From Podarcis vaucheri (taxonomy: Eukaryota): a stretch of 64,000 nt of DNA. The position numbers and the translations under genes were made by a program. The stretch lies in assembly GCA_965113315.1 (NCBI GenBank), contig OZ220369.1, one strand, 5' to 3'. The notes beneath the pieces are model-generated. The model ran no database searches. It saw nothing but the letters and a program-made list of their open reading frames with translations, and was not told where the DNA came from. Every line of letters starts with the position of its first letter. Positions within the stretch are counted from its first letter, which is position 1. Shown in pieces: positions 1 through 64,000 of the stretch.

Positions 1-225
1 ATCGGTTCCAGAAGTCCGTTCTTAAACCAAAGCATTCTTAAACCAAGGCGTGCTTTCCCATAGCAGCAGGGGACTCAATTTACAAATGAAACACACTCAA
101 CAGGAAGCAGAACATATTCTGCTTCCAAGGCAAAGTTCACAAACCAAAACACCTACTTCTGAGTTTGCAGCATTCTTAATCCAAGTTGTTCATAACTAAG
201 CTGTTCTTAAACCAAGGTACCACTG
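1..225. mobile_element. Tc1/mariner (Tigger-like) MITE, right part
   Basis: Ends in ...aaggtaccactg followed by TA (a CAGTGGTACCT-type TIR with TA target site); internal 'ttcttaaaccaag' subrepeats; truncated by the window start. Confidence 0.65.
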
Positions 226-469
226 TACTTTGCAAAAATAATAATAATTGTACACAGGTCATGCAGGATGGAACTGGGGAAATACGGACACAAATGAGTT
301 GCCAAATCACCATCTGGAAAAAGTGCACGCACACATTAAACTCCTTGATGCAGTGGGAGACAAGGAAACGGTGGCATTTTCTGGCCATTACTTTTTTTCT
401 GCCACAGAGTTGTGTCTTATTCTTAAGCATGTTGTTTTGGTATGAATGAATGACTAATTTGTGTCTTAC

Positions 470-540
470 CCACTGGATCTCCTCTTGGAAAGGGAGGCCA
501 ATGTAATCACAGAGAGCAGCATATGTCTCTGAAAACCCAC
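470..540 (-). CDS. CARMIL2: CARMIL2 coding exon 7 (GGFSETYAALCDYIGLPFQEEIQW); gene continues off the left edge
   Basis: ttacag|GT...TGG|gtaag, 71 nt; highly conserved CARMIL-family linker motif GGFSETYAALCDY. Confidence 0.92.
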
Positions 541-992
541 CTGTAAATGTGAGAGGATATTAGCAGAACAGAATTTACAGGCTGATCCAAGTTCTAGATC
601 CAAACTCTCCTTTGCCAGAAACTTAGTAGCTGGTCTTAGGTAAACCACTATCTCTCAAGCTCAATTAATACACACCTATCTTGCATGGGTGATAAAGAGA
701 TTTCAGAGATTATGGTATTTGAAGACTCCAAAAATTATAAGACAGGCCATATAAAAGTGATTACTTTTAAACATTTATATAATGCAGGAAAATCACAAGA
801 TATAGATATTCTGAGCCAAGAAGATACTTTGCCCAAATCAAATATTTGGGCCATTAGTAATATCACTCCCATTCCTCACTCCTCAACCCTGTCAACAATC
901 CTTCTGGATACAAAAATAGAAAATACAGCTGTAGATCTATTAAAAAAACTATTAAGAAAAAAGGAGTACATTTGAGATAAAGTAAAGCAGTA

Positions 993-1279
993 CATTGGTG
1001 CCTCGCAAGACGAAAAGAATCCGTTCTGAGAGTCTCTTCGTCTAGCGGTTTTTTCGTCTTGCGAAGCAAGCCCATTGACGGATTAGCGGATTAGCGCTAT
1101 TAGCGGCTTTTAGCGGCTTAGAAAAAAGGGGGGAAGGGGGAAAAACCCACAGGAACTCGCAAGACATAGGCCCATAAGCCCATAGGAGATTCGTTTTGCG
1201 AAGCACCTCCAAAACGGAAAACTCTTTCGTCTAGCGAGTTTTCCGTCTTGCGAGGCATTCGTCTTGCGGGGCACCACTG
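993..1279. mobile_element. Tc1/mariner-type MITE
   Basis: TA|cattggtgcctcgcaagacgaa ... ttcgtcttgcggggcaccactg|TA inverted termini; CpG-rich; same family as 22638-22966. Confidence 0.85.
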
Positions 1280-1434
1280 TAGTGGAGAAGAGATGTCAGT
1301 TGCCACCAGCTTCATTCCTCCAATTTGTAAATATCTCAACAGACCTCATTTGTTACAACAGCAAATGTAGCTACTGAAAAGTTTGGACATGTTTGAACTA
1401 TGAGTGCTTTGACTGTATATCAATCTTGTATTTC

Positions 1435-1640
1435 TTACATTTTTATACTGCCCTTTTTTTTTGAAGGAGCTCAGAGCAGGGCACATGGTTTTTCCCCTGT
1501 CAAGTTTATCCACACAATAATCCTGTGAGGTTAGGCAGCATCAGAAAGAATGAATGGCCAAAAGTCTCTCAGTGAGTTTCACAGCTGAGTTGGGATTTAA
1601 ACCAGGGCTTCCCCAGCCCTAATTCAACCCTCCTAACAAC
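1435..1640 (-). mobile_element. MIR/CORE-like SINE fragment
   Basis: 'cacaataatcctgtgaggttaggc...ccaaaagtctctcagtgagtttcacagctgagttgggatttaaacc' is the reverse complement of the CORE-SINE pattern at 58400-58640; boundaries approximate. Confidence 0.55.
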
Positions 1641-2248
1641 CACACCATGTCACAAAAAGATGTCAATGCTAAAATTCTCTCTTATTTACAACTATTTAAA
1701 TAGCACAGGAGCCCTGCTGTCCTCCTTGGCATCTGGCCACTTGACAGCTGCACAACCATAGAAACCATCATCTCATATATACAGCTGATGCACAAAGCAG
1801 CCTACTTGCCCAGACCTTTAATGGTTTATAATGCTTAATTGGATGCTGCTGCTTAGCTTTATCGGCAATTCCATCTCCCATTTTACTGTCTGGCTGCTTC
1901 TGCTTCTAGTGTTTCATTTTTAAGATGTTGTTTAAAATTGGTTCATATTTTATCATTTTGTGAACAGCTATGAAGATAATCAATAATTGTTAAGGCAGGA
2001 TATAAATATTCGATGGACCAATCCTATGAAAGGTTACTTGGAAATAACTATTGTGTTCGGTGAAGCTTACTCCCAGGTAAACCAATAGAGGATGGCAGTC
2101 TTAATCAAGGGAAAGATTGACCATATGTGCACATGGGGAGATGGCTGCATAAGCATCTGCAGTCCAGGGCAAGTTCTACATAAAATGATTCCTAGAAAGG
2201 GTGCCAGAGTGGCAGCTACTAGCAACTCTGTGCTTCTGAAGCCAAGGT

Positions 2249-2251
<3 letters not shown>

Positions 2252-2279
<28 letters not shown>
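2252..2279. repeat. (CA)n microsatellite
   Basis: About 14 CA units, seen directly. Confidence 0.95.
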
Positions 2280-2282
<3 letters not shown>

Positions 2283-2444
2283 GCAGCCCTATTTTCCAAT
2301 CTGTGCTTATGCTAAATTCATATGAATTCAGAATTGTCAGATTTTTTAAAGGCTAGAGCACTCTAAGGGAAGTAAGCTTTAGTTTTACCACCAGTTTAAT
2401 AATATGTTTAAACTTTTAGTTTAGTTTAAACTTTTAGTTTAAAT

Positions 2445-2592
2445 TGTATGTTTAGGGAAGCTTTTAATATTCGATGAATTATTGTATTTTAATGTTTTGT
2501 TGGAAGCCACCCAAAGTGGCTGGGGAAACCCAGCCAGAAGGGCGGGGTATAAAATAAAAATAAAAATAAATAAATAAATAAATAAATAAAAA
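2445..2592 (+). mobile_element. LINE 3' end (L2-like) with (TAAA)n tail
   Basis: 'gaagccacccaaagtggctggggaaacccagccagaagggcggggtataaa' followed by an AAAT repeat tail; related reverse copy at about 31770-31860. Confidence 0.55.
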
Positions 2593-3297
2593 ATTATATA
2601 ATAATAAACAACTAGCCTTGTATTTAAGCACTCACCTAGTTGCCACACACAACAAGAAACTGCATGCAGGTGGATAAACAAGTTCTGTGCTTCCTCTGCG
2701 CCCAATATAGGAAACAGTGGGCTGTCTGAGGATGGAGCCATACGCCCCTTCCCTACGACCCCCAGTAGCTCACTTTTTTAAAAAGGCTAAAAACTTTTGT
2801 AAGCATATTTTAAAAGCTAGTTTAGACTAGGTATAGGGGAGAAATTTGATTCACTTTGCAGAGAGGAGCCTACCTAACTCAAACTTTCAGAAACATTAGA
2901 GAAACATAGCCATCCTTCAAAATTTGCATTCTCCAAATTTTGCAGTACACTTATCCAGCCAGGGAATGGGTAACAAAATACATATACTAGGACAAAATGT
3001 GCATATAATTGAATATGTTAATGAAGATAACATTAAATTCATTATATCAGGAGAAACTGCATAAACAAATGTGTATATTAGTAGAAATTCACACAAATGC
3101 TGGTGAATTTTCATGAGGATTATTTTTTAAAACAATAATTGCAAACAGCTGTGAAAATGTGGAGAAAAATGAGAAACCAGAATTGATATATTTCCTTATC
3201 CCTAGTTTACAATTCTTACATTCTTCACAACTATAGCTTGGCTCAACAATTACTTCCAACATATTTTCCTCCAATAATTTTCATATATAAAGATTAC

Positions 3298-3395
3298 CAC
3301 ATGGGCCTTGATTTTCCTTTAGTAATTCTTCCAAGGAATCTGTTATCGCTTTTATTCTGTCGACCAAGATGGGGGAGGCATTTTGGAGTAGGTTT
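3298..3395 (-). CDS. CARMIL2: CARMIL2 coding exon 6 (NLLQNASPILVDRIKAITDSLEELLKENQGPC)
   Basis: ttttgaag|A...TGTG|gtaat, 98 nt; phase 2->1 fits both neighbours; ends in the conserved GPC-G. Confidence 0.88.
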
Positions 3396-3923
3396 CTTCA
3401 AAACAAAGGGAAAAACCAATTACATTTTTTTCACTGAAGGCTTAGAGGATGCACCAGTCAGGAAGTTGGACAAAAACATTATTAACAGGACAGACACAGG
3501 AAGCTCCTGATTCCACCTAATTAAGTCCACAGCCATCTAGTGCCTAAATCATATAACCACACTGTCCACTCATGTACCCCCCCTACCTTTCTTTTGTTTA
3601 AAAGAAACAAATAAATTGGTACTGTTGAAACATCTGGTGCTTAAGGTAATCAGTTACGCATCTCTAAACCAAAAATGCTTCTGGAAACTTCAACCAGAAC
3701 ATGTGCTGATCTGTAACACCCTGTCATTCTTACAATATTGCCCTGGCACAGTCTCAGTAAATCAGTTTCCAAATACTACTTGTAAATGTGACCATTGTAC
3801 CTTCTCAGAAATAAGAAGGTATTGTAGGCTTCTATTTGGTTTCAACAACATATCATCTGTGCTCTATTCCTACCCACCGCTTATACATTAACTGGAGTCT
3901 GCCATGGCTTTGTAAGATGAAGA

Positions 3924-4060
3924 TGGTAAAGCACAAGCTTTGTCTGCAACCAGTCCCAGGTTCAACCCCTGGTATTTGCAGCCAGGGAAGACTCAAAGCT
4001 TATTATCTGGAGAGCCACTGCCTCTCAGTGGTGATGGTACTAAGCTAGATAAGATCAATG
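3924..4060 (+). mobile_element. Squamate tRNA-derived SINE (Squam3-like), degenerate
   Basis: B-box-like 'ggttcaacccc' head and 'ggagagccactgcc...gtactaagctaga' body shared with several other copies in the window. Confidence 0.5.
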
Positions 4061-4277
4061 TTGTGTAGTTATCCACAACCAAGTACTTTATTGTCCTCTC
4101 ATTAGAACTGTTATCGGCTTGAGTCTTTACAAAATATGAAGCCCAAGAAGTGTTGGCTTCCCACTGCATTATCACTTCTTGCATTATCTGGGTATGAAAC
4201 ATGAGCTAAAAATGTGCTTTATCATAAAGCTATGGTCCCTTTCCCTAATGGGCTGTGTCAGTGAGCTTCCACTATAC

Positions 4278-4599
4278 CAGGGGTCTGCAACCTGCTGCTC
4301 CGGAGCCGCATGTGGCTCTTTTACACCTTTGCCGCGGCTCCGGGGCGGATACTAGTGAGGGGAGGAGACACATTGTGCGCCCTGACACTCCCCACTGTGG
4401 CGGGCGCTGTACTGGCTGTGACGTCGCATGGGGGCGGTGCGTGTGTTAGTCCCAACGTCACCTTCCCGCCCGCTGTCAGATCGCGGCTCCGGAGATATAT
4501 TTGTTTTAAATGTCGCAATGGTTTTGCGGCTCCCAGTTTTTCCCCCCTTCGGAAACGGGTCCAAGTGGCTCTTTTTGTCTTAAAGGTTGCAGACCCCTG
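4278..4599. mobile_element. Young non-autonomous hAT transposon (MITE)
   Basis: Perfect 16-bp TIR CAGGGGTCTGCAACCT and perfect 8-bp TSD CACTATAC (4270-4277 / 4600-4607); CpGs retained. Confidence 0.92.
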
Positions 4600-4844
4600 C
4601 ACTATACCTTTCAAGCGTAACAGATGCTTCAGACAAGATGCTTTTGGGAAACAGATGCTAGTATAGGATAGTGGATATAAGACTGAACTGTTAGCCAATA
4701 AATCTCTTGTTCAAATCACGTAATGAGTCTATAGGAAAGCCTTAGGCATACCACTATCTCTTATATTCTCTACTGTTTCACCCCACATCTTCATACCTGC
4801 AATGTGAAGCATAACACTGCCCTGATTTAAAGGGTTGTTGTGAG

Positions 4845-4975
4845 GCAAGGATAACCAATGTGACACCCTCCAGATGTTGTGTACTACAACTCCCATCAAA
4901 CCCAGCCAGAATAGCCAAGGATGATGGAAGCTGTAGTCCAAAATATCTGGACAGTACCATGGTGGCTAGCCCTGT
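4845..4975. mobile_element. Short (~130 bp) hAT-derived MITE, 'actacaactcccatca' family
   Basis: Shared core ccctccagatgtt...actacaactcccatca...tgtagtcc...atctgga; about 12 copies in the window. Confidence 0.65.
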
Positions 4976-5099
4976 TATATGTTTTATTTAAGATAATGTA
5001 CCTGATTTGAGCATGCTAATGTGCTATATAATAATAACCACTCCAAACCCATCTAACTGGTTTGGCCCTGGTCACCAGCGTTCAGCCCATATCTTCTAA

Positions 5100-5238
5100 T
5101 GTAGGCTGGGGAACCTGTGTCCCACCAGATTTTGTTCGGCTCTGACTTCCATCAGCTCCAGCCAACATAGTTAATGGTCAGAGATGGTGAAAATTTTAGT
5201 CCAACAATATATACAGGGCCACAGGCTCCCCAACCTGT
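5100..5238. mobile_element. Short hAT-derived MITE, same family
   Basis: ggggaacctg...acttccatcagc...caggctccccaacc. Confidence 0.6.
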
Positions 5239-5297
5239 TCAAAAGTCTCCAATATATGTACAATCTTGGGCTTTGGTAAACTACATAACCCCCTTAC

Positions 5298-5419
5298 CCA
5301 GGTGAAGAAATTGGAAAGATCTTCTTCAGAGATGTGACTATGTGGATGACCATATGCTCCAAATCATCCAATGACAAGAACTCAAATTCAAAAGAAGATT
5401 TTTCTGTCTCCACGACAAC
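5298..5419 (-). CDS. CARMIL2: CARMIL2 coding exon 5 (VVVETEKSSFEFEFLSLDDLEHMVIHIVTSLKKIFPISSPG), PH-like domain
   Basis: aag|GTT...GG|gtaag, 122 nt; VVETEK and LKKIFP motifs typical of CARMIL N-termini. Confidence 0.92.
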
Positions 5420-6289
5420 CTTTAGTCAAGTAGAAGAGAAGACATAAGAGGGGAGATATTTTCTATTTAAAAGTTTCAGTATTGAAACAATAGTTATTAT
5501 CTCATAATACACACTATTTTAAACAAGGGTACTAAAATAATATTTGTAGTGATAAATAATTTATAACAAAACATTAATATTCATTTTGTTGTCCAACATA
5601 CATGAGCTTTTTATTATCACTATTACTATTAAATTAAAATGAATAATTTTCTTTAGAGAAGGGAGGTATTATGAAATTATCACAAGCAAAAAAAGGAGAT
5701 GTAATAACCCCAATTCTCCTCTGGAAAAGAGGATGAGCTACACAGAAGATGCTAATATCATAAAATAATAAAAGAAAAAGAAAAAGAAAAGAAAAGAAAA
5801 TAATGGGAAGCAAGTAGAAAGGGTATATAAAAAAAAATCCCATACTTTCTATCTAAAGAAAAATCTTCCAGCAAAATGACTAAAATATTGAACATTTGTA
5901 AATATTTTCACTCCCCAGGCTCCAAATGTGTCTTTCTCCATACAAGACTGAGTTGATTTTAAAACATTTTATTCCCTGCCCACCCACTGAGATGATCTAT
6001 ATCCTCAGGGAACTTTTTGAAAGAGGGAGAATTACAGGATGTATTATGAGAAAGTGCCTTTTGTTATATCACTGCTGAAGTTAAATAGATGTGGACCTCA
6101 GCAATGCCCAAGGTCCTCAAAAGCACAGAACAACAAAATACCATGTAGGGGGGAAAAGTGTATAAAAAGAATCTGAAAGCAAAATCTGACACAAAATAAG
6201 CCAAATGATGCTTATGGCCCTGTAACCATGTGCAAAGCAATTCTTCTTTCATAGGTCCCAAACTGTTGTCTTCGTTGGTACTGCTCCGG

Positions 6290-6472
6290 AGGGAAGGTAA
6301 ACGGCGTTTCCGTGCGCTGCTCTATTTCACCAGAAGCAGCTTACTCATGCTAGCCACATGACCCGGAAGCTGTCTGCAGACAAACGCCAGCTCCCTTGGC
6401 CTGTAAAGCGAGATGAGCACTGCAACCCCAGAGTCGGCTGTGACTGGACCTAACGGTCAGGGGTACCTTTAC
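6290..6472 (+). mobile_element. Sauria SINE, 5'-truncated
   Basis: gggaaggtaaacggcgtttccgtgcgc...ggtacctttac tail; homologous to the adjacent full copy. Confidence 0.85.
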
Positions 6473-6501
6473 ATTAATAGGTTGCTAATACTACTGGCAA
6501 A

Positions 6502-6865
6502 AGGGACGCAGGTGGCGCTGTGGGTAAAAGCCTCAGCGCCTAGGGCTTGCCGATCGAAAGGTCGGCAGTTCGAATCCCTGCGGCGGGGTGCGCTCCCGTC
6601 GTTCGGTCCCAGCGCCTGCCAACCTAGCAGTTCGAAAGCACCCCCGGGTGCAAGTAGATAAATAGGGACCGCTTACAAGCGGGAAGGTAAACGGCGTTTC
6701 CGTGTGCGGCTCTGGTTCGCCAGAGCAGCGATGTCACGCTGGCCACGTGACCCGGAAGTGTCTTCGGACAACGCTGGCCCCCGGCCTCTTCAGTGAGATG
6801 GGCGCACAACCCTAGAGTCTGGCAAGACTGGCCCGTACGGGCAGGGGTACCTTTACCTTTACCTT
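6502..6865 (+). mobile_element. Full-length Sauria SINE with 16-bp TSD
   Basis: GGGACGCAGGTGGCGCTG head, B-box gttcgaatcc, (ACCTTT)n tail; TSD TAATACTACTGGCAAA at 6486-6501 and 6866-6881. Confidence 0.93.
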
Positions 6866-7752
6866 TAATACTACTGGCAAACAATTCAAATCTAGGCTAA
6901 TTTCAAAGTCTGACTCAATCGTCAAACAAACCAGTTTAATATCTCCTTTTTGATTGTTTGTAGAGTTGGGATCTAATAATTATGTTTGCCTATATGCATC
7001 ATCTTCTCTGTAAGAAACATTGGAAAGGAAAGAAAACATTCCTTCTAAATTTGAGTTCTTATGGTCCCTGCAGTGAAAAATTAGACCTGCTCCATAGCCT
7101 CCAATATTTCACATGTGAAAACGAACACATAATGAACACATAAAAAGCAAAAATTGGTGCAAAATAGGGGTAATAAATTTCTAAGAATTGTTAGCAGAAA
7201 AGAGAAACAATTGGGATTTTAGCTGCTGAATTGCAGTTCCCAGTTTGTTTGCTTTTTGTTTTATTAAATATAAGGATAAGACTGTAACATGAATTATTAA
7301 TATAAATAAATTAAATATAACTAGAAATAGGTGTTAATGTACTTAACACTTAAGTGCATTACATACAATAGCAACAAGCACAGAATGAATCACTGCTGAA
7401 TACAAAAATATTAGGCACAAAATAAACAATACATAATAAAAGTGAGAATAATGCGTATGGATGCATATTATCTTGAAACTTAACGCTTCAGTAGTTGATA
7501 AATCCAGTGTTCAACAAATGTGTATAGATAAGTTTTGGGGTTCATTAAATTTATAGTTTTCTCTTCAAAGAATCCTGAGGTGATTTACAACAAAGAGTAA
7601 AAATACAATAATAATAAATACATAAAAATGTGAAAAATATAGTCAGAATACAAACATCCACTTGCTAGTGCTGCCCAAATGTCTACTGTCTAAGGCAGTA
7701 GTCAACATTTTCAGACACCTTTAACCCAACCATACACCTAGGGACCAATTTC

Positions 7753-7990
7753 TTAATTACTTGCTATATATTTGTAGGGTGGTAGATCAGTCCATGACCC
7801 AGGAGTGAGTCCTGACCCACCATTTGAAGACTGATGGTATACACTTATTTCTTCCATATTTTTATAATGGGTCAGTTGGCTCATTAAGGCATTTGTCCAC
7901 ACTTTATTAAACCAATCAACAATAGAATGTGGTGTAATTCTTTTTTCCCCCCTCTTCAATTTGGGGAGTGCCCTTTGATTCTTCAGCAAG
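7753..7990 (-). mobile_element. Degenerate L1/Tx1-like LINE ORF2 C-terminal fragment
   Basis: PHSIVDWFNKVW-type peptide resembling the end of L1-clade ORF2; no splice context. Confidence 0.35.
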
Positions 7991-8554
7991 CATCAGAAAC
8001 GGGATTTTTTTTTTACCAAGAGAGAATGTCGTCTACTGCCCTTTAACTGCTGGACATGAGTAATTTTAATGACAATCGACTGGCTGTTTAATGTCAGAGC
8101 AATCAAAAAATTTACTGGCCCCACTTCTGTGCCTTTTACAGTGGTCTGACACACATAAATCAAGCAGCTGAAAGCTTCCCTGTCATTTTATTTCCAGTGC
8201 CAAGAAAACATCACCTTCATTTCTGTACATCAGTTTTGTTACAGAAGGTACAGAAGTAGACATAGTAAATAAAATGGAATGGAATAAAATAAAATGGCAA
8301 CATTAAGGATGGTCTTGTTGGTTTAAGGACATGATTAAAATGAATATTTGGGACCAGTTATATACAAAATCTTGGTCTATGTGCACACATGACAGCTTTG
8401 TAGCATTTACTGTGGGGAAAGATTATCTGGCATCTGCCCCCCCCCCGAAACACTAGACCCTTGCCCCATAGGGAGGGGAGGAAAAGTGTGCTTAATGTCT
8501 GTATGGCACAGGGAGAGAATCACAACAGCCTGATCCCAAAAATTTTGCACTCAC

Positions 8555-8614
8555 CCAGTTATCTCCTCCTATCGTGATGATCTGCACAGCTAAGAAGCTG
8601 AAGCTAACTTGTAC
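8555..8614 (-). CDS. CARMIL2: CARMIL2 coding exon 4 (VQVSFSFLAVQIITIGGDNW)
   Basis: ctgcag|GTA...TGG|gtgagt, 60 nt, phase 0-0; matches the CARMIL 'xFSYLE' strand. Confidence 0.88.
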
Positions 8615-9419
8615 CTGCAGGTGGAAACATGCAAAGGTAGGTAAGTGCAGAGGGATCAGGTAGCCAATGCATTTTAAAGGGAAACCTAAGATGTACACCT
8701 GTATGTGTGTGTCCTTCGTAACTGATGCAATAACAATATTTTATTCTTCAGATATTTACCAACACAGAAAATGCTTTCATATCATCTTGTCTTGCATAAG
8801 CTCTGAGCACAGCTCTCCTGCAGGTTAAGGTCCCTTCCAACTCTACAATTCTATGAAATAATATGTGTTTTCGGAAGGGGAGAGTTGCACAATAGTTTAT
8901 ACTTTAGCATTTTAAACCAGAAAGTTATATGGAACTCCCTACCTATTGATATTAGGCAGGTGCCATCATTATACTGTTTTCGGACCCTGTCAAAAACTGT
9001 TTTGTTTAGGCAAGCCGACCCATACATGTAAAAACATTTGTTTTTAAAAATGTTTTTATTTTATCTATATTTTGATATTATTTTGTCTCCTGTTTTTAAA
9101 AGTCTTATTTTTTTGCTATTTTGTAATGAATATTTTATGGAAACAGCTTAGAGATTTTTTATTATTATTAAACAGTATACAAGGCCTGTGGTATAAATAA
9201 GTAAGGATGTACCCCTCCCACTTCCCCAATCAAGAAAGGCCTGAAAGCTGAACCTCTAAAAAGAAACATGAACTGCATTAAAGCAAAAAGTAGTAGAATT
9301 ATAATTTTTTAAAAAAACAACTCAGAAATTTCACTGGTTTGTCATTCAGTTTGTGCCTAGGGTTTGCCTGGGACTCCTGTGGTAATGAAATAGCATATTA
9401 TGTAACAGTATGAGGGGAT

Positions 9420-9830
9420 TTTAGTTTGGGGAGAATTCCTAACTAATAAAGAAATCCTGTACAATGAACAAACCAAGCTGTTAGACTACGCTGAAGTGAC
9501 AAAACTGACCGGAAAGCTCAGGAACCAAGAACACAAAAACTTCAAGAAAGAATGGGAAAATTTTATTTAGGTGACCACTGTAAACAAATTAAAACATTAG
9601 CAGGATAGCAGGATATTAATATACTTGTAATGTAACAAACACTATGGACAATATGGACAAATACAAAATATAGATTATAAAATAATATGCAGTTTAAAAT
9701 GTTGACAATAGGACCCATGGAGAGGATGGGGGGCGGGAAGTCTCAAGATTCAGAGAAATCTCCTTATATGGATATGTAGTTGGTATTGTTATAAATTTAG
9801 ATTTGTAAAATCAAATAAAAACTATTGCAA
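9420..9830 (+). mobile_element. L1-like LINE 3' fragment
   Basis: A-rich; remnant ORF2 C-terminus (..KLRNQEHKNFKKEWE..) followed by 3'UTR-like sequence and AATAAA. Confidence 0.45.
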
Positions 9831-10211
9831 ACAAGAAAGAAAAAAACCAAATCCCACATAATGCTAGAATTACACTGTTGGGGATGGGTAATAATATGAA
9901 GCCACCAAGGCTTCTTGGGCCTCCAGAGACCAATTGAAAATGTGGTATTTTAGGAAGGAGTGCAAACCTGACTAGAACGGCTAACTGCTCTGAGAAGAGA
10001 GCCACGAGGGCCTGCTCTGGGGTTCAAGTTCATTTCATTTCATTTATACGCCACCTTCCTATTTACACACATTTCATTTAATTTATACGCGACCTTCCTA
10101 TATTACAACACACAAGGCTGTTTACAAGCTGAAGAAACAATCTGCAACAAAGAACAAGCTGATCCAATACAAAAAAGTCCTAAGAGAAACCATGGTCAGG
10201 GCAGGTCTTAC

Positions 10212-10262
10212 CTTGACCGGGAGTTTCGCCAGCACCACCAGGGCTCGCCAGGGCATCAAAAC
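10212..10262 (-). CDS. CARMIL2: CARMIL2 coding exon 3 (VLMPWRALVVLAKLPVK)
   Basis: atccag|GTT...AAG|gtaag, 51 nt, phase 0-0; WRA motif. Confidence 0.9.
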
Positions 10263-10298
10263 CTGGATAGCAAGGCAAGGCCAAAGAGAGCAGAGATC

Positions 10299-10322
10299 AG
10301 GAGGAGGAGGAGGAGGAGGAGG
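10299..10322. repeat. (AGG)8 trinucleotide repeat
   Basis: Seen directly; reads (CCT)8 on the CARMIL2 pre-mRNA just upstream of the exon 3 acceptor. Confidence 0.95.
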
Positions 10323-11822
10323 CCTAACTGCATTTTCACATACAGGGATTTATGAGAGAAAATGGTGAACAAGGTCTACAAGGGGCTTAAGGACTTACTC
10401 TTGCAATTTTTATCAGTAACCATGGGGGGAAGGGCATAATTTTGCCGGAGGGCCAACTTTGAGAAAGCTGAGAGAAACTTAAGGCCTCATTCCCCAAATA
10501 AAGTATTGAATCGAAGGTGGCCACTTAAAACTGCATGATCAAGAACAAGGACACAGAATTGCATAAAATGTACATGTGCTAGTTTATAGCTACAGGTGCA
10601 AATTTTCAAAGGATTGCTGTAATTTAAATAAGAAATGCAATATACCTCATCTGTGTTATTTTCCTGGAAAATGAGGTGCTGGAACTCACTGTGAACTCTG
10701 GTTCTCTTATAATGGCAATGGCAGCCCACCTGAGAGGCGCTGGAGCTGAGTTCCAGTGATTTCCGGCTGAAAAAAGCCCTGCATCTCACCATGAAGGGGG
10801 AAGACTGATCAGGTTCTCTGTGTGCCTGATCAGCCTGCTGCTCAGGTGTCATAATTGTGGATTGCCAGCTTCAAGGCACCTGCTATCTTTTCTTAGGGTT
10901 CCTCATCTCTGTATTTGGATCAGGCAATCCTTCAAATAGAGGGCTGTCCTTTGCAAAGTAGTTTGTGACTTATTAAGACTATTTATAAGCTGCATTTCAA
11001 AGCAAAAGTCTCAAGGTGATTTCCAACAATATAATAACTGTGTGTGTTGTGAACCATCCTGTGATCATCGTAAGGGTAGAATACAAATTTAATAAATAAA
11101 ACATTTATTAGTAGATTTAATAGTAGATTGTTTAGTAGATAATCTACTAAATCTACACACACACCCCAATAACAAAATGGGATGGTAAGACAAACCGTAT
11201 ATGCTTTTGCTAGCCTGAGCCAATTGGAGGAAAGGAAATAAATAAATAAACAAACTGCAATTCTTTAAAGAACCTCAATTTTATTTTATTTTGGTCAGAA
11301 CAGGTTGCACCTACATTACAGGATCTACTCTGCAGTATACTGCCTAATCTTATATTAAATTTTTACACTTTTGTATCTGTTGTCTCTACTGATTGTAAAG
11401 CTAACAGCAGAATCCTTAAGAATTAAAAATATTTAATTGATTTTCATATTGCTGCCATCCAACCTGGGCCCTTATGATGAAAGGTGGGTAAGAAATCTAA
11501 AGATTATGGGTTCTGCTCAGAGGTATTGCTCAATTGAGTTTTAATGAACCTTACTTCCACAAGTTCAAATAGGTAAGTGTGTACAGGACTGCAGACTTAG
11601 TTATGCCTTTTATTTTTCTTGTTAGTCCAATTGAATGTTTCATAAAGGATGAGACTGCAGCTATACCTATATTTGTCCTATAATCATTTTTTTGCCATTA
11701 TAAAATAAGAGTCTCTTTGCTTCTGATTGCAAAGCTTAGTTACTTAGGAATAATTTACAGTAACACTAAAATATGTGGAATGTACATCCATGTAAATATG
11801 CTTAGGAATAGTGAACTTGGTA

Positions 11823-11890
11823 ATCATAGAATTGTGGAGTTGGAAGGGGTCCCAAGGGTCATTTAGTCCAACCCCCTGCAATGCAGGAAT
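11823..11890 (-). mobile_element. CR1 LINE 3' terminus
   Basis: catagaattgtggagttggaaggg...tagtccaacccc is the reverse of the CR1 3' end (ATTCTATG-type tail). Confidence 0.75.
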
Positions 11891-12182
11891 AATGTTTACT
11901 TGCAAACATACAACTTGAGTAGATATTACAGAGGTGCAGAAGCAAGTACTCAGCAGTACCAGATTACAGTAATTAGAATGGTATACAGAATGCTACCCTA
12001 TTTCATTATTTCTGTATTGATGGATATTTGTAGTTACTCTTTATCAAGAAAGATCCATATAAGTGCTGCAGCATGTTGGGATGCATGTGACCTAGGAAAT
12101 CTTTACAGGCCATGACATTCAGCTGCATGGTGTAGAGACCTGGGAAACATACACAAACCAAAATTGAGCTATCTATACATAC

Positions 12183-12271
12183 CAGGACAATATTTTCAAC
12201 TTTGGATTTGATGTGGAGTTGAGCATCCAGCAGGATGACGTCATGTGTCCCTAATAAATTAGTGATGCTTT
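12183..12271 (-). CDS. CARMIL2: CARMIL2 coding exon 2 (ESITNLLGTHDVILLDAQLHIKSKVENIVL)
   Basis: tttttcag|AA...CTG|gtatgt, 89 nt, phase 1->0; ESI...KVENxVL as in CARMIL proteins. Confidence 0.9.
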
Positions 12272-14313
12272 CTGAAAAAGAGACAAGACGGGATAAATAA
12301 ATGGCCTGCAGACATGTGGCAGACTCTTTCTTTTACAGAAGCCCCTAAAAGAGGGGAGGAGATCCTTGCCACAATCTCTAAACTGGGCTTGAGCTTTCAT
12401 AAAACTTTTCTCGAGCATAATGGGAACATGGGAAGTCTATAGAAGACTGTAATTTTTTAATTTTATTTTAAATGTGCTTGAATAAAATTAAGCCAAGTTG
12501 CCAAATTCCTGCTTAGAAACTTTGGTAATTAAGCAGTATAAAAATACGTTAAATTTTTATAATGCATAAATGTACATGGGTCAGGGTCACAAAATTTTGC
12601 ATTCTAGCAGCATGTGTCTATTCAGAAGCAGTCCCAAGTTCAATAGGGCTTACCCCCAGATAAATAAATATAGATAGATAGGATTGCAGTCTTAGATGCC
12701 AAAATAATAGCAAGGAATATGATTGTTAAGGTGAGGCTGGGCACAGAACCAGGACCAGAGGCTTTGGCAATTGGCTAAAAGTTGTGCTAAAATAAGATAG
12801 CTCACTTTCTGCCTTGGGGCGGGGGAAGTCCTCTAAAGGGCCATACTAGATATGTTATCTAAGTATTTTTTGTATTATGCTCATTTTTTTTTGGGGGGGG
12901 GGAATCAAATGGCATCACCAGGGCTAAACGGGGCTGATAATTGTTGACATTGTAGCAGGCCAACAGGGGATTTCCTTCCATTAGCAGCTACAAAGGAGTG
13001 ATTTCCCTCAGGACAGAAGCAGAGGGGGGAAAGGGTTACATTTACCTTCCATGCCTGCTGCAATCCTATCAGTGCCCATCTGTTTTCATTAAAAACAACC
13101 ACCCATACACCTTTAATGCAAAAATGCATAATATGATAAAACATTTCTTTAAAAAAAACACTACTTCCTCAGTTTTTATATTGGGCTACAACATTTGTAG
13201 TGTAGCCTTTTTAATCCATGGGTAGGAATAAGTAGAAATGTGAGGAAAGGTGACCACAGAAGCTGGAAGTCTACTTTTGTTTGACCTACTGACTATTGCG
13301 TAGTTGGCATTATCATGTCTTCATTATCAGGAGTTTCTAAACTTTCTGGAGTCACCATCAGTGTGTGTAAAATAGTAAAATCAGAGACGTACATAGGCTC
13401 CCTTGTGCCCTAGGCAAGGAGCTGTATCGGCACACACACAAATTGTCTCTTGCTACCTTGGCAATCGCCAGCTCTCTCCATCTTTCTTCACAATTTTTGT
13501 GGGGGCCAACCTAACCAACCTCTACGTACGTAGGCACCTGAGGAAAATACACTGAGTGCTGAAAAATGTAATTTTGTTTTAGCTCGTGGCAATTTTTGTT
13601 TCTAAAAGGTGAAAGATTTATATGACCTGGAGAGAAACCAGAGTATCCAATTTTTGCTTTTAAAGGCAGTGCTAACCATTGCCAGTCAAAGGGAGTTGAT
13701 ACACTGGGCCGTTAATTAAACTCTCAGGCTTGTGAAGCTTGTCAGCTACTGCTTATTAAACTGCAGCACAAGAGTTTCTGTTCAGGCAAGATTGCTCTGA
13801 GATTTCAAAGTACAGTAGCTCTTGTGGGCCTTCTTTTAGGTGTTCTAGATTCTTACTGTTTGAGCATCTATAAATGGAAGCAGTTGGAGGGAAAGTGCTA
13901 GATGACAGGCTACAAGGCCCAGCTCTTTTATAATTTTTGGTGTCCCAACTTATTTTATTTTTAAGGTGCAGCTCCAGCCCTCATGAGTGTAGAAAAATTG
14001 GTGCTAGCCAAGTACACCCAATGCATCTGAAGCTTGTCATATTTCTGAAAATTATGGGATTAAAGCACCTCTGTTTGGTTGCTCCCCCTTTCCCTCCATC
14101 ACCATAAAACATTATCAAAACTAACATCTCAGTCCCAAAGCCAGAATTAGAGTTCAAATCTCTGGCCTAGAATTTAATCTGTAAACGGGGAGACATTGAG
14201 GAAATGGAGGCAGGTTTTCCACAAAAGCACCCCACTATCAAAAATGACATCCAGAACCAAGGTGACCATAAAGATCTATTGGCCTTTCCTTGCATGACAA
14301 ACCTTTTACGTAC

Positions 14314-14353
14314 CATGCAGTTCTGCAGGAATCTCCTTGAAAGACGCAGCCAT
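14314..14353 (-). CDS. CARMIL2: CARMIL2 coding exon 1 (MAASFKEIPAELH)
   Basis: Strong Kozak aagATGG; 40 coding nt then G|gtacgt; phase matches exon 2; position downstream of CTCF matches CARMIL2 synteny. Confidence 0.85.
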
Positions 14354-14399
14354 CTTCTGGATCCTGCATCGAGTAGAAGCCTGGCCTTCTGCAAAAGCA

Positions 14400-14520
14400 T
14401 CAGAATGAACACTTGTTTCCGTCAAGTTTAAGCAGGTTACTAACAAGGCGGCAGCTGCCGTGCTTCCTACCTCCTCCTCTTCACCTCAGGGTGCCTCTTC
14501 CTGTCTCCCACCCACCTCAA
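14400..14520 (-). promoter_or_regulatory. Putative CARMIL2 proximal promoter (non-CpG-island, ETS-rich)
   Basis: Several GGAA cores on the minus strand (ACGGAAAC, AGGAAGC, ACAGGAAG) immediately upstream of exon 1. Confidence 0.4.
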
Positions 14521-14697
14521 AACATACTGAATAAGAAAACAGGCAGTAGGCAACAGGCAGCAGGCAAAAGTAAAAAAAGCAAATTAGTTGAGCACAGCAC
14601 TGAGTACCAGGGTGAGCTCTTGCTTATTCTATAATGTATCCAAGGAGCAAACAGCATTGTGTGAAACTGGCCCAGCTGAAGAAAAGTCCTGCAGAAC

Positions 14698-14747
14698 TTG
14701 GGCAATAAGCACTAAAGATTATTTGGGCAATAAGCACTAAAGATTAT
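14698..14747. repeat. Perfect 25-bp tandem duplication
   Basis: TTGGGCAATAAGCACTAAAGATTAT x2. Confidence 0.95.
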
Positions 14748-15264
14748 TCTCTAGTTTTAACAGCCTGAGGGCAAACTGAAGGCTGCCACTATTTACTGTT
14801 GGACCAGCAAAAACAGTGAGCCAACAAACTGATTAGACAAATTTATTATATGTAAGTGCTTCTATATCACAAAAGGGAAAGCAGCAGCCCTCCAGTTGTT
14901 GTTCGATTTACTATCTTACTATTCCTAGCTGCTGGCCTTAGTTGTTGAGAATTCAATAATATATAGAGGGCAACAGGTTTCCAATCCCTGATCAATAGTA
15001 GTGACTAACTGAACCTGCAACAAAATGTGTTATCAACTTCTAACTGTAGTACTCTTCGTGTTCAAAAAATGCAGTGAACCACATGCTTCTTGAGGATGTT
15101 TTACATTAGAAGGAATTCAGGCAGGGCATTCCTCTCCTGGGCCCTCATTTTTCCTTTCCAACACTAAATGTTGTTTCTACTAAGCATGCTCAACCCGTTG
15201 GGCTAGTTTTTAGTCCCCTGGTTACTGTTATTTTAAATCAGCGTATTTCTAGCTTCCTCTAAGC

Positions 15265-15501
15265 CAGGGGTCAGCAACCTTCTTCAGCCGTCCCTTAGAC
15301 CATGTGGTGGGCTGGACTCTATTTTGAAGGGGGGAAAATGAACGAATTCCTATGCCCCACAAATAACCCATAGATGCATTTTAAATAAAAGGGCACATTC
15401 TACTCATGTAAAAACACGCCGATTCCCAGGCCATCTGCGGGCCAGGTTGAGAAAGCGATTGGGCTGCATCCGGCCCCCGGGCCTTAGGTTGCCTACCCCT
15501 G
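15265..15501. mobile_element. Non-autonomous hAT transposon (MITE)
   Basis: TIR CAGGGGTCAGCAACCT / AGGTTGCCTACCCCTG; perfect 8-bp TSD CTCTAAGC (15257-15264 / 15502-15509). Confidence 0.9.
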
Positions 15502-15949
15502 CTCTAAGCAGTTGATAATCCCGCTTCTCCATGGCCTCATACCTGTTGGCACTCACCCAAGTTCACTAATAGAAGTAATGATGGCTAAATGGAGCCCTCC
15601 TGGTTGAATGGCCTTTGAATACTGAATACCTGGGAATCAAAACTGCAAGAGCCCTTCATATCCTTATGAACTTCCCAGTAGCATGTTTTATTTCTAAATT
15701 TAAAATATTTCTATTCCAACTTCTATTATACAGTCCAAGGCAGCTAACTCAGGGGCTATAAAATAGAATAAAACCAACAAACAATGGTTGTCTATTATGG
15801 GAAATGGGATATTAGGCTAATATGCTCCAGCAAAATTTTATGTTCCTAAACTGAACACAAGACTACGCCATCCATTTTTGAAGTTCCTAGGAAGCTAAAA
15901 CAGGTTTATCAAGCCCTACATCATAGTGTGAGCGTGTGTGCCACAAGTT

Positions 15950-16269
15950 AAAGGTAAAGGGACCCCTGACCATTAGGTCGTCGTGGCCGATTCTGAGGTT
16001 GCGCTGCTCATCTCGCTTTATTGGCCAAGGGAGCTGGTGTACAAGCCGCTTCTGGCGAACCAGAGCAGCGCACGGAAACGTCGTTTACCTTCCTACCGGA
16101 GTGGTACCTATTTATCTACTCGCACTTTGATGTCCTTTCGAACTGCTAGGTTGGCAGGAGCAGGGATCGAGCAACGGGAGCTCACCCCGTCACAGGGATT
16201 CAAACCGCCGACCTTCTGATCGGCAAGTCCTAGGCTCTGTGGTTTAACCCACAACGCCACCCGCATCCC
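15950..16269 (-). mobile_element. Sauria SINE
   Basis: aaaggtaaagg tail on the left and reverse head ...cgccacccgcatccc on the right; homologous to 6502-6865. Confidence 0.9.
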
Positions 16270-17248
16270 ATTTGTGTACCCTTGTGCAAGAGAAAAATGT
16301 TACATGTACCCACTACGAGATAAGACTGGCTGTCCACAGCACATCTTTCTTTGCCATGTTAATAGCTATTCATGAAAAGCACTACCTAGAACCTCAGCCC
16401 TTGATAAGCCGATTTTCTATGTGCTGGAGCCTACACATTTTTAGAACAGATGTATTAAAAATGCACTTATCTTAATTGGTACAATCCAGAAAGTGCTGTT
16501 AGTAGTATAGCTCAGCTCTGATATTGGCCGTCACCATATTGTCCACAAACATTTCTGAGAATGCATGAGAAGCACTTCAGCAACTGGGAAAAGCACTCTG
16601 GAAACACCAAAGTCCAGTATAACAGCTATGCTGTTTATTACTTCTGCTTCAGCTATATCCTGCCATTCCATAAAGCTTTTTCACTACTTCCCCACCCCTT
16701 TGTTCTTTGGCAGTGCACAGCCTCCTCCAATCCCCATTGCGGAAAGCAATATTCCTCCTGCCATAGCAAACTGGGAGCCAGTGTGCCATCCCCCTGCCCC
16801 TTGAGGAGAGAGTCAGCAGGCCAAGTTTGGTTGAAAATAGGTCTTACATTTGATATTGTTAGGTCGACTATGCTTCAAAGAAAATGGAAGAGAAGAACTC
16901 AGAATCTTGTGCATGGATTCCAATTTGCAAGTACATTTTAAGCATCTTTTGTAGAAGTGATGTGCATGGCCCATTAATACAATGCATGAAAAAGCCAAAG
17001 GTGCCATTAACTGTGTGCTGTGTGATTAAAATGCATATGTAGTAAATAATAGTTATGATATATGGGAAAGCCCATTCTTCTTTAATGGGAAAATCTCCCC
17101 ACTGAATGCAAACAGCTCAAAAAGGCAACATGTATTCACTTCCCCCTTCACTTAAAAGTGATTATAAACTTGTCTCCATCCTATTTTTCACACAACTTCT
17201 TGAGGCTCCAAGGAGGCAGAAAGCATGCACACAGGTTCATCATTATTA

Positions 17249-17254
17249 TTTATT
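17249..17254 (-). terminator. CTCF polyadenylation signal AATAAA
   Basis: First AATAAA I found downstream of the CTCF stop, at the end of a conserved-looking U-rich 3'UTR tail. Confidence 0.7.
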
Positions 17255-17889
17255 AGCTGTACAGCAGTATATTCTCCTTCCCAGAGTCCAAACCCCATTA
17301 TGTATTTTTATAACATTTTATCTCATGTTGGTTTCCTAAAATAATGAAAAATATCACACAGTACAGCTAAGTACAAAAATGCATCAACCTAGAATCAGAT
17401 AGCTAACCTGATAGCTCTCTTAAAAGCGATACATAGAAGAAAATTCTTTTTGAAATCAGCAAGACTGAGGCTCTATAAAAAGCTTACGTAGTTTTAACAT
17501 GTGATGGTTCATATACAGGCATCATTTTGTATTTTCACATTATTCTTCTTTTTAATTAAAAACCCCAAATCTTTTAATTAATGACCTAGTATGATTTCTT
17601 GCCCTAGGTTTCATGGGCTGGGAAGCCCTATACAAATTAACACCTTGGCTTTCAACACAGAATTCATAAACACAAAAAGTGAGCAAAGAAAATTGAGTTG
17701 TGAAAACCTGAAACTCAAAAGGGAGTTTAAGTGACACGTTTCAAGACCAAGTCTATATATTTAGAAATGGAAATGGGGTGTGTAGTTCTATCATTACACT
17801 TGGCTAGCACTCTTCCACTAATTTGATAGGTTCCAATATTTAATTCAGGACCAATTCCTGCATAATTCATTTTTGTAAGAGTTTTAAAA

Positions 17890-18020
17890 CAGGGGTGGAG
17901 AACTTGCAGTCCTCCAAATGCTGTCTGACTCCAACTCCCATCAGTGCCAGAGACAATGGTCAGCGATGAGGGGAACCGTAATCGAGCAACATCTAGAGGG
18001 CACCATGTTAGCTACCACTG
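17890..18020. mobile_element. Short hAT-derived MITE inside the CTCF 3'UTR
   Basis: CAGGGGTGG...CTACCACTG termini; near-perfect 8-bp TSD TTTTAAAA / GTTTAAAA; 'caactcccatcag' core. Confidence 0.75.
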
Positions 18021-18751
18021 GTTTAAAATAACAGGGTTCTCTTCTTTAAACTGCATCCCCCCACAGACCTCTTAATTAAATGGAAAAAAAGATTAAAATG
18101 TAAAAAAAAGTTATTTACAAGCTTGATCATTACAGAGATGCCCTGCAGAAAGCAAAGCATCTGGGAGGAAAGACACCAGCTGGAGCATGCCAAACCTACA
18201 TTGCTGACGCAGAGCCAGTCAGTGGAAGGGTGGAGTTGGTGGGTGGGTGAGGGGGGAAAGCAAAAACTAAAATGCAATAAAAGTTTTACAACCCTCCTGA
18301 GTTCTGCATTTACATTTAAAAACCTCTATAGAGCAAAATGAGGCCAGAGGGCTTCAAGGAACGCGAAAGCAGATCCAGAGCAGTTAGTGTGGGCTCGAGT
18401 CCGGGCTTCCATCTTTTCCACGTTACGTGCAAAGGCTGTCCGTGGCCTGTCACTACAATGCAGTCCAGAGTTAACTGGATCCAGCGACCTGCAGGAGACC
18501 CCTGGGGACTCAAAAATATCCCCACGTTCCATGATCCGGTTATAGGCTAACATTAAACAGAGAGAGTTCTAGGCAAATCACTTTCTAACATCATTTGAAG
18601 TTTTGTTTCCCGAGTTGTTTGGTAAAATGGTCTAAAAATGATGCATTTCCCAAAGCCAAAAATAAGGTAAAAAGGAAAATAAAAATAAAAGGGATCGAGC
18701 CGCTTCAAAAGAGCCCAGGCCAGTTCAGTCAAGAGCATAACTCTTCCTCCA

Positions 18752-18933
18752 TCACCGGTCCATCATGCTAAGAATCATCTCTGGGGTGAGGTCTCCATTG
18801 GGTGCTTCCACCGCAGCTGGCTGAGCTCCTGCTGTAGCTGCTACAGTCTCTGCTTCAGGCTCCTTCTTGACTTCCACTATAATGTTTTCAATTGCACCAG
18901 TGTTCTGGTCTTCCACCTGAATGATTGCTGTTG
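18752..18933 (-). CDS. CTCF: CTCF last coding exon ([10 protein letters not shown]...ILSMMDR*)
   Basis: gatag|CA; canonical CTCF C-terminus [15 protein letters not shown] then TGA. Confidence 0.97.
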
Positions 18934-19399
18934 CTATCAAATAAGAACGGGGTAAAAGTCAGACTCTCTCTGGGGATACCACTTCACAGTATCTCAACAC
19001 AATAACCATAGCTAAGGCTGTGTATATGCTGCGATTCTCTGGCAGTGCAGTGTGTGGCGGAGAATTGTACAAACTCATAGCTGGACAACAGTGACTAGCT
19101 AAGGCCTATCTAATTTTAACAATTCCAAGAGTGATGGCAAAATTGGTCTCTGACCAATGTGGCTTCAAATTGGTATGTTTTTGATGGCTGCAGGGAGAGG
19201 GAAAATGTGTGTCAGGCTGAGCATGAATATACAGCTGAGTCCTGCCCATGGAATGCCATCACAGGAAATGTACTCTGACATGTATTACTCACACATCTTT
19301 AAGTTGCATTTGGAGAGAAAGAATAATTTTTTTTAGGCTGACTGCCTAAGGTTATAAAAATTCACAGTCATCATAGAAAGCTGACTTTTATCAAATCAG

Positions 19400-19580
19400 G
19401 CCATTGGTCCTTCTGACCCAGTCAGATGGGGCAAGGTATTCAATTATTATTATTACACTTACTGGCAGGGGCTGTCTAGGGTTTTGGAGCGGGGATTCAT
19501 TCCCCAGCCCTACTTGGAGATGTCAGCAACTGAACTGGGATCATCTGCATGCAAGGAATGTGCTGTTCACTGAGTTACGG
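19400..19580 (-). mobile_element. Squam3-like SINE
   Basis: Reverse tRNA-like head (...gcatgcaaggaatgtgctgttcactgagttac) and shared body. Confidence 0.5.
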
Positions 19581-20079
19581 TGTTTTTTCCTGTGGCTGCA
19601 CAAGCTTCTGAGAAGAGGTTTTCATTACCTCCTGAGATGGAATGTACGGCATCTTGGTTTCATAAATGTTTCTGTTCCAACCCCCGATTTCTGAAATTTC
19701 TAGAAATCTGAACAAGAGTTCAGCCATTAACAATACCAAGATGCTCATAAATATCCAATTCAGGGAGACTGACCAATTAGATTTGGTCATGCAAGTTCAA
19801 TCTTAGTTGAGCAGAGTGTTAAGAACTAGCCATCCTGACCCTACATGTGCAAATGCTTCACCAAGAATCTAGTATTTTGTGCGAATTCCCAAGACATTTG
19901 TGTACTCTGCCCCTCACAAGTTTCTAGACCTGAAAATATGTTAAGTGATGATATCCGATTTCCCACTGATTGCCAGTCATATTTGTCTCTATTATAATGC
20001 ACCTTGCAAAAGCTTGCAACCCCGCACCCCCCAAAAAACCTATGCACAATCTTCCTTTTTTCCATGGCCCTGGACTTAC

Positions 20080-20244
20080 GCTGGGGCTGTTTTGGTTGAT
20101 TGGCTTTGCCTGGCGGCCTTCCTCTTCGCTTCTTAGCCGGTGGTGGTGCTGGAACCACAGGTTCCACTTCCGGTTCAGCCTCTATTTCAACCGCCGTCTC
20201 CTCTTCTTCTTCATTATCATCCAATTCTGGCTCTGCATTTTCCT
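20080..20244 (-). CDS. CTCF: CTCF coding exon 9 (acidic region, AT-hook-like KRRGRP)
   Basis: aag|AG GAA AAT...CAG C|gtaagt, 165 nt, phase 1-1. Confidence 0.93.
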
Positions 20245-20831
20245 CTTCAATATTGAAAAAAAGGAAATTAAATCAGGGCATCTAACAATGAAAACAACAA
20301 AATGGGAACAGCTAATATGCTCCCCATAGGCAGTATTGCCATTTCAGGTTTTAATCAGGAATGAATGAAATGTAGAACTTTGAAGATGTCAGTACACCTC
20401 TCCACAAAGAAATGGGAGGGGAGGATTTTTGACTGTACATGTGTGCTGGGGGTGGGGTGGAAGCAATAAATTTCTTTTTATTAGCTATTCAGAATGCTCT
20501 TCAGTGGAATGAAGAAGCAGAATTTTGTTTTGTTTAATGGCTTCCCTATTAACTTTATCCTGACCTCCCCTTAAAATCTAAAATCTGCTTCAAAAGATTC
20601 CTGGTGCCTTTTGTCCATGTGTCTTCTCACTTCCACTCACTGAGCTGTCCTGTGACCACTATGAGCAAGTGTACAGATGCGTACACACTTAGCATCTGGT
20701 TTGAGTCTTCTGTATATTTATCTTGCAAAGAAGTGCCTTCCCCACTGAACTGCATATTAGAAATGACTCCCCTGCTTTGCACTTGGAGGCACCTTCCAGC
20801 ATCCCCCACCCTGACTTGGAACAGAACGGCA

Positions 20832-20890
20832 TTGCAAGGGGTTGGACTAGATGACACTTGGGTCCCTTCCAACTCTACAATTCTATGATC
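20832..20890 (+). mobile_element. CR1 LINE 3' terminus
   Basis: ggggttggactagatgac...ccttccaactctacaattctatga. Confidence 0.75.
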
Positions 20891-21288
20891 CTATATAGGC
20901 TGTACGTAAAACAGGTGATGAGCCAGCCCAAAGGGAGGGAAAAATATCACCTCTACTGCCCTTTCTTGGCAGCTTAACACTAACACACTCATTCACACCC
21001 AAGATTTAGACCTGTTGTGGTGTGCCAGGTGGTAGGCAAAACAAATTTGGAAGCCAAAAGCTTGGATGTTGCCATTATTAATTACATGTTGATACCGCCC
21101 TATACTCTATAGCTGCAAGAAAAATTGCAGCTAGTAGTGCTTAAGTGACCATTGGCAAGTTATTTGTTATGAGCGACATGCAAGGCTTGGAAACTATAGA
21201 GCTGCATGAGAATATAATGCAGAGACTTGAGCATATAAGCAAGGCGAGGATGTCACAGCTGATTCAGAGATAAGCTTACAGTTCTTAC

Positions 21289-21424
21289 CACTATCAGAGG
21301 AGTCCTCTTTCTTAGAGCGCATCTTTCTCTTTCGCCCACGTTTCCCCTTCTTGGGCTCCCCTCCATTTTCTCCTTCGACTCCATCAGGGCCTGTGCAGTT
21401 ATCTGCGTGTCTGGCCATGGTGTT
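21289..21424 (-). CDS. CTCF: CTCF coding exon 8 (end of ZF11, [18 protein letters not shown])
   Basis: aatcag|AAC...AGTG|gtaag, 136 nt. Confidence 0.97.
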
Positions 21425-21935
21425 CTGATTAGAAAAAGCCAGGTGAATGTTAAGACGTTGGCTGTATCGAATTAGAGCACTTGAATCCAAGCATGACACA
21501 CACACACCCCGATTTATCCCCCAAACGAAAAAAAAATGATCTTATTTGCCAAAACTGGGGCTGAGCCCCAACATCAGAGGTAAGCTGCGATGATGAGCCA
21601 AATTTTAATTGGTACACTTTACTTCTCCCAATAATCCCACCCAAAGAGAACATACAGACCAGCAATCGTATGCTTGACATAACTCCAAAGAGAGAACAGG
21701 AATCAGCAAGTGTATTTCGGTTTTGCAGCCCCTCCCATTACAAGTTACCATTTTGAAAAGGATACAAAACAAGCAAAATGCCGTATGGGAATGGCTTTTT
21801 CTGTTTGACCTCACCAAGGCAGTTAGCAATATAGCACATCAAGGAAGCTGGAAGATCTATTAGTGCTCAACTTATTCTCTCAGGCACCAGTCTTACGCCC
21901 TGCTTCATGCGGCAACCTTGCCCCCAATCACTTAC

Positions 21936-22118
21936 ACGGCGTGTGAATGTTTTGCCACACTTGGAGCAAACGAAGGCAGCTGGAACAAAGTTTGGATCGT
22001 GGTAGCGTTTGAAGTGCATGTCAAGCAGCTGCTTCTGGCGGAAGGTCTTATCGCAATGGCTACAGGCGTAAGGCTTTTCTCCAGTGTGGGTTCGCTTGTG
22101 CATAATCATGTGCCGTTC
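21936..22118 (-). CDS. CTCF: CTCF coding exon 7 (ZF9-11)
   Basis: ttctag|GAA...CGT|gtaag, 183 nt; [22 protein letters not shown]... Confidence 0.98.
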
Positions 22119-22164
22119 CTAGAAGGAACCAAGAACCAAGTCAGCAGGGGTGGGGGATAACTCT

Positions 22165-22290
22165 AGGGCAGGAGTAGGCAACCTGGTGCCCTCCAAATGT
22201 TCTTGGACCACAACTCTGATCAGCTGCAAACATGCTGATGCGAGTTGTAATTCAACATCTGGTGGGCACTGTGTCAGTCTACATTATCCC
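22165..22290. mobile_element. Short hAT-derived MITE
   Basis: ggagtaggcaacctggtgccctccaaatgtt...acatctggtgggcac. Confidence 0.6.
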
Positions 22291-22370
22291 ACTTTATTAT
22301 TTTGCATCCTCCCCCACCTGATCTGTGTGCCTCAACCGACCAGGGTGAGAACCACATTCTTAAACATTTA

Positions 22371-22634
<264 letters not shown>

Positions 22635-22637
22635 TTA

Positions 22638-22966
22638 CAGTGGTGCCTCGCAAGACGAAATTAATTCGTTCTGCGAGTTTTTTCGTCTAGCGAATTTTTC
22701 GTCTTGCGAAGCATGGTGTCAGAAAAGTTTTGGAAAAGCTTCAAAAATCACCAAAGTCTTCAAAAACCTCAAAAAAGGCTACCACACCGCGTTCTATGAG
22801 TTGCTCCTCGAAGTCAAGTCGCAACGGTTTTAAGAAAAAGGAAACAAACTTGCAAGACGTTTTCGTCTTGCGAAGCAAGCCCATAGGGAAATTTGTCTTG
22901 CGAAGCAGCTAAAAAACCGCAAAACCCTTTCGTCTAGCGAGTTTTTCGTCTTGCGGGGCACCACTG
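22638..22966. mobile_element. Tc1/mariner-type MITE
   Basis: TA|cagtggtgcctcgcaagacgaaa ... tttcgtcttgcggggcaccactg|TA. Confidence 0.9.
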
Positions 22967-23496
22967 TATATTAATGTTCAGCTGAATGGGCAAATTCCTG
23001 CCCTAAGATAAATATTTTAGCCCACATTGTCTAAGACTCCATGTCCTCTGTATTTGTTTTTCTGACTAGCATTGCTACTTTGTTTGAGCCTTCAAGGTAC
23101 GGTGGGATTAAAAATATAAATCTGTTATTGTACACATGGAATTTTAGAGTTCTGGAATCTGATATTTGCTAGGCTTATTATAGTCTTAAGCTCCCACTTT
23201 AGCAAGTAGTTATGTGGCCCTCAGAACCAAATAGAAAGAAAATCAGGCCCACAAAGACAATCAAGTAACTGCATTTATACACTGTATTACTTCTGAGGAG
23301 CAAAAAACAGCTTATATGTGATTTTCAGGCAATCTCTCAACAAGGCAACTTTTGCAGGGCCAGACCTGCATAGCTTTAGCAGCCTTCAGCCTGTTCTCTA
23401 GACTATCAAACTAATATTAGTTGACCAACCAACTAGCCTTTCCTCTGAGAAGTATGATCACCACCTCTTTTACTAGAATCTGGTACCTCAACCTCA

Positions 23497-23697
<201 letters not shown>

Positions 23698-24075
23698 TCA
23701 TTTGCGGGCAGTAAGCTATCAAAGGACCTGAGGGGTGGGCTTGGAGAGACAGCATCCCCTCAATCAAAGTCAAATTACGGGGCAAAGAATGCAAAGAAGA
23801 GAGATCTCTCAAATGTTGCATAGCAGATACAATGATATGTGGTTGAGTGCCAATATCTCCTTCTCTCCCAATTACAAAATATCCATCGCTCTTTGAAGCT
23901 GCTGTCAGGGAACTTCAAGTTTAGTGTTCAGTTAGAGGTTATTACACTTCCCTAACAGTTTGCAAAAAAGCAAGTACTGTACAAATTTTAAAAAAAGTCT
24001 GTAAGGAATCTCACTTCTTGAAATGCTGATCCAAGCACTGACAATGGTCATAGCAGCCTTTAAGAAAAGCCACTA

Positions 24076-24399
<324 letters not shown>

Positions 24400-24701
24400 T
24401 CACTGTCTTTTCACAAAAGAATCAGTGCTATTTTTACCTTTTGCATTTCTTGAATTGTAAGATGAGACATACAGAAAACAGAATGGCTATGGGGCTAAAA
24501 GCTTTATGGGAGCCAAACAGTTGCTTATGGCCTGCCAATGTCATTTTTGATATTTCCACTCTGGGCAACAGACCTCCCCTACAAAACCAGAAACTGCATT
24601 TTTTTTGGGGGGGGGGTTAGTTCCGGGGGCACCTGGCTATACATGTTTTTGCATTTACATGTGGACACCCATAACAGAACCCTTGCATAAGATGCAAGTT
24701 A

Positions 24702-25049
<348 letters not shown>

Positions 25050-26514
25050 TTAAAAAGGCTAAACAGATATTGGCTTCATCTGTAGGGAATAGGTTTGCCT
25101 TCTTAATTTAAAGGTGCATCAAAAATGGGCAAGAAAATCTCTATTTAAAAAGACTGATATTATTATTAAATACACTGTTGCTATCATGCTAAGGGTCCGA
25201 ATGCTTGAAAAAGCTAAGTATGGTACATGTGGTTAAGTAAGACTTATTTTCTATAGCATCCCAACTAGAAAAAAAACCCAAGCCCTACCACCCAATGACA
25301 TGGTAAGGAATGTGACTGTTCCACAGAGAAGCAATTGATGCAAGGCATTTTTATTTCAATTATGCTTCTGCTTTATTGGAAATTATGTTTTGGACTTTGT
25401 GGGGTGATCAAAATTATGCAGCTTGGTGTTAACAGTAATGAAGCCAGTAATTCTCAGTGTTTCAAAAGGAAGTTTCCAGCCCTCATGGGCAAAAAAAGGA
25501 AACTTCACAGTAGGACAAGGACTGGTTGGGACATCTGAAATGCTGAGGTGTCCAGATTGAAAAAGAATCCAGTCTGTCGCTTCAGTGTCAAATTCTTCCC
25601 CCATTCCTATGAGCCTCAACCTCTCTTCTGCAACCCCAAGCCTAGTGTTCAGTTAAGACACATTAGGATTCACTATAAAAATCCATTCAGGTCTTTTCGC
25701 ATATACTGGTATGAGTTCTGGCTAACAAAGTTCTACTCAGAGTATACCAAATGAAATTAAAGGATGTAATTCAGTCACATCTTTTAATTTCAATGGGTAT
25801 TCTCCAAGCAGAACTAACATTAAATACAGCTCTGTTTGCTTATTCAGTAGATTTAATCATGACACTTGCCTCTCATATCACAGAATCTAAAATTACTGGT
25901 AGACCAATATTAGCACAAGGATGGCTTGAGTCTGTAACTCCCACAAACCAAGAGGCAGGTGCCAGAAAAAATGCTTATGGGTTGGCAGCATCACCTAAAC
26001 CACAGATGGGAAACTTGCCTGAAGCAGTCCCATTCTTCCATCACATTAGAAACATTCTTCCTTGTTTTTCTTGGCTTTTTACAGTCTTTCCCCTCTTTTT
26101 ATATGCAGTGTCAGAAAAGCTGGAAGGGGCAGCATTTTATCTGATAAATATAAAACTTTTAAAAAACATTTTTCCTGGTCGTATGGCTCGGTGAAAGCCT
26201 GAGAACAAATTGCTAGATTTCTGGCATCTGCAGTGTGTGTTTTTGTTTGTTTGTTTGTATAGTCAGAAAGGAATTGCTTTCATTAGGTTTTTAAAACATT
26301 GGATATATTGGCCTGTTGTACTTAAAAATAATAATTCACTGCATACTTATTCATGCATCATCCTTTTACACCCAACAGCACTTACTCCTGAATAGACTTG
26401 CCTAAGTTTAGGGACTCTAGCATGAGGCAGTCACTGTGAAAATTTAAGCACGGTACCGTAATTCTCATTCTGGATCAATTAATCCAGAACCCTTGTGTCT
26501 GACTCCATCCATCA

Positions 26515-26859
<345 letters not shown>

Positions 26860-27277
26860 TCAAAGTCCCCACTTTGAGGCAGGATCCTCCTCATGTTTTT
26901 CTTCCACCCCACTTCCAATTTCAAGGCACCTATCCAAAGGGGACAAAGTATACCACATCAGATTAAATCAGGGAATAGCATTAATAAAACCAATAGAAGT
27001 AGATCAAACAAATTAATTAAGGAGGCAACTCCTGATCTGAGGGAAAACTAGATAATTCCTGAAATCCACCCATCACCCCCTGTATTTAAATCTTCATGGA
27101 AGGAAACACCAGATTCTTTTAAAAAGTGGGGACAAAAACCCTTTCTTGATCTCAACAGGCCACAATGAGGTATCAAAGACAGTCAAGTCTCCTATCAAAA
27201 CATATCTGGGTTTCAAGGCTGGCAAGGCTCTTTGCTCTAAGATGATGATGTATTCAGGAAGAGAGCAGTAATTCCTA

Positions 27278-28174
<897 letters not shown>

Positions 28175-31100
28175 TCAACAGCTTGCAAGAAATGGGGGGA
28201 CAGAGTCTCACACCTTAAGAAATCTGATCAGACATGAATGACACATTGCATTTGCTGAAAAAAGAAATGCTCAGAACAAAGACCCCTGCTCACAAATATT
28301 ATGGATACAACTCCTTACACACTCTTGATATAGGTCTGTAATGTGAAAAAAAGAGAAAGAATTCTAATTCTAACTCAGGATTTGGGGGACAAGATCAGGC
28401 TACAAGGATACATGCATTTTACACTTCTTTCCTCCTCCTGCATCGCATGAGTCAGATACAGTATTTCTGGGCTAATGCAAAGCTGCTTCTGAATTTTTTG
28501 TCCCTCCCAAAAAGTGTCAAAAAGATTGAGTCTCTGGGGACACCATGAAATCCCTCCACCATTACTTTCAGCAGTAGCCATTAGTCAAAAGTGAAAGGAA
28601 AAGGCAAGTTGCTCTGGCTGCTCCTGGAAATAAATGGTCTAGGTGTGATGTGATGTACCAAAATGGCACAGGCGAGGCAGCAACCCCAAAATAAGATGTC
28701 AGAAAAGCACAATCTCCAAATACTTTGTTTTGGATCAGCCAGCTTTTGCAACCATACCCTTCTTTACTGTGCTTATGTTGCTTTTCCCCAAGCAGGAAAA
28801 ATCAACTAAGTGGAAGGGAAACTGGAACATGTTCAGAATGTTGCGTGGATACACACCTAAAACTGAGTGCCTGGGACACTGCCAATACAAAGTAAATGGC
28901 TGCTGTGGAGGTGTCAATAGTTCACAGGAAGAGAACAGCAAAAAGGCTGACAACGTGGGCCAAAACAAAGAAGAGCCCACACAAATGTTGGTGGTTCAGT
29001 GCCACTGCAAAAGCAAACAGAAGACAGATGACATGTGAGGAAAGGCCCATCTGAGATCTGTTAAAATAAAAGCAGTATTTAAAAATCTTTAGCTTATTCT
29101 AACCCCAGAGGGTTGGAGTACCTAAGAACATTGAATGTTCTTTCTTTAAAAAGAGAGCGAAAGAAAAGTCTTTATCTGAACTGGAATTTGGAAGTCAATG
29201 TTTAGAGTTATTTTTTAATAAGACTACAGTAATCCTGCAAATAATTCTACGTACAGCATTCACTCATCTACCCACACTAGTAATTTGCTGCATAATGCTA
29301 ACATTAAAATTAAAGGAATGAACCAACCTCTTCCATTAAAAAAGCACAACTCTGGTGGTGCCATGAAAAAATCCCAGAGTTGAGCACCTGAAATTAATCC
29401 AGATGCAGACTTTAGGGATTAAATTACACCCGTGTACTTTCTGTTACAGAATTAACACAGGATTGTCCTTCCGGGACATTTTTGTCTGCATGGTAGTACA
29501 CAGTGCTCCCCAAGTTCAACGTGTCACCAGCGTGTTTTCTTTCTGTATACAAAAGGTGTACAGAAAGTACCTGGGACAACCACAAATTGTACTGATTTGC
29601 TAATGGGGTGCTTTATTGTCCCACTGGTAGTACAGTGATGTATTGGGATGAAAATGTTGCATGTTTTTTTCAAACCAAATGATCCAGGGAAGCAAACTTC
29701 TAGCAACACTTTGTTTCATTTTAGGCCATTCCAGTTCCCCACAATATATTGGAATAGAAAACCACACCTAAAACACTTACTATTGCTACTACATTTCTAT
29801 CCCTCCATGGAGCTCAAGGTTGTATATATGACTCTTCTCTCCATTTTATCCTGCACAGCAGGTGAGGCTAAAAAAAATCCTATGTTGATTAGCTTGGAGA
29901 GAAAACAACTGCATTCACTGAAAGGCAAGTAAGTATCTTCTGGAAGCAGAGTAAAAACCTGCTATTTTGAACCACTATTTAGTAGCTGGTGTTGAAGAAG
30001 GGATTATGACTTAACTTCTGTTTTGCTTTAAATATGTTAACTTGCTTAGGTGTTTAGCTCACATGCAAGGCATCACTATCCTGCACAGGATTACAATAGG
30101 CCCTGGGACCTATTCCATCTCTTTGAAAGTAACAAAAGTGAGGTCGATATAGAATGAGGATTGTCCTGATGAGTATACAAGGTATAAGGAATGTGTTCTA
30201 CCTTCTTCACACTTAACCTTTGGAAAACACTGCTCTTGTCCATGCACTTCACATTTCCTCCAACATAATAGATACTTTTAGAGACCCATGTGATTGTTGA
30301 TGTGGAACAGCAGCACCCAACATTTTGCAAAAATAATTTCAGCGTCAGTATAACTAAGAAACGGAAAATTGACAAAGCAATGCAAAAGAAACTGACATGC
30401 AATGAATCCCACTGGTTTTAAGTTAGTTTCCTGTTTTCTGCCAGCAGCTGTCTATCTCAGTATTACATCCGCCTGCATGACAGTTAACAGTGAGATTCAA
30501 CGCATGCGCTTAATGAGCTCTCCTGTCTCCCTGCCCAGAAGCTGACCACATGATTTGCAGTGTGGGTGGGTTGCTTTGCTTGTCAACACTGAGACAGCCT
30601 CACATCTCTTGCCTAAACTTCCCCACAAAATAAATCATTCCATATCCTAGCAGGCCAGCTAATGTGTCTGCATAGGAGGAAAGAGGGGGGAAATCCAGAA
30701 ATTAAAAGATCAGAAAAAAGAGAATATTTGGTTAGCTTGATGCTCTAAAAGTCACCTCTATAGGATTAAGTTTTGAGACAACCCAATGACTCACTTTCTG
30801 GTCAACTACATCAGGCCTGTTGCGCGCGTGTAACCCCTCCCTTTTAAAACAAAAGGAATAGTAGCATTGATGGAAAGGCCACAACATACTGTTCTTCAAC
30901 ACGCACCACAGCATTTAATTTGGGCATCAGTAAGTGGAAGCATGTGCAATTTGGGCTTCTACGGTTGTGAGGCTTTATAGGAGAACCAGCCCACTTAGAA
31001 TTTGCATAAAGGCATATTGCCACTTTAGTGTAGTAATTACATTTATGAACCATAAAATAGCTTTTACCCTTTTTATCCAAAATTAGTGAATTATTATGCA

Positions 31101-34100
31101 TCTTTCTAAATGTTCTTCCTTTCCTTACCCTCCGACTTGTCTGTCTTAATAATTTTTGCATAGCACTTAGCACAATTTTAAGCACTTTTTAAAAAAAAAT
31201 GCCATCAACCGTTTTGGAGACATTCTGAAACATTTTTCTGTTTTCACAACCATGGCAGAAGAGAAAAGTCTGAAGGCCTGCAGTGCATGCTGTTGGTTTT
31301 TAATTTGCCTCTGTGAATTTTAGAGTTCATTTGGATTGGCTCACCCTGCGCACCTGCAGCAGAAGCCCATGTTTCCAGCCTTGGCCATTGCAGAACACAC
31401 CTACTCAAGTTCTGCTCTGGATCTCCAATTAATATTTACAGTGGAGTCACGGCAAGTTGCTAAGAATTTAAACCTGTAAGGTTTAACTGTCTTTTACAAC
31501 TTGAGAAGTTGGGTTGGAACACTGAACCAATTAACAGGTTAGATTAATTGATTAAAAACTATTTGAATAACTAAACTGGTACTTCCTATTTTTAAAAGTC
31601 TGCATATTCTCCCCCCCCCCCCCAGATTGCTGTTTTTAAAGCACTTATATACTGCTTTCAGGTTGGTTGGTTTTTAAAGCAATAGTGGTATATAAATTTT
31701 ATGAAAAACATTATTATAAATTATAAAATAACAGGTGACAAGAAGCACTATCTTGAAATAATATTAATATTTCAAGTAGTCCACCTGCCACTCTCGGCGG
31801 CTTCCAACAAAATAAAGGAACACATTAAAAGCTTCCTGAAACAGGGCTGCCTTCAGATGCCTGAAATATGAGGAATTGGCTCTACTAAAATATGCCTGCA
31901 AAAATATAGGGCATGATATTTTGAAAAGTGTAGCATTTTTCTTCAGAGCTATTGTTCTTACTAGTATACAGATGTTAAAAAACCACACACACCAATCTTA
32001 ACATTTATTTAAGGAACTTGACAGCTTCAATTTAAAAAAAAACCCTCAATGGGACAGTTGCATCACGGTGGGGGGAGTTCAAACAAGGCTCCGCATCCAC
32101 AGAATACACTCAAGTTCCTGGTGCTACACAATGGTCCAGAAAGCTAAGACAGTACCACCTTTCAGAGGAAGCAATTTAATCAAAATGCAATTGCGATCAC
32201 TCCTACCTGTTGACTACAACATAACTGGCATCCAAATCTGCCTCAGCCTGTATTTTCCTTAACATGGTAAAGAAAGAAAGAAAATGTTACTTGCTTACGT
32301 AGTTTCTATGCCTGAACAGCTATGTTCAAGGGAAAGTTTTGTATGTTACCCTGCTGTTTTAAAATTAACATGACATTAAGTGGTTAACCTAAAGGTTCAC
32401 AACAAACATGTTTTTGCTCCACTACATGTAGATTATTATAAACAAGCAAACAAAGAGGCAGACAATAACGAGACTTTACTAACAACTATAACAAAGGGAA
32501 TGTTAGATAGAGCATATTATTACAAAAGCCGTTCCCTAAATACAAAAAAACACACAAATAAAACTCAGGTTATAGTTACCCCAAAAATGTTCATACTGTT
32601 TTTTACTAAAAGCAGCACCCTCTGTCTTGAGCTAAATTTCCAACATTTATTTCCAAGTAGCTAGTATTAAAAAGGGAAATATTCCGCATCAATGGAAGAT
32701 ATTTCTCCAAAAAGTTCTTTTACCTTTTTAAAAGATTCAGCTTGAACACAATGATTCACTATTGTACAATAGCCACCTAAGTGGTTTTAAGTAAAGTTAG
32801 CCAAATTCATGGAAACACCTATCATGAAAGCTAAGTCAAATCATCTTATTCAGGGGCAGTATATCTCTAAACACCAATTGCTACAGGGGAGAGCTGTTGC
32901 CTTGAATCCTGTTTTCAGGCTTCAATTTTAGTTGAAAACTTTTGTAAATAAGATGCTGGACTAGATAGACAATTAGTTGGATCCAGGAAGGCTTACAAGT
33001 TAAGCATCGCAAAGGCGAATAAGGCATTTTTTGACCTTTGCTAGGTTAAATGCTGATTTTAAGGATTCTGTCAAGGCTATTTTAGAAATGCTTATGAGTA
33101 ACTCATTTCACTCCAGAGACAGCTTCAGAAAAACCTGGGAGTCAGTTACTCAAACCCAAGAATTGAGTACCTAGAACATCTGTTCTCTTGGCTTTTGAAG
33201 TGTACAATAATCTTTTAAAGGGCAGTAAATTTAGTTCACCAGGAAAAACAGTGCCTAAATAATAGCAGACATGCCCACTGAAGCTTACAAGATTCTCAAC
33301 TAATTAAGAATTTATACATATTTTTTCTTAGTCACATGCTGCAGATATATTCAGAATTTCAGTCAATTTAGATCTGTGTCATATATCTTCATGTTATTCC
33401 ACAGCTGTACATATGAACTCTCCCTGTTTTTCAATGATAAATGTATGAACATTTATGATCCTTACTCACACTAAGCTGGTGAGCACCTGTCATTTTGATA
33501 GTGCCATCAGAAGACTCAATGTTAAAAGAGGTTACTCTCACTTGTGCAGAGTTGTTGTTGTCTTAATGAAATATTCCAGTAAGTGACCAAGATCCCAAGC
33601 TTGTATGAAAGCTTTAAAATAAAGTATGCAAATGTGTGAGCTTTCAGTTGATGTTTAAGTCATTTTACACACATGTAAGAACTCAACATACTGTAGACCA
33701 GAGTTGGAAAATTTCTGAGTATACAGCATGTATATTTCCCAACTAGCCCTTGTTTAGCTCAGCTTGCAGTAAATTGTGCCCCAAAGTCTTATTCCAACTG
33801 ATCAGGAATGTCAGAGAGCTCCTCTTCCATAAAAACCCTGCCCTAGAAGCTTTCACTAATGTATTTTCTTTGCTTCAGAAGAAGCAGGGAGTACTGGAGT
33901 GCTTTCAAATAGCAGCTCTACCCAGCTATGCCTCCTCCAATCCCACATCCCCTCCTCCTCTATTTTAAAGAGAGTTTTGAAAAGGATCTTGCAGTAGCAG
34001 TCAACCATGGCCAAAGGCAAAACCAGTGTTTCTCTCTCACGATCTTTCTGTCAAGAGCTGGAGAATACATCAGGTGCCATTAGGAGCAACCCTTTTGATA

Positions 34101-34273
34101 TGAATGCTCCTTCTTGACACTGGGGAATCAACAAGGTATCAAGGTGACCCACCATTGGGATTAATCAGAGAATATGAAGAAAAAAAATATTTTCCAACAC
34201 TAGCTTATGAATCCATCTTCTGGGTTAAGTGGAGGGTGAGAGAGGGAAAAGATATCAATCCCTCAACACTTGC

Positions 34274-34364
34274 CTCTTCTAAACTGGACTCTTCTGGCTG
34301 ATGCCTTGTTTCACTTTCTAGCCAATGCAAATAAAATCCCTTTGGCTTCAGTGTGCAAGATCAT
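34274..34364 (-). other. CTCF: Candidate CTCF non-coding exon 2 (5'UTR, GC donor)
   Basis: tttcttgcaagcag|ATGATC...CTGAAGCCAAAG...GAAGAG|gcaagt; start resembles recalled human exon 2 (ATGAT...CTGAAGCCAAAG). Confidence 0.55.
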
Positions 34365-34469
34365 CTGCTTGCAAGAAACCAACACAAAGATCTATGAACT
34401 CTGAACAAAATTGTTAAGTTCCAGGGAGCTTGAAAGCAACTGGAGGTTGCCCCAGACTCAATGATAGAG

Positions 34470-34514
34470 TACAGACAGACAGACAGACAGACAGACACAC
34501 ACACACACACACAC
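34470..34514. repeat. (AGAC)n(AC)n compound microsatellite
   Basis: Seen directly. Confidence 0.9.
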
Positions 34515-34515
34515 T

Positions 34516-34640
34516 AGGTATGGGGAACCTCTGGCCCTCCAGATGTTGCTGGACTACAACTCCCATCAGCCCCAACGAGCATGGCCAATGGCCAGGCATG
34601 GAAAAAAATTGTAGTCCAGAAACATAACACTTTCCTTACC
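34516..34640. mobile_element. Short hAT-derived MITE
   Basis: ggggaacctctggccctccagatgttgctggactacaactcccatcagcccc. Confidence 0.7.
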
Positions 34641-35759
34641 TAGCTTTCCTCCAGGAGCTCAGAAGCTGCAGATATGAATAAAAGCATAAAATGCTGTGCA
34701 TGAGATGCTATTTAAGCCATTTGACAGCAAGCAATGGAGAAGGTCTATTTGGATAACACAGAGATAAATTTCCTCTTTCTTGTTAAGTAATAAGTTTCCA
34801 AGACTGTACCCAGAGGGAAAGCTATTCCACCGCAGTGAGATTCAAAAAGGTTCCCTTGTTTATGTGGAACCATTTTCACTGAAGTATGTCATCTCTAGTT
34901 AAGAGGAATCAGGTGGCAAGTGATGAGACAGAGCCCTGCCTGAGACCCTGAAGAACTGCTGCCAATCTGAGAAGACAATACTAGGCTAATCTGACTTTAT
35001 ATAAGGCAACTTTCCATGTTCTTAACAAAGTCTATGCATGTCAGTTCAGAACTAAGTTCCACTGAGTTCAAAGCAGTTAACCCCCAGCTAAGTGGTTATA
35101 GGATTAAATCAACAGGGCTTGAAATTTATTTTACAAAGGTGGAGCAAACTCTAAAAATCCTGAGTTCTATACTACATGTTACAAAGGCCACCACATTTTG
35201 TAATTACAGCTATGCTAATAAAATAGGCTGGTTGAAGCTACTCCAGGGTTCTTATTTTACATATTTATCTGGGTCCAATATCACCTCTGAATGTACAAAC
35301 TGGAAGTTACTTATATGTAATGATACAGTAGGGAAAGTGAAATTTACAAAAATAAATGAATTCCACCAGGTACAAGAATTCACATTAAATGTAACCTTAA
35401 GTTTTGAAAATAAAGTCAGGTTCCCTAACTATGAAGCAGATTCCCAAACTGCTGCCTTAATTTAATCCTTAGCAGTACTGCTGAGAATTCAACAACTGCA
35501 ACATTAGAATCAATTGATACATTCAGATCTAAAACCAAGGTGAATGCCTCAATATGCCAGGAGATTTCTGGAAGTTTTACATATATAGGAGAGTTCAACG
35601 CAGGTGGAGATAAAAAGATAAGTAGAAGCAGTTTGTTGGCATAGTGTAGATGGAAGTAGAGCATAACAACAGGCAAGTCTGAACTATAGCTCAGAAGACC
35701 AGGCTATTAGAGGAAGAATGTATCTGATACAGTACCGGGGGAAAATTGCTAAGATTTAA

Positions 35760-36115
35760 TCATAAGAACATAAGAAGATGCTGCTGGATCAGGCCAATGG
35801 CTCATCTAGTCCACCATCCTGTTCTCACAATGACTAACCAGATGCCTGTGGGGAACTTGCAAGTAGGACATGAGTGCAACAGCGCTTTGCCTACCTGTAA
35901 TTCCCAGGAACTGGTATACTACCTCTGACAGTGGAGGTAGAACATAGCAATTATGGCTAGTAGTTGTTGATGATAGTCTTGACCTCCATGTATTTGTTTA
36001 ATCCTTTTTTAAAGCCAACCAAGTTGGTGGCCATCACTTCCTCCTATGGGAGACAGCTCCATAGTTTAACTATGTTCTATGTGAATAAGTACTTTCTTTT
36101 ATCTGTCCTGGAATC
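35760..36115 (-). mobile_element. CR1-type LINE 3' fragment
   Basis: Reverse strand reads as a degenerate RTDKRKY.FT..IVKLW..LP..VMATNL.GFK (CR1 ORF2 C-terminus); cataagaacataagaa tail. Confidence 0.75.
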
Positions 36116-38438
36116 CCCAATGAAATAAATGGAACTACAGTGCACTGTTACATAGGCATGTCTTTCAGATGTCAGTGCAGCCTAGTCCCAACAAGTTAAC
36201 TTTTGCTCAATAGAATCTACTGCCGCCAGTATAAGCCAACTCTAACACCATCAGATTAGCATGAATATGTCAGAGTAGCCTTGATTAAGTTACTCCCCGC
36301 CTCTCAAATTCATTTGTTCCCTTGCACCACTTTGTACAGTACACTACTTGCCCAAAGCCTGCAAAAGAGTAAGTTAAGGAGCACACAAGGTAAGCTGTTT
36401 TCATGGTAGGAAAGTTTGAAAGTAAAATAAGAAACAGAATGTAACCCATAAAAGAGCTTACTGTGGTTATTTAGAGATGACTCATTTGCACTAGAAAGTG
36501 ACAGACGAATGACAAATGGGCAAGACTTTAGAACTGTGTTTTAAAATATATGTGGGTGAGGGATACTAGTTTGGAATACACTTTTAGGTTTAAATGACTA
36601 TTCAGACAATCACTACAATACTGGGAGCCCAAAAGAATCTTTTTTTGGAAATCAAGCAGAATTCTAACTATTACAGCAAAACAGCAATGATGGCTACTGA
36701 CAACATAGAAGCATGAGCTACATCAAGATGCTGCACCAACTATGGGCTAGCATAATATAATTATAGTAGCATGGGTCTATTATTTCACTTAAATCTCCCC
36801 TCATGGACCACCTCATTCTGTAAAGAACATGTAACTGTAACTAAATAGTCAGAATCAAAGCTGGCTAGCTATGACCAATACCCCTCCTCTCCCCATTTTA
36901 GAAGGCAGCTCACTAGTGTGATGCAATTATGACTTATCCGTCAAGATTACCCAGGATGGCTTGGGCAACTTGCTATCACTCACCCTAACCTACTTTGGAG
37001 AAATACATCTAACAGGCCCACCAATTTCACACTAGCAACCTCAAGCATGTTCTCAACTGCTCAGATTAAAGTGACAGCATATATTTAGAGCAATATATTT
37101 TAAAACAAGGCATATAAAGTAATATGCAAATTTCTGGTATATTCCCTTTGTGAAAGAGTTCTTTTCTTAAAATAAAACCGCAGGAGAACCTTCAGGAAGA
37201 TATAGAGTCAAAGTAGTAGTAGACTTCTCTTCTTCAGGGCTGTGAGATCCCCCTCCCCCAAACCTTCTTGCATTTACGGCCTGAGGATGTATAAAGGAAG
37301 ATCTCTACAACCTCCCGAATTGCGTGGCCCAATTTTCTGGCAGTTTTAGAGGGCTTTCCCTTGAAGTATTACTCCCCCCCCCCTTTAAAAATAGTATCTG
37401 CACAAAGATAATCGGGATTAGGTGGTGGCGTCGAGGCCAAAGTCATGACTGGGGGGATGAGTGAGATCGTGATGTCTTCCCCCCCATCCTTGACACCATC
37501 CTAACTTTACGAAAGGACCTTCCCCGGTAAAGGTGAAAAGGGGAGCCCCGCGTGAGCTCCTTCCCGGTTCCAGGCCGGGCGGGCGAGCTCGGGCGTCCCC
37601 GCCTGGCGCTCTCCCGCGCTGCATGGCGCTGCAGCTCAGCCTGCCTTGCAAGAGGGAGCTCGAGTCCCGATCTTGAGCTCGCAGCGCCTCTCACTCCGCA
37701 GCGCGCACAGCGAGGCGGCGGCCGGCGGGAGCAGGCGGGCAGGGACGGGCAGCGCGGACACGCAGGACCATCGTCGGGGGAAAAGGACGCGGACGGAGCA
37801 GGCCGGGGACGGTCAGCTGGGACGGGACGAGGACGTCCGGGCATGGGGAGGAGGGAGAGAAAAGCAGAAGCGGAGACGGGCAGGAATCGACGCGGGGCGG
37901 AGGCGACCGGGCGGAACGAGAAGCCAGCCAGAAGAGGCGGGAGGTGGCAGGATTAGGCCGCAGGTTAATGGGGGCGGCTCGGGAGGAGCTGGGAAACGGG
38001 GGGGGGGGGAGGAAACCCAATCGACTCGGCCAGGATCAAGGCGGGCGGGTGGGTGTTTTGAATAGAGGTTTTTGGCGGGGACAGGAACGCCCGGGGTTAG
38101 TCGTTTCCATAATGGCGGACGAGTTAAATAAAAAGCGAGTCACTCCAGCAGGCCGTGGTTGGCGGCGGCGGAGAGGGTGAGGCGGCGGCGGGTTGGGCAA
38201 GGCCGAGCTAAGCAGCCGCGCCTCTGTCTATTTATCCAGGCTCGGCCTGGTTCCGGCAGAGGCGCTGCACTGGGAGGCCGATGGGCGGCAGTACCAGGCC
38301 GGCATCAGGGCGATGGGGACGGTAGAGGGAGACAAAGCCCCGCTCCCCATCGGCGGCGCCGCGGCGGGTCCCAGCCCGAGCCCCATCGTGACACCTAGAG
38401 GCCGGAGAAAGCGACTGCAAACCCCCCGCGCTGCTTAC

Positions 38439-38610
38439 CTGTCCCGGAGGCGCCTCCGGGCCGCCCCTGCTGCCCCGGGCCCCGCCCCGCTCGGGCCCTG
38501 CGGAGCTCCTACTGCCGCTGCCCCGCCGCTAGCGGCCGCCGCCAGCGCCCAGCACCAGCTCGCGGTTTAATCGTTCCACAGTCGCCTCGGACACAAAATG
38601 GCGGCCGAGA
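38439..38610 (-). other. CTCF: CTCF non-coding exon 1 (TSS approximate)
   Basis: Donor GACAG|gtaagc at 38439; 5' end GCCATTTTGTGTC...CGATTAAACCGCG resembles the recalled vertebrate CTCF mRNA start. Confidence 0.8.
38594..38605 (+). promoter_or_regulatory. YY1 site at the CTCF TSS
   Basis: CAAAATGGCGGC consensus match; a second YY1-like site ATAATGGCGG at about 38109-38118. Confidence 0.75.
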
Positions 38611-38617
38611 GGAACAG

Positions 38618-38628
38618 TGCGCCTGCGC
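38618..38628. promoter_or_regulatory. NRF1-like site
   Basis: TGCGCCTGCGC. Confidence 0.55.
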
Positions 38629-38778
38629 CAGCCCGGCAGCCGCGGCCGCCGAAGCCGAGCGAAGGGAGGAGGGAGCGGGAGAAGCGGCCGCGCGGAGCAC
38701 CATGGGAGGAGCCGCTGGGCGCCAACTTCAAATAGAGGACCTAGAAGGGCCGCGGCGGACGTGAGGGCGGGTGGCGCT

Positions 38779-38788
38779 GTGACGTCAC
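38779..38788. promoter_or_regulatory. Palindromic CRE (CREB/ATF)
   Basis: GTGACGTCAC. Confidence 0.7.
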
Positions 38789-38860
38789 GCGCGGCCTGGG
38801 CCGAGGGTGCAGAGCACTTGCACGTTGCAAGCGCGGGCAAAGGGATTGGTTCCGCGGTGT

Positions 38861-38903
38861 GGCGCCCTCTTGAGGTGACGTTGGCCCTGTTGCCACCTGC
38901 CGG
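38861..38903 (-). promoter_or_regulatory. Two tandem CTCF-motif matches
   Basis: CCGGCAGGTGGCAA (38890-38903) and CCTCAAGAGGGCGC (38862-38875) versus consensus CCRSYAGRKGGCRS. Confidence 0.5.
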
Positions 38904-39989
38904 GAAAGGAAAACCTCTGTCAACGGGCAGGGGTGTCACGGGCGTCGTGTTGGTATAATCAGGAGCAAATTGGTGCAAACGTGTCCAGAAGCAAAATAGA
39001 CGAGCTTGGATATGTAAGTTAACTGCAGCTTGTCAGAGGCAGTTTGTGATTGCACACCTTTGCCTCAAAATAGAGATGCTACTTATTTTTATATTAGAAT
39101 TAAACCTTTAACAATCCCTTAGTAGGCAGAAATTCAACAGGCAAAGCTGCCACCTCTCAGTGTATATCTGTGGTGAGAAACACTGCTGTCCTTTTTAATT
39201 TGATGCACAGCCATTAAAGCCCTGATACCCAAAAGATTGGAGTGGTGGTGGGATCTACAATCTTTTAAAATTTTAAAGATCTACAATCTTTAAAAGTCAT
39301 GGGGATGTTTGCTTTTCAAATCTCATTTGTCTTATTTGAAAGTAATAATCAGGGAAAGGATCACAACAGGTGGGTTGATGTCCTTTCAAAGTCCATACAG
39401 TATTTGTTAGGATATGTACTGTACATGGAATGTAGGTAAACTAACTGCAACCCATCTCAATTCTTAGTGAAGGGTTCCCGCCTCCCTTGAAATATCTAAG
39501 AGGAGAGCAGTTTGTAGTTGAAAGTGATTATCAGAAATTCAGCAGAAAACGTATTAGAGAGATTTGCTTGTGTCCCATTCCACATTCAGGCAGTTTAGAT
39601 TTTACTTTCAATTGGTGCTTGGTTTCTAAAATGGGAAGTAGCTCTATCTAGAACCCCCTTACCTGTCCTTATGGAGCCAGTGAATTATAGTTACAGTATT
39701 CAGGGTGTTCCTTGCTGCATATGTAACATGAATGTAGTGACTATATGTTTGGTGGTTGTTTTTAAATACATTTCTTCTACTTTAATGGTATTTATATACC
39801 TCCCCTCACCACAAAATATCCTCTATATATCTCTAATCCCTATTCTTTAATTAATCCTAGTTCTTTAATTGGAGCTGTGGTAATTTTTGTGGCCTTGCAG
39901 CAGAAGGTGCCATCTTGAAGGGAAACAGAGTTTTCTACAAAAGAACAGTTCTCTCCTAGAAGAAATCAACATTATTTTTTTTATTAATT

Positions 39990-40135
39990 ACATTTATATA
40001 CCACCTTTATCTTCCACGAATCTCACGGTGGTGTACATGGTACTCTTCCCCATTTCATCCTCACAAGAACCCTGTGAGGCAGCTTAGGCTGAGAGGCAGT
40101 GACTGGCCCAAGGTCACCAGTGAGCTTCATGGCTT
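39990..40135 (-). mobile_element. MIR/CORE-like SINE fragment
   Basis: cctcacaagaaccctgtgagg...gactggcccaaggtcaccagtgagcttcatggc. Confidence 0.65.
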
Positions 40136-41449
40136 TCCCTATGCATCTGTCACCTGTCTTCCTCTCTTGGCAAAAAGAGGATGACTATGTCTGGGTCCAA
40201 CCCTTTTATCTCCAGTTCCAGGGCAACCATCAGGGTCCCAACATCTCTGATACCTGCCCTGAGTTCCCCTTTATTTTTTGTGGGCCAACACAACACCCCT
40301 GACAAAGTGCTGTTGCAAGGTATTGAGGGAAATTAACATAGTAGCTAGTCCCTGCCATCCAGCATTGCTGAAAGCATCACTGTTGCTGCTGCCAACCATT
40401 ACTGACAGGTATGCCTGCTAGGGGGTGGGGCGGGCACTAGAATGAACAATGCATAGGACCACCCCTACCTGGGGCTGGCCCTTTCCAGTTTTCCTCTCAA
40501 ACGACAGCTTCAGGGAAACCTCCCCACTTCCATCTGCTTACACCAGCTAAAAACAGCTAGGGAAGAATTTAATGCTGAGCATAGGCAGTGATGAACCTGC
40601 TGGCCAAGAAATCCCCAAACATCTACTTCTGGATTTGCTGGATGGCCATTTTACTCTTGGTGGACCTCATGGGAAGCATGACTCAATGCTTCCCACTAGA
40701 AAACCAGACAGCAGCAATCATAGATGTTGGAAATCGTTTGCCTTGTATGAATTGTCTCAGGCTTTGCAGGTGGCCTGTGGGTACTTTAAAAATCCCCTAG
40801 CTAATAGGGTAGCAATGTTAACAGAATGTGTGCTCTCTCTCAAAAGGTATTTTATTCTTTGTATGGGAGAGGCAGGTACAAGTACAGCTGAACGTATGTA
40901 GCTTACACTGATTTCTCCTACATCACAACTTTATTTGGGCAGTGGGTAAATAAATGGAGAGCAGAGAAAACCCACTGCAAAAAAAAAAAATATTTTTAAG
41001 CCTTCCATTTTGCTTATTGGGCTCTGGGAAGGTTACATGAGGGCCCTGGGCTTTGCACATCCTTCCCAGAGGGCAGTAAGTTAGGCCAAGGGCAAGGCTG
41101 CTGTAGACAGGTAGGGATGGTCATGGGGAAAGCAGTTCCAGAGGTTCCTGACTTTACACTATTTTGCATTTGCACATGGACCCCTGAAACCAAACCCTCA
41201 TATAAGCTGCGAGTTACCTCTACACAATCACAGGAACTTCCACCTGAAGTGGTATAGTCCAGACACTAATTCAAAGTTATGCATTTCATCCCAGTGGCAG
41301 GCTAGGGAAGCAACTTAGGGCACTTTCAATACATCTTAGTGAAGTAACCATGTGGAAACGAAACCTAGGAAAGTGCCAATAAGAAACTCCAACGAAACAA
41401 TTATACAGGGAAAATAGCTGGGTCTTTCGCAGGAGTGAAATATTCCTCA

Positions 41450-41582
41450 TCAGGGAAAGGGAGACTGTGGCCCTCCAGGTGTGGTTAGATGGCTAAATGC
41501 CCCCCGTCCCAGTCAGTATGGCCAATGGTCAAAAACTATGATAGTCTAGCAACCTCTGGAAGTACAGGGGTTCCCCATCTCT
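41450..41582. mobile_element. Short hAT-derived MITE
   Basis: cagggaaagggagactgtggccctccagg...ggttccccatctct. Confidence 0.55.
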
Positions 41583-42914
41583 ATGCTAAAGGGATCCATT
41601 CAAGCTGAGGATCTCAAGACACATCATTTTGATGTCACAAGCCAAGGAAGAATTAATTTAGGAACAACCTTGGTTTTAATGTACTTTACATCCATATATC
41701 CTTGGGCTTTCCTCATTAAAGAGCTCATTTTGCCCAGTGACTCTAGGTTAATGTAAGTTGGACATGTTTATGCTAGTTTCTGGGTGTAGGAGCTTTTTGG
41801 AGTCACAGGTGGTACAGGGAAATTCATGGGCACATGCATATTTTTATAAGCGCATTTACCTAACCTGTATTTATCCACTTTCAAAATGTATTTTCTGTTC
41901 TTACCTAACAGCCTATGTGCAGCTCTCATTCAGGCATTGATTCAAAAACACTGCATCAAGTGCTCCCAGACAACTGGAGTAATGTTCTTATTTTCTTACT
42001 GTCAAACTAGATGAGATTCTATCAACGCAGTTTACAATTGTGTTACTTTTTTTTTAAGTAAGTCCCCAGACTTTAGCCCTTTGCCCTCCCCCTATATTTC
42101 TGATCCATACTCGGGGCGGGGGGGCACATACCTGCATTAATTGTAAAAAAATGTGAATTATGTTGCATCTTGTTCAGCACCTTTGCTTCTTTTCAAATTG
42201 CAGACACATTGAACTAATGTTTTCAGGAGACATCCCCAAAGAATTCTCAGCGTAGGTTATCTCAAGAATCACCTTTCTTTATATGAAACCTGTCTTAACA
42301 TCTTCGTCTTCTGAGGCCCTGCTCTAAGTTCCCTCACCACCACAGGGCCTTTTCAGATCTGGAATAACATGCCAAGGGGGTTCACCTGCCCCTTTTGTTG
42401 TTTGCTCTCAGATAGGCAGGAAAGACCTATTTCAATGAACTTTTTCAGATTACTCTCCTTGAATTTCATCTTCCTGTTAACTTTTTAGTGTTTTGCACTA
42501 CAATCCTATACCTACCTAAATGAGTGTAAGCTGTCTTGAACTCAGAGGGGCTTACTTTTGACTAAAAATATATAGGATTGCACTGTTAATATCTTTAAGA
42601 TTGTTAAATTTGGCAGCTTGCTTTTGCTGCTGTATTGATTTTTTCTTTCTTTCCACAGAAGTTGAAAGTCAAATGTGAGGCTTCAACTGTGTCGGTTTTA
42701 TTTCTGGTGTACAAGTTATTCTCTTTAACTGATATCCAAACACACATAAACATAGTACCAAATAAATATTTTAATGTTCCTTTCCTGTCCAGTTTGTTAA
42801 AAGTTTAGAAATACGTTGTCAGAACATGACAGTTTTCAGAGATCCAGAGGGCTCCAATAGGAGAAGAGACTTCCTTATTCACTTTAATGCAGTGTGAATT
42901 TGCTGTATTGATTT

Positions 42915-42972
42915 ATATCTATCTGTCTGTCTGTCTGTCTGTCTAATCTATCTATCTATCTGTCTGTCTATC
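42915..42972. repeat. (TCTA/TCTG)n microsatellite
   Basis: Seen directly. Confidence 0.9.
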
Positions 42973-43325
42973 ATATTCAGAGAACCTTATTTAACAAGGC
43001 AGGGTATGAATATTGAAAATCGATGAATAATGGTTTCCATTTCTATTTTCTGTACTGCAGGAAGGACAAGGATGACTTGTTGCCTGTGGTCTTCAGCGTT
43101 CCCCTTTCACTTCTGGAAAGAAGCTCAGTCCATCTTCCTTTTTATTTCACCACCTGTAAAACCACTGAAAAACTTCAATGCTGTACTTTGTTGACTTGAG
43201 TTACCTAAGGTGTTTTTGACCACTTGAGGTTTCACAACACCTCACTCCTTCCCAGTTTGGTTAGGGAAACTCCACAGCAGCAGTCACAAAATGATGTACA
43301 CCCAACTCACTTGCTCAAACTTCTT

Positions 43326-43331
43326 TTTATT
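43326..43331 (-). terminator. RIPOR1 poly(A) signal AATAAA (second candidate at 43141-43146)
   Basis: AATAAA about 890 nt after the stop, following an AU-rich UTR tail. Confidence 0.55.
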
Positions 43332-44219
43332 TCAGGCTTAAAGTCAAAATTAGCCAAACCTCTCGATAATTACATTATATATATTTATATATCTATGTAG
43401 ATATACAGATAAAATTATAGAGATTTTATAGAAAAGACTTTTTGCTTTTGTTTGCAACCTCCCCCCCAAACAAATGTGTAAATAAAAATAATAAAATAGC
43501 CAAAGAAGTGGCAGCGTTTGTCTATCCATGTTGTTTCCATCTGCCACAGCACCACTGTTAAAAACAATCTGTCCTTTCTTCCTCCTCCACTGGGAGGTGG
43601 GAAACTCTCTCCTGTAATTGTTGTGCACTTTCTTTCCCCCCACCTCTCAGAACCGAGAGAAGAGTTTGCAGCTTCTCAGTAGCAGAATATACCTGGTCCC
43701 AATTTCCTGCAGTATTCACAGCCCCAGAGGGTGGAGGACATGGGCAAGCTAAGAGCAAGTTGAACACTAAGTGGGACTTCAAGAACACACAAACATTCTT
43801 CCAAGTTTGTTTCAAATGGGAGATGGCTTTAGCAACTGAGACTTTCTGCCATGGCCATAATGCTCAGCTGTTGTTTTTCTCCAAAATGTGGCATGTTGAT
43901 CCTGGCAAATGGCAGAGAGCCATACTCAATCCCTCAGCCCCGTGGGCTCCTGTAGGAAAGGAAACAAGCAGATCTCTCAGTGTCTTGTACTCATGTTAGT
44001 TCCATGAGTGAAGCAGCCATTGGGGCTAGGAAAAGGCATCCTCCACATAAGACAGCGTGTGGGTGATGCTAATACTGCAGTGTGTGCATGCGCTTAGGGG
44101 CAAAGAGCTGCCCAGTCTATGGCACACTAGTCTGACCCCAGTCTGTGTGACTTGAAGTTCTGTGGCATGCAAAGTCTGGGTCCCAAAAGGATCTGGCTGG
44201 TCAGTTTGTGTGGCACCCT

Positions 44220-44317
44220 TCAGAACGCAGTGCTGGCCATGCTCCCCGGGGCAAAGATTCGGGGCAAACTGTCAAGAGACTCTTCTAGACGTCGATGAGC
44301 AGATTTCCCATCTTCTC
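44220..44317 (-). CDS. RIPOR1: RIPOR1 last coding exon (GEDGKSAHRRLEESLDSLPRIFAPGSMASTAF*)
   Basis: ttgcag|GA...TGA, 98 nt; conserved RIPOR1 C-terminus. Confidence 0.95.
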
Positions 44318-45377
44318 CTGCAAGCAGATAAAGCAATCAGCTGTTAATTAGGATATGGTTTGCCCCAGCCTTGCACATGTCTACAGAGTCAGACCATAAA
44401 ATTCCCCTGTCATCATCCTTGGCAACACACTGACCTGAAAACGGGTGATTCCCTCCCCCACCCAATTTCATAAAACTTCATTGCTTGGCTGCCTAAGGGT
44501 GATCCAACCAGCTGTGTGGCCATCTATAAGATTACACTTCCAAATTAATGTATGGTCAATATTGTTTGCTGATGATGGTCCATTCATATTTTCTTGAGTG
44601 TGAACCCAGTTCCCCAATCAAACAATGAAGACTGATGAGGCTATATGATTACTGACAAGAATTTACCCTTTGTAGGAATGGCCAGTTGATACATCTGAAG
44701 AGCTCATTTAGTAGCTTTTGAACACTGTTGGTTTCCAGGTGCCCTTTTCTGTCCTGAGTCAGTCATTTAACAATTGTCCTGCTTCCTCTGCATGTTCAAA
44801 TTGGCGCATGACTGCACTATTCTATTTGAATTTGCCCTTCATTTTGTACCTGTGCTGATCTTTGCTTGTTTGCAGTACTTTAGAACTTGTAAATACCCTC
44901 CGCAACAGGCATGCTGCTTTAAGCAGAACTTAAAAGGGAACATAAGAAGAGTCTGTCTGCTACAACAGGTCAATGACTCATCTAGCTCAGTATCTTGTTT
45001 TTACAGTGGCCAACCAGATGCCCACGAGAAGCTCCACAAGCAGGACCTGATTGCAAGAGGTCCCCCCATTCAGGCACCTGGATCGACACAGTTTTTGTGG
45101 CATTGCAACTGCTGACAATCCCCTCCCGCTGCACTTTGATGATCTGCTAGTGGGTCTGTGAAATGGGTTGTGTAACCCCAACAAAAAACCCTTTTAAATT
45201 ATTAAAAACTATTGTCCAGATTTCATTCCATTTTAGAAGATTTACAGGGTGCCGTGCCAGATCCTGTGGATCTCACCCCACTCCATAACAAATACAACCA
45301 GCTCTGTGCCAGTGCTGACTCCTGGGCTCCTAGTTTCTAGTGATAACGGTTGGTGTGTCAAAATAAAATAAAAAAGT

Positions 45378-45490
45378 TCCTTCCAGTAGCACCTTAAAGA
45401 CCAACTAAGTTAGTTCTTGGTATGAGCTTTCGTGTGCATGCACACTTCTTCAGATACACTGAAACAGAAGTTGCCAGATCTTTCTATATA
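45378..45490. mobile_element. Possible Penelope-like element terminus
   Basis: 'gtagcaccttaaagaccaactaag...gagctttcgtgtgcatgcacacttcttcagatac' resembles a common squamate repeat end; family assignment uncertain. Confidence 0.4.
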
Positions 45491-47146
45491 GTGAGAAGGG
45501 TGGTGGGAATGGGAGATTGGTGTGTGTTCAAGCTTCCCCCCCTGAAACCTATCTTCCCAATCTGGGGCTTGCAGTTGCAGCATATGAACAGTAGGGGAAG
45601 CCAAGGGTGTAGGCAGAAGCTCTCAAGAGATGCTGTGAAGGATGTCCTGCTGCTCAGTGAAGGGTGTGCTTGGCCTTGTAACTGGCTAATGCAGGGATGG
45701 GGGCAAGAGGCCTTTACACCCACCAGTGGTAGCAGAAAACCCCAGGGTGCAATTCAAAGAAATATGCCCTATGACAAGAATGTTGTCATACTCGACAACA
45801 TAGACACCAACAGGCCATCATCCTAACCTTATAGTTAAACCCCTTTCAGCTCTCAGAAGTTAGTCGCCCATCACTAATAGAATGCAGGAGGAGCCTAAGT
45901 AGTGCGCCTTTGAGAAGCCCTTCATCTTCCAGGTGTTTCGAACTTCTTAAAAACAGAAGACACCTTTAGCTGGGAAGGCAGGTTTCATTTGGAAGAGATG
46001 AACTACACGCTTCTTGCTACCAGAAAGCATAGGGGCATTTTCAGTGCCAAGCCCCTGATCTAAAAGGCCTGTCTGGGTAGGAAAGTGGAACTTGCTTTGC
46101 ATGCAGAAGATCCCAGGGGTGAGTGCTTGCCATCTCTAGTGGAAAGATCAACAAGTAGGTGATGGGAAAACCACAGCCAGATACGGGAGAGCCACTGCCG
46201 CTCCAGAACAGACAATACTGGGCAAGATGGACAAGCAGTCTGACCTGGCAGAAGGCAACTTCCTATGTAATCTGGATCATAGCCCCTCAACAGGTGTGCC
46301 ATTCCCTTTGCAACAGTGACAAAGACATAGCCAGAACACAAGCGCACTAGGAGGATTGAGCTGAGACAAAAGACCTGACAAGATAAAGACCAACAGGGTC
46401 CAGGACAAGAGACACCAATAAAGCATGCAGCACAGTGGGAAGGGGGAAGAATGGACTGGCCAACACATCCCAACCTGTGCAGCTGCTGTCATGACCCGGA
46501 AGTCTAGTTAGCCAATCAGATGGTTCTCTCAGTGCCATCTAACAAAATGATAAACAACAACTGCTTAGTGCTTTCCACTCTCAGTGTTCCATATCAACTC
46601 TCACTAAGTGAGCAGCAATGTAGGGCCAAGAGGGTGCTCTGTCCTATGCTGTGGACACTAGCAAGAGATCAAGGAATAGATAGGGGGTATTTAAGAGCAT
46701 AAATCTATGGCCAAACAGGCAGGAGAAGTTCTGCCTAGCCATCTAGTATAGAGTGAGCTTCATTCCAGCACCACATGGAGCCAGACCCCACCCCGCAACA
46801 AGCCACAAGGCAGGAGTGGACAACCGGCAGGGTGGGCTGCATATAGCCTTTAGCCTGGTTTCCAAAGCCCTCTGCAACCTACTGGTTTAAATTTTTGGAA
46901 GAAGTGGTCTGTCTCTTTCTGAGTGGCCTGTTGAGTAGCAAGGGGGGGGGGGAGGGAGAAAGAATGAAAAAGGTAGCCCCACCCACCTCAGGCTCTGGCC
47001 CTGCACACTGCTGACTTTAGCCCCAATGGATTCCCCAGAGGGAATGTGTCCCTTGTCAACCACTGTCATAAAGGGAGCTGCCTGCCCTGCCCAGGTGAGA
47101 CGGGAGAGAACTATGTCTGAAAACAAGGGAAGGGAAGGGCACTCAC

Positions 47147-47237
47147 CACACAGCATTAGGCTCTGTTTGGCTGCCTCTCGTACGGCCTCTTTGTCCGTTT
47201 GGCACAAGTACACCAGCTGCTCAATACTCTCCTTGGC
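47147..47237 (-). CDS. RIPOR1: RIPOR1 exon (AKESIEQLVYLCQTDKEAVREAAKQSLMLC), HEAT/ARM-like
   Basis: aatag|GCC...TGTG|gtgagt, 91 nt. Confidence 0.95.
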
Positions 47238-47546
47238 CTATTGGAGGGAAATGTAAAAGAAGGTGATGTTATCAAGTTTTAGCTCCTCTAAACAAAACCC
47301 AAAGCTACAAATAAGGTGGAAGACCAATACACAAATACAGGATATTGAAGCCCACTGCACCCCAGACAGTTGCTCAACCAAACCTTGTAGTGTGCAATCA
47401 CTGAGAAGGCTTCCCTCCCTTCCATACAACAAAGTCTTGTTTTTTAAATGATCAGGTACAGAGGGTGAGATACATCCAGAAAACTCCTGAATGTCAGTTA
47501 GTAAATATATTAGAACCTTTGAGAAAAGCTTCCATCTAGCCCTCAC

Positions 47547-47630
47547 CTTAAGGCAGCCCAGAGCTGCGCAGGCTGCAATCCGTGTTTGCACCTCTTCATC
47601 CTCCAGCTGCTCAAGGTAACAGACCAGGGC
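47547..47630 (-). CDS. RIPOR1: RIPOR1 exon (ALVCYLEQLEDEEVQTRIAACAALGCLK)
   Basis: ttcccag|GCC...AAG|gtgagg, 84 nt. Confidence 0.95.
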
Positions 47631-47931
47631 CTGGGAAAGACACGTCAGTCAGCCTGCTTGTGCCCCCTTTCTGTACACCACACACCTTTTGTTTCTTGAG
47701 ACAGATGGGTGGCAACAAACAAAACACCCAACCAAGAAATCAGCAACCAATGACTAATAAAGCACGCTCAGCTACTTCATGCAACTCCCAGAGTTCTTCA
47801 GGAGGAATCAAGAAAGTTCAACTGCTTCCAACATGCTTTAGCAATCTGTAGTGTAGCTGCACCTGAAACCAGGCTATCTCCTGATCAATAAATCCCCTCC
47901 CAACAATAGGACCAGCGCAGTAGATATTTAC

Positions 47932-48128
47932 CCGTTCCCGGAAGCCAGGGTTCTCTGAAAGGTTGCGCAACTGTGCTGACACGGCCCCGACAACCTTGCT
48001 GTTTCCTTCGACAAGAAGCAGGCTTAAGGCTTTCAGCCCATCCTTACGAAGCCGGCTCTCAGGAACACGCTTCAGGGCCTTCAGGACCACGTCTTGGTCA
48101 TCAGAATTCAGGTTCTGTGCTAGCAGCA
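47932..48128 (-). CDS. RIPOR1: RIPOR1 exon (VLLAQNLNSDDQ...NPGFRER)
   Basis: tgtag|TG...CGG|gtaaat, 197 nt. Confidence 0.95.
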
Positions 48129-48999
48129 CTACAGTGTGAAGGCAGAACCAGCTCCATGGTTAGCTACATCATTATTTATTTATGAAGTTCATTTACATAC
48201 TCCTTTTCAGGAATACATCTGGGAAAGCTGAAGACCAGACACAAAGGGTTATTGTATCCACTGTTAGTGCCACTTAGACTCACTGAAATAGATAGACCTC
48301 TGGGTCTACTCTTGAGTGAAAGCTGGTTGGCTACAACCCTGAAATTTTTTAATTTAAGCAATCCAAAATTAACGAGTAAATAAATTTATAAAACAAATAT
48401 ATAAATCATTACAGCATTTTTAAATTACTCCCATCATGCATATACATTATAACCCAAATTTATAATAGTCAATCTATAATTGATGGAACCTTTATTTTTT
48501 CCAGTTTTGACTAACAGTCGTTCTAACTGCAGCAATAAGATGTACAGTATCATCATTTCTCCATCCTCCGCTAATATTAATGATTTAACATAGCACATTA
48601 TTATGTATGGTAATATATCCAGTCACCTTGTAGGTTTGTCATTGCTAACTTCAAGTATTCCATAATTTGCAACATTTCCAATAAATGCAAGTTGCATCTG
48701 CTTGAACTACAAGCAGGAATTACAATGCCAGCGAATGGCATTAACTCCTGGGTCACTTAAGGACAAATTTAATGAGATCCCTTTATGTGGCTTTAAAGCA
48801 GGCCTCTAATAGGTAGAAGGAATAGCCTCCCCTAAAAAATGCCCTTGTGATGGGCAGGGTGATGATCAAACCCTTTAAGGGGCATTTGAGCCAAGTGGTA
48901 TGGTCACATGTGCAAGTCTTCACTTGATGTTGCTGCTATCAGGCATCACAACATGCATGTGGGAACCCTCCATGAATCTTCACAAGTCACACAACATAC

Positions 49000-49158
49000 C
49001 TTCCTCTGCCAACTCCATGATGTAAGAGTCCAGCGTCAAGACAGGCAGAGCCTCAAAGTGGCTCCAGTATTGGAAAACAGTGATCTGCTCAGCCTGACAG
49101 CTCCCCTGGCGCCTGGGCAGTCTACGCTGCAGAAACTCCTCCACCAGCTTCACGCACA
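49000..49158 (-). CDS. RIPOR1: RIPOR1 exon (VCVKLVEEFL...ITVFQYWSHF...ELAEE)
   Basis: ccacag|TG...GAAG|gtatgt, 159 nt. Confidence 0.95.
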
Positions 49159-49796
49159 CTGTGGCAGGGAAAAAACCATTGTCAAGGTGGCTCCCAAATA
49201 CTTGGTAGATGCACCAATCATATGGCAAGGGTCTTGCAACTACACCCAGGCTTCTGAATGGGGCTGGAGGATGGTAGGGACTTGGGAACAGTCCCTGGGA
49301 ACAAGGTCTGGGGTGGGTTCACTCTTTGGATATGAATAAAGCTTTGAGGAGTTCATTCTGAGTTACACTCATTTTGCCACCACCCTCAACAGTTCAATCA
49401 TAGTCAACTCCAACAAACAAATCATGGGTCAGTTATACTGTTATTTGGAGTACAATCAGTCTTTAACATATCTCAATACAAAAAATGCTGAACTAAGTCT
49501 AAGGCAAAGAATGGCTCAAAGGTTCCCTAGGAGTCACTCCTTTATGAAAGTGAATTTTAGGGCATCAAAAATGACCCTTGTCCTCTAACCATACACACCT
49601 TCCTCATAAAAGAAGCATACGGCACAAGCATAGGAATGGATATTTGGCCCAGAATTCAGCACTTGGGGAACCCCCAGATTCATTCATTAAAAAATCCCAA
49701 GCATCTGGACCCCTGACAACATGAAATATGAGCCATGCCTGCTGGAACATAAAGCTGGGAACCAAGTGGAATGAGGAATGCCTGAAAGACACAGGT

Positions 49797-50045
49797 GTGC
49801 TTAGGGGAAGACGTGATAGCAGTCTTCAAATATCTGAAGGGCTGTGACAGAGAAGATGGAACAGGCTTGTTTTCTGTTGCTCCAGAAATGGGTGGAAATT
49901 GCAAGAAAACACATTTAAGATAAGTGCTAGGAGAAACTTCCTAAAAGTAAACGTTGCAACAGTGGAACAATTTGCCTTATGAAGTGGTAAACTCGGGTTG
50001 GATTAAATAGCTTCCAAGGTACCTTCCAACTGTATGATACTGTGA
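49797..50045 (+). mobile_element. CR1 LINE 3' fragment
   Basis: Degenerate DVIAVFKYLKGC.REDG..LFSVAPE, plus ccttccaactgtatgatactgtga end. Confidence 0.75.
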
Positions 50046-50265
50046 AATGTCAAAGCCGGCGTGGGATTGAGGAGGACTTCTAGCAGTCAAGGTATTAGCC
50101 CCTTGCCCTTCACTAGCTAAAGGATAGATGGTGCACAATGTGCAGGTTCATGCTTGAATTGCAAAGAATATAAAAAAGATTGCAGAACGTAAGATGAAAT
50201 TGGGGGCAGTGGAGAGAGAAGTAAAGCATATAGTAAGTACTGTCCTGTGTCCAACTCACACCCAC

Positions 50266-50427
50266 CTGGATCTGCCAGGCCTTGCTGGCGTTCGTTGATT
50301 CGTGCCGCATACTGGGAATTGAGTGTCTGCAGGAATTTTTCTACAGGGCAGGTGTATAGATTAGGCATGACCACACAGTTGTCCCAGAAGAGCAATACTC
50401 CCTCCTTCCATGAAGAAAACTCTACCA
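50266..50427 (-). CDS. RIPOR1: RIPOR1 exon (VVEFSSWKEGVLLFWDNC...GLADP)
   Basis: ctctcag|TG...CCAG|gtgggt, 162 nt. Confidence 0.94.
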
Positions 50428-51120
50428 CTGAGAGGAGAAAAAGACGACATAGACAGCTTAGACCTCTGGTTATGAGAATAACACCAGGAGGAACATTTCC
50501 CCCTGAACCAGTCTTACTCTTAGAAGCTCCACAAATGTCTCTCTTGCCCTCCCCTGCAAAGTATCCTATACAAATTTACATTGAAAACAGCAGTCAGCAA
50601 TGCTCTAAAAGTACACTCACCATATTTATGGTCAACTGTACCCATTCCTCTGCAGGATGAGCTCAAGTTGCAAAGGTCTGCAGAAAATTGCTGTGCACAA
50701 CTCTGATTGGCTAGCAGCTGTAAGGTCAACATCTCCTCCCTTCCCCATTCTCAGTTTAGTTTTACAACTCTTTAAAAACTGTTCTTTTAAAGAAAGGGGT
50801 TCAGGGAATGTTACATTGAATAAAGGCAGACACAATGCTTTAAAAAACCTTTTTTAAATATAAAAAACAAAGCATGGGAGAAAGGGCAAAACTAACAACT
50901 ATTGCAGGTATAAATGTATCTTACAAAGACAAGGCAGCAGGAAGCCAACCTTACCCTATGGAAGAAAGACAAACAGCCTGGCTGCATGCTTTGTTGTATA
51001 TTTGCAGACACCCTTTGTAGAATAACAGTTGACTCACTGTATCCTGCAAATAAGTGCCTATTCCAGCACTGATGTAGCTAACCCCAGATTCATTCCACAT
51101 CTGCCCTCTTTCTTCCTTAC

Positions 51121-51256
51121 CTTCCTCAGCAGAGCTGGCTGTCCCTGCTCGCTCCTCTGCTAAGCGGCAGACCATCTCCAGGACTTGTGCTTCCCTCACC
51201 AGCCTGTCGAGTGCATACATTTCCCGGCAGCGGAGGGGCCCAAAAGTGCCCAGTTT
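51121..51256 (-). CDS. RIPOR1: RIPOR1 exon (KLGTFGPLRCREMYALDRL...SAEE)
   Basis: cctag|AAA...GAAG|gtaag, 136 nt. Confidence 0.95.
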
Positions 51257-51519
51257 CTAGGAATCAGATACACGTGGGAAAGATTCTTAGTGGAGGTGGT
51301 CAAGCTCAGCTCATACTGTGCATGGCATACGGAGAGCCCTTTTAAGGTAAGGTAGCTACTCCCTCCTGGTTAGGTATCATGTGCAAGAACAACACAGAAG
51401 GGCAGGCCTGGCAAAGCTGGGACTCAACAACTTGAGCGATGTCCGACTGACAGGATGGTCAGAAAAGACGAGGAGGAGGAGGAGTTCCAAGGGAAGGGCT
51501 GAGTCTCAGGTTCCCTCTA

Positions 51520-51632
51520 GTGGTGGGGAACCAACTCTGGATGTTGCTGGGCACCAACTCCCATCAGCCCAAGTCAACATGGCCAATGGCCAGGAATGAT
51601 GGGCATTGTAGTCCATCATCATCATCATCTAG
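51520..51632. mobile_element. Short hAT-derived MITE
   Basis: ggggaacc...gcaccaactcccatcagccc...tgtagtcc...catctaga. Confidence 0.6.
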
Positions 51633-52112
51633 ATTTCAGAGTCTTGGTTTCGAATGTGGAAGCCCTAAAAGGCCTGGGACCAGTGTTATCGAAGGACCTC
51701 CTTTGGTATCAACCTGCCTATATACTGAGCTAATCTAACAGGGCCTTGCTCCAGGTGTTCCTGCTGGCTGGCTACCAGAGCCTTTTCCATTGTGGAGCCC
51801 CAACCATGAAATGCTCTCCCCAAGTTTTTGCCTAGCATCTATTTCTTACGTTTCTTCATATGGCTTTGCAAAGTTTTAATTGTGGGTGGCTGTTGAGTGG
51901 TTTGTTTGTTTTTTAAAAAAATCTGTTCATAGTACTGCTTTTTTAAATGTGCATTTGTATTGTGTTTTTATTTCGTTTTATTCCTTATTTTGTTTTTGTT
52001 TTTTTAAAAAGCTCTTGCAAACCCTCCTGATCTTCATTTTTATGCAAGGACAATCATCTTGCACAATGAAAGACATAGCCCATTCTTCACTGAAACCTCA
52101 CTGTGAACTCAC

Positions 52113-52293
52113 CAGCAGCAAGCGATTGCAATGGTTCAGGTGTAGGACCAAGGCCCTGTCGAGGAACTCGTTGCCAGTGCTCATGGGCTCTGAGCCACCC
52201 TCTGAGCTTAAGCACCCAGCTGTGTCTTCAGTAACGGCCTCGCTGGGTCCCGGTACCCTGCCCAGGGGTGCAGGCTGTGCACTGCTAGCCTTC
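52113..52293 (-). CDS. RIPOR1: RIPOR1 exon (KASSAQP...STGNEFLDRALVLHLNHCNRLLL)
   Basis: ttcacag|G...CTG|gtgagt, 181 nt. Confidence 0.92.
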
Positions 52294-53999
52294 CTGTGAA
52301 AAGAGCCAGCAGGGAAGATATTAGCAGGCGTCCAGTCCTTTGCAAGCCCAACTTTCTTCACTCTGTCAACCCCTGAACTTTGAAATGCATTGCAAGTATG
52401 ATTTGGCTTGTCCCAGCATCCACGTAACACCAAAAAGCTCCTGAACAGGTCTGAATTAGGGCTGTGATATCTACTTGATTAATTGGCAAAATCAAATATA
52501 TAACAAACTTTAATCTACTGAAAAAGGCGTCTCCCCGTTAATCTGGCAGAAGATTTTTCTGAAAATGAGAACATATACTTCTTGCCTCACAAACGTTTAC
52601 CCAACATGCAAATTTAATGGAGTAACACAAATCAATCCATTGACTTTAAACCCTCTTCCGTTATCATATCCCTAACTGGGTTACGGATCTAGTTGAGTGA
52701 GCACTGCAACTTCGACTGCCAGTGTCTCAACAGAGCACTCCCAAACACTTTTATCCACTGGTCTACTTTTCTACAGAGAAAGAAGAGGATGGAAGAGAAC
52801 AGATTCCTGCTTGCAATATCCCGGGCTGGCCGCTGAGTGGCACTGTTGCAGCACAGCCTGCTGGAATTCACCTGTCAAGCCAGGCTCATTTCCGGCAGCT
52901 GCATCGGCACTGTGGGAAAAGTCCATCTGGGTCTCTTAGCGTGCCAAGCAGAGACATTAGCCTGGAGCAAACACAGAGCCCCAGCCAGACAAGGGAGCCA
53001 CTAAGAATCCAAACTACCCCTGAACTGTGGGCCCGTTTATAAAAACCAGCTATCCTGAGATAAAGACGTCTGAGCTCCCTTCAAGTTCTGGTACAGGGAG
53101 AGGATACACAAATAAACTGGAGGAGAGTCAGCAGCCTTAGGCTGTTTCATCCTAACTTAAGCTGAGCATTGCCAACAGGTAGGCCAATGAATCAGTGTTA
53201 TCTGGCCCACCTTTAATCAAGGTGGATTGTTTTTTTAAAAAAGTAGTAGTAATATTCATACAAATAAAAAAAAGAATAGGTTTGAAAAAGCTGGATATAT
53301 TTCCATTCTACATCCACATTGGACTTTCTGTACAATGCTCCTGGTTATGCCTGAATACAGAAGCTTGTTCATTATGAAGGAAAAGGCTGCAGCTCAGTTG
53401 TGATGCACTTGAATGCAGGAGGTTCCTGAAGAAGATTGGAAAGCCAATCAGTGAAGACAATACAGAGCAAGTTGGAACAAGGGTCTGACTTTGTGTGAGG
53501 CACCTTCAATGCTCCTATGAAGGTTTTACCATGTTAAGGGTCACCAGCGCTATCAGAGGACTTGACCGCCCATGCTGGATTTGGAGAGTGTGAGAAAATA
53601 TACTTTTAGGCCACAACTGGAGAAGACAGGACCCTTTGAGAATACAGAAGCTGGTCAACCTGATTAAAGCTACGGTAAGGGTGTTATTTGATAGCCAGAA
53701 TTTGCAGTTTGTCATCTCATCAAAGATGGTTGAACAAAGGGGTGTTGTGGGAGAAACACTTTGTGTACTTTAGTGCCATAATAATAAATCTGTTAGTTTT
53801 TTAAGGTGCCTTAGTATATTTGTTGTTTTTGCTGCTACAGAGGAAGAAGGTGACCTCCCCAGAATTCCTTGTTCCTGTAAGACAGCTGCTCTTCCAGGAT
53901 AACCACCTGGGACAAAATTGTAGAACCTCAGTAGTGTGAGGAAGCTCCAGGGCAGGCACATGCTAGCCAAGAATGTTAAAAGCTTGCAAGCTCCTGTGG

Positions 54000-54130
54000 T
54001 TCAGGAATGGGAAAGCCTGTGGCCCTCCAAAGGTACTTGCATTCCAGTTTCCAACCTGCTCTGGCCAGGACAGCCAGTGGTTTGGGATGATGGCAGCTGT
54101 AGTCCAGCAGGAACTGGAAGGCCACACCTT
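54000..54130. mobile_element. Short hAT-derived MITE
   Basis: caggaatgggaaagcctgtggccctcc...tgtagtccagc...ctggaaggccacac. Confidence 0.55.
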
Positions 54131-54349
54131 CTTCAGTTAACACCTCATCATTTTGGGATGAGGAGTTTTCTAATTTTGCCCCTTTGCATTGCAAGCCTCC
54201 AATCAGTTTTCGCTATAAAACTTAATATTACTTTGTCCCCACTTCTCATACAGATCGGAATCCCAACATGCTGGGGTTCTGCTTATGCCCACTTTAACTT
54301 TTGGCAGCCTGCACTGAGTTCCCTAGTAACCTGTCCCATCCTCACTCAC

Positions 54350-54465
54350 CCGTCATCATCTGAATCTTCTGTATCAGAAGCATTGAGGAAGCTGAAACTC
54401 TCCAGAGCATGCTCTACCGTCAGGCTGGTGCTGGAGGCCCGGCTCAGGCACACACCCTGCTTTTG
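54350..54465 (-). CDS. RIPOR1: RIPOR1 exon (QKQGVCLSRASSTSLTVEHALESFSFLNASDTEDSDDD)
   Basis: ccacag|CAA...GG|gtgagt, 116 nt; conserved SLTVEHALESFSFL motif. Confidence 0.95.
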
Positions 54466-55590
54466 CTGTGGGGTGAGGGGAAAGAAAACAAGTATCACTT
54501 TGTCCACTCTGGCAGCTGTTTCCTATGTCTGCCAGCAAAACACTCTGGGCCATGAGAGCAAGCCCTGATCACCGGTGCTTCTGTGGTTGCAGCCGCTGTA
54601 GCTTCGAGAAGTGAGAAACTCTGAACAATTTCTAAGGGGAAAGTTGTAGGGAGGGGACATCTTCTAATCTCATAAGTATAAAAGCATAAGAATAATGTCA
54701 AAAGCAATATTCGGGCAATAGCTTTTATCAGGACAACCAAAATGTCACAAAACTTGTGTGCAAGCTTTTAAGTTCTCCAGAACTCTTTTTATCAGGCTGG
54801 ATGGTAAACAAAGCTGGCTGGCCCAGGGGTGGGGGACAAAGGGAGGGGGAACTTGGCTGAGAGTGAAGCCAGGGAATCTCCATCTGATCTGTCTCAAGAT
54901 GGAATGTGGAAGGAGGTGGCAGACATTCAGACTCATTTTCCTCAGGTGCCATGCAGCTTTCAGGTTGCCCTTAAGGATGCTGGGAAGAAGGAACATACCA
55001 TATTTTTTTTGCTTCTATATGTAAGGCAGAATTTGGCTTCTATGTGTATCTGTTTGTGGGCTGAGTGTTGGATTCTGTTAGTCAGGATGCACCTTGGCAA
55101 GAGGGAGGATGAAAAAGGAAGGGACCCCAGACTCTAAATGTGCTTCAAAAACTGTTGTTACATTTCCGGGGGGGGGGGGTGTTCTTGTTTTATTGTACTG
55201 TATTGTAGCTCTGCTTTATATTACATTGAATTGGATTATATTACCTTGTAGTTTCTCAGTTTTCTTTTTGTTATATACACATATTGCTATTTTGTTAACT
55301 GCTTATGTGCATCTGCAACAAGGTGGGAACACTAGAAAGAATTTACAGTGGTCAGGGAGCGAGGCTTCAGGGGTCCAACAAATTATTCTTTTGTTCTTCC
55401 CTATGGTTGGCACAAATTATGCAAACAACAACAAGCAAATATGCACAAAGTGAGGTTTGTTTGCACAATTCACACAAGTTCCAGAATTCAGCAAAGTTTG
55501 GTTAAAACATTTTATTTCAGCTCTAAATATACAGATCCAGGGATGCTGTCCTTCCCCCAGCCATGGTCTTCTTTACCCCCTCTCACTCAC

Positions 55591-56292
55591 CAAGAGAATC
55601 TCCTCTAGGTGCTTGAGCTCCTGCTCCAAGGTCTGCAGCTCAGGGAACTGGCCTCGGTAGTCATCTAGAGCAGAGGCCAGTGAGTTGATGGCCTCCTCCA
55701 GCCCACAGTCCACAGGCTTGGGCTTTGGTGGCTCCAAGAGTCCCACTGGCTGAAGCTCCTTTGGGACCGGCAGGCTCAATGAAAGCTTGGGCTGTTCAAC
55801 CTCTGGGGCTTGGGAGGCTGTGTCCTCACTCCCTTCTACAGTGGGAGTGGCCCCATCAGGCTCAATCTCCTGTTCTCCAGCCTCTATGATCTGAGTGTCC
55901 AGCACTGAGCCTGCACTTTGGGGCAAGGAGTTCGTTTCCAGCGGAGGCAGGTCCCTGGGACTGGAGTCTCTGGGGACAGTGCACTCCTTGTCCTCTGCCA
56001 CTGGCAGGTCCACACTAGCCTCGCTGATCTGGCTAAGAGTCCGAGCATAGGGCACATGTCCGTTAGCCACAGCCACCTCCTCGCGAACGGCTGGTGGCTC
56101 TTTGTCCTCGGGTTGCGTGAAGGCAATTTCTATGGCAGGCGGAGTTGCCTGTACTGCAGGTTGCACAATAGGCCTGGGCAGTGTATGGCGTGCACTTCCA
56201 GACAGCTGTGGGCTAGAGGAATCGTCCGAAGACTCTGAAGAGATGGACCAGGCTGCCCCGTTCTCAAGCTCCTCCTGCTGCCGCAACATGTT
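55591..56292 (-). CDS. RIPOR1: RIPOR1 large central exon (NMLRQQEELENG...LEEILL)
   Basis: ttccag|AAC...TTG|gtgagt, 702 nt; SSESSDDSSSPQLSG and LDDYRGQFPELQ motifs. Confidence 0.96.
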
Positions 56293-57324
56293 CTGGAAAG
56301 AATGCAGCATAGATGAGACACGAGGGATGCATTGAGCATAGTGCATGTGTGCAAGCATGGAAACATCTGTCACCGCCTACACCCCCAGCATAACGCCATC
56401 ACTTCCTTCCACACACCCCACTCCTTTACTCTTCAGGCTCACTGAAGCTTCCTTATTTGTGCCCCTTGACCCCCATGATAAGCTCCATTGTTACACCAGG
56501 CTGCAACTGAGCCCCCACTCTCTTCACTTGGCCAGCAACAGACACTTGGGAGATTGTGCCCTTTGGGTGGAAAGATGCTGGAGATCAGAGAGACTGCAAC
56601 TTTGGTAGGAGCAGGAAGCGCAAAATGTTGGTCATCATTTTGCGGCTCGGCTCCCCACTGGAGAAGACAGCTTGCCCAGGATGCGTGATGCTGCATCTCT
56701 TCCAGACAAAAGCAAGTCTCTGCTTCAAGTCTCAACAGTCTTGGAGACAAGACTCCAGGGCAGCAGCCCAGCTACTTGTGGGCAGTTAAATCAACCTCCC
56801 TTGAAAGTGGGGTTGGATCCAGAACTGGCCAGGAGGGCCATCATTCCTAGCTGCCCTGTTCTTGGTTCGCTGTGACAACTCAAGGTGCCCTCGACAAGAT
56901 GGCAAGGCTCCTGAGAAGCATTTCAGCCCCTAACCATTCTCTAACAGGCTGCTTGGAGGGATATTGGCTTCCAGCCCTCCAGCCCAACCCTTTCTATTCA
57001 AAGCCCTTTGTGCTTCTTTACATAGCTTCTACCACTCCTCCATACATCCACCACCCATGGATAAGGGCAGGGATTGCAGCCAAGATGAGACACACGAGTG
57101 ATTTGTTTGTTTGCCAGGTCCCAGCACTGAGCCACATGTCACAAATCACATGAGAAATTATATGCCAATTCTCTGCTAATCTTTGTGGCAGACAAGGAGG
57201 AAATCACTGTTTACTTCAGTTAGCACCCCAGACGAAGGAATGTTGCACAATTCCCTGAAGGTTACATTTCCTTCTTTCTTGAGATACCTGCTCCAGTTTG
57301 GAAATACCACAAATTACACAGAGG

Positions 57325-57500
57325 AACATGGGAAGCCACCTCATGCTGAGTCAGACCACTAGTCCATCTGACTCGGTATTGTCTACACTAACTGGTAGCA
57401 TCTTGCCAGGGATAAGGGACATTCCCAGCTGTACCTGGAGCTGCAAGGAATTGAACCTGGTACATTCTATGGGCAAAGCATCTGAATTACTACTGAGCTA
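57325..57500 (-). mobile_element. Squam3-like SINE
   Basis: ggaagccacctcatgctgagtcagaccact...tattgtctacact...ggaattgaacctgg...actgagctac. Confidence 0.55.
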
Positions 57501-57513
57501 CAGCCTGTACGTA

Positions 57514-57516
<3 letters not shown>

Positions 57517-57556
<40 letters not shown>
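57517..57556. repeat. (CA)n microsatellite
   Basis: About 20 units, seen directly. Confidence 0.95.
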
Positions 57557-57557
<1 letters not shown>

Positions 57558-58128
57558 AGCTTGGGAGGCCTAGAGCAGGGAGGGGAAACCTGTCATCCTC
57601 CACATGTTCAACTCCCATTATAATTTACCATTTGCAATGCTGGCTGGGGATGATGAGAGTTGGAGTTCATCATCATCAACTGGAAGGTCAAAGGTTCCTC
57701 AAGTCCTGGCCTACAGGGAGGCAGCTCTTCCTCAGCCACCAAATCCACCAGAAGGCAGCCATATGATGAATATGGGCAGCACATAGAAGGCTGGTATATT
57801 ACAGAAGGCAAACTGGTGTGAGGAAGAAATCTAGTACTACAAAAAGCAGGAGACAAAAGCCTGTATGATCCACACCCTGCCTTCAGGGGCAGCAGCAAGT
57901 AAGCACACGATTGCCACAAAACACCACAATCTGGGAAGACAGGGGAAGTCCACTGCTCACTACTGCAAAGCGGCAGAGGGACGGGCAAGATTCTGCAGTC
58001 AATCCACTTGCCTTATTCACAGCTCTGATTCAGGCCTTGAAATAGGAACCACAGACTAGCATACGGGAGACAGAGCACAGCTACGTCTACATCAGGTGAC
58101 TAGGCTAAGCTACAGGGCCAGCACTTAC

Positions 58129-58272
58129 ACAGCCCCGAGGTGCCCTTGTGCCGAGCTGCACTGAGGAGACGTCGCTGCATGAGCAGCTCCGCGGCAGCCT
58201 CTCTAGGAAAGTCTCCCGGAAGATGTCCAACAAGGCCCACCTGTGCTTGTGGGGAGCCTCCCGTGGCAGGCT
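58129..58272 (-). CDS. RIPOR1: Putative RIPOR1 cassette exon (48 aa: SLPREAPHKHRWALLDIFRETFLERLPRSCSCSDVSSVQLGTRAPRGC)
   Basis: ctgac branch point + polypyrimidine tract + taag|AGC...TGT|gtaagt; 144 nt, phase 0-0, open frame, locally CpG-rich. Confidence 0.7.
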
Positions 58273-58399
58273 CTTAAGCGGAGAAAGAGGCAACGGTCAG
58301 CACCAAGGGCTCAGCTCCATTACAACATGAGACTCACTTGCCTTACAGACAATCTCTCTGGCAATCAGGGCCACTCTGCTTCCCATAACTGATCAATCT

Positions 58400-58640
58400 G
58401 CCAGTGTGGGGGTACTGGTTAGAGTCTCAGACTGGGACCTGAAAGACCTGGGTTCCAATCCCCGCCCAACCATGATGCTCGCTGGGTGACCTTGGGCAGA
58501 TCACTGCATCTCAGCCTAACTTGCCTCACAGGGTTCTTGTGGGGATTAAATGAGGAGGGAGAGAATGATGCACACCACCTTGAGAGCTCCTTGGAGGAAA
58601 TGCTGGGATATACCGGTAAATGCATTTAAAAAATAAATAA
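58400..58640 (+). mobile_element. MIR/CORE-like SINE
   Basis: ggttagagt...ctgggttccaatccc...gtgaccttgggcagatcact...cctcacagggtt...taaataaa tail. Confidence 0.7.
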
Positions 58641-59035
58641 TAACCTGACATTTCCCCTATCAACCAGATGTTGTCCTCTCCTTTCCTGCACTAATTTCCT
58701 CAACTTCTTCAGCTCAAGACAGAGGCCTGGTTCAGATGCTAAAGTCTTGACTTGATAAACTATGGTTTCTTGGACTGAGAACAAGTGTTGACCCCTCCAC
58801 TTCTCCCACATGCCTTAATGCAATATGTTCAAAGTAGGACTTGCTCTGAAGATCTCTCCAGCTCATATAGCACTGTGGCTAAAAGTTTGAGCTGTGATCC
58901 AGGAGGCTGCTGATTTTTAGCCACATCTCAGCCACAAACTCAGTTGGTGGGACTTAGGAAAGCTACAGTTCTCCCAACTAGGACCAGGAGTGTGGGTTCT
59001 GATTCCCTTCCGGGTTTTTCCCCCTTTGCACTCAC

Positions 59036-59165
59036 ATAAAAAGCCTGTTCGCGCATAGATGGTGTGTCAGGTGGGCTCTGGTTGTACGTGGAAAATCTCT
59101 TGTTGACTGTAGATGTCTTTGTCACAGTGCTAGCAGATGATGGTTGGTCCTCTTTGTCAAAGGGG
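59036..59165 (-). CDS. RIPOR1: RIPOR1 exon (PFDKEDQ...PPDTPSMREQAFY)
   Basis: caccag|C...TAT|gtgagt, 130 nt. Confidence 0.96.
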
Positions 59166-59553
59166 CTGGTGAAAAGAAAGCAGAATGCTCAGAGAGAAAA
59201 ATGAACCACCCCTCCTGTACACTGATGTAAGAAGAGAAAGGGAGGGTCACACATTATGAAATCCTCTTGGGGAGTCACAATTCAGAGCAGCCTTCCAGAA
59301 GTTTTGGACCACAGATCGCGTTGGTCCCAGTCAGCACGCTATACTTGCCATGGGCTGTTGGGAGTTGTAGTTCAAAACACCCGGAGGGCACTAAGCTGGG
59401 GAAGGAGGATCTATAGTACCATGGTCCCAGTTCCCTCACTTATCAGGCCCCTTCCCTTCAGGTTCTGTAAGATCACAACCTTCCTCACCCAAGAGCATTT
59501 CTCACACAGCTCCACAACAGAGAAACTCAATAAGCCTCAAGAGAATAACTCAC

Positions 59554-59702
59554 TTCCAATTAACCTCCAGGCTCAGCTTGATGGTGCCCAGGTCATTGAT
59601 ATCTACTGCCACGACCTGGGGCAGTGCTGCAAACAGGTCCTTGGTTTCACAAGAGACGTTCCCCACCACCACATGACTGGCCAAGCTCTTCAGCTCTGTT
59701 AC
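59554..59702 (-). CDS. RIPOR1: RIPOR1 exon ([14 protein letters not shown]...[16 protein letters not shown])
   Basis: cccag|GTA...GGAA|gtgagt, 149 nt. Confidence 0.97.
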
Positions 59703-59797
59703 CTGGGAGGAGAAGGAAGAGTTGAGGCCCAGTAAGCCTAGGAAATGAATTGTCTTTCCTGTGACAGGGGCCAGCTGCCCAGAGTGGCACCAGATAC

Positions 59798-59923
59798 CTT
59801 GATGGACAGGAACTCTGTAATGAGGGGCAGGAAGATCATCTCCTCACTGTCCCACACTTGCTTGCTGTTTGCCTCAATGCGGCCCCGCAGCTTCCACCGC
59901 TGGCGCCCGTATCTCATGAAGAT
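59798..59923 (-). CDS. RIPOR1: RIPOR1 exon ([17 protein letters not shown]...FLSIK)
   Basis: ggcag|ATC...AAG|gtatct, 126 nt; PL48/FAM65 N-terminal domain. Confidence 0.97.
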
Positions 59924-60133
59924 CTGCCACAAAGAATAAGAGAGTTCAGATCAACTGGATGGATGTGAAACAAGGTGTGCACCCTATTAGAGCTGGACAA
60001 GAGCTATTGCAATCAGTGCTGGGGAACCAGATTCCCTTCGAACAAGCTGTTCGGTCAACTCCAGTTCATCTAGTTTCCAGGACCCAAGCCCCTCCCTCTC
60101 CACATGTTCTGAGCCCATCTCTAACTCACAAAC

Positions 60134-60177
60134 CTCATATTGGTCTCCAGCACAGAGCCTAGCAAAGCCAGCCAATC
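60134..60177 (-). CDS. RIPOR1: RIPOR1 exon (GLAGFARLCAGDQYE)
   Basis: ttgcag|GA...GAG|gtttgt, 44 nt. Confidence 0.96.
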
Positions 60178-60458
60178 CTGCAAGAGGAAAAAAGTGTCAA
60201 TGCTTCTGTCATGACCCCACAATTTTGCTGATCCACATAAATGACAAGAGGTGTGGGACAGGGTGCAGATACATGTTTAGGAGGTAAACTTGCAGTTGGA
60301 ATTTCATATATGGGATCTGGAGTAAAACATCCGCCGGCAAGAAAAAGGGTTAACCCTCCCACCCACTCAGGGTTATGCCCTCCCAAAGCTGCTTTTCAAG
60401 TTACAAAATGGCTACCAGACATCCCTTTGTATATGACATATTGTTTGCCCTTCTGTAC

Positions 60459-60522
60459 CTTTCATCTTGATGTGGAACTCTCCCAACTGACTCTCTAGTT
60501 CACTCTCCAACAGACACATATT
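60459..60522 (-). CDS. RIPOR1: RIPOR1 exon ([21 protein letters not shown])
   Basis: ttccag|AAT...AAAG|gtacag, 64 nt. Confidence 0.96.
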
Positions 60523-60633
60523 CTGGAAGGGGGAGAAACCAAACAACCACCCATTAATGCCGCCAACACAAAGCCTGGTCCCCATTCCACCATTTCCTTC
60601 CTCCTCCCTCAGTACCAGGCCATCTTGACTCAC

Positions 60634-60786
60634 CTCTGTGTACTCTTTGTAGCCCTTGCTAGCTTCAGCCAAGCTCTCGCGTGCCTCCTTGCTGCCAGGT
60701 GAACCAGCTGTGTAGGCCTTGACCATGTTGTGGGCTCCATCCCGAAGCCGCCGTTGGATGCAGTAGGCCTCGTAAAGCTCATCTAT
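60634..60786 (-). CDS. RIPOR1: RIPOR1 exon ([22 protein letters not shown]...EYTE)
   Basis: taacag|ATA...GAG|gtgagt, 153 nt; Rho-binding/coiled-coil region. Confidence 0.97.
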
Positions 60787-61059
60787 CTGTTAGGAAGTAA
60801 ACCACAGAGCTAGGATGATGGGCTGTAGGGGATGCTTGGCAGAAAGTTTGGTTGCCACAAACCCAGATCAGCGGAAGCATTCAATAGGGTCTCAAATTTC
60901 AGTGGCACCCTGTGCGAACCCAAAATTTGGTGTGTGTCCCCACCCACTTCCCGTCTTCCATTCAACATCAAAGTTGTATCCACCCCTGAGGCTCTGCGCC
61001 CAGTGTGACCAAACCAGCCACGCTTCCCTAAGTCCTCCTCTGCTCCCACCATAAAGCAA

Positions 61060-61185
61060 AGGTGGGAAATCTGTGCCATTCCCACCATTACTGGACTCCC
61101 ATCAGGCCCAGCTAGCATGAGTAAAGGTCAGGAATGATGGGAGCTGGTACCCAGCAAAACCTAGAAGGCCACAGTTTCCCCACTG
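61060..61185. mobile_element. Short hAT-derived MITE
   Basis: gactcccatcaggccc...gatgggagctg...ccacagtttccccactg. Confidence 0.55.
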
Positions 61186-61390
61186 CAGACATGAAGTGCT
61201 CTATGGAACACAACAGACTCCTTTGCTTGGAACGTCAGTCCCCCTACATAGCTATCTGCCTCACAGCGAGACTATACAAAATGAGCAAATATATACAAAC
61301 ATACTTAAACTGCATAATATTCAAAGGTAACAGAGTTCAGCTTTTCTCAGTGCAGAAATTCTGTTTTACAAGCTGAGAAGCAGCTGGTAC

Positions 61391-61444
61391 CTTGCTAGCG
61401 TGAAACTCCAGACGGCGTAGAAACCGCTCAATCGACTTGACTTG
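61391..61444 (-). CDS. RIPOR1: RIPOR1 exon (QVKSIERFLRRLEFHASK)
   Basis: tcacag|CAA...AAG|gtacc, 54 nt. Confidence 0.96.
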
Positions 61445-63444
61445 CTGTGAGACAATAAAAGGAAATCCCATTAGACAGGAATTGGAAATCCGACTGACTA
61501 AGTAGTGAAGCTCCCAGAAATTCTCTACGTTCCCAGCTTGCCCAAGAAAGGATTGGGGTCTTTCCATTTGCAAAAGATAGTAGTATTGGTGCTTAGAGGT
61601 TAAACCGATTCCTTTGCTGATCTGTTTTAGAGCAACAAGTTCCTGATATGTATCTTCATTGGCAAAAGAACAATATTTAAAGCTAAGCAGATATAGCCTA
61701 GCTCAGGTTAATCACTGGGCAACTGGCCAGGGTCCTTCCATCTGGCTGCTGTTCTATGGGCAAGAGGAAGTCATTCAGGGTTGAAAGGCAGGGGTAGGAG
61801 AAACTGGCAAAGTTGCTTTCTTTTAGGCACCAAGCAAAAAGCTGGTTGGTTTGCTCCCACTTTCAATGCTTCCCTCCTACTTTTAACAGAAAGCACATCT
61901 TAAAAACATGCAACTCCTTTTCTTTTTTAAAATCCATCAGATTAGAGGCCATCACTACATCATATCAGATATGCCCATGAAAAGAGAAGTCCAGGTCAGC
62001 AGACTGTAAATAAAAGGGAGGCCTGGAAGTGCTCAGTTTCCTCTCTCATTTTTTAACTCAAAATTTCGGAACCACACATCTGCCCTCCTCAGCCTGCCCA
62101 AATGCAGCATCCTTTCACCAGGCAAAGCTGACCCCCAAAGAGAAAGCTCATTTCCTGTGCTTTTTGTTGCTTGGGGCAGAGTGCAGGATGCATGTAAGTT
62201 GTAACGAGGACTAGCCCCATGGCTGTTTCCCTCCCAGTCACCACATTTAGCAAATATACTGGTTTCCTTGATGTCAAGCACTGGGAAGAAAAGAGATTAG
62301 AAACTAACTTTGAAACTTCATCATTTTAATGTTATCATTATTATTTTGAGATTTCATTATCTATTTAAAGGATAAATTAGTTACCCTTTTTTGTTATGTC
62401 TCTAGCAAAGGAATCCATTTTTATTTATTTTTTATTTTTGCCTTCAGTTCCTCAAGGAAACTTCTTGGAAAAGAGCAGCTTCAGCCAGGGCATGCCTGAG
62501 TTAAAACTGAAAAAACTGCCCCCTTGATTTCTTTATGTTCTCCTGGCCCCACAACCAGAAGTTACTGATGCAGCTAACACAGAGACTAACCTCAGGCTGG
62601 AGATAGGCAAATAGTTTTTATAAGAGAGTTGCAACTGGCTCAAGAGAGATTTCGCAAGGTATTTACCTAATGGTATTTCTTTTATTCACTTCATGTCTCA
62701 CCAAACAGGTTTTGCATGTTTTTGAAACAATGCAAAGTCTTGCAAGAACTGTTTATCAGATGCAAAAGAGCAGGATAGGGTGTTTACATCCACTCTTTTG
62801 TTGACATCCTACTCTTTTGATATGAAAGTAGCAATACCTGTCTTGGAACCACTTTCCACCCCTCTCCAAGGTGGGGAAATTATCATCTGCTCCACTATAA
62901 ACCAAAAGCAACCTCAAAGGCTGCCAGTCTGAGCAAAGGAAGGGCCAGCAGGGTGCAGGAGAAACTGCTTGACTCGTTAGTCTATAGCCATTGTATAGCC
63001 CCAAGCTTCTTCCTCCACCCACAGTATATCTTCCCCTGCATGTGAGAAAGCAGCTGAAGAGATCAGAAATGCAGGATTAAGCAGTCCTTCCTTCCCCTCT
63101 TCTGCTTTTGATTATGACTTCCGAGGCAGCTTTTAAAGAGAAACACAGTGAAAAGAGATGCAGAACTCCTGCGTCACATCTAGTTTGGCTCTTAAGGCAG
63201 TTGGCCAAACAAAGGATTCAGGAAGTGACATCTGAAGGAAAGCAGCAGAAGCAGCAGGAGAGAAGCATCACTGAAGTCAAGTAACTTGACTTTCTGTGCT
63301 AGCAAAGGCAGGGATAAGAGATGCAACCCAAGGCCCAGAAGCTTCAATGTCTTGCATCCAAGAGATACAGAACTCAATGGGTTGACAAGCCCTCCCCCAC
63401 CCGCAATCCAAGGCAAGCACAATTTCCTTTGCAGCATGCCTTAC

Positions 63445-63468
63445 CTTATCAAGATCGTACAGAAAGCC
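63445..63468 (-). CDS. RIPOR1: RIPOR1 24-nt microexon (GFLYDLDK); upstream exons lie beyond the window
   Basis: ctctag|GGC...AAG|gtaagg. Confidence 0.92.
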
Positions 63469-63534
63469 CTAGAGGAGAAAACAAGGAGAAGGTGAAGGTT
63501 AGGCAGAGGTCAGAAAAAAATGATTGCTGAATAC

Positions 63535-63800
63535 ACAGCCCTGCTGGATTAGACCAAAGGCCTACTTAGTTCAACATCCAGTTTCCCACAGTGGCCAGCC
63601 AGATGCCTATGGTAATACCACAAGCAGAACATGAATGCAGCAGCCTTCTCCCGCTTACGATCACCAACAAGTTGTATTCAGTAGCACACTGCATCCCATA
63701 TTGGGAGATAAAATCCATTCATCACAGATTAGTTGCTACTGTTATCCTTCTCCCCGATGAAGTTGTCGAACACCATTTTCAAGTTGGTGGCCAGCACCAA
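63535..63800 (-). mobile_element. CR1-type LINE 3' fragment
   Basis: ctgctggattagaccaaagg...aagttggtggccagcac; homologous to 35760-36115. Confidence 0.6.
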
Positions 63801-64000
63801 CTGTTCCCAAAAAGCATGTACTGTATATGTGTCCCAAAAACTATCGTCTGCCCCATAGCTCTAGGGAAGCATCCTCAGGATCAGAACTGCTGAGAGCCTA
63901 CAAACATAGCAGAAGCCAATGCTGAGAGGGCAAAGGCTCCAAAACAAACAGTATCAGAAGGCTCCTTCACCTCCCTGACCTGTCACAGTCTCTCTACTAT

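Follow-up and report, generated by a model that had tools for sequence, protein, structure and literature searches.

The exon within the RIPOR1 locus

The window, i.e. the whole 64,000-nucleotide stretch of Podarcis vaucheri DNA considered here, contains most of the RIPOR1 (FAM65A) gene, with its exons on the minus strand (table 1). Downstream of it, on the same strand and at about positions 18700-28200, lie the coding exons of what is presumably CTCF, a name assigned from the encoded peptides. For RIPOR1, 233 of the 234 residues encoded by the large exon at 56292-55591 are identical to those of a protein named Podarcis muralis RIPOR1. In a Podarcis lilfordi model, the last exon is placed at 44223-44327 (minus strand) instead of near position 46539, a possible alternative C-terminus.

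The intron between positions 59036 and 56292 is 2743 nt long, both flanking junctions are in phase 0, and it harbours an open segment of 144 nt. An earlier note on this DNA, made from the sequence alone, had described the segment as an in-frame cassette exon, and its coordinates, the CTGAC element, the pyrimidine tract, the AG, the GTAAGT donor and the 0-0 phase all match the sequence. The excess of CpG over the flanks that it reported was also borne out, with eight CpG (and a GC content of 0.65) in the exon as compared with 0-4 CpG in non-overlapping 144-nt windows of the intron. The encoded peptide had been quoted correctly for 41 of its 48 residues, with omission of the final seven (TRAPRGC). 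Owing to its length, its 0-0 phase and the lack of stop codons, the reading frame is preserved with or without the segment, and a poison (decay-triggering) exon is ruled out because the segment is open and in frame. Eight frame-preserving candidates of the AG..GT[AG]AG type are found in the intron, and the pyrimidine tract of this exon is the best among them (17/20). Its acceptor is AAG, in contrast to the CAG or TAG of all the other RIPOR1 coding acceptors that were located (18 of 18 within the window). No RBFOX site was found within 300 nt on either side of the exon, nor was there a QKI site for RIPOR1; the words of other splicing factors near the exon are too frequent for interpretation.

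Table 1. Features of the window around the RIPOR1 cassette exon, and the RIPOR2 counterpart in the same genome.
Feature	Position	Strand	Remarks
Window	G000:C26:50344001-50408000		carries CTCF and most of RIPOR1 (RIPOR1 on the minus strand)
Upstream RIPOR1 exon	59036..59165	-	ends ..REQAFY near the end of the PL48/FAM65 domain; donor GTGAGT, phase 0
Branch-point-like CTGAC	58296..58300	-	A at -25 from the exon; identified by sequence, function putative
Pyrimidine tract and AAG acceptor	58273..58293	-	suboptimal -3 base; AG at 58274-58273
Cassette exon	58129..58272	-	144 nt, 48 codons, phase 0-0, single copy
Conserved core 1, W-x-L-L-D-x-F-R-[DE]-T-x-x-x-x-L	58195..58239	-	residues 12-26, predicted one-sided hydrophobic helix
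Conserved core 2, S-C-S-C-S-D	58171..58188	-	residues 29-34; RIPOR2 counterpart S-R-S-F-S-D
Donor GTAAGT	58123..58128	-	identified by sequence
Downstream large RIPOR1 exon	55591..56292	-	starts NMLRQQ..; phase-0 acceptor
RIPOR2 cassette exon	L006:8390-8536	-	147 nt, phase 0-0, between the ..DHSFF exon and a large exon; AAG acceptor

Portions of the intron near 58510-58565 and 57360-57660 match repeats in RNA data, which might suggest a chance open frame or a new exon of repeat origin. This explanation is extremely improbable, however, as the exon with its flanks is single copy and lies outside those repeats, and as it has orthologues as far as fish and a paralogue in RIPOR2. Derivation from a transposable element is ruled out by the finding of only one genome match for positions 58060-58340. 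By taking into account also the comparisons described below, we are nearly certain that the RIPOR1 segment is a real optional exon in vertebrates.

Orthologous exons and the lacertid transcripts

A search with the peptide identified one longer protein, a RIPOR1 model of Varanus komodoensis, with a 48-residue insert placed exactly between QAFY and NMLR. A further search with the Varanus insert region yielded 1228 proteins; an insert was present at the same junction in 100 of the best 120, the 20 without it being all from lepidosaurs, but this ranking favours the carriers because the query region held the insert. Carriers among the matches listed include the monitor lizard, snakes, birds, frogs, lungfish, bichir, sturgeons and many teleosts, and the inserts of the annotated isoforms range from 38 to 61 residues, 48 being the commonest length. 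A hidden Markov model (HMM) built from 79 distinct orthologous RIPOR1 inserts recovered the exon of the window with an E value of 5.5e-25 among 6916 open reading frames (ORFs). Thus, the exon is neither hidden nor a peculiarity retained in lizards, as the earlier note had it, but is annotated across bony vertebrates.

The junction and the W-x-LLD-x-FR and S-C-S-C cores are shared with annotated insert-containing isoforms of RIPOR1 (FAM65A) such as those of Danio (XP_009291854.1), Crotalus tigris (XP_039183563.1), Corvus hawaiiensis (XP_048172221.1) and Polypterus (XP_039618964.1), and skipped forms are modelled in several species, with the limit that all these isoforms are predicted computational models. 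Namely, in C. tigris isoforms X1-X4 carry the insert and X5-X6 do not; in Danio X1-X3 carry it, and X4-X6 as well as the NP_ record are without it; one insert-less isoform each is found in Polypterus, Protopterus and Bufo gargarizans. Among the matches listed, the insert is present in all 15 crow models, and it is missing, unlike in the annotated carriers, from all 11 lacertid ones (15 were listed from a 47-member cluster, four being unrelated proteins). It is likewise found in none of the 13 gecko models, none of the four other Varanus models and none of the iguanian RIPOR1 models among the matches listed. Mammals do not appear among the best 120 of the 1228 matches, one marsupial isoform X1 being without the insert; their absence does not imply loss because turtles, crocodilians and sharks are also missing from the best 120, and loss of the exon from mammalian RIPOR1 is a possibility.

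Two annotated proteins deserve a separate mention. A Manacus protein (P0115) bears the source name FAM65B, yet it is RIPOR1 by sequence and contains the RIPOR1 cassette. In a cassette-less model of a grouper RIPOR1-like protein (P0312), which is a fish duplicate, residues 419-428 are identical in nine of ten positions to the S-C-S-C core; this stretch is 121 residues downstream of the slot, is absent from the related P0352 and may be due to chance in a Ser-rich region.

The identity between the P. vaucheri exon and its orthologues was compared with the identity found over a stretch of 100 residues in the next exon. The values for the cassette and for the next-exon stretch, respectively, are 38/48 residues and 75% with Varanus, 34/48 and 75% with the sea krait, 25/48 and 52% with the crow, 20/48 and 41% with the toad, 28/48 and 42% with the lungfish, 24/48 and 40% with the bichir, and 23/48 and 33% with the zebrafish. 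Conservation is higher still in the upstream exon. The cassette being about as similar as the next-exon stretch, or more so, fits selection on the protein, and the sequence comparisons show an optional exon kept intact under long-term constraint.

With respect to the transcripts, the joint between 56292 and 59036, which corresponds to skipping of the exon, was present in six of six contig runs from five studies of close relatives; these are presumed to derive from RNA, their joints being spliced, and two of the runs share one sample. Skipping is the main form seen in lacertid RNA contigs. The junctions 59036->58272 and 58129->56292, which the earlier note had proposed as a check, were not seen in eight runs from close relatives (six contig runs and two raw-read ones), where the only joint was that of skipping. 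In the two raw single-cell runs, only 43 and 34 reads were placed, none of them over the exon; contigs lose rare variants, the tissues of origin are unspecified, and missing cover of the exon was not counted as evidence. A contig of low depth (58086-58465, X3) runs through the exon without splicing; the exon within it is free of indels, and we take the contig for pre-mRNA or DNA. A relative's contig contains a 12-nt intron insertion at position 58352, 80 nt 5' of the exon and outside the branch point. Repeat fragments of the RIPOR1 introns (58510-58565, 57360-57660 and 59352-59390) attract reads from elsewhere.

The RNA evidence of skipping alone, the weak acceptor and the absence of the exon from lacertid, gecko and iguanian models among the matches listed raise the question of whether the exon, while functional in fish, frogs, birds and some snakes, has become a silenced relic in lacertids and geckos. 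We regard this as unlikely: neither the frame nor the two splice sites nor any core residue is damaged, identity to the snake and the monitor lizard is as high as 71-79%, and the contig of a relative crosses the exon with no indel. Furthermore, rare variants drop out of contigs, and those at hand come from unspecified tissues. There is a good likelihood that the exon is still used in this lizard. It may be skipped by default owing to the weak AAG acceptor and is probably included in some tissues only, lacertids being among the animals in which this would occur.

The RIPOR2 counterpart and the age of the exon

The RIPOR2 (FAM65B) and RIPOR3 loci were found in the same genome, and RIPOR2 also contains a cassette exon. 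Like that of RIPOR1, it occupies the slot after the PL48 domain, has a 0-0 phase and an AAG acceptor, and is of similar size (147 as opposed to 144 nt), 13 of 48 residues being identical between the two. The HMM of the RIPOR1 inserts recovered the RIPOR2 exon with an E value of 3.5e-5 and, reciprocally, an HMM of RIPOR2 inserts recovered the exon of the window with an E value of 7.2e-6, in both cases as the best non-self match of 6916 ORFs; the latter model was built from 13 distinct inserts, namely those that could be excised by anchors from 78 proteins. Direct comparison of the RIPOR1 and RIPOR2 inserts with hhalign gave a probability of 87.7 and an E value of 3.4e-6. The likeness to a RIPOR2 exon, which had been proposed by eye, is therefore confirmed by slot, phase and the reciprocal HMM matches. 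A second match of the peptide in the genome (L002, E 3.2) was set aside as due to chance, the HMM giving an E value of 0.6 and no other RIPOR match being present at that locus.

Isoform models with and without the RIPOR2 exon are found in Anolis, Pogona, Xenopus, Ascaphus, Pleurodeles and the shark Heptranchias; its product is 49 residues long in the lizards, the amphibians and the shark. The accessible part of a preprint mentions a Ripor2 cDNA from mouse cochlea 'without exon 13' (bioRxiv 10.1101/2019.12.20.884726), and from the exon order this exon 13 is probably the RIPOR2 cassette. The lizard RIPOR2 cassette shows two peculiar replacements: Pro stands at a helix position that is otherwise always Ala, and Leu replaces the invariant Pro that follows the RxRxxS site.

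Being homologous to a RIPOR2 exon in the same slot, the RIPOR1 exon should be older than the duplication that generated RIPOR1 and RIPOR2, and the earlier note's proposal of a pre-duplication origin is supported on this ground. No homologous exon was detected in the slot of RIPOR3 (best E 0.13, 122 ORFs) or in 30 kb of its locus. In a tree of 31 chosen proteins (midpoint root, with the eight deep homologues falling outside), RIPOR2 and RIPOR3 were grouped together (100/99), and cyclostome genes were placed on both sides of the split between RIPOR1 and RIPOR2/3 (96/90 and 98/94), the position of the hagfish gene being unsure due to its long branch. If the cyclostome genes do straddle the split, the exon would predate an early duplication and would have been lost by RIPOR3. 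No such segment was found in the models of hagfish, lamprey and the deeper homologues; models can omit optional exons. The eight deep homologues (P0319, P0321, P0323, P0326, P0328, P0333, P0338 and P0339) are full-length RIPOR homologues that fall outside the clade formed by vertebrate RIPOR1-3 and the cyclostome proteins, in contrast with the description of RIPORs as vertebrate-only in the available portion of a review (PMC8741841).

Conserved frame-preserving cassette exons that both members of a duplicated gene pair have retained form a general class. The RIPOR pair resembles it in the symmetric phase, the weak acceptor, the position in a disordered linker that borders on a domain and the short conserved motif, and does not differ from it in kind; its peculiarity is that the chemistry of the motif is swapped between the paralogues.

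The encoded module and its possible roles

The Pfam PL48 domain spans residues 17-362 of a snake RIPOR1 (P0003), in which the insert starts at residue 361; thus, the insert sits in the linker just after this domain. The 48-residue peptide matches neither a Pfam family nor a solved structure. The AlphaFold model of the snake protein shows a helix (residues 374-385) over the LLD..F..L core, with a pLDDT of only about 30, and the hydrophobic moment of the helix (0.42-0.45) is moderate, other windows of the same peptide having higher values. In 27 of the 79 inserts (from spiny-rayed fish and their kin), four residues inside the helix are missing, a gap of about one helical turn, so that the helix register would be kept. 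The columns of core 1 are conserved in 75 (W), 70 (L), 73 (L), 71 (D), 72 (F), 75 (R), 72 (T) and 71 (L) of the 79 RIPOR1 inserts, and those of core 2 in 69 (S), 73 (C), 70 (S), 77 (C) and 78 (D). The CxC pair is present in 71 of the 79, and at least one core Cys in all of them, as opposed to no Cys in any of the 13 RIPOR2 inserts. In RIPOR2, R-R-S-R-S-F-S-D, with its RxRxxS site, is invariant; RIPOR1 instead shows S-C-S-C-[SGN]-D and lacks a conserved Arg. The lizard RIPOR2 codons at the positions equivalent to the cysteines (CGT and TTT) are each one base away from a Cys codon, whichever way the change went.

The earlier note had seen in core 2 a basophilic phosphorylation or 14-3-3 site providing RIPOR1 with an isoform-specific switch, with the cysteines as incidental substitutions. 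The lizard exon does contain R-x-x-S (R28..S31), three Ser and the Asp are common with RIPOR2, where RxRxxS occurs in 13 of 13 inserts, and both RIPOR1 and RIPOR2 bind 14-3-3 according to the consulted sections of PMC5201024 and PMC8741841. However, RxRxxS is found in none of the 79 RIPOR1 inserts, any RxxS in the core in only nine and an Arg before SCSC in eight, and few positions are as well conserved as the two cysteines, so that neither the proposed site in RIPOR1 nor the view of the cysteines as incidental is supported. The RIPOR2 isoform known as isoform 2 is assumed here to lack the cassette. It is on this short isoform that the RIPOR2 phosphosites were mapped, as stated in part of PMC6141708, and these overlap with the serines (21, 37, 341, 523 and 535) given in the portion of PMC8741841 at hand; moreover, the binding of 14-3-3 to FAM65A is described as dependent on HR1 and RHO (PMC5201024, in part). 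A switch of this type in RIPOR1 is, on the whole, improbable.

A different possibility, which we regard as real though rather doubtful, is that the tissue-restricted cassette is a protein-binding motif, the helix docking on a partner or on the RIPOR N-terminal domain and the cysteines belonging to the interface or to a metal site, with no lipid involved. The L-D..F..L helix residues and the S-x-S-x-S-D are common to RIPOR1 and RIPOR2, so that the ancestral function cannot need the cysteines. We know of no docking partner for the RIPOR1 insert. In the part of PMC6141708 available, the longer isoform 1 of RIPOR2 is reported to bind RhoA more weakly than isoform 2, which would agree with docking, although the isoforms may differ elsewhere. 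Docking alone, on the other hand, leaves unexplained why two cysteines became fixed in RIPOR1 at exactly the positions that hold Arg and Phe in RIPOR2.

Pairs of cysteines next to a helix that is hydrophobic or basic typically mark sites of S-acylation. The exon has conserved cysteines beside a hydrophobic/basic stretch in a cytosolic context, as expected of such sites, this being a permissive pattern rather than a strict motif. Hence our tentative preference, held at somewhat below an even chance, for membrane anchoring of RIPOR1 by the cysteines of the exon. Inclusion of the exon would add a 48-residue module consisting of a predicted one-sided helix followed by the conserved Cys-x-Cys pair, which may be S-acylated in RIPOR1, while its RIPOR2 counterpart may target membranes through basic residues and the RxRxxS phosphosite. 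For RIPOR2, the location at the membrane or in the cytosol is described as regulated by phosphorylation, the basis of the anchor being called unclear, in the sections of PMC6141708 consulted. Against the anchor speak the very low confidence of the predicted helix and its moderate hydrophobic moment, and the conserved cysteines could equally serve in metal binding, redox sensing or a protein-binding motif. A broader extension of the anchoring proposal, which is unlikely to hold in full, sees in the exon a switchable membrane module already present before the first vertebrate genome duplication, which became an S-acyl anchor in RIPOR1 and a basic patch released by phosphorylation in RIPOR2, was lost from RIPOR3 and may have been lost from mammalian RIPOR1.

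In the literature searched, no paper on a RIPOR1/FAM65A cassette exon or on FAM65A palmitoylation was found; the event may already figure in the splicing tables of supplements or in splicing databases. Since automated annotation includes the exon in many vertebrates, its existence is no discovery; it is already annotated outside lacertids and apparently undescribed in print. It settles no long-standing question, but it corrects the lacertid RIPOR1 gene model and draws attention to a change of isoform, so far unstudied, in proteins that are tied to cell polarity and Golgi reorientation and are linked, via RIPOR2, to hearing loss and immune-cell migration. The presence of CxC or RxRxxS on one and the same helix offers a simple test of RIPOR membrane targeting, which the accessible text of PMC6141708 calls unclear. 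If the broader proposal, with loss of the exon from mammalian RIPOR1, is true, vertebrates other than mammals would possess a RIPOR1 isoform anchored to membranes, one that has gone unseen in human cell biology.
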